A stretch of DNA of 62,834 nt, counting the filler, from Octopus bimaculoides (Eukaryota): assembly GCF_001194135.2 (NCBI RefSeq). It is 5 parts of 5 records of this genome, joined end to end, with 100 filler letters (N's around TTAATTAATTAA, not from the genome) between each part and the next. Parts side by side here need not be neighbours in the genome. Positions count along the whole stretch, not along the records: positions 37,206 to 54,259 come from NW_026390614.1; positions 54,360 to 62,834 come from NC_068987.1; 3 more parts are not named here. The stretch is one strand, 5' to 3'. Of the stretch, positions 1 to 62,834 are shown piece by piece; positions within the stretch are counted from its first letter, which is position 1; each line of letters starts with the position of its first letter. Position numbers and translations under genes: made by a program. Under the pieces are notes generated by a model. It searched no databases. It was not told where the DNA came from and was given only the letters and a program-made list of their open reading frames with translations.

Positions 1-2049
1 TATATATATATTTGTATGTATGTATGTATGTGTGTGGGGGAGGGGGGGTCTTTTGAACTCTTGCCCACCATTCGTTTAATGAAAGACAAAAGTAACACAG
101 AATTCAAGTCAAGCACCATGTGTATGCATATACACACATGTACACACACACGCACGCACGCACACACGCACACGCACACGCATGCATACATAATACATAT
201 ACACATACATACATACACATATACATACATACATAGCCTCGCTATTTCACATAAATCCAAATTTACGCGTAAATAAAACTGTGGAAGACTCATTAACTGC
301 TTAAATTCTTTTTGTTTCAGTTGAACAACTGAGGTAATGCTGGCGTATAAGCTTCGAGGCATTGTGATTTGGCAGTATAATCGCATCACTTTTGAAGCTT
401 ACTTCAATTGTACCCTTTGATTTCGCTCACAATGTTTTCGATTCGATTAATGACTGGGTATTTAATACAAGTGTATAAAGTTATGTCGTTTGAATGTGGA
501 ATGCTAGCTTCCTCTTTCACTCTATTTCTTTCTTTCCTTCTTTCTTTCTCTCTCTCTCTTACACATATGCAAAGACACTTGCGCACAAATACACACATAT
601 ACACATTCACATACACATGTGCACACGCAAGTACACATCTGTAGCCATGAAAATGTATGGTCAGTTTCAAAAACGCCTCATGTTTAGAGGAACAATATTG
701 CAAAAATAGACGGCGGGATGTGCTGTTACAGAATATATATGTATGTATGTATATATGTATGTATGTATGTATGTATGTGTATATATATATATATATTCTT
801 GCTGGCTCCCATACAGTTAAACGCCACCAGCTTCCTGTCCAACCATGTAGTTCAAGAAATTCCCTTTCTAACGGAACTGCTATCACTGAATATATATATA
901 TATANNNNNNNNNNNNNNNNNNNNNNNNNNNNNNNNNNNNNNNNNNNNNNNNNNNNNNNNNNNNNNNNNNNNNNNNNNNNNNNNNNNNNNNNNNNNNNNN
1001 NNNNNNNNNNNNNNNNNNNNNNNNNNNNNNNNNNNNNNNNNNNNNNNNNNNNNNNNNNNNNNNNNNNNNNNNNNNNNNNNNNNNNNNNNNNNNNNNNNNN
1101 NNNNNNNNNNNNNNNNNNNNNNNNNNNNNNNNNNNNNNNNNNNNNNNNNNNNNNNNNNNNNNNNNNNNNNNNNNNNNNNNNNNNNNNNNNNNNNNNNNNN
1201 NNNNNNNNNNNNNNNNNNNNNNNNNNNNNNNNNNNNNNNNNNNNNNNNNNNNNNNNNNNNNNNNNNNNNNNNNNNNNNNNNNNNNNNNNNNNNNNNNNNN
1301 NNNNNNNNNNNNNNNNNNNNNNNNNNNNNNNNNNNNNNNNNNNNNNNNNNNNNNNNNNNNNNNNNNNNNNNNNNNNNNNNNNNNNNNNNNNNNNNNNNNN
1401 NNNNNNNNNNNNNNNNNNNNNNNNNNNNNNNNNNNNNNNNNNNNNNNNNNNNNNNNNNNNNNNNNNNNNNNNNNNNNNNNNNNNNNNNNNNNNNNNNNNN
1501 NNNNNNNNNNNNNNNNNNNNNNNNNNNNNNNNNNNNNNNNNNNNNNNNNNNNNNNNNNNNNNNNNNNNNNNNNNNNNNNNNNNNNNNNNNNNNNNNNNNN
1601 NNNNNNNNNNNNNNNNNNNNNNNNNNNNNNNNNNNNNNNNNNNNNNNNNNNNNNNNNNNNNNNNNNNNNNNNNNNNNNNNNNNNNNNNNNNNNNNNNNNN
1701 NNNNNNNNNNNNNNNNNNNNNNNNNNNNNNNNNNNNNNNNNNNNNNNNNNNNNNNNNNNNNNNNNNNNNNNNNNNNNNNNNNNNNNNNNNNNNNNNNNNN
1801 NNNNNNNNNNNNNNNNNNNNNNNNNNNNNNNNNNNNNNNNNNNNNNNNNNNNNNNNNNNNNNNNNNNNNNNNNNNNNNNNNNNNNNNNNNNNNNNNNNNT
1901 ATATATACATATATATTCTGCGTGACATCTTGAGAGAGGGAATGAGAGCAGACAGTGAGCAGACAGTTACTGAATCTATAAATTGATTCAGCAAAAGTTC
2001 AAAAGTTATTTGGAAAAGAATGTTTTGCCAAAGATATGGTTTGTCACAA

Positions 2050-3050
2050 TGACATTGGCCGTTCAAATTCAATATGTTCATAAAGTAACTCTTCCTCTAC
2101 AGAAAAGTACTCCATCGCAAGTAATGCATTTCTTCTATTTTGAAACTATATCCATTTGTATCCATTTCTTCATAGCCACTTTTACTTCGTCTATGCCATA
2201 AAATCATTGGGCCGAACAGGTTGAAGGGTGCCAAATCCAGACTGGATGGTTAGGATACAATTGAGTAGCCCGATGTACTAATTGCCTTATTTGTTAATAA
2301 AGATATTTGTGGTCGTGTATCTATATGGTGACTGTAGATCGTTTTCATATTCTTTTTACAGTCTTTTCCACCTGACACAATTTGAGTCTTAATGTCCAGC
2401 TTGCTGTTCATCGTACAGCCGCTTTCCAGAAGATCAAGGTGAATTACACCCTTATCATCCACCACCAGACCCACCAAAAGAGAGTCACCGTGGCTCACCA
2501 TGCTGATCATTGGCTCATCGATTTCTTAGGCCTTGGAGAAGAGATGCGATACCATTCCATGGTCTGGTCCTTCGTTTCTGGATCATAAAGATACTCATAT
2601 GTTTGATTCCTTGTCATCAAATCGGGGAAAAAATGTGATTTTGTTGGTTTGGTTTCAAATGCTTCCAGTGGATCAGAACAGATTACTATTCTTCTCTTAA
2701 TCTGGTGTCGACTGCTGAGGTACCCACTTTGCACACACTTTTCAGTACCCAGAGTTTTCCGCGTCTTCTATAATGCATTATCACCACAAACCATTTGTGC
2801 AACAAGCTCATTATGACTCGTCTGTCCATACGAATCAACTGACCCACTCGCTGGCAATTCGTGTCAGTGGTCGCAGTGGATGATCCCCCGTGGTATCGGT
2901 TTCTCGTCTTTTAAACTTCTTATTCCATTTGTGTGCATTGCTCTTGTCAATGATGTCATCTCCGTAGCCAACTTGTAGACTTCTGTGGATGTGGAACAGT
3001 TTGTAACGCTCTTTCCTCAACAAATCAATGACGGCGTATTGCTTTTGCTA
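2050..3050 (-). mobile_element. Decayed mariner transposase relic
   Basis: Fragmented frames give the HTH region (IHRSLQVGYGDDIIDKSNAHKW), YDPETK..MEW..SSPRPKK, DDKGVIHLDLLESGCTMNS and a PSSLDLAP-like motif, with frameshifts and stops. Confidence 0.85.
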
Positions 3051-3223
3051 AGAACCCATTATTACAACGAAGACAAACTGGAAGGAGAGTTATTGCATAG
3101 GAAGAGCTACTCTACAGACATTATGCAATTTGAAAAACCGATGTTAGTTAATTAAAAAAAATATGTTATGCTCACTGTTACATTTCTGTCGGTACAACCC
3201 TTGTGTGCGTGTGTGTGGGGGTA

Positions 3224-3277
<54 letters not shown>

Positions 3278-3477
3278 NNNNNNNNNNNNNNNNNNNNNNN
3301 NNNNNNNNNNNNNNNNNNNNNNNNNNNNNNNNNNNNNNNNNNNNNNNNNNNNNNNNNNNNNNNNNNNNNNNNNNNNNNNNNNNNNNNNNNNNNNNNNNNN
3401 NNNNNNNNNNNNNNNNNNNNNNNNNNNNNNNNNNNNNNNNNNNNNNNNNNNNNTCTCTCTCTCTCTCTCTCTCTCTC

Positions 3478-3526
<49 letters not shown>

Positions 3527-4442
3527 TAAGTTTAAAATTTCGCATTTGACTTGCTGAATTTAGCCTATAGATATTTCTTCTGTGAAGCAAGCCAATTGAG
3601 GTCACTCTCTAATGTGATGCATGAAGCCTTTCGTTTAGAGTCAGCGCCACTTAAAACCTAGCGCTATGTCAGTATTTATTCCGTCCGTCTATTAATCATG
3701 GTCAACTGCATACGTAGAATTATTCAAAATCTATAAATCTTACTTGCAGATTAAATACTTTCTTTTGAAGATCAAGCAGAAAATCTTGCGAGCTAGAATA
3801 TAGTAGAATCAAGTTAAACTTCCTAGAGAAATGAGTTATTTCGCATCTTTTATATGATGAAGCGATTAGTAAATACCAAAATTCTCAAGAAGACCGATAT
3901 GTAGAAAACTTTTGAATTAAAAAAGAAGGAAATCTTCATTATTATTAAATACAACTGCAGTATCAGCAGCAGCATTATCGATTACATAAATACCAGCGGT
4001 AGCCGTTCAAATTTATTAAAAACTTGTCTGGAAGTTTTCTTTGTCCAACACTATCAAGTTTCTTTGCTTATATCATCAGATATTCATGTATGCACCATAT
4101 GATCTATAAAGATTAGGACATCTTCAATCATATCTGACAGGCGACGTAACTGACTATATCAGAAGTGAGTGTATATACATACACACATACATACATACAT
4201 ACATACATACATACATACATACATACATACATACGTGTGTGTGTGTGTGTGTGTGTTTGAATAAATATATTTGTATTTCTCTGCGTGTTTGTACGTATCT
4301 CATGTATACGGTGAATGGAAGTTCTTTGAAATTAACGTTGTTTATGTGAACTTGTGGATAATGCATCATGTTCTAGCTACTAAACTTTATTTCCTTATTT
4401 CACTCACATTTCTCGATCCGCTTTTCTTCGAACACACACACG

Positions 4443-4477
<35 letters not shown>

Positions 4478-4479
4478 AA

Positions 4480-4553
<74 letters not shown>

Positions 4554-5711
4554 ATCTCTCCTCCATTTCAATCTAAATTTGGCAATGAACAACTGACACA
4601 GAACATTGAATATCTTACTTAACGTCTGATATGTAGAGAAATCAAATTAAGAAAACCGAATTTTATAAACTTATTCAATGAGAGGATTGAAATAAAATTT
4701 TGTAGCTTATTCAAACAGTCTATTGTTGTCTGGATTTCAACAAATCAGCTTGGTTATTGCTTGAAAATGAAAACACGAACATTTAATACATACTCAAATA
4801 GACACATAAAAATAATGAATGGATCTCCGTCAGTTTTGATGATGATCAACTAAGCCACATAGTCATTGAATTAACATATAACTGAATATTCACGGACATG
4901 CGTACCCTTAATCCCCACGCAAAAGCATCGTGACACAGTTACAATCTATTTTACAGGTTTCCGTACAGTTTCTAGATACCTAATTTCCATCACAAGGTAT
5001 GGATTAAGCCGAGGTTATAGTAGTAGACACTGGCCCAAGATGCCTCCGGCCAGCAGGTTGATTTTGTCGCCAATATCGCTAAGAGCATTATAGGTGTAAA
5101 ACTAATGGTGACTCCCTGACAAACATAACCAACAACTACATTAAATATTAGAGCTCAGAAGTTCATAAGGCGAGCTCTTTTACGGACTTATGAACGACTG
5201 ACCGATTGTGTGTGTGTGTGTGTGTACGCGCGCGCGTATGTGCGTGCGCATGTGTGTACGCAATTGAGGCAGTATAAAATTAAAATAGCCATCAATGTAT
5301 CATACTTAAAATATAGACACAGTTGATGGGCCAGTTACTGCGGTGTTTGTCTTGCGATGACATCTCTTATGGACGTGCTTTATCTTGTTCATGGAAATGT
5401 GATAAATGTAAACTCATGAGTTTCAGCAAGCAATGCAGTTCCTTACCTACTCGGTTCTTACACCGCCTCAAAATTTTTTTAAATACAAGGGCTATCTCCA
5501 CACAAGAACACTTTCATAAACTTTCGTTGAATAATACAGTAGAGAAGCAATGACCGCTTGCTTCCTGTAAATTTACTTTCAAATAATAACGTTATTCAAG
5601 TCTGATGAAAATAAAAAGGAAGATAAATATTAAAATTTTAAAAAGCAAGACCTGGTGTTAAAGACTGAATATTAATTTGCAAAGAATGAAATTATTAATT
5701 CTATATATTTA

Positions 5712-5931
5712 TTTTACTTGTTTCAGTCATTTGTCTGCGGCCATGCTGGAAGACCGTCTTTAGTCGAACAAATCGACGCTAGAACTTATTCTTTGTAAGC
5801 CTAGCACTTTATTCTATCGGTCTAGATTGCCGAACCGCTAAGTTACGGGGACGTAGACACACCATCATCAGTTGCCAAGCGATAGTGGAGGGACAAGCAC
5901 AGACACACAAATACATACATATATATATACA

Positions 5932-5990
<59 letters not shown>

Positions 5991-6154
5991 GCGGTGGGTT
6001 TCTTTCAGTTTCCGTCCACCAAATCTACTCATAAGGTTTTGGTCGGCATGAGGCTTTAGTAGAAGACATTTGACTAAGGTGCTACGCAGTGGGACTGAAC
6101 CCGGAACCATGTGGTTGTGAAGCAAGCTTCTTACCACACAGCCACTCCTGCGCC
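5712..6154 (-). mobile_element. tRNA-derived SINE (CORE-like body, internal TA/TACA microsatellite)
   Basis: Reverse copy of the family at 38528-38910, with A/B-box-like head (ggcgcaggagtggctgtgtggt...ggttcagtccc). Confidence 0.85.
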
Positions 6155-6159
6155 TATAC

Positions 6160-6316
6160 TGTATTCAAATTTTGGCACAAGGCTAGCCATTTCAGGGAAG
6201 TGGGTATGTCGATTACACAGTCGACCTCGGCGGAATTTTAACTTAGAACGTAAAGACGAATGAAATACTGCAAAGCATTTTTCCCAGCATGCTAAAAATT
6301 CTGCCAGCACACCGCC
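6160..6316 (-). mobile_element. tRNA-derived SINE, MetaSINE-like family
   Basis: Same family as 17350-17570, 50010-50145 and 62480-62705 (gtcgacctcggcggaattt...ctgccagc). Confidence 0.75.
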
Positions 6317-6329
6317 TTTTAATTTTATA

Positions 6330-6800
6330 TACGAGTTTTGGCTGAAACGGTCATAAGGTGACCAAGATATTGTCCTGGGATGTAGCCAGGTGAGGTTTAA
6401 TTTTTCAACATAGTCCCCCTTGCTAGCCATACATTTCTTCCATCGGTGATGCAGTGCATGGATCCCATTCATGAAGAAGCTTTTTTCGTGTTCGTTAAAA
6501 ACGTCATCAACAGCAGATATGACGTCATCATCACTGCGATATTGGTTCCCAATCAAGTGTTTTTTCATGTTAAGGAACAAATGATGGTCAGATGGATACA
6601 AATCAGGAGAATGTGGAACTTTCTGAAGATAATCGACAAACGCTGCACCTTTTGTATCCCAAAAACCTGAGGCTTGCAGATTACATCTTACAGTTACATC
6701 TTGCAGATGAAAGGACATTGATCTTCTTTAGAGCAGGTGAGGTGGGGTGTTTCCACTGCATGGATTGGCTCAAAGTGATGAAGCTAACACTCGTCCTGGG
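6330..6800 (-). mobile_element. Internally deleted mariner (transposase C-terminus plus one end with TA)
   Basis: FWDTKGAAFVDYLQK fused to PHSPDLYPSDHHLF...RWKKCMASKGDYVEK; the end reads ta|cgag. Confidence 0.9.
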
Positions 6801-7331
6801 TTATGAATCTTTCAAGGAAACAAGCTGGATTTATCTCAAACAATAGGGTACTGGAACCAAAGGATACTTATGGTATGATGATGACACTCGTTGAGAACTA
6901 TCATGGGATGTCAAAGCAAGGAGACAATAAAGCGCGCGTGCGTTTGTGTATAAACATATATGCGACAGGCTTCTTTCAATTTTTGTCTACCAAATATGGG
7001 TTTTGGTTGGCCCAGGGCGATAGTAGAAGACAGTTGCCCAAGGTGTTACCCACTAGAACTGAACTTGGACTCATCTGGATGAGAAACAAACTTTTTACTA
7101 CTCAACCATACCCGAGTGGATTTAGATAGGTTTCTTTATTAGCCACACAGGGCTCAACACAGAGGGGACAAAATACAAATGTAGAGTTTTTTCTTTTCGA
7201 GGGGGGCGAAAACAAAGCAGAAAAAAAAACAAAAGTGGGGACAACGATGAAAAAAAAACATCGCAAAACGTTTGGGGTATTTACAATAAATACGATATAA
7301 TACAGAAAATTCCCAATAAATGAGGAGGTTA

Positions 7332-7431
7332 NNNNNNNNNNNNNNNNNNNNNNNNNNNNNNNNNNNNNNNNNNNNTTAATTAATTAANNNNNNNNNNNNN
7401 NNNNNNNNNNNNNNNNNNNNNNNNNNNNNNN
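7332..7431. other. Artificial scaffold spacer 44N-TTAATTAATTAA-44N
   Basis: Exactly 100 bp; the linker gives stops in all six frames; identical spacers at 13693-13792, 37106-37205 and 54260-54359. Confidence 0.95.
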
Positions 7432-7890
7432 TATATATATATATATATATACATACATATGTATATATATATAGAGAGAGAGAGAGATAGAGAGGTGGAG
7501 GGAAAGACAGAGTGATACATAGTGTATGCTTTGATGCTGGCTATAAATTTTATTCTTTATTTTCTAAAGAAATAATAAATTTGAAGAATAACGCATTTTT
7601 CTAGCTGCTGAATTGTTAACTTTTGCTGTTTTCTGTTTTTTTAAATTTCCAAAATTCAATATACTCGCACTGTACATCACCGTTATATTTGCTTATCCCA
7701 ACGTGTCTGTGTGTGTGTGTATTTAGTAGTTCATTGAATGGCACATAGGTTAGTATTAGTGATAAATATTTGATCGTGCCGCATTATCTACTTTATATAT
7801 TACTGACATTAACCTGCCCTACACATCAGTGTTGCAGTGATAAATAGTTCATGAGAAATTTCTCATACTCCTAAAACAAAATCAATACTG

Positions 7891-8135
<245 letters not shown>

Positions 8136-8929
8136 TGCAACAACAACTGCATCATCAATAACACAAGTTCGTGGATGAGCAAAGTAATGATGATGAGGAT
8201 ATCAATAATAGAAAGCATAAACAAGAAAGAATAGTAAACAGAAAATAGATGCAAAACAATAAATGTCCTCCATTCCTGTTTCGTTCGAAGTTTTATTTAC
8301 ATTTTAAAATATTTAGAAGGAAATATCTGTTTATATAAACTATATTAGTAATTCTGGAAGCAGATAACGCTTTTAGAATTCAACATGTGTTGGAAATTCG
8401 GACACATTATCTTCATACAACCACAACTTTCACCTATTTTCTTATCTTACAATACTTCGTTCCGCACTTTTGTAATATATGTTATTGTTCCGTTTCTAAA
8501 CAAGCTAAGTAGTTTTATTTTAAAAAATGTATAATGCGGCGGGGTTAAATTTATATATCTATTCTGGATTATTTATTTGCTTTCACCAAGTGGCACACGT
8601 ATTATTACACTATAATTATTCGACTCGTATGCCAACAACATTTATGCAATACAGAAATAAACTAGCAAAGCATTGTGAAAGAAGTCAATATTTTTCAATA
8701 GAAGCATTTAGGAGATTAATCAGTAAATCCTCCTCTAATGTAGACTTGCTTCTGAAATTTCACACTTGACCGAATAAGAAAGCTGTTGTTAATAGTGTTT
8801 TACATATATGCATATCATGTTGATTTATGATAAACTACACATCCAAGCGCGCGCGCACGCACACACGCACACACACACAAACACCCATGCAAACAGACAC
8901 ACATGAACACATACACACTCTCACATATA

Positions 8930-8975
<46 letters not shown>

Positions 8976-9789
8976 TATTCATCTATGAAACCTTCATGAG
9001 TATATAATCTACACGCACACACGCACACATACACGTGTGTGAATGTCTGAATATGTGTCTGTGTGTTTGCGCGCGCGCACGCATCTGTGTATATAATATA
9101 TATAATGGATAAAGTTCTGTACTGAATGAAGTGAATGAGAGGAAACTAGAGAAGGACAATTTAAAATGTACACATAATGATGACACACATGCTAAGTGTA
9201 TTGCTTTTCAATATATATGAAAGGCATATCAGATGGAGGACGAAACATACACAGACAAGCATAAAAAATGATATACATGTGCACATTATAGCCATATTCG
9301 ATTGCTATTGTTGAAAGATATCATATAATATTACGCAGCAAAATAAATTTGGAGAGGAGAAAATAACAAAGTAACTGAATTATCTTTCCAGGGAAGTTTT
9401 TGCACAATCTTACGAGGAATATCAGGACATGCAAATCTATTCAACATGCATACAGTACACTCGATAAAAAGTCTCTACAACACATCTTCATCAAAACCCA
9501 CCAGAAACTCCAATTTCCATTTACTCGAACTCCATAATCCCAAGACAAATTTTATCGCAACGAAGACTATAAAAACACAAGATTGTCTTAATGTATCGCA
9601 GTGAAGAGACTGGGTTAGCTGGCTGAAGCTTCAAAGCCACTTTCAATAGTGAGTTTGGTAAAGAATTTTGTCTCTGATAATTGAAGCAAATGCAATTTTC
9701 GAGAATAGGAAAAACGTGTGCAGAAACAACGAACGGCTAATTATATATATAAATCTATACACACATACATATATACATACATACATACA

Positions 9790-9823
<34 letters not shown>

Positions 9824-12800
9824 CATACATACATGTTTGTGTACATACCATGACATAACCACATACCTTACTCAAACATGCACATACGTATACACAAGCA
9901 CGCGTAAATAATAAGTATTCGGTTGTTTGATTAACTAAACTGTCGGACACATTTTATTGTTTCTTGTGAATGACTGAGTATTCCACACTCCAATGTACAT
10001 GTCTCATAATTCTTAAGCACGATAAGCGTATGACATTATGACAAAACAGATACTTGAACGAGTCATAGTATCCCCTCGACTGTCTTTCTCATATATCTTT
10101 ATTTACAGTATATTAAGCGCCACAGGTCTATACAAGATAACGCTGAATGACGCATCCTCAATATCATTGTAACCATATTATAGGGAGAGGAACATATAAG
10201 CAATTTAACCTACTGCGTCTTTACTCGGTGGAACATCCGGAATGAGGCAGTTAGTAAGTGAAAGGACAGACCTGCACTATGATTGTAGTAGTTTAATAGA
10301 CAGAGCGATTGCAAAGATGTGTCTTGTTTATGCCAGATTGAATTATTTAAAAACTACTGGTAATAAAAACTAAAAATGAAATAATTTGCCTGCTTCATTT
10401 TAGCTAGTTTTCGCTATGTGAATTAAATCAAAAAGGAAGGAAATAGAAAGAAAAAACAAGCATTTGTAAACGCTCTGTAATCTTCTATTTTGAAATACTA
10501 TACATAACCTTTTCTTTTAAATAAGGATTTCTACGCAGATTTGATTGGAAACTTTCCTGCAAGCAAATAATTTCAAGAATGTGAAATTGCTATTAGATCT
10601 TAAATATCAGATCATGTTTGCTTGAAAATGTACTTAGAGAGGTTTGTGTAAGGTTTCCTTTCAGATTTTAACAATGAGTGAATATATTGATAGAAGTGGT
10701 TTCTAAAGGAATTGTTGCTTACTCTGATATAAAATTGTTGCTTACTCTGATTATCCGGTTGATTTGGACACAATAGATTAAAGAGAGCAAAAGTCAATTA
10801 TCGTTAAACAAACAATTATTAGGAATAAAAGAGATACAAGTTCGAAAAAAAGTCTATATTATTGTTGTTTATTAAGATTTAAGAAAATGTTAATGCAACC
10901 TTCTATTTTCATCCAACATGAATAGATATCAAAACGCTTAAGGTATTCATGATTTCAGGAATCAAATTTAAGCAATCTGTGGCACAATGGGAGCATATAT
11001 TTATGCAATATACTACATTATATTATGAAATACTTTACGTGTAATTTATCTCAGAAACCACAAATTTAGGCTCTTCATTATAATAAGAATGAGAGTCGAT
11101 ATGTAATGTTCACTGTTTTGAAGATAAAAACGATAACATTTACTGATACTTGAAAGAAACATTGCGAGATTAGGAGATTTAAACCTGTATTAATATCGCA
11201 TATTATCTTACGAATTCTACATTTTCTATTTGGTGATTATTAAGTTACATTTGTTAGCAACACAAAATGCAGGATATTCAAAGTATCCGCTAACATAGGA
11301 TTTATTTAACAGGTGCATATTAAAAGTATATGATATCTAAAACACTGGTATCTAGGAAGGAGTGCACTTTTGGTTTCTGTATAGAGTTAAAGTACAATTT
11401 TAACTTAATCGTTTATATATATCATGACATTTTTATAGTAATAAGATATCTCCCTAAAGCCTCAATCTCAGTAATGTCGAAGCAATTAGTAGATCTAATC
11501 TTAAAATCATGGAGCACATAAGAAAATACAAAATGTATTAACATGCTGTATCAAGAGATAATTCATCCTGTGTTGAGGCAAACGGAGATAAATTATTTCC
11601 GGGATACATAATGGCTCAGGCTCTAGGTTAAACGATAATATACAATTTTTGAAAATATGTTTTAATAATAATGTTCTATAGTGTAAGGCAGATTATACAT
11701 TTGCAGTAACTTTACTGTTTAACATACATGAACAGTTGAGATCTACATTGATTCTGAAAAAAATTGGAAAAATAGGTTTTCAAAATCATAGGTAATATCA
11801 CTCAGCATAGCCAATGCTTTGTGATTTTCTTTTTAAAAAGGCAAATGAAAACTGACTTTTCACAAGCAAAAATTATTAGCGATGGTACAATACGTTCGAA
11901 CGTTAATGTGGATAATTTTGTACCTGAACATGGTTAAGCTGATGCCCGAGAAACTGCAACAAGCAAGAAACTCATTACGCAGCGATATCCCATTTTAAAA
12001 CACTACGTCTCTCGGTTTTACATTACAAGCCGATTTAAGTCTTACCAACATGCATATATTATCAGTTTTTAACCGGAGTAGATAATTTTGTTTACTGATT
12101 CATATTTACGTGTAAATATTGGCATACATATGAGAGTTTTTGAATTTTTCCCACATTTGACTTGAAAACATTTCAGATAACGATGACTTCGTCAATTATT
12201 AGTATAGATTAGGTTTTACATTTCAGCCAAAGCTATTTTGCATGCTTTTGCATGCTTTTGATATGCAAAATACAATTCTAATTTCATAATCAACTAAATC
12301 ATTGCCATGAAATACACAAAGTAATGATTCGGGAAGCTTAATATTCTCATAAATTACGTTATTCTTCTTCTAATGTTGAGCATTCATGTACGCCCGCATG
12401 ACTACGTTCATGTATATACACGCGTCTCTGTTCACACACACACACACGCAAACGCACATACACACACAAGCACACACATATCTATCTCTCTATCTCTCTA
12501 TCTCTCTATATATCTCTCTATCTATCTATCTATCTATCTAACTATCTATATAAATATCTATACACACACACACACACACACACACATACACACACACANN
12601 NNNNNNNNNNNNNNNNNNNNNNNNNNNNNNNNNNNNNNNNNNNNNNNNNNNNNNNNNNNNNNNNNNNNNNNNNNNNNNNNNNNNNNNNNNNNNNNNNNNN
12701 NNNNNNNNNNNNNNNNNNNNNNNNNNNNNNNNNNNNNNNNNNNNNNNNNNNNNNNNNNNNNNNNNNNNNNNNNNNNNNNNNNNNNNNNNNNNNNNNNNNN

Positions 12801-12849
12801 NNNNNNNNNNNNNNNNNNNNNNNNNNNNNNNNNNNNNNNNNNNNNNNNN

Positions 12850-12884
<35 letters not shown>

Positions 12885-13660
12885 GCACCAGTCTATCTAA
12901 CTATATCTCTCTCTACCTCTGCCTCCCTCTCCACCTCTCTCTCTTTCTCTCTCTCCATACATATATATATATTGGTAAATAGATAGATGGATAGCTACAT
13001 AGATGGAATGTGTATATGTTAATGAATTCACACACAGGCGCACACAGTATATTATTTACTTGTATCTAACTGTTAACTTCATGACTTCTTTCTATATTTT
13101 ATTGAGTTTATTTTTAATCATTCCTACTGAATGGCATACCACCTTCTTGCGATATATTTTGTATTCTTTTTATTAAAGAAATTGAAAAAAATATAGTTAC
13201 ATTTTGTTATTCACCATTATAGATACTGGTGGCTTTAATAAGTATTCTGAAGCTTTTACTATGTTTTCTTTGTTATATATTATTATTGATCATGTTAGTA
13301 CAATACTATTGATATTAATATCATTTTCCATATATTATTGGCGGATGTATTTCTTGTTTTTTGTCGTGTTTTATTTTGTTCTTTTTCTCGTCTGTACCTC
13401 CTTATCCACTCATTTTAATCCAATTATTTTTATGTCTTTTATTAAGTTTGATCATAGTAAGCTGCATCTTCTTTCGAATTGACGTTATGTTCTCGTTGTA
13501 TGCATCAGACAAATCTCACATGGTGTGGAAATACATTTCATGCAGCTTTCCTTAATTATTTAACAGATACCTTGTATTAACATCCAGTCATTTCATTTTA
13601 ATAACATGTAATGCTAGTTGAAATATATTTGATTGTGCGTTTTCTATATTTAGTATCGTC

Positions 13661-13692
<32 letters not shown>

Positions 13693-13792
13693 NNNNNNNN
13701 NNNNNNNNNNNNNNNNNNNNNNNNNNNNNNNNNNNNTTAATTAATTAANNNNNNNNNNNNNNNNNNNNNNNNNNNNNNNNNNNNNNNNNNNN
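13693..13792. other. Artificial scaffold spacer
   Basis: 44N-TTAATTAATTAA-44N. Confidence 0.95.
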
Positions 13793-14170
13793 ATGTGTCC
13801 ATAGCTTGCACCGGGTACATCTTATAGAGTTACTACCTACTCCTTTTCTACATACTGAGCAGGGCCATCTACCTGAAGGGGTTTGTGTTTTATCTACCTT
13901 CCTACTTATTAGGATTTTGGTTTTAGCTAGGTTGACTCTAAGGCCCTTCAATTCTAGACCTTGCTTCCACACCTGAAACTTCTCCTCTAGTTCTGATAGT
14001 GACTCCGCAATTAGGGCAAGGTCATCAGCATAGAGGAGCTCCCAGGGGCAACCTGTCTTGAACTCCTCTGTGATTGCCTGGAGGACTATGGTAAATAATA
14101 GGGGGCTGAGGACGGAACCTTGGTGGACCCCTACCTCTACCCGGAATTCATTGCTGTACTCATTTTGTCG
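13793..14170 (-). mobile_element. RTE LINE reverse-transcriptase fragment (inverted 5' part)
   Basis: VGVHQGSVLSPLLF...LLYADDLAL (RT motifs including YADD); same family as 42648-46157. Confidence 0.92.
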
Positions 14171-14837
14171 GACATAAGAAGCATCGAATGTGGCATGCAA
14201 GAGAGACGTTTGCGCTGGTATGATCATGTACTACAGATGGATGATGAGAGCTGTGTGAAGAAGTGCCACTCCCAAACAGTTGAGGGAATCCGGAGTAGAG
14301 GGAGACCCAGGAAGACATGGGATGAGGTGGTCAAGCATGACCTTCGAACGTTGGGCCTCACAGAGGCAATGATGAAAGACAGGAACCTCTGGAGATATGC
14401 TGTGCCTGTGAAGACCCAGCAAATAAAGTGAGTTCACGGATGTATCCTACACCAGTTTTGCATAACCAGCCCTAGCTCATTCAAAAGTACCTTAGATTGT
14501 AGGGTGACCTGCTGTGGTTGTGGAGACCTATTGAGTCAAGTACATCAACATCAAAATGAAAATCAAATGGAAATTGTAGTTGTGATACCCGTGCTGGTGG
14601 CACGTAAAAAGCACCATCCGAACGTGGCTGATGCCAGCACTGCCTTGATGGGCTTCCGTGCTGGTGGCACATATAAAGCACCATCCGATCATGGCCGTTA
14701 CCAGCCTTCTCTGGCCCTTGTAAAAAGCATGTAAAAAGCACCCACAACACTCATAGAGTGGTTGGTGTTAGGAAGGGCATCCAGCTGTAGAAACACTGCC
14801 AGATCAGACTGGAGCCTGGTGCAGCCTCCTGGCTTCT
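14171..14837 (+). mobile_element. RTE LINE ORF C-terminus and 3' UTR
   Basis: ERRLRWYDHVLQMD...RGRPRKTWDEVV; the UTR matches 45560-46100. Confidence 0.9.
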
Positions 14838-14847
14838 NNNNNNNNNN

Positions 14848-14885
<38 letters not shown>

Positions 14886-15248
14886 CTATATATAGCAGCT
14901 ATCATATGGAGCTACAGAGTCAAATTCATTGGAAAAAAGATAATTTTAAGGCTTTTTTTTGTTCTTTTCTCGTTTTAATATTGGTCTTGCCTTTTTGTTA
15001 GAATTTACATTTCAGGGCTACCATTTCTCATGTTAATCATTTACATTTGAAGAGCAAATAGTATCAGTTTTTAGTGAGATTGATCAAGGCAAAGTGTATA
15101 ACATGCATTGCTTAAGAGGCACATCATACTGCAAGTAACAAACTTTCAGCTAGTGACTTTTGTGTCAGGATCCATTCTTCTCTTTTAATCTGTTCATTTC
15201 CAGTGTCTTTGGCACAACCAAATATACTAAAAATATATATAGGCTCAC

Positions 15249-15457
15249 CTTAGATGGCCAAACAAACGTTTCCATAAGCAGACTTTTCACATCATCCAGA
15301 CCACCAACATCAGACCATCCAGATGCTTCACTGTTATGGAGTTCAATACCACGTAAGGATAGGGGAGAGAAATCAATGAAAGCTTGGTCAAAGTCTTCTT
15401 GTTTAAGTTGTAACTGGGACAAGTCTAGTTGTAACCTGGAGTATGATTCACTGTAAT
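15249..15457 (-). CDS. PEX1: PEX1 exon 12 (DFDQAFIDFSPLSLRGIELH...WSDVGGLDDVKSLLMETFVWPSK), last exon found
   Basis: atttcag| and |gtgagc; 209 nt, phase 1-0; D1-D2 linker WxDVGGL motif. Exons 2-12 total 2484 nt (828 codons) with no stop. Confidence 0.95.
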
Positions 15458-15694
15458 CTGAAATTTAAATATTAATTCTATTTAGAAATGTGATAAAAAA
15501 ATATTACTAAAATAGAGGTTGTTTAGACAAATAAATATCAATAAAAAAATAAATTGTTACAGATGATGACTAAGATAAACTAAATCATAGGAAAGTTAAC
15601 AAGTGATAGGTAGTATAACTACAAATTGAAAGTATTTATTTCAATTCCACAAGGTTTATAAAGGGGAATTTTATTGTTATTGTTGTTAGTCAGC

Positions 15695-15960
15695 ATCATC
15701 ATTTAATGTCTGTTCCCCATGCTGGCATGAGCTGGACAGTTTGACAGGATCTGGTACGGCTGGGAACTCCACCAGGCTCCATTGTTTGTTTTGGTATGGT
15801 TTCTATGGCTGGATAACCTTCCTAATGTCAACAGCACTGACAGGCTCACCAACCAACTTGTAAGACAAAACTCCTTGACTGGCAGTGCTGGGGAAGTAGT
15901 ATTGAGAGGTTGTGGACTTGTGCTAGTTGACAGATTAAAAGCATAGAGGGACAAGGAGAG
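15695..15960 (-). mobile_element. 5'-truncated RTE 3'-tail copy
   Basis: Starts catcatcatttaa..ccatgctggcatg, the reverse of 46000-46157. Confidence 0.75.
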
Positions 15961-16375
15961 GTCATGAAGAAAGGTTGCAGATAAAACTTAAGTGAGAAGC
16001 AAAACAATAGTCAGTAGACCATGAAATCGCTAAATATTTTAAACTAATATCAATTCCTTTATCTTGCATGTGTATGTGTATGTGTGCATGTGTGAAAAAG
16101 GGTCTTATCTTGCATATTACTTGGTGACCCCACTAGTGCTGGTGCCATTAAAAAAAGCAGCCAATATACTCTGTGGAGTTGCTGGTGCGAGGAAGAGCAT
16201 CCAGCTGTAGAAATCTTGCCAAAGGTATCTTTCTTGCTCAAAAGGATTTCATTATATATCCAAAGTTATGAGTGCAAAGCCGGTTTATTGAACAAAAATA
16301 TGTTGTTGAATAAAAGCATATTCATTTCATTTGTTTTTATTATTTTGTAATCATATTACTTGCTAAAAATAGGAA

Positions 16376-16635
16376 TTAACTCTTTAGCATTCATACAACT
16401 ACTATGTCAAATATAATGCTTATATTTGACATTGCTTATATTAAATATAATGCTTATATTTGACATTTCACATTGTTCTGAATTATCATGCATTATCTCA
16501 TACCTTAAAAATTTCAATGATGTGTTTATTTTTAGAATAACATTGTAGCTTAAGAGTGAGGGGCTGGATTTGGTCAGTTTGAACATAAAATAAGTAGAAT
16601 ATTTGGGATGCATATGGTCAGTTTATATTTAGGGT
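16376..16635. mobile_element. TTAA-type MITE (ttaactctttagcatt...atttagggt)
   Basis: Degenerate terminal inverted repeat starting at TTAA. Confidence 0.6.
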
Positions 16636-16677
16636 CCAAATACTAATTGGATAATGAGAACATTACAAGTCACTTAC

Positions 16678-16855
16678 CAGACTGCTTTTGTTGTAAATGT
16701 GAATGAATGGCTCGGTTGACAATTTTCTTTAAATCTTGAACCACAAAGCCTTCAGCCTTTGCAGCTATTTTCTTCAAATCAATTTGTTTTCTAACATCTG
16801 AATGAACAGCTAAATTTGATTCTAACAAACTTTCAAGAATTTCTTCTCTGGTTTT
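16678..16855 (-). CDS. PEX1: PEX1 exon 11 (KTREEILESLL...AEGFVVQDLKKIVNRAIHSHLQQKQS)
   Basis: atttctag| and |gtaagt; 178 nt, phase 0-1; AAA lid motif (GFVARDFTVLVDRAIH in human). Confidence 0.92.
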
Positions 16856-16904
16856 CTAGAAATACAAAACAAAATATTAATTATACTTAAAATGCGACTA
16901 GAAT

Positions 16905-17170
16905 CATCATCATCATTTAACGTTCGCTTTCCATGCTGGCATGGGTTGGACAGTTTAACTGAGGACTCGCAAGCCAGGAGGCTGCACCAGGTTCCAGTCT
17001 GATCTGGCAAAGTTTCTACAGCTGGATGCCCTTCCTAATACCAACCACTCTGAGAGTGTAGTGGATGCTTTTTACGTGGTACCAGCATGGGGGTTAGTCA
17101 GGCGGCACTGGCATCGACTACGTTTGAAAGGTGCTTTTTATCTGTCACTGGCACAGGAGCCAGTTAGGTA
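16905..17170 (-). mobile_element. 5'-truncated RTE 3'-tail copy
   Basis: High similarity to the reverse of 45900-46157. Confidence 0.85.
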
Positions 17171-17349
17171 TCACTGGCTTTATAAAAAACACAAAGAATG
17201 AATAAAAGTGGAACATTTTAATTTGGAACACGATTCTTTTTATTTTTATTCTTTTAATTTAAAATCCAAACAAAACTGAATTCATACAACACACATACGC
17301 AAGCCTAATATTGTTATCATCTTCATTGCTATCTCTTTTGCATTAATAC

Positions 17350-17570
17350 CAGTTTCAAAATTTGGCACAAGGCCAGCAAGTTTGTGGGAGTGGGGAGGAG
17401 TTGATGACATCGATCCCAGTGCTCAACTGGTACTTATTTCATTGACCCTGAAGGGATGAAAGGCAAAGTTGACCTTGGAAGAATCTGAACTCAGAACGTA
17501 AAGATGAACAACATGCCGCTAAGCATTTTCTCTGGTGTGCTAACAATTCTGCCAGCTCCCTGCCCTTTCT
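17350..17570 (-). mobile_element. MetaSINE-like SINE
   Basis: gatgaaaggcaaagttgacc...ctcagaacgtaaag...tctgccagct. Confidence 0.8.
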
Positions 17571-18049
17571 TCCACATTAATACTGTTATCACTTTATGAT
17601 CAAGATAAATCATGTCTACTTTGCTATATTTTACATCAACCCAAATGCATATAATATCAGATGACATATTTGTGTTATTGAAACATGACATAAAGATCAT
17701 GGCTAGCTATGAAGTTTTAAGTGATTGGTTCATTGTCACCACCTTCATGAAAGGTCAGTCAGACCTAGCTCCTGGTAGATTTTATGCCTTTCTAATATAC
17801 AAAGAATTTAGTATAGAAACAATGAAAATTATAAATAATATAATATACTTCTTTCAACAAACTGAACTGAGGTTGAAAATTTAACATTAGTTGTGCATAA
17901 CAGTGTAAATGTTTGTTCTGTTTTATTGGCTATGGATAAGTAAATAAAGATTGAATTTTAGACCATTTGATTTTAGTTACAATTCTATAAAATACGTTTT
18001 AAATTGTTACCTTAATTTTGAAATAATGTATGTGCGTATGTTTGCATGT

Positions 18050-18432
18050 ATGTATGTGGCTGTGCATCTTGGGGCAAGTGTCTTTCATATAACCCAGGGC
18101 TCACCAAAGCCTTGTGAGTGGATTTGGTAGATGAAAACTGAAAGAAACCGGTTAAACATGCATATATAAGTGTGTATGTGTGTTTGTATCCTTGTCTTGA
18201 AATCATGTGGCATTTGTAGGTGAGCACCACTGTTATACAAGTGATGTTGTTCATTTCCAGTGTTCTGTGAAAAACATACTTGAAAATAGGGAAATATTAC
18301 TTTATTTGGAAACAAGTGAGGGTTGGCAACAGGAAGGGCATCCAGCTGTAGAAAATCAGCCTCAACAAATTCTGTCCAATCCATGCAAGCATGGAAAAGA
18401 GATCGTTAAATGATGATAAGGATGATGATGAT
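18050..18432 (+). mobile_element. SINE CORE-like body joined to an RTE-type 3' tail
   Basis: ttggggcaagtgtctt...gccttgtgagtggatttggtag body followed by aggaagggcatccagctgtagaaa...gttaaatgatgat tail. Confidence 0.7.
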
Positions 18433-19502
18433 GCATGTGTATATACTATACAATCATTTGTTTACATTTTGTTTGTCCATGCTAGCATGGGCTAGAAGAA
18501 CACATACTATTAAGGCATTGTTTTACTGACAGATACCTTTCCTATCACTAACTCTTAACTGTTGTTCAAGTAAAGGAGTTTTCATTCTACATATATTTGA
18601 AAAGACAGAGATAGTAAACGATTAGTTAACAAGGAAATGACAACAAACATTGCCACTCACAATTCAGTACTTTTTCATGTGAAGTGCAGAATAATAACGT
18701 TCATAGACACACACCTGTCTATATACACATATATATATATTTGTATATCTCAAGGGGCTTCATACAATTTCTGCTCACCAAATTCATTGATCAGCCTGGG
18801 GCTATAGTTGAAGACACATGCATAAGGTATTGAGCAGTGGGACACACACACTCATATGTGCACCGACCTATTGGCAATAGGTAGAAATTCATTTGATAAT
18901 TTTGATAATGAGCAACCTTGGATCAGGCTTTCTTGTCATTGGACCTAGACTCCTACTCTCATAGCAGACTGTAGACAATGACTGCTATACCTCAACCCTT
19001 CTACACTAAACTCATCATTTACAAAACATACATGATATATTAAAAGATATGAGAATATAACCAATTCAACATTTATTGAATAAATACACACAAACACACA
19101 CACACATACATATATAGTATAATACAATGGACAGAATACACTATGAATAATGTAGCAGGATTAGGTTATAACTGCATAATTTACTCATCAGGTGTACAAG
19201 CAATCTACAACTGTTTTGAATAAAAATAGAAGAAATTAGGAAATTAAGTGTATTATGAGTATGGTGTAAGATGAGGAATTGGTTTAGGTAATTATCTGAG
19301 AGATTTATCTCAGTCATAGGTTGTTTGCACACCTGATGAGTAAACTATGCAATTAAGGTATAATTTCATGAAACATCAGTTACTCTTGTCTTTTATATAT
19401 GACAAGGACCCAATGATGCTACACACATACACACACACATTTTAACTTTTTTGTGATGGGTTACAAAAATCTGAATAAGTATGATTTAGGGAAATATTTC
19501 AC

Positions 19503-19657
19503 CTGTTCAGGGTATGGGATGTTGATAGTCAGTTGTATGTAATGTGTGCCACGTGATGATATTAACTTTTGGTGAAGAGACATCCTAGATTCACTAGTAG
19601 CTATCACACCAACAGAGGAATGAGATATCAACAGTTTCTTCAGCATGTCGCAGACAA
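19503..19657 (-). CDS. PEX1: PEX1 exon 10 (VCDMLKKLL...SRGTHYIQLTINIPYPEQ)
   Basis: attacag| and |gtgaaa; 155 nt, phase 1-0; similar to human [24 protein letters not shown]. Confidence 0.9.
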
Positions 19658-20360
19658 CTGTAATATTTTAAACAAATAAAAGAAATACATAACTTTTATC
19701 AATAAAATAAACCATTACATTGACCAAATTATACAAGAATAATGCATACATTTCATCATTTAGGTTTTTGTGTATTTAATATATAGAGAACTCTAAAACA
19801 CAAGTTAAAAAAGGAGGTCTAGATTGCAAGACATTCAAAGCTAACATATGTTTCCATCCTACAGATACATAGACCAGTAAGTCCTCTTAGTTACTGAAGC
19901 AAGATTAGATTCACAGACCCTATGATAATCTTCTCCATTTTACTCTATCCTTTACATATCCCCTTATCAACTTTCCCTTCCCTTCATTTCTTTTTCTATC
20001 AGCTTTAGCCATTTCTTTCTGGGTCTCAACCTCTTTCCACATTATTTCCATCAGTCCTCTTAGCTAATTACTTTCAGCTTTTGTCAATACAAAACATTGA
20101 CAAAACAATTGAGAAATATTTGTAGAGAAATGGAATGAATTTGTTTTTCTACAGATTGATTTTTTTTTCTATAATTAGTTCATTTGTTTAAATAAACTAG
20201 TCATAAAAGTCTTAATAAAAGTTTATTTTATCTTAAAATTTATGAACCTTAATCAAGTACAAAATTTAATTATGGATACAGAAAGTTGGATGGAAATCAT
20301 AGTTTCTTTAAATAGATTTTCCTTAGCCAATTAATTTAGAGATAATCATCAGTAATATAC

Positions 20361-20519
20361 CAGATGAAAGTCGAATGTTTTCCAAGGGATCCATATCTAT
20401 ATCTGTGTCTCGACTGCATAAGCAGTCAAGGTCATCTAATACAACAATAGCAGGTTGTCTCCAAGAAGCTTCTTCAAACTGCTGTTCCAAAAAGGTACGG
20501 ATGCTAGATATCTTTTTAC
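20361..20519 (-). CDS. PEX1: PEX1 exon 9, D1 Walker B (WRQPAIVVLDDLD)
   Basis: ttgctag| and |gtatat; 159 nt, phase 1-1; matches human WMQPSVVLLDDLD. Confidence 0.93.
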
Positions 20520-20798
20520 CTAGCAAGTAGAAATAAAATGAGAATTTTTAAAACAAGGAAGTTACAGCAGTAAAACATAGGTGCAAATTGATAAGTAACA
20601 CTCAAAGAATTTAGTGTTTACTGAATAAAAATTAAAAGAGAAATATAACTCACAGCATCCAATTATATCATTTTAATAAATATTCATATAGTTAATAATT
20701 GATTTTTGAGAAATAAATTACTGAAGTTAAAAAAACAGTAAATAGATTATTGAAATATTTTGTAGTTGCAATATATAAGTACGAGTTAAATAACATAC

Positions 20799-21022
20799 CA
20801 ACAAGAGATTTACAAGATATAATAAGAGGGTATGCCAGTGTGGGAGGCTCCAGTAGTTCTTTACAAATGGCTGAAGCAAGAGTAGTTTTTCCACTTCCAG
20901 TGGCACCTGTGATCAGTAAAATTCCTTGGGATGATCTTGACAATGTCATAGAAGTAGAGCCATTGTTACTAAGACACATATGAAAATGTAAGAGAGCTTT
21001 TGATATTTGAGTCTGCAGACCC
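20799..21022 (-). CDS. PEX1: PEX1 exon 8, D1 AAA Walker A (GILLITGATGSGKTTLASAICKE)
   Basis: atttcag| and |gtatgt; 224 nt, phase 2-1; Walker A GxxGxGKT in a PEX1-specific context. Confidence 0.95.
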
Positions 21023-21901
21023 CTGAAATATTCAAATATAGACATTATGAAAAGTAAGAACTGTAGACTCAATAGGCAGTAATAATATAAATATACTTTA
21101 AAAACAAAATATTCATTTTAAATACAAAATGCATACAACAGATATCCATGGGTGCTATAAAAGGCTGTATGTGTTTAACACTTTCCAGAAAATGTTAAAT
21201 AATTTTGTACCTTTAAAGTTACCAACTATTAAGAAATTTTATATTACAAAAATATATATCAAATAGTTATGTAAGCATCTTGAAAGATATCTAACTCAAA
21301 CTTCAGCAAGAAATTAACATTTGGTTACAGACTACAAATGTAGGTGGAAATTAAGAAATTTAAACATATTTGTTGAATCTAGTTGAATACCATTTCTAAT
21401 ACCAAAGAAGATGAACTACTGAACTATAACTGATAAACTTAAGCAGTATCTTAATCTATACTAGATTAGTTGTTGAAATAAATCATAGCTATTATGTTAA
21501 ACTGTCAGACGTCCAAATGCTCTTTTTTTGTTGTTTTTTTTTGTTTCCAACAGCTGGTTCTTTTGGTCAAATTATTGTATCTCCAGCTGCTTCAAATGCC
21601 AAGATATCAAAAGTTGTCAAAGTGTAGTACAACAGTTTCTGCTATGGAATGGTGAAAATATTTTTTCATTTTCTGAAAAAGCAACATTTTGGACTCAAGA
21701 CACTTTTGTATAATAGCAACGAAATGTAGAAGTAAATAATGAATATACAGTAATGTAATCACCGTTTAAATACATATTGTATTCAAAGCACTGATACTTA
21801 TACATTTTTAATGGAAAAGTTTTAAATGGTTATTTGAACTTCCTTTTGTATGTTGTATTGGAAATAAAAAGGTTCAAAAATAGTAAATGAAGGATACTAA
21901 C

Positions 21902-22163
21902 TTGATTTCACTTAATTTGATGGTACCAACTCTGGGATCAATTTCAGTGAGAGCGAGGAAACTTGGCTGAATTTTAGGCGATTGCCGACTACGGTCAACT
22001 TCATTTTGAATAATTATTTGAGTTGATTTTAATGCTTCTGGATAAAGCTCAGCATATACCAGCTCTTCTTGACATTTTGCATTATGGTTATTTTGACTGA
22101 AGGATAAAATAGCTTCTACCCAATAGTCTGAAATATTAAAATTCAAAGACATGATCTTACTTG
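21902..22163 (-). CDS. PEX1: PEX1 exon 7 (SKIMSLNF...TIKLSEI)
   Basis: atattag| and |gttagt; 262 nt, phase 1-2, in frame with exons 6 and 8. Confidence 0.8.
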
Positions 22164-22443
22164 CTAATATTAACAAAATTCATTTTTATCAATAAAAATA
22201 TTATATCAAATCCTCAAGCATAGATACATTATTCTCCTTTCCTTGGTTTTTGGAAGAAAACTTATAAAAAATATACAATGTTGAAACAAAAACATTCAGT
22301 GAAAATAATTTCATTATTTGATGAATTTTTTTAGACAGGAAATAATTCTCCAACCATAATATAAACACTTCAAATTGTACAAGTTAGTAAATAAATACTG
22401 TATTAAAATAAGTAATAGAATAGTGGATACTCTTTCACAAATT

Positions 22444-22660
22444 TGAGGGGATTGCTGAAAAGTTCCTGGTTTAGGGTAAAAGAAAATAGAGGAGGATCAG
22501 TTAATTATGATTTTATTCAACATATTCCCCTCTCAGATTTACACACATATTGCAGCAGTCCTTCAGTTATTTTAAGCCCTGTAAAAGAACTTGGAAGTTT
22601 GGGCCTCCAACCACGCCTTTTGTGATACCCTTAAAGCCAAGAACTTTTCAGCACCCCCTT
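22444..22660. mobile_element. Mariner-derived MITE
   Basis: ~33-bp TIRs: gaggggattgctgaaaagttcctggtttagggta and tacccttaaagccaagaacttttcagcacccctt. Confidence 0.88.
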
Positions 22661-22745
22661 GAATATATCTTAAACATTTGAAATATAGACTTCTTCTAAA
22701 ATAAGACTCTAAATTAATAAAAGAAAAGCAGAATTAAGTACTAAC

Positions 22746-22896
22746 CTGTTTTCTTCTTGATTCGGAACCTGATAAGCTTTTTATCAAATACAATCATTGG
22801 TTGAGAAAGAGTGGTAGTTTTGTTAATCCACAATTCAAAAGCTTTACGTGTTGTTTTCTCATCAAGACGATCTAAACTTTCTTGAAGACCAAACAG
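22746..22896 (-). CDS. PEX1: PEX1 exon 6: LFGLQESLDRLDEKTTRKAFELWINKTTTLSQPMIVFDKKLIRFRIKKKT
   Basis: ttttcatag| and |gttagt; 151 nt, phase 0-1; resembles human VFYSWLQQSTTTMLPLVI. Confidence 0.85.
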
Positions 22897-24220
22897 CTAT
22901 GAAAAAGTAATCATTAAATTCAATAAGCCCCTTGATGATGAAGCCAAGAGGATAACAAGTTGAATGTATATTTGTGCATTCACAAATACTTTCATTCATC
23001 ATTAGTAATAAATTAAGAATAAATACATAGTTTGCAGATATATTTGGAAAAACTGCTATTTTATAATTGCTTTTGGCATGAATTCTGAAAACAATTTGTG
23101 GATAATAATTTTCATGCCTATACATATCTTAAATAACATTGTAAAATAAGCCATACATTTTGTGGAGAACCAAAAGGTTAGCAAGAACTAGTTAAACTAA
23201 TCAGTTTTGTTTTTTTTCTTAAATGTCACTAATTTTCTCATTTTAGACCAGATGTTCTTTATTTTTGCCTTGTTTTCCATATTCACACTAAATTTTTTTT
23301 ACTCACTTTAAATCAGTCATGGTAAACATTATGCTGATTATAAGTCTTCGTTGCATTAAAAGTTTTCCTAAAGTGATCCCAAATGTTTATAGAAAACTTG
23401 CACTGTCAAATTGGAATCTCATTACAGAAGAGCTTTAGAGGAAGGTCAAAAGACTACACATGACTAAGACAAGAGATACATTAGGTAACAGAAACCTCAA
23501 AAGTCAACAGTATAAAAAGAATCATTAAGTTGGATGTAAAGAAAGAAGCAGCCTGACACTTCATAATATATTATGGATGTAAATAGAGGTTGACCACAAG
23601 AACTAGTAAAATCAATACCAGAATAGTGGAAAACATTTTTTTTAGATGAAATAGGTACAACAGAATGTCAGACTATTAGCTGAAGGATTTGTGTTTTCCA
23701 TCCCATTGCCAAAATCTTTAAGCAGCAGGAACAATGTATAATTAATGAGCATTTTGTGAGTTTGCTATGCTTAGTTTCAATCATTCAAGAGGTGTGGAGG
23801 AGGTAACTATAAACCCACTCTAGTGTAAATATTCAATAAAAAGTCTTATAAATGTTTTCGCCAAAAGATCTCTAGGAATTGTTTACAACTTGGTGGTAAT
23901 CCTTATATAGAATGTAGTGGCCAACAGAATGTTTGGAGAAAGGTACTGTGTTAGGGGTAGCATATACAATAGCTAAGGTTATATAAGCAATAGGACACCC
24001 AGTGAAATACTTAAATCAAATTTAAAAGTTAGGACTTTTAAGATGAGACAACACAAGGTTGAGATGTATGAAATAATATGTAAGAGAACCAATAAGCCAG
24101 CGCAAGCATATTAACTCCACACTCTAGACATGATGATGAATTGTAAAACTAGATCAATTTATTTTTAAAATTAATTTAAAATATAAGAATTTTATGAAGT
24201 AAATGTATTAGAATACTTAC

Positions 24221-25026
24221 TGTAACTCTTATTGGCTTGATATAGAGATAACGTAGTTTTATTTTGTAAGCACGGATACCTTGTAATTCAACTCGGCTTG
24301 TGAGTTCAAGTTGTTCAATGAATCGAAGAGCATTGGGGACCATTACATGGCCTTCTAAAACATTCTTTTCATTGAAGATGGATGGTGAGCTGCCTTCTTC
24401 ACAAATCCTTTCACTATTTCCAACTACTCTCACTTGAACAACATTATTAGACAAGTTATTTTCTTTAGCAGACGATTTTCCAGTCTGGGACTGGGAAAGC
24501 TCTTTTGGAGATTGAAGTCTAATTAATTTTGCAAAGAATATTCGTGGTATGGATTTCAGTACACTGCACTGGTCTATGATGTCTCCAATGCTGACAAATA
24601 CAATATCCGGATTCTTTAAAAAATGTTTTAATTTAAGGGAATTATTTGAATCAAGAACGTGTTTAGGCATTTCAATACATTCAGTAAGACCCTGCACTCG
24701 TAAAGTCATAGAAACTGAATCTGGGAAGAATTCAGTTTTCTCAGGTATGTTTTCAGCAGGTTGTCTTTCTGTCACTGTAGGAGTTGTCCACATGAAGAAA
24801 CTCTGGAAATACTGAAAAAGTCCTGAGTAAAGAGAAAGGGATTGACTCATATCTTCCAAAGGAGCCATATCCCCAACATTGAGTTTTCGAGGGTTCTTAA
24901 ATAAATTGTTTTTCGTAGTATGTTCTGTCATTTTTTTTTCTATAGATCCAAGACGAGAAAAACGAGAAACTATGACTTCAGTTTCTTGACGGAGTAAAGC
25001 ACATTCAACAGTAGGTTTTATTTTTC
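24221..25026 (-). CDS. PEX1: PEX1 large exon 5 (includes track ORF 24176-24931)
   Basis: ttacag| and |gtaagt; 806 nt open frame, phase 1-0, compatible with both neighbours; PEX1 has a large, poorly conserved fifth exon. Confidence 0.85.
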
Positions 25027-25589
25027 CTGTAAAGCAATTATAAAAAGAAAAAGAAGAAAAGTATCAAAATTAAAGTTTGCGTAATTTATTTTTGTTTATT
25101 TAAAACTGAAAGTATTTTACAGAGAAAGAAAGAGAAAAGTTTATGATTATTTAGAGGTAAATGATTACTTTTAAAAATAAATATATAATTACTTAAATAC
25201 TTAAATCTTTATACTTATATTAAAAGTTGAAAAAACTGAAAATTGTTAGTTTTCAGTTGGTTGTCATCTTTTATTAGAGTAAAATGGAAATATATATCTA
25301 ACAAGAATTTTGATCTGAAATAATGCTGAAAGATATTGAACTTGGAAGAGCCATTTTTGACAATAAAACACATGCACACACAAGTATACTCTAGTTGCAG
25401 CTTTTATTTCTGTCTTAATTGTTTAATTATTTAGTTAGTGATATCAAAGTTCTTCATCCCATTCTCAGTGCTGCTTGGTCATTGATCTCTGTATATCTAT
25501 GTAATTTTCAAGTAATTAGTTCTTACACACTGGTTTCACTAATTAGTGTGTATGACATCAGTAATATATATCTGTGTAATGAAGGCATG

Positions 25590-25875
25590 TGGCTCATGAA
25601 CGTATGGTCATGAATTTGATTCCAGGTAGTGTGTTGTATCCTTGAGCAAAACACTATTTCATTTTGCTCCAGTCCACTCAGATAGGAAAAAAATGAGTAG
25701 TACCTGTAATTCAAAAGGGCCAGCCTTGTCACATTCTGTGTCATGCTGAATCTCCCTGAGAACTATTTTAAGAGTATGCATGTCTGTGGAGTGCTCAGCC
25801 ACATGCATATTAATTTCAATAGCAGGCTGTCCATTCATTGAATCCACTGGAACCCTTGATGTTATAACAGAATGC
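25590..25875 (+). mobile_element. SINE sharing its head and core with 29568-29833
   Basis: ccttgagcaaaacact..ttgctccagtccactcag core. Confidence 0.65.
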
Positions 25876-26200
25876 CAGTTTATATCTGTGTATACACTTA
25901 GATGTGGTGTTAGTATATGATATATATATAAAATAGGTTTAACAATGGTTGTGGTAGCATGTGTGACATTATTATTTATTCATTTGTTCTTTTATCCTAT
26001 TTTTACTACTGCTAGCTACCCTCTTAATGATGCCAGAGTTGTCCACAGGGTAAATTTAAGATGGTTCAAAGTGGACAGAGTATACATATCCATCCCCTAT
26101 CAACTTAGTAGATGTCACATATATCTAAGACACCACACTATATATATATATATATAAATATATATACACAAATAAATAGGCTAAACCAACAATTACTTAC

Positions 26201-26315
26201 CAATTTTCAAAAAGAGACAAACAGATTGATGGACCCAGATTGGTAAGACTTGTCCTTCCCAAACAACACGCACTTGCTCCAACAAATGGGCCTCAATGAA
26301 GTGCGCATTTTTTTC
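26201..26315 (-). CDS. PEX1: PEX1 exon 4: EKNAHFIEAHLLEQVRVVWEGQVLPIWVHQSVCLFLKI
   Basis: ttcatag| and |gtaagt; 115 nt, phase 0-1; matches the LLDQIRIV..IFPVWV motif. Confidence 0.93.
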
Positions 26316-26584
26316 CTATGAATATACATAAATACAACATAACTTTTGCAATGTCTGTTAAGGTTGTATATTAATGAAATAACATTATGAAGGCACAGGC
26401 TTTGGCGTGTGGATATGGAGTTTGCTTTGAAAGCACAGTTTATTGTGAAGCACCTTAGGGTCTTTTACTACACTATAAGCTTTGTCTTGTGAGTGAATGA
26501 TGATGGAGATGATGATGAACCTGTACCTCAGCCTGTTGAGCATACGCACACACACAAATGTATATGTATACATGTACATATATA

Positions 26585-26900
26585 CATACATGCTACAGAA
26601 CCTCCCAAAACTAGGTACCAATATCTAAGCATTATCTGAACATAAGATCGTGAAGAAAAACAACCAATATCAATGTAAGTAATTTCTACAAACCATGAAT
26701 CCACAAAGACTTCCCATTTTACTAGAATGAAGGACAACTCAGGGTAATGAGACTAAGATATAAAAATTCAAGATACAAGCATAACAAATATGCATTTCCA
26801 TCATCAGTTGGCAAATGGATATCACTATGGTTTTGACACCTGGGCAGTATCATTCAATCTGTCAGTCTCAACAGCATTAAAAAGCATAAATGCTGTCTAG
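26585..26900 (+). mobile_element. Ancient LINE ORF2 C-terminal relic, copy 1
   Basis: HYGFDTWAV resembles the LINE LYGxETW motif; paralogous to 29485-30060. Confidence 0.55.
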
Positions 26901-26937
26901 GAACATGCATACAAACTTAAAAATATACATTCATTTA

Positions 26938-26974
<37 letters not shown>

Positions 26975-29484
26975 NNNNNNNNNNNNNNNNNNNNNNNNNN
27001 NNNNNNNNNNNNNNNNNNNNNNNNNNNNNNNNNNNNNNAGAGAGAGAGAGAGTGTGTGTGTGTGTGTGCGTGTGTTTACTTTCTGCTTCTCTTTGCACAA
27101 CAATCTTTCAGTGACAATTTTATAGCAGCTTTAACTTGTGAAGACCAGAGGAATAAAAGATACCTCATTTGAAAACAGGTCAGGGTTGGCAGTAAGAAGG
27201 CCACCATAGAATACAGCTTCAATAAGTGCTATTCAACCCATGCTAGCATGATAAAAGCAGATGGTGTGAAGTTTGATGATGATATATGGTAAGACATTTT
27301 CAAAAATAAAATGGCAGAATTCCGATTATAACTTTTCTTAGGTGGATAAATATTTGAGCAGAGTTATATAAGGACTACAAAAGGTGATGATATGCAGGAA
27401 AAAAAATTGGATTTATTTTCTGGTATAACTTTTATTTGTAACAGTTTGTGAAGAGACTATTTCTGCAAATCTTAAGGCTTTTGTTAACTTCTTGCTCAAA
27501 CATCAAATATTTAAACCAATGTTCAAATCTTTACCTGTCAAGCTCTGTAATACTAACACACCTAGTTCTATGATATAAGCTTCTTGTTTTAAAGTGATCT
27601 AAATTATAGCTTTTCCATCAAAACTTCATGCTCCATACACCAGCTTAATAATGACAAAGTTATTATACTAAATTCTTCATTAGCTTCAAAATTAACTGAG
27701 ACAGAGGAAGGGTATTTCAACTGAAATATGGTAACAAAATGGTTAAAGCCTTTGACTGACTATTGATTGCCAAGTATTAAGGTTTACAGACAACAGAGAA
27801 TGAAAGACAAATAGGGCATAAGACAGAGTTAAATAATTCTAGTTTCAGCACAATGTCAACAATTTTGAGAGGAGGGGCAAGTTAAATTGTATTGATCCCC
27901 ATTTACTGGACCGATACATATTCTATTGACTCCAAAAGAATGAAAGACAAAGTTGACCTCAGTAGGATCTTGTTGAGGTAGTAAATATTCTTCCAGCTCA
28001 CTGCCAAGACAGTACAATAATGGTAGTGAATAGCTGAATGTGGGAGACTTCATGTCAATTAGATTCTAACACAAGCATTGCCTTTAGCTCTTTAATAAAT
28101 CATTTTACACTTCATGTGTCAGTTCTACACAATATTACAATGCCCACACACATAAAAATGTAAATATGTTATAATTGAATTTTTTTTATTGTTATTGTTA
28201 TCCAATGAATTATACTGCTACACTAGTAATTATAGTAAACTTTCTACCTATTTTCCACATGAGGTTGATAAAAGAAGTAGAAGACAGACATAGTGGAAGC
28301 AATTTAGTTGATGATACCCCTCCCTTATCAATTATGGTCTTGTACCAATGTACAAATCCCTCAATTATAGTGAGATAGAAATAAAGAAACAAAATTGTAA
28401 CCTTGTTGCTCTGCCAGGAATTAACAAGTGAGATAAAACTAGAATGGATAGAATTTTCCATTCACAGCATAAGAGTTTGTAACAACTAGTTTAAAAATAA
28501 CTTAAGTCCTCTGAAAGATCTTCGCAGAACTATAAATTGTAGCATGTATTGTTTCTTGAAGGATACCCATACCATATAATTAAATATTTAAATGTTTTCA
28601 ATTTGACTTCTGGATAACAAATGCCTTAACTTATAAAAAAAAAAAAAAGAGTTCTCTAGAGGCTAATGTTGACAATAATAGCTATTGTAAAAATTTGAAA
28701 GCTTTTTACTTTACTTTCTGCATTTAAAAATATAGTGCAACTATTCCCTACATAAATGACCTAACAACAATTGATAGTATTAACTAAATTCTTTCAAATG
28801 TAGAAGAAACTAAAAGAAAAATCTCATCATGAAAGAAGCAAACAATTGAAATACAGTATGTGACTGAATAATAAAGCTGAAGCTAGTCAAAAGCAACAGT
28901 TATATCCTAGACCTCATCCAGAAAAAGGTACCTGATTGACTGCTTCAAGTTACTAACATGCACCAGTTTCTGGCCCACATGCACTGGCTTCTCCCTCTAT
29001 ATTTTCACTAGCTACTATAATAGTCTCTGCTCCACTCAAGCATTCTCAACCCACTTGTCTTATTTTGTCTTATCTTCCTTGCTGTATCCAACTTACTGGG
29101 CCCCACACTAATGACCACATCCAGTTCTTCCCAGAACATGTTGGTCCCCTGCAAATTCTGCTCTGCTCTTATTTTTTCTGCTTGTGTTGACTTATTTATG
29201 ATCAAAAAGAACATAAATGGCATCAATCTCACTGCTTTATGAGTGCCTGAGAAAGCCATGGGCATGCCTCTTCCTGCAGATCCAGTAAATAAAAAAAGAA
29301 ACATGATATTTGCATAAGTTGCATATGCACAACGATCTGATTGATTGATTGATTGATGAACAAAATAACTATTTCTATGAGACCCTCTTATAGACTAACT
29401 GGATAAGAAGCAATAACTGCTTTATTATCATAGATAGGGAATTTTGAGGGATATGCTAGGAAGATGGATATAGATAATGGATGT

Positions 29485-30060
29485 AGAATCTCCCAAAAAT
29501 AGACACCAATATCTAAGCCTATTTAGATTACCTGTGAAGAAAACCAAATACTATCGATGTAAGTGATTGTGGAGGTATGTGGCTTAGTGGTTAGGGTGTT
29601 GGACTCATGATTGTAAGATTGTGATTCTGATTCCTGGATCAGGTGAAGTGTGGTGTCCTTGAGCAAAACACTTCATTTCACATTGCTTCAGTCCACTCAG
29701 CTGGCAAGAACAAGTAATCCTGCAATGGACTGGCATCCCATCCAGGTGGTGAATTTATATGCCATGGAAACTAGGAAACTGGCCCTTATGAATCAGAATA
29801 ACTTGAGTAGGTAACGTTGCCTTTTTACTTTACTGTAAGTGATCCCCACAAACTAGGAATCCACAAACACTTTCCATTTTACAAAAATGAAGGACAACTC
29901 AGAATAATGAGACTAAAATATAAGAAATTCACAATCAAGCATGACAAATATGTATTCCCATCATCATCTGCCAAACAGATATCACTATGGTTTTGACACC
30001 TGGGCAGTTTCATTCAATCTAGTGGTGTCAACAGCAGTAATAAATACAAAGGCTGCCTGG
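29485..30060 (+). mobile_element. Ancient LINE relic, copy 2, interrupted by a SINE
   Basis: Aligns to 26585-26900 on both sides of the SINE. Confidence 0.55.
29568..29833 (+). mobile_element. tRNA-derived SINE with 10-bp TSD tgtaagtgat
   Basis: TSD at 29558-29567 and 29834-29843; A-box-like head tggcttagtggttagg. Confidence 0.85.
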
Positions 30061-30199
30061 GAATCCACAAGCTTATTATTTCTACAAGTAACAACATCAA
30101 AGAATACAAATACTGAAAACTTATAGCTACAAAATAGTACTCATGACAAAGAACTTACCTAAAAAAGGACATTTGGACAATACAAACATAGATTACTAG

Positions 30200-30430
30200 A
30201 TACTCTGATTCTCAATCAACATCACATCATGAACATGGAGGCTATGGATATGGAACGCAGAATCAAGAGATTTAGTCTCTTGAATTTCTGTGATGCAAAT
30301 GACCTGACCAGCAACAGTCAGCTGATCATCAACCTCTCAGGTAAATATATAAGCCAGATGCATTTCATACTCAATAAAACATAGGATAGGCAGATGGTCA
30401 AGGATACTAAGTCTTTCCACAGTGATTTTT
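30200..30430 (+). mobile_element. Decayed RTE endonuclease relic
   Basis: HGGYGYGTQNQE...LLNFCDANDL, similar to 42975-43050. Confidence 0.7.
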
Positions 30431-30808
30431 TTTTCTCTTTTACTTACTGGGTCTGGAAGGGGCATTCTCCATAGTCTTTGCAAACCCTCCTGGACCAGTG
30501 ATGTTCAAAGCTAATGAGAAATGTATGTAATAATAGCAGCACTTTTTCTCATTGATGCCAAGAAGAAAAGGCATGGAAATGCTACAGTGAAATGGTTAGT
30601 ACTATGATGGGGAACCAGTGATACCCTCTCTCTAATGAGACATTTATAGTAGTTCTTAGCAAAAAGTAAGCCACTATACCTAGCATTCGGAGAATGCCTC
30701 TAACAGGGTTCAACTGTAGTCTAGAAGTGGCTAAAAAAATTAGATGTAAATCAATGACTTGTAAGACACTATCAGAGAGATGAGAGTCAGAAACAAATTC
30801 AGTGAAGA

Positions 30809-31034
30809 TTAACCCTTTTGATACCAACCAGCTGAAACCAGCTCTGGCTCTGTAGTACAAATGTCTTGTTTTCAAAAGTTCTGAATTAAAATCTTCCACC
30901 AAACCTTGGTCACAATTTATGTTCCTACCACTAGCTTAATGATAACTAAGTTATTTTACTAAATTCTTTTTTATATTTAAAATTAATGGAAAGAAACATA
31001 GAGCATCTCAACATAAATATGGTAACAAAAGGGT
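30809..31034. mobile_element. TTAA/piggyBac-like MITE
   Basis: ttaacccttttgatacc ... ggtaacaaaagggt TIRs; siblings at 36607-36834 and ~27510-27746. Confidence 0.75.
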
Positions 31035-31982
31035 GTCCATCAGAAGTTAGTTATTTGCTCCTTTCAGTTTATTATAGTTATCCAGACCATAATAGAAGAG
31101 TTTCAGACCGACTTACTATGGAAATTTCTGAATGCCAGTAATCTCCAAGTGAATCTATTGGAGAATTGGAGAAGAAATTCCAAATATGGAGGCAAAACCA
31201 AGAATTAATAAGTCTCAAAATAAACCTAGTGAAGACAAATGTTTCAGCAGGAAACAAACTCTATTGCTATCTAGGAAATGGCCAGGTTTGATATATAAAA
31301 AAGAGCAGGTAGGAATGTCATACAATGTATCCAAAATACATGTGTGTACAAAGAGATACAGAGGGATCATTGGAAATTGACATAAAAGGAGGACTTCATA
31401 TGTAGCAGATGTACAGTAGTTAGCAGTAAGAGCACTCATAATCAGAATTCTTTCAAATATTTGGAGGTTACTCTATCAATATTTAATAGATTCTGTTACC
31501 AAGGCGATAGGGTGTTCAGAATGCAAAGTAACCAGAATAAGAGCTGAGTAGAAAAATTCGAAGGACTATTACTGCTGCTGATAGATTCTTTCTTTGATTG
31601 AAGGACAGATTGTATAATGCATAAGTATGAAGTATAATGTTGTATGGCAGCAAAACAGAGGCACAGAATGTGTAATGTCAATATACACAAATGAAAAAGC
31701 ACAAATGAGCTGAAAGAAAAACTAAGTATAAGAGGAATCAGATGTTGAGTGTAAAAGAGAAAACTAAGCTAGTACAGACATGTGATGCATATAGAGGATG
31801 GCAGTTGGGTAATGAAATGCCAAGCAATTCAAGTGGATGGAATTTGTGGGAGAGAAAAACTATGGAGGACATGGAAAGAAGTGGTGAAAGCTTATTTCAA
31901 GAGGATCTCACAAACGGAAATGACAAATGACCACAAGTGGCTAAATGCTGTTCTGGAAAAGACCTATCCAGTCTATGCAAGC

Positions 31983-32016
<34 letters not shown>

Positions 32017-32026
32017 NNNNNNNNNN

Positions 32027-32060
<34 letters not shown>

Positions 32061-33337
32061 ATAGTTTATTTGAAAAAATTGCTACATAAACATTAAGAAA
32101 AAAACAATGATGAAAGCCATCACAGTATAATATAAAGAACAATTTATTCAATATTTTGGCTTCAATAATTCACACTATTCCCATCTTTTCACCATAAGCA
32201 TTTCCCTAGATGACATGCAGTTTAGTATTATTTACAGTCACTCTTTCAATAACAAATTCATAATGCTAAACCAAGAAGGAAAAGCAAAAGCATTGGAGGA
32301 AGCTCTTGGCTCCCCAAGCAATATTGTAATAACAAAGCAATGCAGTGAACTTCATCTGACTTTAAAATGAGCTGATGGTGTCAAGTAAAGGCAATATGGA
32401 GTGGCAACAAGACTATCTAAACTTGAAATCAGAGATTTTACAAGATGTAGTCATCATGACAAGTTTCTGTTACTGAACTGGAAAATCCTTTCCACTCCAC
32501 TTCAAATTAGATACAGTTTAATGCATTTTAACCTTTTCTCCATTCTGCAGCTACCTCTCACTAAGCATAGTTACTTTACCTATGAACACTCAACATCAAC
32601 AAAATTCATCATCTAACAAGTGAAAGTAACATAACCTTTACTACCTTTTTCCGTTCATGTTTTCTTTTTGTTTTTTCCACATGATTTCCTCAGAGAAAAA
32701 GCCATCTCATTTGAGCCTGAACAATTGCTGGATTGTGCATGGTATGCTATACAAGCGTGCTTAACTACTGTACTATTTGAGCATGAAACTTCATGTAGCT
32801 CACATATAATTCCTGCATTCATTAAATGGTACTTTTCTATTCTGGATTGAGTACTTGTTTGCTGATCCTACCAACAAGAGAAGAGTACACTATACATACA
32901 TATATAGTATATATATGTATGCATAGTGTACTGTCAAACCATCAAACTCATGCCAGTATGGAAAGCGGATGTTAAACGATGACGATGATGATACAGTATT
33001 TCCTGTATGTAAGAGCATTCCTCTGAAGTGGCATTGTAGGTCTGCATCCAAATGCTTTTTGGAGACCTACAGCAGAGGATGCACATAGCCACAAAAGTGA
33101 TATGTGCACAAGAGAACAAATGGTAAAAACTGTATCTTGGGTTTATCATATTTTTCATAAATATATACATATATAGATATATCATCATCATTTAGCATCT
33201 ACACCCATTACACTCTCAGAGTGGTTGGCATTAGGAAGGGCATGCAGCCATAGAAACCATGCCAAATCAGGCTGGAATCTGGTGCAGCCCCTCAACTTAC
33301 TGGCCCTGGTCAAACCCATGCCAGCATGGATAATGGA

Positions 33338-34639
33338 TGTCGCAGCCATCTTGCTTCTGACTAGTTGTTGAAGCTTGCCCTATTTTTATAAGGAGTTCAT
33401 GACTCAAATTAGTCTATGTTTTTGAATAGGACCTGATTGGTAGAGAATAGTCACATGACTGGTCTCAGAAATTTTTGTAGGTCCCCGCTGTGTCTCTGTG
33501 TTAGTACCAAACAATCAATGCTTTGAATGCTTCCGTCAAGTGATTAAGTTTAGAATCTTTTATATGTTTCCTGCTACATCTGTGCATTAGTGTCATGTGA
33601 CAGTATATTTTGTGCCTAAAAAGAAGGCCGACATGGTTGAGAGAACATGTTTAGTTACAATCGAGGCACTCTAAATTTAATCTGCCAGGTGAGAGAGGGG
33701 ACAGGAGTCATTTGTAGGTAGTCCAGTGGCTAAAGTTTAGGTTGTTAGCTGTGTAGGTTCCTTATGTTAAGTAGCAGAATGAAGTTTGTGTGTGAATAGT
33801 ACTTGTATATGTACTTTGTTAAAGTTTGTTAAGTCTTGGTTTGTACCATTATATGAAAGTATTTTCTTTGTTTATTCATGTTTCATCTGTGGCATTCACT
33901 GAACATGAGTGAGCAGACCTGGAATTTGGGGGACTTATTCTTTGCACATATGTCTATGTGTCCACTCAGTGGAATCTGTCTAGTACTGCAGTCTCATATT
34001 TGTTGTCGGTGAATAGTAAAAACAAAACAGATTCCAGTGAGTGGACACACAGACATATGTACAAAAGACTTAAGAAACTTTAACAGAGTACATATACAAA
34101 TAACTATTCATGCACAAACCTCATTCTGCCACTTAACATAAGGAACCTACACAGCGAACAACCTAAACTTTACAAATGACTCCTGTCCTCTCTCTCACCT
34201 GGCAGATTAAATTTAGAGTGCCTTGATTGTAACTAAACATGTTCTTTCAACCATATTGGCCTTCATTACAGGCACAAAATATATTGTCACATGACACTAA
34301 TGCATGGACAATGCAGGAAGCATACCAAAGGTTCTAAACTTAATCACTTGTTCATTCTCTACAAACGCTTGACAGAAAACATTCAGAGCACTGATTGTTT
34401 GGTACTGCCACTAGACATGTTCAGTCAACTATGTCATCCTTAACTTATGATGCCAAACATTGTCACTTGAGACTAACACATGGATGTAGTGGAGAACCTA
34501 CAAAAATTTCTAAGACCAATCATGTGACTATCCTTTATCAATCAAGTCCTATTCAAAACATATACTAATCTGAGCCATGAACACCCTATAAAAATAGGGC
34601 AAGCTTCAAACAATAGTCGGAAGCAAGACACCTGCAACA
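33338..34639. repeat. ~1.3-kb foldback (long inverted repeat with TGT...ACA ends)
   Basis: Arms 33338-33979 and 34028-34639 are reverse complements along their length, with reciprocal indels. Confidence 0.9.
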
Positions 34640-35248
34640 TAAACCACATGTTTCTATTTCAACTCTTTGAAAACCAGTGTAAACTCTGAAACCAGTCAAA
34701 TCTTTATATATCAACTATCTACTTGTTATCCTTATGACTGCTATCACTCTTCTCACATCACTATTTGTCTTGGAGCTAAAATCATTGACAACAAATGCAC
34801 TACAGAAAGCTATAATGGTAATATCTTAAGATTTTTTTGGTTCTGCTAATTTTGTAAATTTTCTTTCTGAAATTTTCAAATAGTTTTAAAAATATTCATT
34901 TTGAATAGTTTCCAAAACTTCTAGTGATTATGTTTACAGTAACATAGATACCATCAAAGTAATTGCAATAATGCTTAGTGTAGTAAGTATGAATACCAAA
35001 ATCACTAATTAAACAAATACCAGAACAGTGGCATTATACATAGATGCAGGCAGGCAGGCAGGAACACACACATACACACACACACACAAAATTGCAAAGC
35101 AAAATAATAAACCTGTAATTCTTCTTTTATTTAATGAAATATTTTTAAAATAATTAATGCAATTATGAGCAGAAAATAATTTTAAAAATTCTATAACCAT
35201 GAAATAATATACTTCAGAATTATTTTAAGAAACATAGTGAGTACTTAC

Positions 35249-35332
35249 TAATATTTCCCAGTCATTAACAGACAATGGATCAACAAAGACACTTTCACAG
35301 AACGGAACATATTTCACAGGTTCAAGTATTAT
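35249..35332 (-). CDS. PEX1: PEX1 exon 3: IILEPVKYVPFCESVFVDPLSVNDWEIL
   Basis: taacag| and |gtaagt; 84 nt, phase 0-0; contains the diagnostic (E/D)PLSxxDWEIL motif of the PEX1 N-domain. Confidence 0.93.
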
Positions 35333-35624
35333 CTGTTAATAAAGAAAAGAAGATAAAAATAGTAAAATACGAATAGTTTCAAAGAGATAGAAGTGATACT
35401 GTTATGAACTGCACTAAAGTTTCAAAATGTTTTTATTTATCATAAATTTTGTACTTTGGATCAAAACAAGCAAGACTTCCTCATTAACATAAGTGTGTAT
35501 GCGTGTACACACATTTGTGCATATATCAAGAGATATGTATCAACATATATTGAGAGTCAGAATTTTAAATTTGACAACTTCATTCACAATTTAGCAAAGT
35601 ATCGAGTACTCACTTCTTTGTTGA

Positions 35625-35740
35625 GTATGTATGTGTGTGTACACATATGTATGTATGTGTGTGTACACATATGTAAGTATGTGTGTGTACACATATGTAA
35701 GTATGTGTGTGTACACATATGTAAGTATGTGTGTGTGCAG
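35625..35740. repeat. 24-bp minisatellite (gtatgtgtgtgtacacatatgtaa), about 4.5 copies
   Basis: Directly visible; gives the YVCVHICK repeats in the ORF track. Confidence 0.9.
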
Positions 35741-35991
35741 ATGTATGTTTGTATCATCATTAACATTTAGCATCCACATTCCATAGAGGCATAGGTTTGA
35801 CAGTTTAACAGTGGGCCATGTTGAACTCCAATGTCTACTTTGGCATGGTTTCTACAGATGGATGCCCTTTCAAATGCCAATCACTTTACAGAGTGTAGTG
35901 GGTGCATTTTTGAGTTACCACACTAGTGAAGTCACCAAGTAGCTTGTAAGACCAGACCCATATAAGTGTGTGTGTGTGTGTNNNNNNNNNN

Positions 35992-36034
<43 letters not shown>

Positions 36035-36386
36035 CTCTATTTTAAATTAAAGAAGGAGTTGGTTCTAACAAAGATACAAAGCTCCATTGTTGGAATGTAT
36101 GCATGTATTTATATGCACATATTACTGCTTACATAATAATGAATACACATGTGCATACACACACACACCTTTAAACATATAGTTCGACAAATTAAACACA
36201 GTATTTTTAATAGTTAATTTCGAGAACAATCCTACCTACTTCTTGAGAATGTTTGCTAATTTGTTAACTTGTTTTAAAATTGTATTCATCAAAATATGAA
36301 AGTATTTTACTTAAAACTTAGTTCTATTTTTATTTCTAAGAAAGAAATTAATTTTCAAAAAGTAAATGTATTAAGACTGTACTTAC

Positions 36387-36527
36387 TTCATCCTCTTCTT
36401 TGATACCAAGCTTATTGGCATAGAGTCCATTGATTTGAAACTCCTTATCTTGATTTGTAGGGAGCTTGAAATGGCAACTGAAGAATGCTGTCTGCTCATT
36501 CTGCAGAATGGCCTTGAAAACTTGGAC
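36387..36527 (-). CDS. PEX1: PEX1 exon (probable exon 2): VQVFKAILQNEQTAFFSCHFKLPTNQDKEFQINGLYANKLGIKEEDE
   Basis: tttttag| acceptor and |gtaagt donor; 141 nt, phase 0-0; resembles the PEX1 N-domain segment (AEINRQVGQKLGL in human). Confidence 0.85.
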
Positions 36528-36606
36528 CTAAAAAATATTTAAACATTTAATGTCATGTTTTTAAAGAATACTAGGAAAATATGGAATTAGAAGTTAATGT
36601 GAATCT

Positions 36607-36834
36607 TTAAACCTTTTGATACCAACTTGCTCAAAACTGATCCTGGTTCTATGATACAAATTTCTTGTTTAAAGCGAGCTAAATTAAAATCTTCCTTCAA
36701 AATTTTGTTCATTTCTGTCCTAAACACCATCTTAAAATGACTAAGTTATTTTACTAAATCCTTCATTATTGTAAAAAAAATAACTGAAACAAAAGCAGTG
36801 TACTTCAACAGAAATATGGTAACAGAAGGGTTAA
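36607..36834. mobile_element. TTAA/piggyBac-like MITE
   Basis: TTAA at both ends; TIR accttttgatacc / ggtaacagaaggg. Confidence 0.8.
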
Positions 36835-37036
36835 GCTCCAAACTTAAGAAAAAAACAGACAGTAAATTATCTATACTATAAAGGGTAGATTTTCTCTGTG
36901 TGTGTGTATGTTTAAAATTCATACATTTACACAATTCCAAATTTCTTGGATTAAAGAATTGCAATTAATATATATACATATCATCATCATCATCATCGTA
37001 CACATATTATATATATACATATATACATATATTCAC

Positions 37037-37086
<50 letters not shown>

Positions 37087-37105
37087 ATATACATATACAT
37101 ATATA

Positions 37106-37205
37106 NNNNNNNNNNNNNNNNNNNNNNNNNNNNNNNNNNNNNNNNNNNNTTAATTAATTAANNNNNNNNNNNNNNNNNNNNNNNNNNNNNNNNNNNNNNN
37201 NNNNN
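37106..37205. other. Artificial scaffold spacer
   Basis: 44N-TTAATTAATTAA-44N. Confidence 0.95.
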
Positions 37206-37949
37206 GTACATTTACAGATTTTTATTAACATGTCACATGTTTTATAAATCATATAGAGCGCTCTTCACCTAATCTTGTAGGATTTTCAAATTTTTTATTT
37301 CACCTTGCGATGCCGTCTCTTTATATAGTTTTATTGAGTGTATAGGGGTGGAGAGAAAGATATATAGGATAGTAAGAGAGGGTGAGGAATGGAGGGAAAA
37401 GTGAGAGATAGAGAGAGGGTGGGTGTGTGTGTTTTTGTGTTGGTGTGTGTGTCTGTGTGTGTACGTGTGTATGTACCTGTGTATCTAAAAGGAGTGTCAA
37501 TGGGAAAGAGAAAAGAAGAAAATCATGTTTATAGCTGGTCAGTTCTTTGAATGGTAAGTTTATTCTTGGCCTTTTTTATGCCAGATATAGTACTATACAA
37601 AATACCGAAAGGATCTTCACCTCTTACATCACACATTTCTTCTTACTTCAACCTCAAGATGGTATAATTTCCTGGGAGAGAGATAATTTTTGCGGCTGAA
37701 GATAGCTTTACATTGTAGATTATACACATATTCATCATCATCATTATATTATGTTATATTATATTATGTTATATTATATTATACACATGTAGAGCTTGAA
37801 ACACGTGTACCGCGGAATCCTTTGTAGTTTTGTTGTTATTTTTTTCTTTTGGATTTACAATTTATTCCTTCACCGCAACCACCAGCTGGAATACACAGGT
37901 GCTTACAATTGTCAAGTATTACCTCTAATTTTCAATTTACCTACGTATA

Positions 37950-37986
<37 letters not shown>

Positions 37987-38527
37987 ATATATACAGTATG
38001 GGAGTTTAGTTCACAGGTGATTATATACGCTAGGTAAGTTCTGTAATGAGACGGTAGTTATGGAGCCATTGCAGATTTCTGATGCAGCGGATATATAATT
38101 GTTAAATGAGACGTCAAACATTAAGGCAAGTCAAACATCTCACGTCATATACAATATTATTATAGGAAGAATTTCAAAATCTTACAGCTTTTTCTGGAAT
38201 ATTCCCGAGTATTCCTGGAATATTCCTGGAATATTCAGAGATAAATAGGGGGGAAAATGGTAGGCTATATATTAATAAGATGATAACAGAGGAAGAGAGT
38301 AATAGAAAACGGAGATGGAAAGAGAGAATAAAAAGAAGCATAAAAGTTCATAGTTCAACTTTCCAAAGTTATAGGCACCTAAGGCACCACCCATTGCTAA
38401 ATAGAAACAATATTAAATCTATTTTGAAGATGTAAGTGTATGAACATCAGTTTACATGGCATGTGTATGAGAATATCTGAAAAATCATGTAGAAATTGCC
38501 AGAAAACAAATTTTTAAATGAACAACT

Positions 38528-38910
38528 GAGGCGCAGGAGTGGCTGTGTGGTAAGTAGCTTGCTTACCAACCACATGGTTCTGGGTTCAGTCCCACTGCGT
38601 GGCACCTTAGGCAAGTGTCATCTACTATAGCCGACCAAAGCCTTGTGAGTGGATTTGGTAGATGGAAACTGAAAGAAGCCTGTCGCATATATATATATAT
38701 ATGTTTGTGTGTCTGTGTTTGTCCCCCCAACATCGCTTGACAACTGATGCTGGTGTGTTTACGTAACTTAGCGGTTTGGCAAGAAAGACTGATAGAATAA
38801 GTACTAGGCTTACAAAGAATATTCCTAGGGTCGATTTGCTCGAATAAAGGTGGTGCTTCAGCATGGCCGCAGTCAAATGACTGAAACAAATAAAAGAAAA
38901 AAAGGAAAAG
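38528..38910 (+). mobile_element. Near full-length tRNA-derived SINE (CORE-like)
   Basis: A-box tggctgtgtggt, B-box ggttcagtccc, ggcaccttaggcaagtgtc core and A-rich tail. Confidence 0.88.
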
Positions 38911-39460
38911 AATAGAACTCATTTTTCTTTGCAAACATCATTTATTTTATAAACTATAACTTTGAAAAATGGCTATTTACAACACAATGAAAGTAAATTA
39001 CAACATTTAAAAGTTAATAAAAATGAAGACAAAATATACTGGCCAATATACACTGCAAAACTAAGATATTCATTTACTTGATATTTAGGTCACTTATACA
39101 GCTGTGCCTATTTGTGACAAAGTTCAACTATCATTCATATCTGCACTTAAAAACTGGTAAATAAGGAGTAATGGTATTCATTTTAGGGTTCAATTTTATG
39201 ACTTAAAATTTGGGAGATTTGTTAAAAATAAATATATTTAAAATGTGCAGAGATTGGAAAAACACATTAAATGTGAAAAGATATCATCAATAAAATTGTA
39301 TTTGAAACCACAGATAGGAGTATTACATACTAACCCAGTGAATAAGTAATTTGAATGGAAGACAAAACCATTGTATGCAAAGTTATTCAGCTTATTGTTA
39401 CCAGTGCATTGCTAAAATAGATTACCTTAGAAAATTGAGGTAACCTGTAAATGGGTTATC

Positions 39461-39636
39461 TTAATTTTCAATTTGTGCAGACCCAAGATCTGTGGCAGAT
39501 TCATTGTCAAGAGCTGTCATGTCCAAATTTATTTCTCTTCTCCTTCAGCCACCATTTCTGTCACTGGCAGTCCATTTTCGAGTCACCAACTCAACCTCTG
39601 CTTCTGTTGCATTTTTCATAGTCTTGCGAACAGCCC
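39461..39636 (-). pseudogene. DUF4806-like pseudogene, last exon (AVRKTMKNATEAEVELVTRKWTASDRNGG*RRRE...)
   Basis: atttcag| acceptor, phase 1 matching the previous exon; premature TGA at 39545-39547; resembles the family C-terminal KW...DRxGGR motif (recognised from memory). Confidence 0.75.
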
Positions 39637-40083
39637 CTGAAATTAATTAATTAGGTTACTTAAAAGTAGTTCTTAATGTGAGAATAACAAATGCACTCAC
39701 ATCCATTTACTCATGTACTATTCACAAAAACAACAATCTACTGGCAGAAATTCCATGGATTTGACTAACTCAACAGTTGAAAACAAATACAAACTGAAAG
39801 CTTCACATTCATAAATGTTCACTACTGTTTTATATCAGAACCTACCAAAGCAAGTACAACCACTCCTCCCTCCACACACACAGTCTGGCTAAAACAGCAC
39901 TCAAAGTGAATATTGATATCATCATATGCCCAGCCTAGGGCCATTTTCAGTCCAACGACTGCAAATCAAAATTAAAAAATGCAGCCATTTTCAATACGCT
40001 ATGAGCAAAGGATAAAATATATACTCAAATGTAAAGCAAAATGTAGAATAATAGCCTTTTTGTCAAGCATCAAAAGCAATTAA

Positions 40084-40580
40084 CAGTGTTCCTGTGGGTT
40101 TTTAAAATGAAAATTCAAAGGTTTTCAAAGTTTTCCAAAGGTATTTTCAAGCTAGATTCAAGGAATGTCATGACCACTCCACAAAAAATTCAAGGGTTTC
40201 CAAGGACATCCTTCTGATAAAACAAAACTATTTACACTACTTAGGTTCTCAAATCATATTGTTTAAATATCACCTAATCTATTTCCTCAAGTTCATGACT
40301 AATGTGTAGCAATGTTTCCACACCAGTGTTGGTTGCCTGTACAAGCAACCAACACTGATGTGGAAACATTGCAAATATGAATTCAGACTAATAGTTTAAG
40401 TAGAACAATATTTCTTCTGTAGTATGGGGAGTGGACTGAATATAAAAATTTTAAATATAAAATCCAAAGTTTTCAAGGATTTCTGTGTGTCTGGATAATT
40501 TTCAAGGCTTTTACAGGCCTGGAATTTTACTTTTAAAATTCAAGGGCATTCAAGGAATTCAAGGATCAGCAGGAATCCTG
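40084..40580. mobile_element. MITE-like element with repeated ttcaagg motifs
   Basis: Ends cagtgttcctg / caggaatcctg; many ttcaagg subterminal motifs. Confidence 0.55.
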
Positions 40581-41538
40581 ATTAAGAAATTGGTAAGGCC
40601 TGTAGCATGATTTTCATTTTTAGTGTTGTATGTGGACACAGGCCTACCTGCATGGAGATCTGCCAGCAGTTATCCTCACATATATGATATTCAGTGTCTG
40701 AACATAGTGATTAATCACAACACTCTGAAAGTCAAACTAGCATATGTCCATTTTTCAAAGATAATTCTTACATTTTTTCAACAAAACCATACAGATACGG
40801 ATATTGTAAGAAATGGCTTGATGAGCCACTTCTAAAGATATCCATATCTGTGTGGGTTTGCTGAAAGAGTCCCAAGAAATTTCAAGCTGTAGTAATCTTA
40901 TACTGGTTTATTTTTTGGCTGTTTTGATCAATGATTTGGGTAAATAGCTAACATAGATCTGAGCTCTTTCAAAATGATATTAGAAAAAAATTGCGTGTTT
41001 CACCTCCATAATGCATAAACCTCATAACATTAATGTCAATACAACAGCTTTGTTAATTGGTTGAGTGCTGGAGGTAACTGACATGGTTTTGAAGAAAAGT
41101 GAATTATTGGCATGGTATTGGTATCAGCAAAAGATGAGAATTCTGCTGAGATATGATTGGTAGTCGGCTGCACAACACGGTGATAGCTGATCTTGAAAAA
41201 TGTTTAGAAACAGAAACAGACATGCCCCAAATACAGTTCCACCCAGGATGATTTGTTGAGTCATGCTGACTGTTGGACAACCTCACCTCTCATCTGTGAT
41301 ATCTAATAGTTCAGCTTAGAAAACGTTGACAGCACTTCATCCAGTAAGATGAAGTTCCTTATCTGAGTGGCATTATCTCACCTGTGCAAACAGAGCACAG
41401 ATATCGATTTTGGTTCATATTGAATTGAGTTATTGGATATCGGCAAATGCCAATAATACACATATTGGCTTATTCCTAGGAGATGGCTATTCAATTTTGG
41501 GAATTGAATATACAAAGGCTGGTATCTTTGATACTTAC

Positions 41539-41698
41539 TGTGAATCACTGATGAAAGTTTCAACTGGCCAAATGAAAGTTTGTCTTTTTTGCCATACCAG
41601 TCATATAACTTGCTTAATTTGCTGGTCAGGACATGGCATAGTATTCTTCACACTGTTTCACTAGTATTTTTACCCCCAAGCACAGCAAGGTAATTAAC
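41539..41698 (-). pseudogene. DUF4806-like pseudogene exon (VNYLAVLGGKNTSETV*RILCHVLTSKLSKLYDWYGKKDKLSFGQLKLSSVIH)
   Basis: ttttcag| and |gtaagt; 160 nt, phase 0-1; TGA at 41648-41650; GG..ETVRRI...Y.W.G motif. Confidence 0.8.
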
Positions 41699-42429
41699 CT
41701 GAAAATGGATAGGTTCTGTCATAAAGTTTTACACACTACAGGCTAAATGACTGATAATACATTAACACTTTATATTATGAGAACACAAAAAAGCACAGCT
41801 ACCTTTGACAGTTTAGAAAATTTGTCAATCATTCCAAACATATTTGAATTATAAACAATTTTGTTTTAATGACAGAGTCATGAATTTGGGTTGGCAAATA
41901 TAAGAGTCCAGAAAGATATCCCATCGTTCAATTACATATGGTGCACAACAACAATTTCAGCATCTAGGCTATTTTGTGACAAATAGGATCAAGTTTTGTA
42001 AATTGTTTATGCATATGATGGTCACTTGCCACATGATTTAAACCCAATGCAATTGGTTAACTTATCTTATTTTACCAGTAAAACAGAACTTGTAAACCAG
42101 AGTATACAAGCACCATGTTACTTTCTGAGGTTTCTGCTGGGACCTTAATCAAATAATCTTTTCAACTGAATATCAGGTTGATGCTCTTAAATATTTTTTA
42201 ATTACTATACATTAAAAAAAAACCAAATCTGAGGTTATGAGTACTGAGATGAGCACACAATGATGGGTGTGAGTTTCTTGGGAGTGTGTGTGGGATATGG
42301 AAATGCACACATGTGAAGAATGGAGGAAGCAATTGTCACATGTAAGTAGACAGATCAGTTAGAGAGGAGCAGAAAGGTTATTAATTAACCAGCAGGTAAA
42401 ACCACGAAAATGTAAAATGTACAACTTAC

Positions 42430-42647
42430 CATGTTTTGAACCGCACCATCACTTAACTCAGCTTCTAAAACCTCAACATCCTTTTGACGAGAGAAATGAA
42501 TTGTATCAGGAAGGTTTCTTGTCTCTGAAATGGAGGATGAGGATAGAATATTTTGAATTAGCTGCAGTATAGACTGCAGCATTTCCCTCTGCTGGGACTG
42601 TTCCTCTTGAATTTTTTCAATTGTAGTGAATAGTTGCTGATCCTGAA
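42430..42647 (-). pseudogene. DUF4806-like pseudogene exon (QDQQLFTTIEKIQEEQ...VEVLEAELSDGAVQNM), acceptor removed by the RTE
   Basis: |gtaagt donor; 218 nt, phase 1-0; coiled coil followed by an LP...VE.LE..L segment. Confidence 0.75.
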
Positions 42648-45600
42648 AGAACACAGGTACAAGATTTTCTGGGCAGGGAACACAGACAGGGTCGGGGGAG
42701 TGGGTATACTTCTTGCAGAGAAATGGGTGGATAAGGTAATCAAGGTAGCCAGAGTATGCGATAGAATACTTAAGATCAGATTAGTCCTTCACCATGGGTT
42801 AGCAACCATTATCTTCGCCTATGCCCCTCAGCCCGGGCTACCCGATGGACAGAAAGACCAATTTTATGACGCCTTCTTGCAGACTACCTCGCCGACGAAT
42901 GACAGGGACCTTCTCTTTGTGGCTGGTGACTTCAATGGTTATGTTGGACAACATTCAGGGGGCTTCCATGGCGTACATGGAGGCTATGGTTTTGGTTCCC
43001 ACAATGAGGAGGGAACCAGGCTGCTGGAGTTCTGTGATGCAAATGACATTATGGTTTACAATACTAACTTCAGGAAACCTGCCAGTCACCTAGTCACCTA
43101 CCGTTCTGGCAGACACACTAGCCAAATTGACTACATCCTCGCCAGAAAAAGGGAAAGATGGCTGCTTATAAATGCCAAAACCTTCCCAGGCGAAGAATGT
43201 ACCCCACAACATAGACTAGTAGTTAGTGACTTCAGTATCAGGGCTAAGTGGTTGCCCAGAAGATGACCAGCATGGAGGAGAAGGGTCTGGAAGCTCAAAG
43301 ATCCTATGGATGGACAGAGATTTAGAGACTTATTACTCGAAGTCTTTGATGAAATAGAAGGGGATGTAGCTTCACACGATGTAGAAGACAACTGGAGGTT
43401 TCTATTGGACAACCTGCTGAGGGCCACTGACCAGATCTGTGGATGGTACAAAGTCCCCTCTCTCACCAAAATGACGTGGTGGTAGAACAATGATGTTGAC
43501 AGGGCTATTAGACAAAAGAAACAGACTTGGAAGGACTGGAAGAACGGTGGTAGCAGGAAATTGTATCAGACTGCCAGAAAGGAAGCTAAGCGATAGGTTT
43601 ATTTAGCCAGAGGGGAAGTAGATAAGAAAAAATTGGCCAATGTTCTGCACCATGAGGATCAAAGATTTGAGGTATTTCGTGTTGCAAGACAGTGTGTGAG
43701 AGAGAATCGTGAGGTCGTGGGAGGGAAATGTGTTCGCATGGATGATGGTACGCTTGCACTAAACGAGGCTGCAAAGAAAGAGGTTTGGAGACGCCACTAC
43801 AAAAGATTGCCCAATAAAAAGAATGAATGTGAGAAAGAGAGTCTGCCGAATGTCGACCCAACAGAGGGACCAGCTATCCAAGTTGACAGTACCATGGTAG
43901 ATAAAGCAATTAAGAGTATGAAGACAGGGAAAGCCCCCGGCCCATCAGGAATCACTGCAGAGATGCTCAAAATATCTGGCAGTGTTGGCTACAGCCTAGT
44001 CACCCGTATTACGAACCAGGTGATACACGAAGGAGTCATACCCAATGACTGGTGTAGCAGCACCATAGTAAACTGCTACAAAGGTAAAGGTAATACTTTA
44101 GGTACAAATAATTACAGAGGTATCAAGTAGTTAGATCAGGTAATGAAAGTCATGGAGAGGGTCATAGCCCAACTAATTAGGGAGAGAGTCAGTTTAGATA
44201 AGATGCAGTTTGGGTTTGTGCCAGAGAAAAGCACCACTGATGCTATATTTCTGGTAAGACAGTTGCAGGAGAAAAACCTAGCCAAAGATAAACCTCTGTA
44301 CCTGGCTTTCGTTGACATGGAGAAAGCCTTTGACAGGGTCCCCCGATCTCTTATCTGGTGGTCAATGAGGAAACTAGGGATAGAAGAATGGTTAGTGAGA
44401 GCTGTGCGAGCCATGTACAGGGACGCTGTCAGTAAGGTGAGAGTTGGCAATGAGTACAGTGAAGAATTCTGGATAGAGGTAGGAGTCCACCAAGGTTCTG
44501 NNNNNNNNNNNNNNNNNNNNNNNNNNNNNNNNNNNNNNNNNNNNNNNNNNNNNNNNNNNNNNNNNNNNNNNNNNNNNNNNNNNNNNNNNNNNNNNNNNNN
44601 NNNNNNNNNNNNNNNNNNNNNNNNNNNNNNNNNNNNNNNNNNNNNNNNNNNNNNNNNNNNNNNNNNNNNNNNNNNNNNNNNNNNNNNAGTTTCAGGTGTG
44701 GAAGCAAGGACTAGAATCGAAGGGCCTTAGAGTCAACCTAGCTGAAACCAAAGTTCTAAGTAGGAAGGTAGACAAACCACAAACCCCTTCAGGTAGATGG
44801 CCCTGCTCGATCTGTAGAAAAGGCGTGGGTAGAAACTCTATAAGATGTACCCAGTGCAAGCTATGGACACATAAGAGGTGCAGCAATATCAAAGGAAGGT
44901 TAACTAGGAAGATAGTTTTTGTATGTGACAGATGTTCAGGAGCAATAAACACTGGAAATGTGCAGAAAACAACTTTGGCTGCATTCCAGGGAGAAAAACT
45001 AGACTAAGTTGATAGCTTCCACTATCAAGGGGACCAAGTTAGTAGAGGGGAAGGGTGCACTGAAAGTGTAGTTGCTAGAATAAGAATAGCCTGGGCAAAG
45101 TTTAGAGAGCTCTTACCTCTGCTAGTGACAAGGGGCCTCTCTCTCAGAGTAAAAGGCAGACTGTATGACGCATGTGTACGAACAACCATGCTACATGGCA
45201 GTGAAACATGGGCCTTGACTGCTGAGGACATGCGCAGGCTTGCAAGGAATGAAGCCAGTATGCTCCGATGTATGTGTAATGTCAGTGTGCATACTAGACA
45301 GAGAGAAAAGTTGAACCTAAGAAGGATCAGTTGTGGTGTGCAAGAGAGACGATTGCGCTGATATGGTCATGTGGCGAGAATGGATGAGGATAGCTGTGTG
45401 AAAAAGTGCCACACCCTAGCAGTTGAGGGAACCTGTGGAAGAGGTAGGCCCAGGAAGACCTGGGATGAGGTAGTGAAGCACAACCTTCGAACATTGGGCC
45501 TCACCGAGGCGATGACTTCTGACCGAGACGTTTGAAAATATGCTGTGCATGAGAAGACCCAGCAAACCAAGTGAGACCTAAATCTAAGGCCTCTGCCAGG

Positions 45601-46157
45601 GGTGTAGCCAGCCCACTTATGGATACCTTCCTTCATTGGACACTAAACTCTGCTTGCAAAGACCTGTTGGGGCAAGTGAAATCGAAATCGAACTACATTC
45701 GATGACTGGCACCCATGCCAACGTCGTCTCCTTCATTAGACACTAAACTCAGCTTGCAAAGACCTGTTGGGGCAAGCGAAAGTGAAATTGTGATGGCACC
45801 TGTGCCCAGCGTCGCCTTCCTGGCACTTGTGCCGGTGGCATGTGTAAAGCCATTCAAGCGAGATCGTTGCTAGTTCCGCTGGACTGGCTCCTGTGCAGGT
45901 GGCACGTAAAATACACCATTTTGAGTGTGGCTGTTGCCAGTACCGCCTGACTGGCCTCCGTGCCGGTGGCACATAAAAGCACCCACTACACTCTCGGAGT
46001 GGTTGGCGTTAGGAAGGGCATCCAGCTGTAGAAACTCTGCCAAATCAGATTGGAGCCTGGTGTAGCCATCTGGTTCACCAGTCCTCAGTCAAATCGTCCA
46101 ACCCACGCTAGCATGGAAAGCGGACGTTAAACGATGATGATGATGATGATGATGATG
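42648..46157 (+). mobile_element. 5'-truncated RTE-clade LINE (APE endonuclease, RT, PHD-like finger, 3' UTR, (GAT)n tail), defective
   Basis: APE motifs AGDFNG and SQIDYIL; RT motifs LAFVDMEKAFDRV and GVHQGS; premature stops at ~43264, ~43482 and ~44128. Confidence 0.96.
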
Positions 46158-46910
46158 AAAAAAGGTAGAGTAGAGTTACAAAATACTTGCTGAGTATACC
46201 TCATGACATTAGTAGTTTACAGATATACTGAAAATACACAATCAATAATAATTGCATTTCACATTTGCTTTCTGGAATCGAAGAGATCACTAAACCAACA
46301 ATCAACTACTGTGGCCTTATATAAGGTCTTGTATAACACTAATATTTATTTGCCTTTTCTAGTTTGCTGTGATTAGGGGTAGGGGTTTCATATTCCAGAA
46401 ATGGGAATTATGATACCTATTTAACAAGGAAGTGGCACCTTGTTTCAGTATCTCGAGGGCCTTTAGAATAATAAACGACATCAAAGTTAACATTACAGTA
46501 ATATATTTCTCACGCTAATACAAGCAAATGAGAAAATGTTGAACATGGAGACACTGCAGCTATCTGAAGCTAAAACTTATGATATCATCACACAAATATC
46601 AACAGACCAGTTAGGATGAGTTATACAATCTATTGTTTTTAAGTAATCCTTTTGAAACAAGATAGGTTAAATTGATAAAATTCTTGAAAATGTTTTTTCA
46701 TTTGACTCTACCTTCATTTACCTGCCAGTTATTTCTTAAGCACTGTAACTATGTATCAGAGTGAAAGCTGACATTTCAAACATAGCTCTCCATGCAATAA
46801 TCCCAAGAGCTGCTTTCAAGCACAAAATGTTTTATTTTTCCGTTTATAAATAAATTTGAAATCACTTTCCACACACCCTAAAGTATACCAATGATATAAT
46901 ATTGACTTAC

Positions 46911-47107
46911 CATGCAACAACTGCTCAGATTTTCCTGACAAGTTGAGAGGAGCTATATTTGCACTTCTTTCTTTTGGCATATTGTGAATGTCAGTTGGCT
47001 GTGGATATCTACTTGGCTATTGAGACAAGTGAGGTTGAGATGCTCTCTCTTTTGGAAACTGAATGACAGGCAGTGGCTTTAGAAGCATCCATCATCATCC
47101 TCATCAT
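46911..47107 (-). pseudogene. Probable upstream decayed exon of the same pseudogene (acidic, Pro-rich)
   Basis: ttttctcag| and G|gtaagt; the phase-1 end matches exon 42430-42647; contains stops and a frameshift. Confidence 0.45.
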
Positions 47108-47250
47108 CTGAGAAAATTAGTTCCCAATACAAAATAAAATGAAAAGTAAACAGGGAATTACATGTATTTCCCTTCACACAGTGAATAACATTGGTATCTG
47201 ATTGTCAATAGAACATATTGGAACTCATACAAATGTTTATAATAAGCCTC

Positions 47251-47441
47251 AAACTTGTACTAATGTCATGAAGTATACTCAGCAAGTATTTTGTAACTCT
47301 ACCCTACCTTTTTTCCAACTTTCTATTTCAGTTCAGGATTAGTGGCTATTCACCACAATTGAAAAAATTCAAGAGGAACAATCCTAGCAGAGGGAAATGC
47401 TGCAGCCTGTACTGCAGTTAATTCAAAATATTCTATCCTCA
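47251..47441 (+). repeat. Inverted duplicate of the pseudogene intron end and exon start (pre-RTE state)
   Basis: Reverse complement of 46158-46215 joined to 42540-42647 through an intact ccaactttctatttcag acceptor. Confidence 0.88.
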
Positions 47442-48269
47442 TGTTATTTTGGACATGTCTGACAGCCTACCTGCACTTTCATGTAAAATGAAAGGTGGAT
47501 GGTGAGTAGGGACTCAGAGTTTTACATGCGTGTCCTTGGGAACTGATATGCAGCCCTATTTCCAATGCAAATATTACATTCAACAAACATGGGGTGATCC
47601 TAGCTGTCAGATATGGTGATAAACCCCAAGACATAAAAAAATAAACGAACATCTAAAAAAGATTCGTTAATTATACTTATTATTAAAGAACTGTCTGTTT
47701 GAAATCTGTAGACAGGCTATCTGTAGCTCTCCTAATGATATCTATTTCTGTAGGGTTTCATTAAGAAATTTGAAATATATTTTGAGCTGTGGTAGGTTTA
47801 TGTTTGTTTTTGGCTACATGCATCAAAACAAATAATCTGTCAAATGTTAATAGCCATCAATTATTAGCTTTAAATGTAAATGCCATAATGTTTGTTGATG
47901 CTTAGAAAAAACAATTTTAACATCTTTTTCCATCCCAATTTAACATACCTTAAATTAAACATGTGTCAGTTTGGATTCAAGTTGTGAAAATGGCATGCAC
48001 TATTCTTCACTGAAACATATGATTCACAATTAATTGTTTAACATTTCTGGAATAAAAGGACATTAAATTTTCCCATACATTATATTGAACTGGCAAAATT
48101 TTAAAGCGTTTTTAGTCTTAATTATGACACTAGATAAATCATGTTTTTTTTTAATCCTAACTTTCGACAGGGATATTGAATTTCCCTGCTTTTGATGTGG
48201 AAAATGAAAGGATTGTATTTTGAGTTGCTTCTCCTGCTCCTGCATGAAGCAAAAGGACATTGCATGTCT

Positions 48270-48900
48270 AACTGCAGTACGACAGCAATCCAGGTGGAGA
48301 AAAAGGTGAAAGACCTGAAAGCCAAAACAATAACTTCAGTGGCTCGATGACTGCTGGCTGAGCAAGGAATTTCTGAGCAGATCATATGTGACAATGGAAC
48401 CCAGGTCACATCTCAGGAATTCAAAAAGTTAGCCAATGAGTATGGGTTCAACATCATAACCTCATCACTACACTACCCCAAAGATCAAGGATTCATAGAA
48501 AGACAGGTGTAGACAATCAAGAAAACACTAGTCAAATGCCTGGCACTTCTGTCCTTATGAGCAACACTACTGAGGATTGACATGAAGTTTCCAGCAGATA
48601 TGCTGAATGGCAGGAAATATAAACCCACCCTATCAACAAAAATCCAACCTCCTATTGACCAGGAAGAGACAAGGGCAAAGCTAGCAGCCTCTCAAAAGCA
48701 AGGACAGGAATATTATAACAAACATGCACAGTACTTACCTGAGATACTTGGAGAACAACATGTGCATACTCAAGATCCTATAACCAAAACATGGATCCCA
48801 ACACAAGTTGTCAGTAGAGCTGAAACTCTTAAGATCATGCATTATACAAACTGAATCTAGTAAGCAACTGAGACGAAACAGGGCCCACATTCGCCCAACA
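48270..48900 (+). mobile_element. Gypsy/Ty3 integrase relic
   Basis: EQGISEQIICDNGTQVTSQEFKKLANEYGFNIITSSLHYPKDQGFIERQV core, then PADMLNGRK and QLRRNRAH C-terminal motifs; stops and frameshifts. Confidence 0.88.
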
Positions 48901-50149
48901 CCAAAGCTGCCAAGGATAACATGCACAACACTTGAAGCATCAGTGGCAACACCAACAAGAACTACAACACCCACAGCAGATGACTGCACTTACAGAATGT
49001 GTGCTTCCACAGTCATCACCTCAACGGGCACGAACCACCCATTAGCAACCCAACGACATCATGCACATCTCAGACATCAATACAAAATACAACAATTTCT
49101 ACTAGATGGAAACCCAATATCTTACCACCAATTCGATACTACTAAAAAAAAAAAAAAGTTATAATAAATAAATGAAATAGATAAATAAATGAATTTAAAA
49201 AAAAGGTAAATAATAACTAATTCTGCTTAGATTAGGAAGCAGAAAATCATGTGTGTGGGTAGAATAATCTCACGCTTTCTGCTGCAGGATTGAAACCTTT
49301 GCTCTGACAATCCACTAGTGCAAGGAAGATTACTTCTATTTTTTTTAATTGCCAAAAGATCTTTTTTTTTAGAAGAATGGATGTTATATGTTTATATGTA
49401 TGTGTATGTGTTGGTATACATATATATGAATACAGTGGTGGCTCGTAGATAAAATTAGTGGTGGGTGCTGCTTCAGAAAATGTTTAGCCATTGTTTTAAT
49501 ATTGTGTAAAAGGAAACAAACATATAAAAAGAATATTTATACATAAACTTGAATGGTTCGCACTTTAGCCACTGCTGGTTAGTGTGTTTAATTTGTTCAC
49601 TAAACACCACTGCGAATTCCCCCTTGTTTTTCAAAAATCACCCCCTAAATCATAAAATAAGGGGGGAAAATCTGCCCTATTTTTCAAATCCTGGCAGCAA
49701 CACTGTAGCTGGAAACAGGATAATAATCTAATTCTACACTCTATCAAATTCAAGAATATAAACACATTTTTAAGCACAACACACATGGAGTCAAAAAGAA
49801 ACACTACCTTTCACCAGCACACCAGGGTCAGCACTGTGTGAGCCACAGTGCTCTCTCTCCTGGTGTGCAGCTTCCTACCTCGGTCATGTGAGCATGCGCA
49901 CAACAGCCAAACACCATGTCACTGGAAGCACACAGTTCTATACAAGGATTTTTGTATTTTCTTTATAAACTAGGAGATGGCTACCAATATTAAGCTTAAG
50001 GATTATATAATCTTTTCTACTCTAGGTACAAGGCCCGAAATTTTCGGGGAGGGGGCAAGTCAATTAGATCGAACCCAGTATGCAGCTGGCACTTAATTTA
50101 TTGACTCTGAAAGAATGAAAGGCAAAGTCGACCTCAATGGAATCTAAGG

Positions 50150-50345
50150 ATTCACTGAAATGCTAAGTTACGGGGACCTAAACACACCAACATGGGTTGT
50201 CAAGTGGTGGTTGGGGAACAAACACAGACACATACACAAATATATACATTTCTGTCTACCAAATTCACTCACAAGGCTTTGGTCGGCCTAAGGCTATACT
50301 AGAAAACAATTGTTCAAGGAGCCCCACAGTGGGACTGAACCCTTG
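50150..50345 (-). mobile_element. CORE-like SINE fragment
   Basis: Reverse of the 38570-38760 body. Confidence 0.75.
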
Positions 50346-50424
50346 TATGTAAATAAATGAAAATTGAAAGAATTTCTTTTTTAAATGGATGAATTAAAAA
50401 AGATTTTTAACTGTTGTTTGGTCA

Positions 50425-51447
50425 AATTGTAGATCTGTTCAGTTTGGAACACAGATTTTAAAATTAATTTTTTAACTAAACAGTTTGAAACTTTGTATAC
50501 TGGTGGAATGTCTCATGCAGAACACGGTTCACTTTGAGCATTTTTGACAAAATTTAGTATTTTAGAAATTATTTCATGTTAAAGTTGTCATATTTGGGTA
50601 ATTTCAACCAATTAATGATGTGTATTCAGTTGAAGAAAGCTACTGTTGTTTGTGATAGTAATCGAAGAGGAACAACTTCTGGGTCATCTCTACTAAATGT
50701 CACCACTCTGTTCTTTTGTATGTTGAGCGAAGACAATGCCACCTTTATCCTTTCTTCTTTCTAGTCAGCACCATGCATTCCTACCTTCATGCTTTGATAA
50801 TGTTATTTTTAATCTAATAAAGACTTTTATATTGACGAAATGTGTTTGTTATGGATTATAGTAAGATAAAATCATGACAATAACAATACATCTCATAGTT
50901 GCAAAATAATGCATTTTGAAACTACATAGATGTCAACAACATGTGGACCCGTAGCTCTATTGGTCTTTTAAACACGGGTGTGTTTTATGTGTGGATAAAA
51001 CACCAATGTCAGGCAAATGAATAAATATATGTAAATAATATTTCTTCCTTCTTGGTGTTGATTCTTTGATGTTTACTGGTTACTTGTGTCGGCACAAGAA
51101 CCAAAAAAAAAAAAAAAGAAGCGTGTAATATGCAACACAGACAGTAAACAAAAATAAAAAATGGAACAGAGTGGTGACATTTAGTAGCGATGACCTGGAA
51201 GTTGTTCTTCAATTACTATCACAAACAGCAGTAGCTTTATTCAACTTAGTACATGTTGTTGAGTGGTTGAAATTACCCAAATACAACAACTTTAACAGGA
51301 AATAACTCCTAAAATACCAAGTTTTGTCAAAAATGTTCAATGTAAATCATGTTCTGCATGAGACATTCCACCAATATGCGGTTTCAAACTGTTTATTTAA
51401 AAAAATTAATTAAAAAATCTGTGAGCCAAACTGGACAGATCCCAAAT
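50425..51447. repeat. Inverted repeat pair (~290-bp arms, ~450-bp spacer)
   Basis: 50425-50713 is the reverse complement of 51164-51447. Confidence 0.88.
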
Positions 51448-52467
51448 TGTTTCTCCGTTGTTGAAAAGTGGTGGTGTGAGTCGGAGACACATCAGTCAAA
51501 TAGTTATTTCCTGACTCAATTCACCCCAAAAACATTGTTTTGCAAACAATATGCGAGTTCAATTCCAATGACTCAAACATTGTGAAACTCTGTGGAAATC
51601 TCTCAGAAAGGATTGAGTTTTTTACCATGCTCACTTGCCCTGAAAATTATATTAGTAGTACACTTCCCTAATTGTTCAACCAACTGATTACTCACATTCA
51701 AAACTAACAGGTGAGATAACTTGCTGGGGCTGCCCGCTGGAGCCTAGCAACAGGTATTTAAAGGGAAATTTGACAAGACAGTCAGTCAGCTGCTGACACT
51801 GGTTGATGCTTCATTGAAGAGGCCAGGGAACAGAAGAAAGAAGACATGCACTCAACATCAGAGCTGAAGATACCTCCGAAGGGGGGGGCACCAAGTCAGA
51901 ACGGTAGAGGAGTAGGGGCTGAAACCAGACGTGGTTCCTCCTGATGATATCTTGAGCTAACTGGATCCTATAAAGGAGTTGTTGTGGTAGCAGACCACGA
52001 AACATGGTTGAAATTCCTTCCTCGTAAAGGACCTGTGCGTACCTCGGTGTGAAATAATTTTTCCCCACAGGTTTTTTTCGAGTGCATTTGTAAGGGTCTA
52101 GCTTGACCCTGCTTGAGATTTGAAACTAAATCCACCGGCTTGTTGCTTGTCAAAACGAGCAGGAAATCCTCCACACTAGATGATTGATGAGGAAACACTC
52201 CACCCCCTAACACCTGTACTGGTCAAGGAAAGGTCAGTCCTTTGTTTAAGGTTTGACCTACATTACTGACCATAGCTTATATAACAGAAAGAATTTTCTA
52301 TCTCTTCCACTTATGTGTCAGCTATGACCAAGGAGCAACACCGGCTCTTTTGTGTCAGTTATCTCTTCAGCTGACTTCTAAACCCGCGGTAAGCCACTTT
52401 TTTCCGGAAAAGAAAAGGGGGAAGGTTGGTGGAGACTTCGAAGTTTCCCACCAACGGAGTTTTGTTT

Positions 52468-52965
52468 CGCATTTTTCTTTTCCTGGTTATTTCGCATGCT
52501 TTCAACGAATGACATTGAAATCACACGTAAGCAGCTTTTTTTCTCCAGNNNNNNNNNNNNNNNNNNNNNNNNNNNNNNNNNNNNNNNNNNNNNNNNNNNN
52601 NNNNNNNNNNNNNNNNNNNNNNNNNNNNNNNNNNNNNNNNNNNNNNNNNNNNNNNNNNNNNNNNNNNNNNNNNNNNNNNNNNNNNNNNNNNNNNNNNNNN
52701 NNNNNNNNNNNNNNNNNNNNNNNNNNNNNAACTCAAACCCTAACCCTAACCCTGACCCTAACCCTAACCCTAACCCTAAACCTAACCCTAACACTAGTTT
52801 TGTGAGATTTGGCTGTTATTTCTAGCATGTAAATAGCCTGCTTGGTGGGGGGGGGGGATTGAAATTTTTCAAAAAAATTTTTTTCAGAATCGGAATCTCC
52901 ATAGCCTAAAAGTGGTCCATCTCTACCGAAGCATGCGAAATAATCTGAAAGAAAAAAAATCCGCG
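52468..52965. mobile_element. TIR element containing a (CCCTAA)n telomeric-type tract
   Basis: ~35-bp TIRs (ttatttcgcatgct / agcatgcgaaataa); CCCTAA array at 52730-52795, next to a gap. Confidence 0.65.
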
Positions 52966-53306
52966 AACGGGTCCTTTACGAAATATTTACCGATAAATTG
53001 TCAGTTACCAAAACCTGTTACATTGTTCCTTACGCACATTCAAGCGGATAACTATGCTAGCATGTATCTCTCCACTGTAATATTAAAATAACCGATTCGT
53101 AGATACGTTGACTCCGCCTCCTTTATCCATGCTATATAGAAATCCAAATGTACTTTTATGCCTGTCACAAATATAAGTGATCACGCAAGTTTCTATCACC
53201 CAAGAAAAACTTCTTTCTCTCTCCCGCTTCTCCTCTCAGTGTTTCTTTTTATCTCTGTTTTTCGCCATTGCCAGGAGTTATTTTGAAACTAGTCGCGAGA
53301 ATCAAC

Positions 53307-53343
53307 ATGGACGCTATTCTAACAATTCTTCTGCTATTCACAG
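53307..53343 (+). CDS. Candidate first coding exon with a signal-peptide-like start MDAILTILLLFT(G)
   Basis: caacATGG context; CAG|gtaatt phase-1 donor; long pyrimidine tract with a gccag| acceptor at 53274. Confidence 0.55.
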
Positions 53344-53889
53344 GTAATTAACTATGTTCTTTTTTTTTCTTTAAAAGCATTCGCTCGTTACACTGAAAAT
53401 GTTAAGAGTTACATTTAGTTTTTTTCTATTTAAACTTTATGAATTCTAAATTAATGTTATTTTCCAATTTAATCTGAAGTGTTGCAGGTCTCTCTTTATT
53501 AAGTAGCTCTACGATGTTTATATAATGTAGTTTGATCATTATTCGGTAAATTTTCAAGGTAAATTTTCAGATTAACACCCGCACGATTTTCACTAAGGTG
53601 TTAGGGTTAGTGTTTTAGGGTTAGGGTTACGGACGGAATTGACTATTTTTTTTGTTGTCATTACTATATATTCTTAAACATTTGGCGTATGCAGTCATCT
53701 TCATAGCACCTTATTTTTACTCTTTTATTTGTTTTAGTCATTTGACTGCGGCCATGCTAGAGCACCGCCTTTAGTCGAACAAATCGACTCCAGGACTCCT
53801 CCTTTGTAAGTCTAGTACTTATTGGATCGGAATCTATTGCCGAACCGCTAAGTAACGAGGGCGTAAACAGACAAACATACACACATCTG

Positions 53890-53932
<43 letters not shown>

Positions 53933-54259
53933 AACAGTATCGATCATATTATAGTGTTGTGTAGTCGATGTGTCACCCATTGTAACGATAAGTATTATTT
54001 ACCAATTGTACTGGTTATAAGATGAACGATGAAGATGATCAACATTTTTATAGAAATATTTATTTACCGTTACTTGCATAGTTGCCATACCACGACGGGT
54101 AGGTTAGTGTAATAGTATAACAGTTTGTACGTAAAGCATACAAGGTAAAGAATTTCGGCCTGTATCTGTATGTACACTTTCTCATAGTAGTAGATATATA
54201 TATATATATATATACGTATAGGGAGAGAATTTACAAAAAAAAACAAAAGACGAAGACAA

Positions 54260-54359
54260 NNNNNNNNNNNNNNNNNNNNNNNNNNNNNNNNNNNNNNNNN
54301 NNNTTAATTAATTAANNNNNNNNNNNNNNNNNNNNNNNNNNNNNNNNNNNNNNNNNNNN
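54260..54359. other. Artificial scaffold spacer
   Basis: 44N-TTAATTAATTAA-44N. Confidence 0.95.
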
Positions 54360-54836
54360 ATGAAATCATTTTCAAGAGAGGAGATAATAATGAAAATTAC
54401 AAAGTTACAAAGTATGAATTTAAGAATTTATAAAATTACACGCACGTAAATGCATATTTTGCACATTGTTGCAAATTTCAAAAGAATATTGAAACTTAAG
54501 TGTTTATAGATTGCATTTAGGAAACCTAGTTTTACTGTATTGCATCATAATTGAAAAGCAAATAGTTATAGTTATGCATGGTTTTGGGGAATATGAAGCA
54601 GGTGAACGAATCATACCATTGTTTGACAACATTAAAGCTATGAATTACAGCTACATAGTTGTCCATGCCAATGATATTATATGAATTCGTATGAAATGAA
54701 ACGATCACATACTATTGGAAGTATTGTTAGAGTAAACATAAAAATGATATACTGTATATTCATAACATCTGTTATGGAAAATGACTTTGTAATTAGATTT
54801 TCTTTGTATAATAATACGTATTTTATATATTTTTAG

Positions 54837-54866
54837 GTGGAACCACTAATGCTACAACTACAAAAG
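54837..54866 (+). CDS. Symmetric phase-1 micro-exon, 30 nt: (G)GTTNATTTK
   Basis: tttttag| and AAG|gtaatt; stop-free, with an N-A-T sequon. Confidence 0.6.
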
Positions 54867-56572
54867 GTAATTGATGCTCGTACATAATTATGTTATTACT
54901 GAAAAAAATTTATAATTATAATATTCAACGGTTGAATCATAATTTCTTGGGGTAACAACATGACAGAATCTTTAACAGGTATAACAAATCCATAAGCACC
55001 TCGTCGTCTATCTCCTTTCGGTATATGTTGAAATGCCGGCTAGATTATCATTGTATTACCTCCTGTCGAAGGCAATGAAATAAAGTCGCACTCAACCATC
55101 TCGTTCCATGGAAACTATTGAATAGACGCCCAGAAAATTGCTGGACCTGTGCCCATATTTGCAGTAATTTATATTTTCATTACCAACTATTTTAAAATAA
55201 GAAAATATTTATGTTTTGACATGTAAATATCATAAAGAGGTGCCAAACAATAAGTACTGGTGTATGTTGCTATATATTGATACCTATTTGAAAGTCATTT
55301 TACAGAATGTTATATGTTGCCATGCATTGATGTATAATTTATTGTAAATCAGTGATTGAACTCTAGGAAACCGCGCTTCACAGACATTGCCAGTAATAAA
55401 TATTTATTTCTCACATGGATATGCTGTCTCAGTTTTGGAAGTGGTTAGTATAATGAATGGAATAGAAAGCCAACAATGATAACAGATTTACGATAATTAA
55501 GCGGAACTAGAACTGAAATTCTCTAAGACGTGAAAGGGAGTTCGGTGATTGATTGATTGATTGATGTATTTACGGTCATAGGAATTTGGAGAAATACAGA
55601 ATTTTCTAGAAAGATTGTAAGTGAAGAAATCTCACCCAATTTGTGAAAGTCATATTTCTTCAAGAACTCTTATCGTAATTGTCAGTGAAATCATTTTCAT
55701 AAAAGAGGAGATAATGAAAGTAACAAAGTATGTATTTTACGTTGTTACAAAGTTATACGTACGTTTGTGTAGTTTTTACATATTCCAGTAAAGCTTGAAA
55801 TAGTATTGAATCTTAATTGTTTATAAATTGCATTTAACAGACTAGATTTACTATGTTGCTTTATAATTTTAAATGAAATAGTTATAGTGATGCATGGTTT
55901 CGGGGAAGAGGAAGCAATTGAACAAATTCAGCGACACCATTAACGCTATACCTCACAACATGCGTTATACCTTCGTGCTGTAACGTTAGATTATTAATAT
56001 CTTTTGTATGATGAATAGCACACAAAACTGTAATGAGCGTAGAGAAATATCTGATGCAGATATTAAATGATAATTCTGTATAAAGTAAAGTGGATGTTAC
56101 TCGTGCTGTATGTCCCAATACCGACTACTTAGTTTGTTGTATAAGGTAAATAACTGAGATAACTTCATGATAAAACAGAATGTCATGTCTTTTATATAAT
56201 CAGATATATGTAATTAACAAACTAACAATATTTATTCTTTATTAAATGCCAATAATATATTCTTTGTGTATTATTTGCGATGTCTACCATGAACTAAATT
56301 TCATTATCGTACCTATGTCATGGCCATAGGAATAACGCTTATAGTATCGCTTATTCATCAGAATGATTTTCATTGGAAACTACCTTTTTCTAATCTTGAG
56401 GTATTGTTCTCTATTTCAATTACATTACATTGAATGACACGATGTCATACCATTGAAGATATTATTAAACATAAACATATAAAAATACATTATATATTCA
56501 TAGTATCTATTACGGAATATGATATTTGTCGTCGGATTTTGTTCGTGTAATAGGAATTTTCTTTAGTTACAG

Positions 56573-56605
56573 GTACGCAAACTACTGAGACATCTCAGAA
56601 AACAG
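56573..56605 (+). CDS. Symmetric phase-1 micro-exon, 33 nt: (G)TQTTETSQKT, GC donor
   Basis: ctttagttacag| and CAG|gcaaat; positional paralogue of 54837-54866. Confidence 0.5.
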
Positions 56606-57959
56606 GCAAATTAAACTCGTATATAAATATGAATTTAATGATGCTCCCAGTCACAACAAAATATTCAATGAATTTTTTAGATTGTTATATTCATCATTGT
56701 ATTGATAGTTTCATGAGGTAACGAGCTTACATTTGTTAACGCGTTCGAGAAAAAAACTGAGCAGCTCATACTCCGTATACTTTCGGTCTGCATTGTAACA
56801 CCGCCGAAACATTCATTACCTAACATCCTGTCGGAGGCAGTAAAATGAAGTCGTACTCAAATATTTGGGTCAATGTAATCGATTAAACCAATCACCCTAA
56901 ATTTTGCCGGAATCGTGTCCGAATTTAAAGTTATCTTCTTTGACTACTATATAATTACAACAATAATTATGTTATGAATTGTGGCAAAAAATATAGAATG
57001 GTGTTAAACACTTCATATCGATGTATGTTGCTATATATTATTATATAGCTGTAAATTACTTTAAAGAAAGTTATATGGGGATATGGTCAGAACATTGAAG
57101 CATAATTTATTGTAAATCAATGTTCGAAATTTGGAGAAAACTGTGCCTCTAATAACTATTTATTACTTACATCGACAACATGTCTCAGTTTAGGAAGTGG
57201 TTAGTATAATGAATGGAATAGAAAGCCTATAATAGATTTACTATTATTTAGAAGAGGTAAAACTGAAATTGTCTAAGATGTATACAGGTTTAAGGTGAAT
57301 GATTGATTTGAATACTGATGACACTGTACTTGCAGTCATAGGAATGGCGTAAAAAATAGAATTGTCTAGAAAGGCTATAAGTTAAGAGATCTGTTTGAGT
57401 TTATGAAACATTTTTCATTACGAACTCTTACTATAATCATTAGTGAAAATATTTACAATAGAGGAGATGATAATGAAATTTCACAAAGTATGAAATTTAC
57501 GTATTTAACAAATTACATGCACATATGTATAGATTTTCGATGTTGTCGTAATTTTAAAAGATAGGATTCAAACTCAAGTGTTTATAAATTACAAACTCTA
57601 CTCCAAGTTCTTAGCGATGCCAGTTTGTAAGGGATCGACATAGTGCTGGTGCCTCTAATGAAAGCAGCAAGTACTCACGGCAGAATGGATCGATAAATTG
57701 AACAGGAATAACGCTGGTTTGATTGGACATTTTCTACATACAAGAGCAAGAGACACTCGATAGGCAGGTTAAAAGTGCAACCTATACCCTCTCAATGGAA
57801 TCAATTCCTGTAATTAAGCTTGAATGAATCTATATTATATCATTGAAGATACTAATAGATCAAACATAAAAATATATATTTCATACTTATAATATGTATT
57901 ACTGTGTATGTTTTCTTAATCAGATTTACTTATTATAAAATGTATTTTCTATAATTTCG

Positions 57960-57993
57960 GTCAGAGACACTTCTGATATCAAGAACAAAACAG
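57960..57993 (+). pseudogene. Decayed paralogous micro-exon (acceptor AG>CG; ...DTSDIKNKT, GC donor)
   Basis: Homologous position in the third unit; 34 nt from the mutated acceptor, or 27 nt from a cryptic GAG. Confidence 0.4.
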
Positions 57994-59329
57994 GCGAATG
58001 TTGCTCCTATATAACTCTATTAATATTGACTGAATTTTACAATTATAACATTATTTCTTCTATTGATAGTTTCCTGAGGTAACGAGCTGATAGTAATCGT
58101 TAATGAGTCGAACAATATGCTGAGCAGCTCATCCTCCGTTTCCTTTCGTTGTACGTTCAAATGCCGCCAAAATGATTATTGCCTTTCATCCTGTCGGAGG
58201 CGGTAAAATAAAGTCGCACACTTTTTGGGTCAATGTAATCAGTTAAACAATTTTAATTACGTAAACAATTTTAACCTGTAAAACATTTTAATGTTATGAG
58301 CTGTCAGAATAGTTAGCACTAGGAGAAAGTGTTGAGCCGCACTTCTTGGGTCTCTCTCCGTTATGCGTTCAAAAGTGCGAGGCCAACTTTGCTTATCATA
58401 CTCTCGTTCGCGATAAATTTAAGTCGCAGGCAAGTACAGAGTGCGATGTAATTCATTAGACTACGCTGACCGAAAATTGCTGGATCTGTGCAAAAATTTC
58501 AAGCAGCTGATCATTTCATGTCCAACTGTAATAAAAATGTGTTACTAAATATTTTGTGACATGTTGCATATATCGTACACTGAGGTATGACAATATAAAT
58601 TTGTTACTATATTACTGTACGTATCTGCACACTACTTTATGACAGTTATGTAGGGACTTGTTCCGATATTGAAATATGCTTTATTGTGAAACATTAAAAT
58701 TAGATTGAAACATTAAAATAACAAAGAATAATAGATGACATACAACTACTATATTACAGTTTGCGATTTGAGAACTGTCAGATATTCGCTCAATACCATA
58801 TATGAAGTTAAATGCAACAGAAACTAGCGATAGTTTTGTTGTTTCCTGGAACGGAAGAATATGTTATATGAGTCCGTGTTTGAATCGGCACAACCAGAAA
58901 CGCAAAACAATAATTAACAATTATCTTGTGTCGTTTTTTATTTGAACAGGATTGTTATATATCTTTAGGAATTCTTCATGATATGATAGTGTGAGATAAT
59001 TCTGCAAATAGTTTAGTTATATTTAGGATGAAATATTTTGCTGTATCTTTTGTATTCATGACAAGTGAATGAAACGACCAATGAACAATCTATTTTTAAG
59101 TCCTTCATTGAATTCTATATATTAAGTTCATCAGATATTTGCTAAAGTAAATATCTTCATTTTAGGATATGATCATAATAACGCATTTCATAGAATTTGT
59201 AACCAGTCGCGAGATATTTCGGAACAGTGAAAATTAGTCCCTCGCTTAAACAGAGAGGACATGGCCTTCTTAAATCTTTTTTCAGAAAGAGCAGATTAAA
59301 AGACAATCCTTGTTAGATTCGAAGTCCAG

Positions 59330-59870
59330 TCTTCACGCTAATATCCCCCTGTGTATTAGGATCAGAAGTAGTAGAACTCTGGATTAACAAATACCCATGA
59401 ATAATTCAGGAGAAATTTCCTAAAATTTTGTACTTGAATGATTTCGATTCGGACTAGAAAACTACTTTTCTGATAACCAACATTGCCTAGAAATACAAAA
59501 CAGAACAAAAGTCGTGCTAACGTTTGCCTCACAAACAATGTGACTTCTGGAAGAAAAAATTCTATACTCTCTCTGGAATTCCGTTTGATCAGCATTTCCA
59601 ATCCTATTTAACGGGAGACTGGAAAAGATTCCAGGATGAATGTTTCATATTTTTGAACAAAAGTAAGGAGAACTTTTCAAGATGCCTCAGTTTAATAAAC
59701 GGCATTTATGAATCGATCCAGTTCACTATGGAACTGAATGCAAAGAAGCTTCCTTTTCTGGTTACTCTGACAGTTAAAGAAAATGAAATGATTATAACCG
59801 TTTTCTACTGCAAGAACTCAGACACATGAAATTATATACATTTTAGCTCTTGCTACCCGTCACAGAAAAC
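59330..59870 (+). mobile_element. Penelope-like element RT relic
   Basis: WKRFQDECFIF...INGIYESIQFTMELNAKKLPFL...YCKNSDT*NYIHFSSCYP matches the PLE RT C-terminus. Confidence 0.8.
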
Positions 59871-59874
59871 TAAA

Positions 59875-59975
59875 TAAATCGATGAAATAAGTACCAGTTA
59901 CGCACTGGTTTCGATGTAATTGACTAGCCCCCTTCCTCCACATTTCAGGTCCTGTGCATATAGTAGAAAGGATTA
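59875..59975 (+). mobile_element. MetaSINE-like 3' half
   Basis: gatgaaataagtaccag...gtagaaaggattatt. Confidence 0.75.
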
Positions 59976-60848
59976 TTAAACAGATTTTATAATCATAATA
60001 TTTAGAAGAATAGTTTTGGTTGCTTTGCTCGAGACGTTTCCGTTGAAACTACAGAAATACAATTTAAGATTGCAAATTTGTTAGGTATTGTTCCAAAGAC
60101 ATATGAAGGTGGAATCATCAGCTGTTAGTGACAGATTTTGCTGATGCCTGGACTGGGTGAAATGTGTTTATGAATGAACAGTGTGAAGTGTCATTCTTAC
60201 AATCCAGTCATACAAAACATTATGAGAGGAACATTATACCACAGACCTTCACCTGTATTAAGTTACATGCTTTCTATCGATGAATTGAATTTATACCACA
60301 GGTTAAATATATTTTGTGTACCGAATGGGCAACTTAATATTCATCATATATTATACAGATCGATTGCGAGATATCAGAAATTTCTGTTCTCATGCTGTCT
60401 CCTCTTTGAACAGGATTGCCATATATTTTGAGGAATTATTCATCATATGATGATGACATGAGTTAACACGGTAGTTACGTTTACGGTGAACCAGTGTCAT
60501 TTCCTTCGTATAGTTTACGGTCGAAATATTATGAAACGAACAATACTTTCTCCATTTTCATGTCGGTTTTAACTCTGTGTGTTTCCAACAGACATATGAT
60601 AAACTAAAAATCTTCCGTATGGTACATAGCCTCATAGTAACATATTGCATTTTGGAGATATTCACTGGACATTTACGGAGTTTCTATTCATGGTTTTTAT
60701 TTGAGCATATTTGCCACAATTTTAATTGATTATTTTACTGTATGATATATAATCTGAAACGTTATGAGACAAAGCAGAAATATATATTTGTCTTATTAAA
60801 TAGAGTTTCATAGTTTGAACATAACATGTATCTGTCTGCATTTTCCAG

Positions 60849-60884
60849 GATCAGGTGCAGCTGCAAGCTTTGAAAATCCAAAAT
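60849..60884 (+). CDS. Symmetric phase-1 micro-exon, 36 nt: (G)SGAAASFENPK
   Basis: gcattttccag| and |gtaagt; strong sites, stop-free. Confidence 0.65.
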
Positions 60885-61764
60885 GTAAGTAATGCTTATA
60901 AATGCATGTACTATTATCCTTTATATCTTACATTCGTGTTGTTTATAATTTCGTTAATGGATTCATTCATATCTTTAATAATAATAGTAAAATATCTTTT
61001 TAATGAAATGTTATATATCAAATGTCATTATATATAACTGTTACAACAAATTTGTATTGCTATTTATTTATATATACGTGAGGTTGAAATTTGCTTTGAT
61101 GAAAATATTATGTTGAATTTTGAAAATAATTTCTTGACATGACGGTGAATTATTGATTGAAGCAATATATCAATATGAAATAGTGGAAGTTGTGCATTAC
61201 TCTCATTGAATCTAATAGAAATTAATTTCGAACAACTACATCGTGTTAAAAATTAGTAAACTTAAGATCAATATCTACGAATAGAAGGAAATCTACAGCT
61301 TTTAATTTATTTATTTGCACTAAAATTTAAAGTGTAGTCTATGAGTGAGTAGGTGAAATGAATGTTTTAACTTCAGAACAATAAGCATTTAGCCGTAATG
61401 TGAATTTCGGCAAATGTAGTATCTTATTCTATGATTTTTATTCTCAAAATACCTTTCAAACTAAAAAAAACATTTAATATACTTGATTTTCACTTACTAT
61501 AAATACCAATGAAATTATTTAATTCATAATAGATTAAAAGGAAATTTTAAGAATTATAAAAATTACGTACGATTACTTAGCATATCTAGAATTGCTGCTT
61601 TCTAGCGTTTCATTTTTATTTCGTGAAATATGCACAGGTTTGAATTGGCAAGAAGAATCATTTATGTGAAATGTTTGCAAGTGAATTTATCGGATTTTGA
61701 ACTTATGTAAACGTTTTCATCATTATAGCCAGTTGACAATTGATGAAGTCGTTATATGAGTAGA

Positions 61765-61773
61765 AAATTGATG

Positions 61774-61842
<69 letters not shown>

Positions 61843-62340
61843 TCCTTGATGCAGTACCAGGCAGTGGCTTTCATAGATTTTCATCTTAACTGACTCGAAA
61901 TGCTATCATGTACATTGTGCTGTCTCGGTATAAAAGATGGGCTACAGCGAATATTCTGCACTACCATAGATTTGCTTGTCAGTTGTTTCATCTTAACCAG
62001 TTGAACATGTCCCTTAGTGCGTGACGATATGTGCATCTCTGATCATGAGCAGAAGGAGTAGGGGAGCATCATAGCCATGTGTTGAGAGGAATTCTTTGGG
62101 GTTTGGATAATTCACCTTTGGAAACATGGGTGTTTCGTTCAACATCCTTAAACAACCCTTATTCTGGGGCCTTTTGATCAGGATGGGCTACTCGACCTGA
62201 AGAAAATTCTAACTGGGCTCCTCGGGAAGGTCATGCGGTGTTAATCTTAGTATGAGATCACCATGTCACACACATATGGTTGTGATGCATGTGCCTGGTA
62301 TACCCTTATCAGACAGGTAGTCATGATGTGTCTCTTTGAT
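61765..62340 (-). mobile_element. Dispersed retroposon-like repeat with a (TTA)n tail
   Basis: GC-richer body abutting a (AAT)n array; family not assigned. Confidence 0.5.
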
Positions 62341-62362
62341 GGCATGCACTGCTCTCTCACTC

Positions 62363-62404
<42 letters not shown>

Positions 62405-62405
62405 A

Positions 62406-62463
<58 letters not shown>

Positions 62464-62479
62464 TAATAATAATAATAAT

Positions 62480-62703
62480 AATAATGATCCTTTCTTCTGG
62501 AAGCAGAAGGCTACAAATTTTGGAGGAAGGAATAAAGTCGATTACATCGACCACAGTGCCTAACTGGTACTAATTTTATCGGCCCCGAAGGATGAAAGGC
62601 AAACTCAACCTCGGCGGATTTTGAATTCAGAAGGTACCGACGGGCGAAATACCGCTAAGCATTTCGTCCAGTGTGCTAAAGATTCTGCCAGCTTGCCGTG
62701 TTC

Positions 62704-62768
<65 letters not shown>

Positions 62769-62834
62769 GGCCTGAAATTGTGGGGAGGGGGATAGTCAAT
62801 TACATCGACCCCAATACTCAAATGGTACTTGATT
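62480..62834 (-). mobile_element. Two tandem MetaSINE-like copies separated by (AAT)n
   Basis: Same family as 17350-17570. Confidence 0.8.

Follow-up and report, generated by a model that had tools for sequence, protein, structure and literature searches.

The window analyzed here, a stretch of 62,834 nucleotides from the Octopus bimaculoides genome in which separate pieces are joined by artificial spacers, contains matches to the gene PEX1. These fit Octopus bimaculoides PEX1 best and include ten of its introns, each of at most 8.9 kb. In addition, a likely first exon (E1) and four candidate micro-exons (A, B, C and D) were located on opposite sides of the spacer at 54260-54359, together with the following features:

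53133..53140, plus strand: TATA-like box, putative promoter, recognized by eye, approximately 34 nt upstream of a TCA at 53165-53167
53180..53343, plus strand: E1, likely first exon, 5' UTR followed by the coding part 53307-53343
54260..54359, no strand: artificial scaffold spacer (44 N, TTAATTAATTAA, 44 N)
54360..55685, plus strand: tandem block A, the intron unit around A, identical to block B at 799 of 1100 aligned positions
54837..54866, plus strand: candidate micro-exon A, 30 nt, TAG/GTAATT, phase 1-1, Thr-rich, one N-x-T sequon
55686..57443, plus strand: tandem block B, from the block alignment
56573..56605, plus strand: candidate micro-exon B, 33 nt, CAG/GCAAAT (GC donor), phase 1-1, Thr/Ser-rich
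57444..58250, plus strand: tandem block C, from the block alignment
57967..57993, plus strand: candidate C, likely a decayed copy, 27 nt, GAG/GCGAAT (GC donor)
58293-58762: partial re-duplication after block C
59879..59978, no strand: high-copy transcribed repeat fragment, drawing nearly all aligned reads
60473..61569, plus strand: older fourth block around D, from flank alignments
60849..60884, plus strand: candidate micro-exon D, 36 nt, CAG/GTAAGT (consensus donor), phase 1-1

The coding part of E1 covers 37 nt, comprises 12 mostly hydrophobic codons and ends in phase 1 at the donor GTAATT. Its ATG, the first in-frame ATG downstream of a stop at 53178, is placed in a good sequence context; strand and phase match those of the four candidates, and the distance to A is below 1.5 kb. 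The signal-peptide-like ATG exon of the original prediction is supported as the sole plus-strand ATG-hydrophobic-phase-1 candidate in the whole window, with three similar ones of the chance type on the minus strand. For the peptide predicted from E1 and A, hydropathy reached a 7-residue peak of 3.36 at residue 4, and small residues are found at a plausible cleavage site. According to PMC1626468, phase-1 introns are enriched near signal-peptide cleavage sites in genes of secretory proteins; the phase-1 end of E1 likewise falls a few codons upstream of the cleavage site predicted here. As this is a general property, the phase of E1 alone is weak evidence.

Within the region 53180-53420, 14-15 out of 22 sequence words were present in 18 runs from five studies, a count of word presence rather than of alignments to E1, in runs whose kind was guessed; none of the 19 runs carrying this region was recorded as RNA. 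An exon ending at 53343 is expected to show 14 of these words, and the observed share thus fits a first exon with its end at this position. A start of the exon at 53275, as proposed earlier, was not confirmed (P of about 5e-7 for 15 out of 22 words under that start, assuming evenly sampled words; the same share is also obtainable from an unspliced 53275-53420 transcript or from private variants of the assembled animal). The 5' UTR probably begins at approximately 53200 or earlier. Position 53275 as the acceptor of an internal 69-nt exon was likewise disfavored by the word share, and E1 as the missing first exon of PEX1 was ruled out by its opposite strand and the lack of a match. A protein search with E1 read into the upstream open frame returned 27 candidates (71-2000 aa), none of them at E ≤ 10, and the search with the E1 frame returned no candidates of 29-95 aa; this blank is weak evidence, because a 12-residue match cannot reach significance. 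Pfam contained no domain for the E1 frame, and the E1 pattern had no matches among metagenome contigs.

Reading of the sequence confirmed the predicted places, lengths and phases of all five stretches. A, B, C and D are stop-free in phase 1, and the lengths of A, B and D differ by multiples of three. The predicted acceptors and donors are present as well; the donors of B and C are GC instead of GT, both lacking the G at position +5. The T content amounts to 0.15-0.22 in the candidates versus 0.37-0.43 in their flanks. The concept of symmetric, Thr/Ser-rich micro-exons is supported for A, B and D by their exon-like ends, low T content and homologous block positions. C is likely a decayed copy that has lost its ancestral acceptor: the AG homologous to the acceptor of B reads GG in C, and use of the AGs left would result in a length of 29 nt (CAG) or of 27 nt (GAG). 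Joined together, A, B and D predict a peptide with 13 Ser/Thr among 32 residues and one N-x-T sequon. In the peptide string given with the prediction, the junction residue before C was entered twice, the real residue being Asp and not Gly followed by Asp. No contiguous stretch of the window yields 30 residues of the predicted product.

Candidates were scored with a splice model trained on 11 acceptors and 11 donors of PEX1. Among the in-frame, stop-free candidates of 21-45 nt on the plus strand of the whole window, A was placed on rank 1, B on rank 2, D on rank 5 and C on rank 26; one candidate on the minus strand matches the score of D. The splice sums of A, B and D (17.7, 14.7 and 12.7, respectively) are covered by the leave-one-out range of the PEX1 exons (8.9-21.5). 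In 100 Markov-resampled copies of 54360-61760, 0.03 (A), 0.16 (B), 0.5 (D) and 2.7 (C) equally good candidates were obtained, and scaling up the first value gives approximately 0.5 A-level candidates expected window-wide. When both strands were considered without the frame filter, the ranks were 4 (A), 18 (B), 44 (D) and 251 (C) out of 3103, leaving 17 candidates above B and 43 above D. The rank of B is unstable, since it hinges on the scoring of GC donors, falling to 64 out of 2725 under a penalty of 7 bits and to 234 out of 2447 under 10 bits. For D, the expectation of a candidate of its level arising by chance in the 134-nt interval between the B-bracketing flanks was about 0.009 (post hoc scaling, Markov null). 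In summary, A stands out locally, B and D are moderate, and C is at chance level.

Blocks, positions, splice-like ends and open frames are directly observed at this locus. Newly described is the arrangement itself: A, B and C occupy the same position within three tandem blocks that are approximately 70% alike, and D resides in an older fourth copy. The downstream flank of D aligned with blocks A and B at scores of 128 and 98, equaled by none of 200 shuffles; its upstream flank aligned weakly with block B (score 55, equaled by 1 of 200 shuffles) and not significantly with blocks A and C (108 and 31 of 200). For the intron downstream of E1, no homology to the blocks was detected (97, 109 and 59 of 200 shuffles equal). 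As block A starts at the spacer edge, more blocks may be lost in the spacer. Conservation at the amino-acid level was not found among A, B and C, and conservation of the candidates is no higher than that of the flanks. In one alignment, the candidates were less identical than their flanks in three out of three block pairs and constituted the most diverged windows; a faster divergence of exons than of flanks was rejected as alignment-dependent, because other gap settings left two of nine tests at p < 0.05, both for the pair B-C. A and B being paralogous, their support is not independent. The repeat at 59879..59978 is presumably SINE-like. Rfam returned nine hits for 52730-62834, all of them on the TA/TG microsatellite and far under the gathering score.

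To search for transcripts, 4 out of 24 listed runs from unspecified tissues were aligned, without a positive control, to 54360-61760, a region that excludes E1. Two of them were raw RNA runs, with 12.9 million reads in one and 11.5 million in the other; the remaining two were contig sets carrying E1 words, which can show presence but not absence. No depth attributable to A, B, C or D was detected in any of the four runs in this region, and none of the 12 listed joints falls on them, all 12 being within repeat fragments. The combinatorial skipping and variable-length stalk suggested in the original prediction were not observed, and no read or contig of these runs lies on the candidates. Spliced A, B and D would leave perfect pieces of 32-39 nt; as repeat-derived pieces 33 and 37 nt long apparently aligned, albeit inside longer diverged repeats, the zero depth has some weight. 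The low-depth intronic contigs of the runs X13 and X5 were not counted as evidence for transcription.

Tentatively, and at a likelihood somewhat short of even, we interpret E1 and the candidate micro-exons A, B and D as the 5' part of a gene for a larger protein, secreted or at the cell surface, whose Thr/Ser stalk arose by exon duplication. The ATG stretch would likely represent the first exon of this octopus gene, with E1 and the start of A probably specifying a signal peptide of roughly 18 residues. A, B and D would likely be frame-preserving phase-1 micro-exons contributing a short Thr/Ser-rich N-terminal stalk, which may be O- and N-glycosylated. The copies probably go back to a single ancestral exon that, together with 1.3-1.8 kb of the adjoining intron, underwent at least three head-to-tail duplications, the D block presumably being the first. 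With a length divisible by three and phase 1 at either end, each copy could be retained, skipped or lost without a change of frame. The phase-1 end and the consensus donor of D suggest that coding sequence for the remainder of the protein lies past 62834. Given the four blank runs, inclusion would have to be restricted to certain tissues or isoforms, or be masked by the tool, if this reading is right.

Somewhat less likely is a second reading, in which the array is a remnant or has its proper place elsewhere: a real E1 would splice past A-D as dead copies, or to another gene if the spacer joined unrelated pieces, and A-D would be part of another or a silent gene. No contigs were present on A, B and D in the two contig sets with E1 words, and no reads in the two raw runs, as such an arrangement would predict; C without its acceptor and the E1 intron without homology to the blocks are in agreement with it as well. 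PEX1 provides a precedent, since its exon 1 and residues 851-1190 were absent from the flanking parts of the window, which extend for 26.3 kb and 15.2 kb across other spacers, although none of its ten introns here exceeds 8.9 kb; pieces past such spacers may therefore not carry the expected next exons. However, a piece that ends 0.9 kb after a phase-1 signal-type exon lies next to one that starts with Thr-rich phase-1 candidates of matching strand, which makes a random join appear unlikely, and the sites of A and D are strong despite a block divergence of approximately 30% or more. That A-D are chance AG...GY pairs in an AT-rich intron, copied by neutral segmental duplication and not exons at all, is considered improbable. 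The window-wide expectation of about 0.5 A-level candidates, the 17 and 43 competitors above B and D, the chance level of C, conservation not exceeding that of the flanks and the missing RNA support in the runs aligned would be explained in this way. Against it speak the low-T composition of A, B and D, their length differences in multiples of three and the fact that, of the five best in-frame candidates on the plus strand of the 62.8 kb, three lie at corresponding places of a single 6-kb array.

As described in PMC4350168, MEGs are flatworm-restricted genes with 10-20 micro-exons that make up the bulk of the coding sequence, up to 75%, and with demonstrated skipping, and MEG-3 features exon duplication near mobile elements. 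Compared to the MEGs of Schistosoma mansoni, as described in PMC4350168, PMC4015677 and bioRxiv 10.1101/2023.06.21.545858, the octopus locus is alike in its putative signal-type first exon, candidate small symmetric exons (seen at the sequence level for A, B and D), 1-3 kb introns and MEG-3-type exon duplication near mobile elements (PMC4350168). It is unlike them in showing 3-4 candidates, known from sequence only, and in originating from a free-living mollusc, as the octopus PEX1 of the window illustrates for the lineage; no homology is expected. A cephalopod gene acting like a schistosome MEG, that is, encoding a small secreted protein mostly from symmetric micro-exons with many skipping combinations that generate a variant pool, is matched in layout (signal-type first exon, symmetric 27-36 nt candidate exons, kilobase introns and exon duplication beside repeat fragments; PMC4350168 and PMC4015677), and the most diverged block windows of one alignment would suit it, but we regard it as quite improbable. 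Skipping was not observed in the runs aligned, the fast-divergence signal was gone under other gap settings (two of nine tests, both B-C), and the 3' part of the gene would lie outside the window. The same low likelihood applies to an unannotated cephalopod gene for a secreted or surface protein with N-terminal tandem-duplicated, frame-preserving micro-exons that are skipped tissue-specifically, MEG-like and independent of flatworms, and to the joint reading of its blocks in which A and B would be newborn, C dying and D ageing.

A second parallel is offered by the stalks of CD45 (PTPRC) and CD44, in which a signal exon is followed by phase-1 Ser/Thr-rich cassettes able to lengthen a glycosylated stalk. 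Their variable exons, roughly 90-200 nt in size, are several times longer than the octopus candidates, and their stalks precede a transmembrane segment and folded domains (fibronectin III and phosphatase, or Link); a phosphatase, Link or transmembrane part was not seen after D within the window. Both parallels are, in our assessment, best treated as resemblances rather than memberships. An octopus gene of such a tandem micro-exon kind was not found in the literature, nor was a match to the predicted peptide motifs.

If the candidates are not spliced, the locus would amount to a common signal exon next to a duplication of intron sequence that has decayed. If they are spliced, it would record the growth of a micro-exon array by tandem duplication of an exon together with its flanking intron and, in C, the death of a copy through acceptor loss. 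Should they also be skipped in combinations, the octopus would generate protein variants in a MEG-like manner outside the parasitic flatworms.

The introns around the candidate micro-exons were found to be tandem copies of one another, a feature that the original prediction had overlooked. That prediction described a signal-peptide first exon (E1, 53307-53343), followed by micro-exons A (54837-54866, 30 nt), B (56573-56605, 33 nt), C (57967-57993, 27 nt), and D (60849-60884, 36 nt), all on the plus strand, and inspection of the sequence bore out the places, lengths, phases, and open frames of all five stretches. The tandem units around A, B, and C (blocks A, B, and C) start at 54360, 55686, and 57444, with alignment offsets of approximately 1320-1765 and 1360-1390 bases. 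Of 1100 bases aligned between blocks A and B, 799 are identical, and candidates A, B, and C occupy matching columns of the block alignment. The AG homologous to the acceptor of B is GG in block C, and candidate C is therefore likely dead, as judged from its sequence; the acceptors left are a CAG, giving 29 nt, and a GAG, giving 27 nt.

Candidate D resides in an older fourth copy, because its flanks align with those of B and, downstream, also with those of A. The intron after D aligned to the introns after B and A with scores of 128 and 98, respectively (0 of 200 shuffles as high in each case), and the stretch before D aligned weakly to the one before B (score 55; 1 of 200 shuffles as high), D being located about 28 nt off the exact column of B. 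No significant alignment was obtained between the stretch before D and those before A and C (108 and 31 of 200 shuffles as high). A decayed repeat piece is present in each of blocks A, B, and C (approximately 54995-55100, 56760-56880, and 58120-58215), resembling a transcribed repeat that attracted reads at 58179-58211; its seeming absence from D's block (60473-61569) would date the duplication of D earlier. A second local duplication was observed upstream of D (58744-59223 and 60047-60679, with an insertion at about 59230-59978 between the copies), and its first copy, 58744-59223, yielded no copy of D's exon. Since block A begins at the edge of the spacer 54260-54359, further block copies may be missing there.

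To rank the candidates, a small splice model trained solely on 11 acceptors and 11 donors of PEX1 was applied, in which GC donors, as found in B and C, were penalized by 4 bits (our choice). Among in-frame, stop-free plus-strand candidates of 21-45 nt, A, B, D, and C ranked 1, 2, 5, and 26, with scores of 17.7, 14.7, 12.7, and 8.8, compared with 8.9-21.5 for real PEX1 exons, each left out in turn. Markov-resampled copies of the 7.4-kb region contained 0.03 (A), 0.16 (B), 0.5 (D), and 2.7 (C) equals per candidate, A and B not being independent. Without the filter, B ranked 18 of 3103; GC penalties of 7 and 10 bits lowered its rank to 64 (2725 candidates) and 234 (2447 candidates), respectively. 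The T content was low in the candidates, 0.15-0.22 versus 0.37-0.43 in their flanks. An origin of the candidates by chance is considered unlikely. Alternative in-frame plus-strand acceptors were noted at 56567 (a weak site, extending B to 39 nt) and 60804 (extending D to 81 nt, with a higher score than D's own). An apparent excess of divergence within the candidates vanished under other gap settings and was dropped.

The ATG of E1 at 53307 is the first in frame downstream of a stop at 53178. E1 is the sole plus-strand case in the window in which an ATG in good context is followed by a hydrophobic run and a phase-1 GT donor; three such cases occur on the minus strand, and E1 by sequence alone is thus not beyond chance. 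About ten TAACCC units lie upstream of it (52736-52796), and a shorter inverted set lies in its first intron (53597-53632); these telomere-like repeats, with a few further bases in common, are perhaps two copies of one element.

For 53180-53420, 22 words were sampled. Words of this stretch were contained in 19 of 24 sequencing runs listed, none recorded as RNA: 17 contained 15 of 22 words and one 14, these 18 coming from five studies, and one with all 22 was left out as a possible source. Two further runs contained next to no words, and three were raw RNA, not indexed. If the exon starts at or before 53180 and ends at 53343, 14 words are expected, and 4 if it starts at 53275; the observed share is compatible with a transcribed first exon ending at 53343, among other readings. 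Four runs, two of them raw RNA reads and two assembled contigs containing E1's words, were aligned to 54360-61760. The splicing proposed originally found no counterpart here, as A, B, C, and D received no depth in any of the four; a value of 0.07 in D's bin corresponds to about 17 letters. Repeat fragments made up nearly all of the aligned reads, and each of the 12 joints listed lay inside a repeat. Spliced A, B, and D should give perfect pieces of 32-39 nt, and because pieces of 33 and 37 nt apparently aligned in repeats, albeit within longer diverged ones, the blank weighs against common inclusion but is not decisive, with E1 beyond the aligned stretch, the tissues unspecified, and some records silently dropped by the alignment tool.

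The window consists of AT-rich DNA of animal origin, interrupted by 17 runs of N, four of which are the 100-base spacers starting at 7332, 13693, 37106, and 54260. An ORF at 24176-25060 (minus strand) matches PEX1 of octopods and cuttlefish. The other elements are as follows:

36527-15249, minus strand, PEX1, 11 exons, residues 35-850, by exon mapping
59230-59880, plus strand, broken reading frames, retroelement fragment-like by eye, no convincing Pfam match
42634-45361, plus strand, and 13793-14230, minus strand, broken LINE-type copies, with endonuclease and reverse-transcriptase Pfam matches between them
48351-48509, plus strand, integrase-core fragment (Pfam rve, E 6e-5, under the curated cut-off)
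6131-6727, minus strand, 198-aa frame without Pfam match, mariner transposase piece-like by eye

A 111-base stretch is common to 42385-42780 and, inverted, 47332-47443, and derives from an open frame of 131 aa of no clear family. The tblastn identities to PEX1, overhangs included, were 826/851 (O. bimaculoides), 812/850 (O. sinensis), 813/850 (O. vulgaris), and 696/850 (Argonauta), and the longest of the ten PEX1 introns in the window spans 8.9 kb. Exon 1, with residues 1-34, and the final 340 residues, 851-1190, were not found in the window, of which 26.3 kb and 15.2 kb lie on either side of the mapped exons and cross other spacers, indicating that pieces are out of order or else that exons lie inside gaps. 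The SPLASH study reports a myosin-VIIa exon lacking in one O. bimaculoides assembly (10.1101/2022.06.24.497555).

These observations bear on whether the array is a relic or unlinked to E1, which we consider a serious, if doubtful, alternative. The likely loss of C and the blank in the reads are compatible with it, and shuffle-tested alignment found no homology to blocks A-C in E1's intron; the shared strand and phase of E1 and A-D argue for a true join across the spacer.

A true MEG-like diversifier (MEG, micro-exon gene) is less likely still than chance. In published descriptions, MEGs have mostly very small symmetric exons, signal peptides, and exon skipping, are apparently restricted to flatworms (PMC4350168; PMC4015677), and possess 10-20 exons of 6-81 nt (10.1101/2023.06.21.545858). 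The layout of the candidates resembles that of schistosome MEGs, as proposed, with the signal peptide, the symmetric exons, and their skipping all putative here, and the lineage differs, the host being an octopus; the locus is therefore not classed as a MEG. Literature searches found no description of such a gene in octopus or other cephalopods, although bioRxiv supplements may list such exons; the accessible parts of PMC11703226 and 10.64898/2026.09.05.749416 describe none.

The tandem array and the sequence features of its candidates are real, and its micro-exons are plausible candidates. CD45 and CD44, to which the locus had also been likened, are receptors with variable mucin-like stalks. 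Our tentatively preferred reading, which is possible rather than probable, is that one phase-1 micro-exon was copied several times together with its flanks. If spliced to E1, the copies would supply a Thr/Ser-rich stalk following the predicted signal peptide (13 Ser/Thr among 32 residues and one N-x-T sequon in the predicted A+B+D form), which may be secreted, glycosylated, and varied by skipping, and the remaining protein body would be encoded past the window's end.
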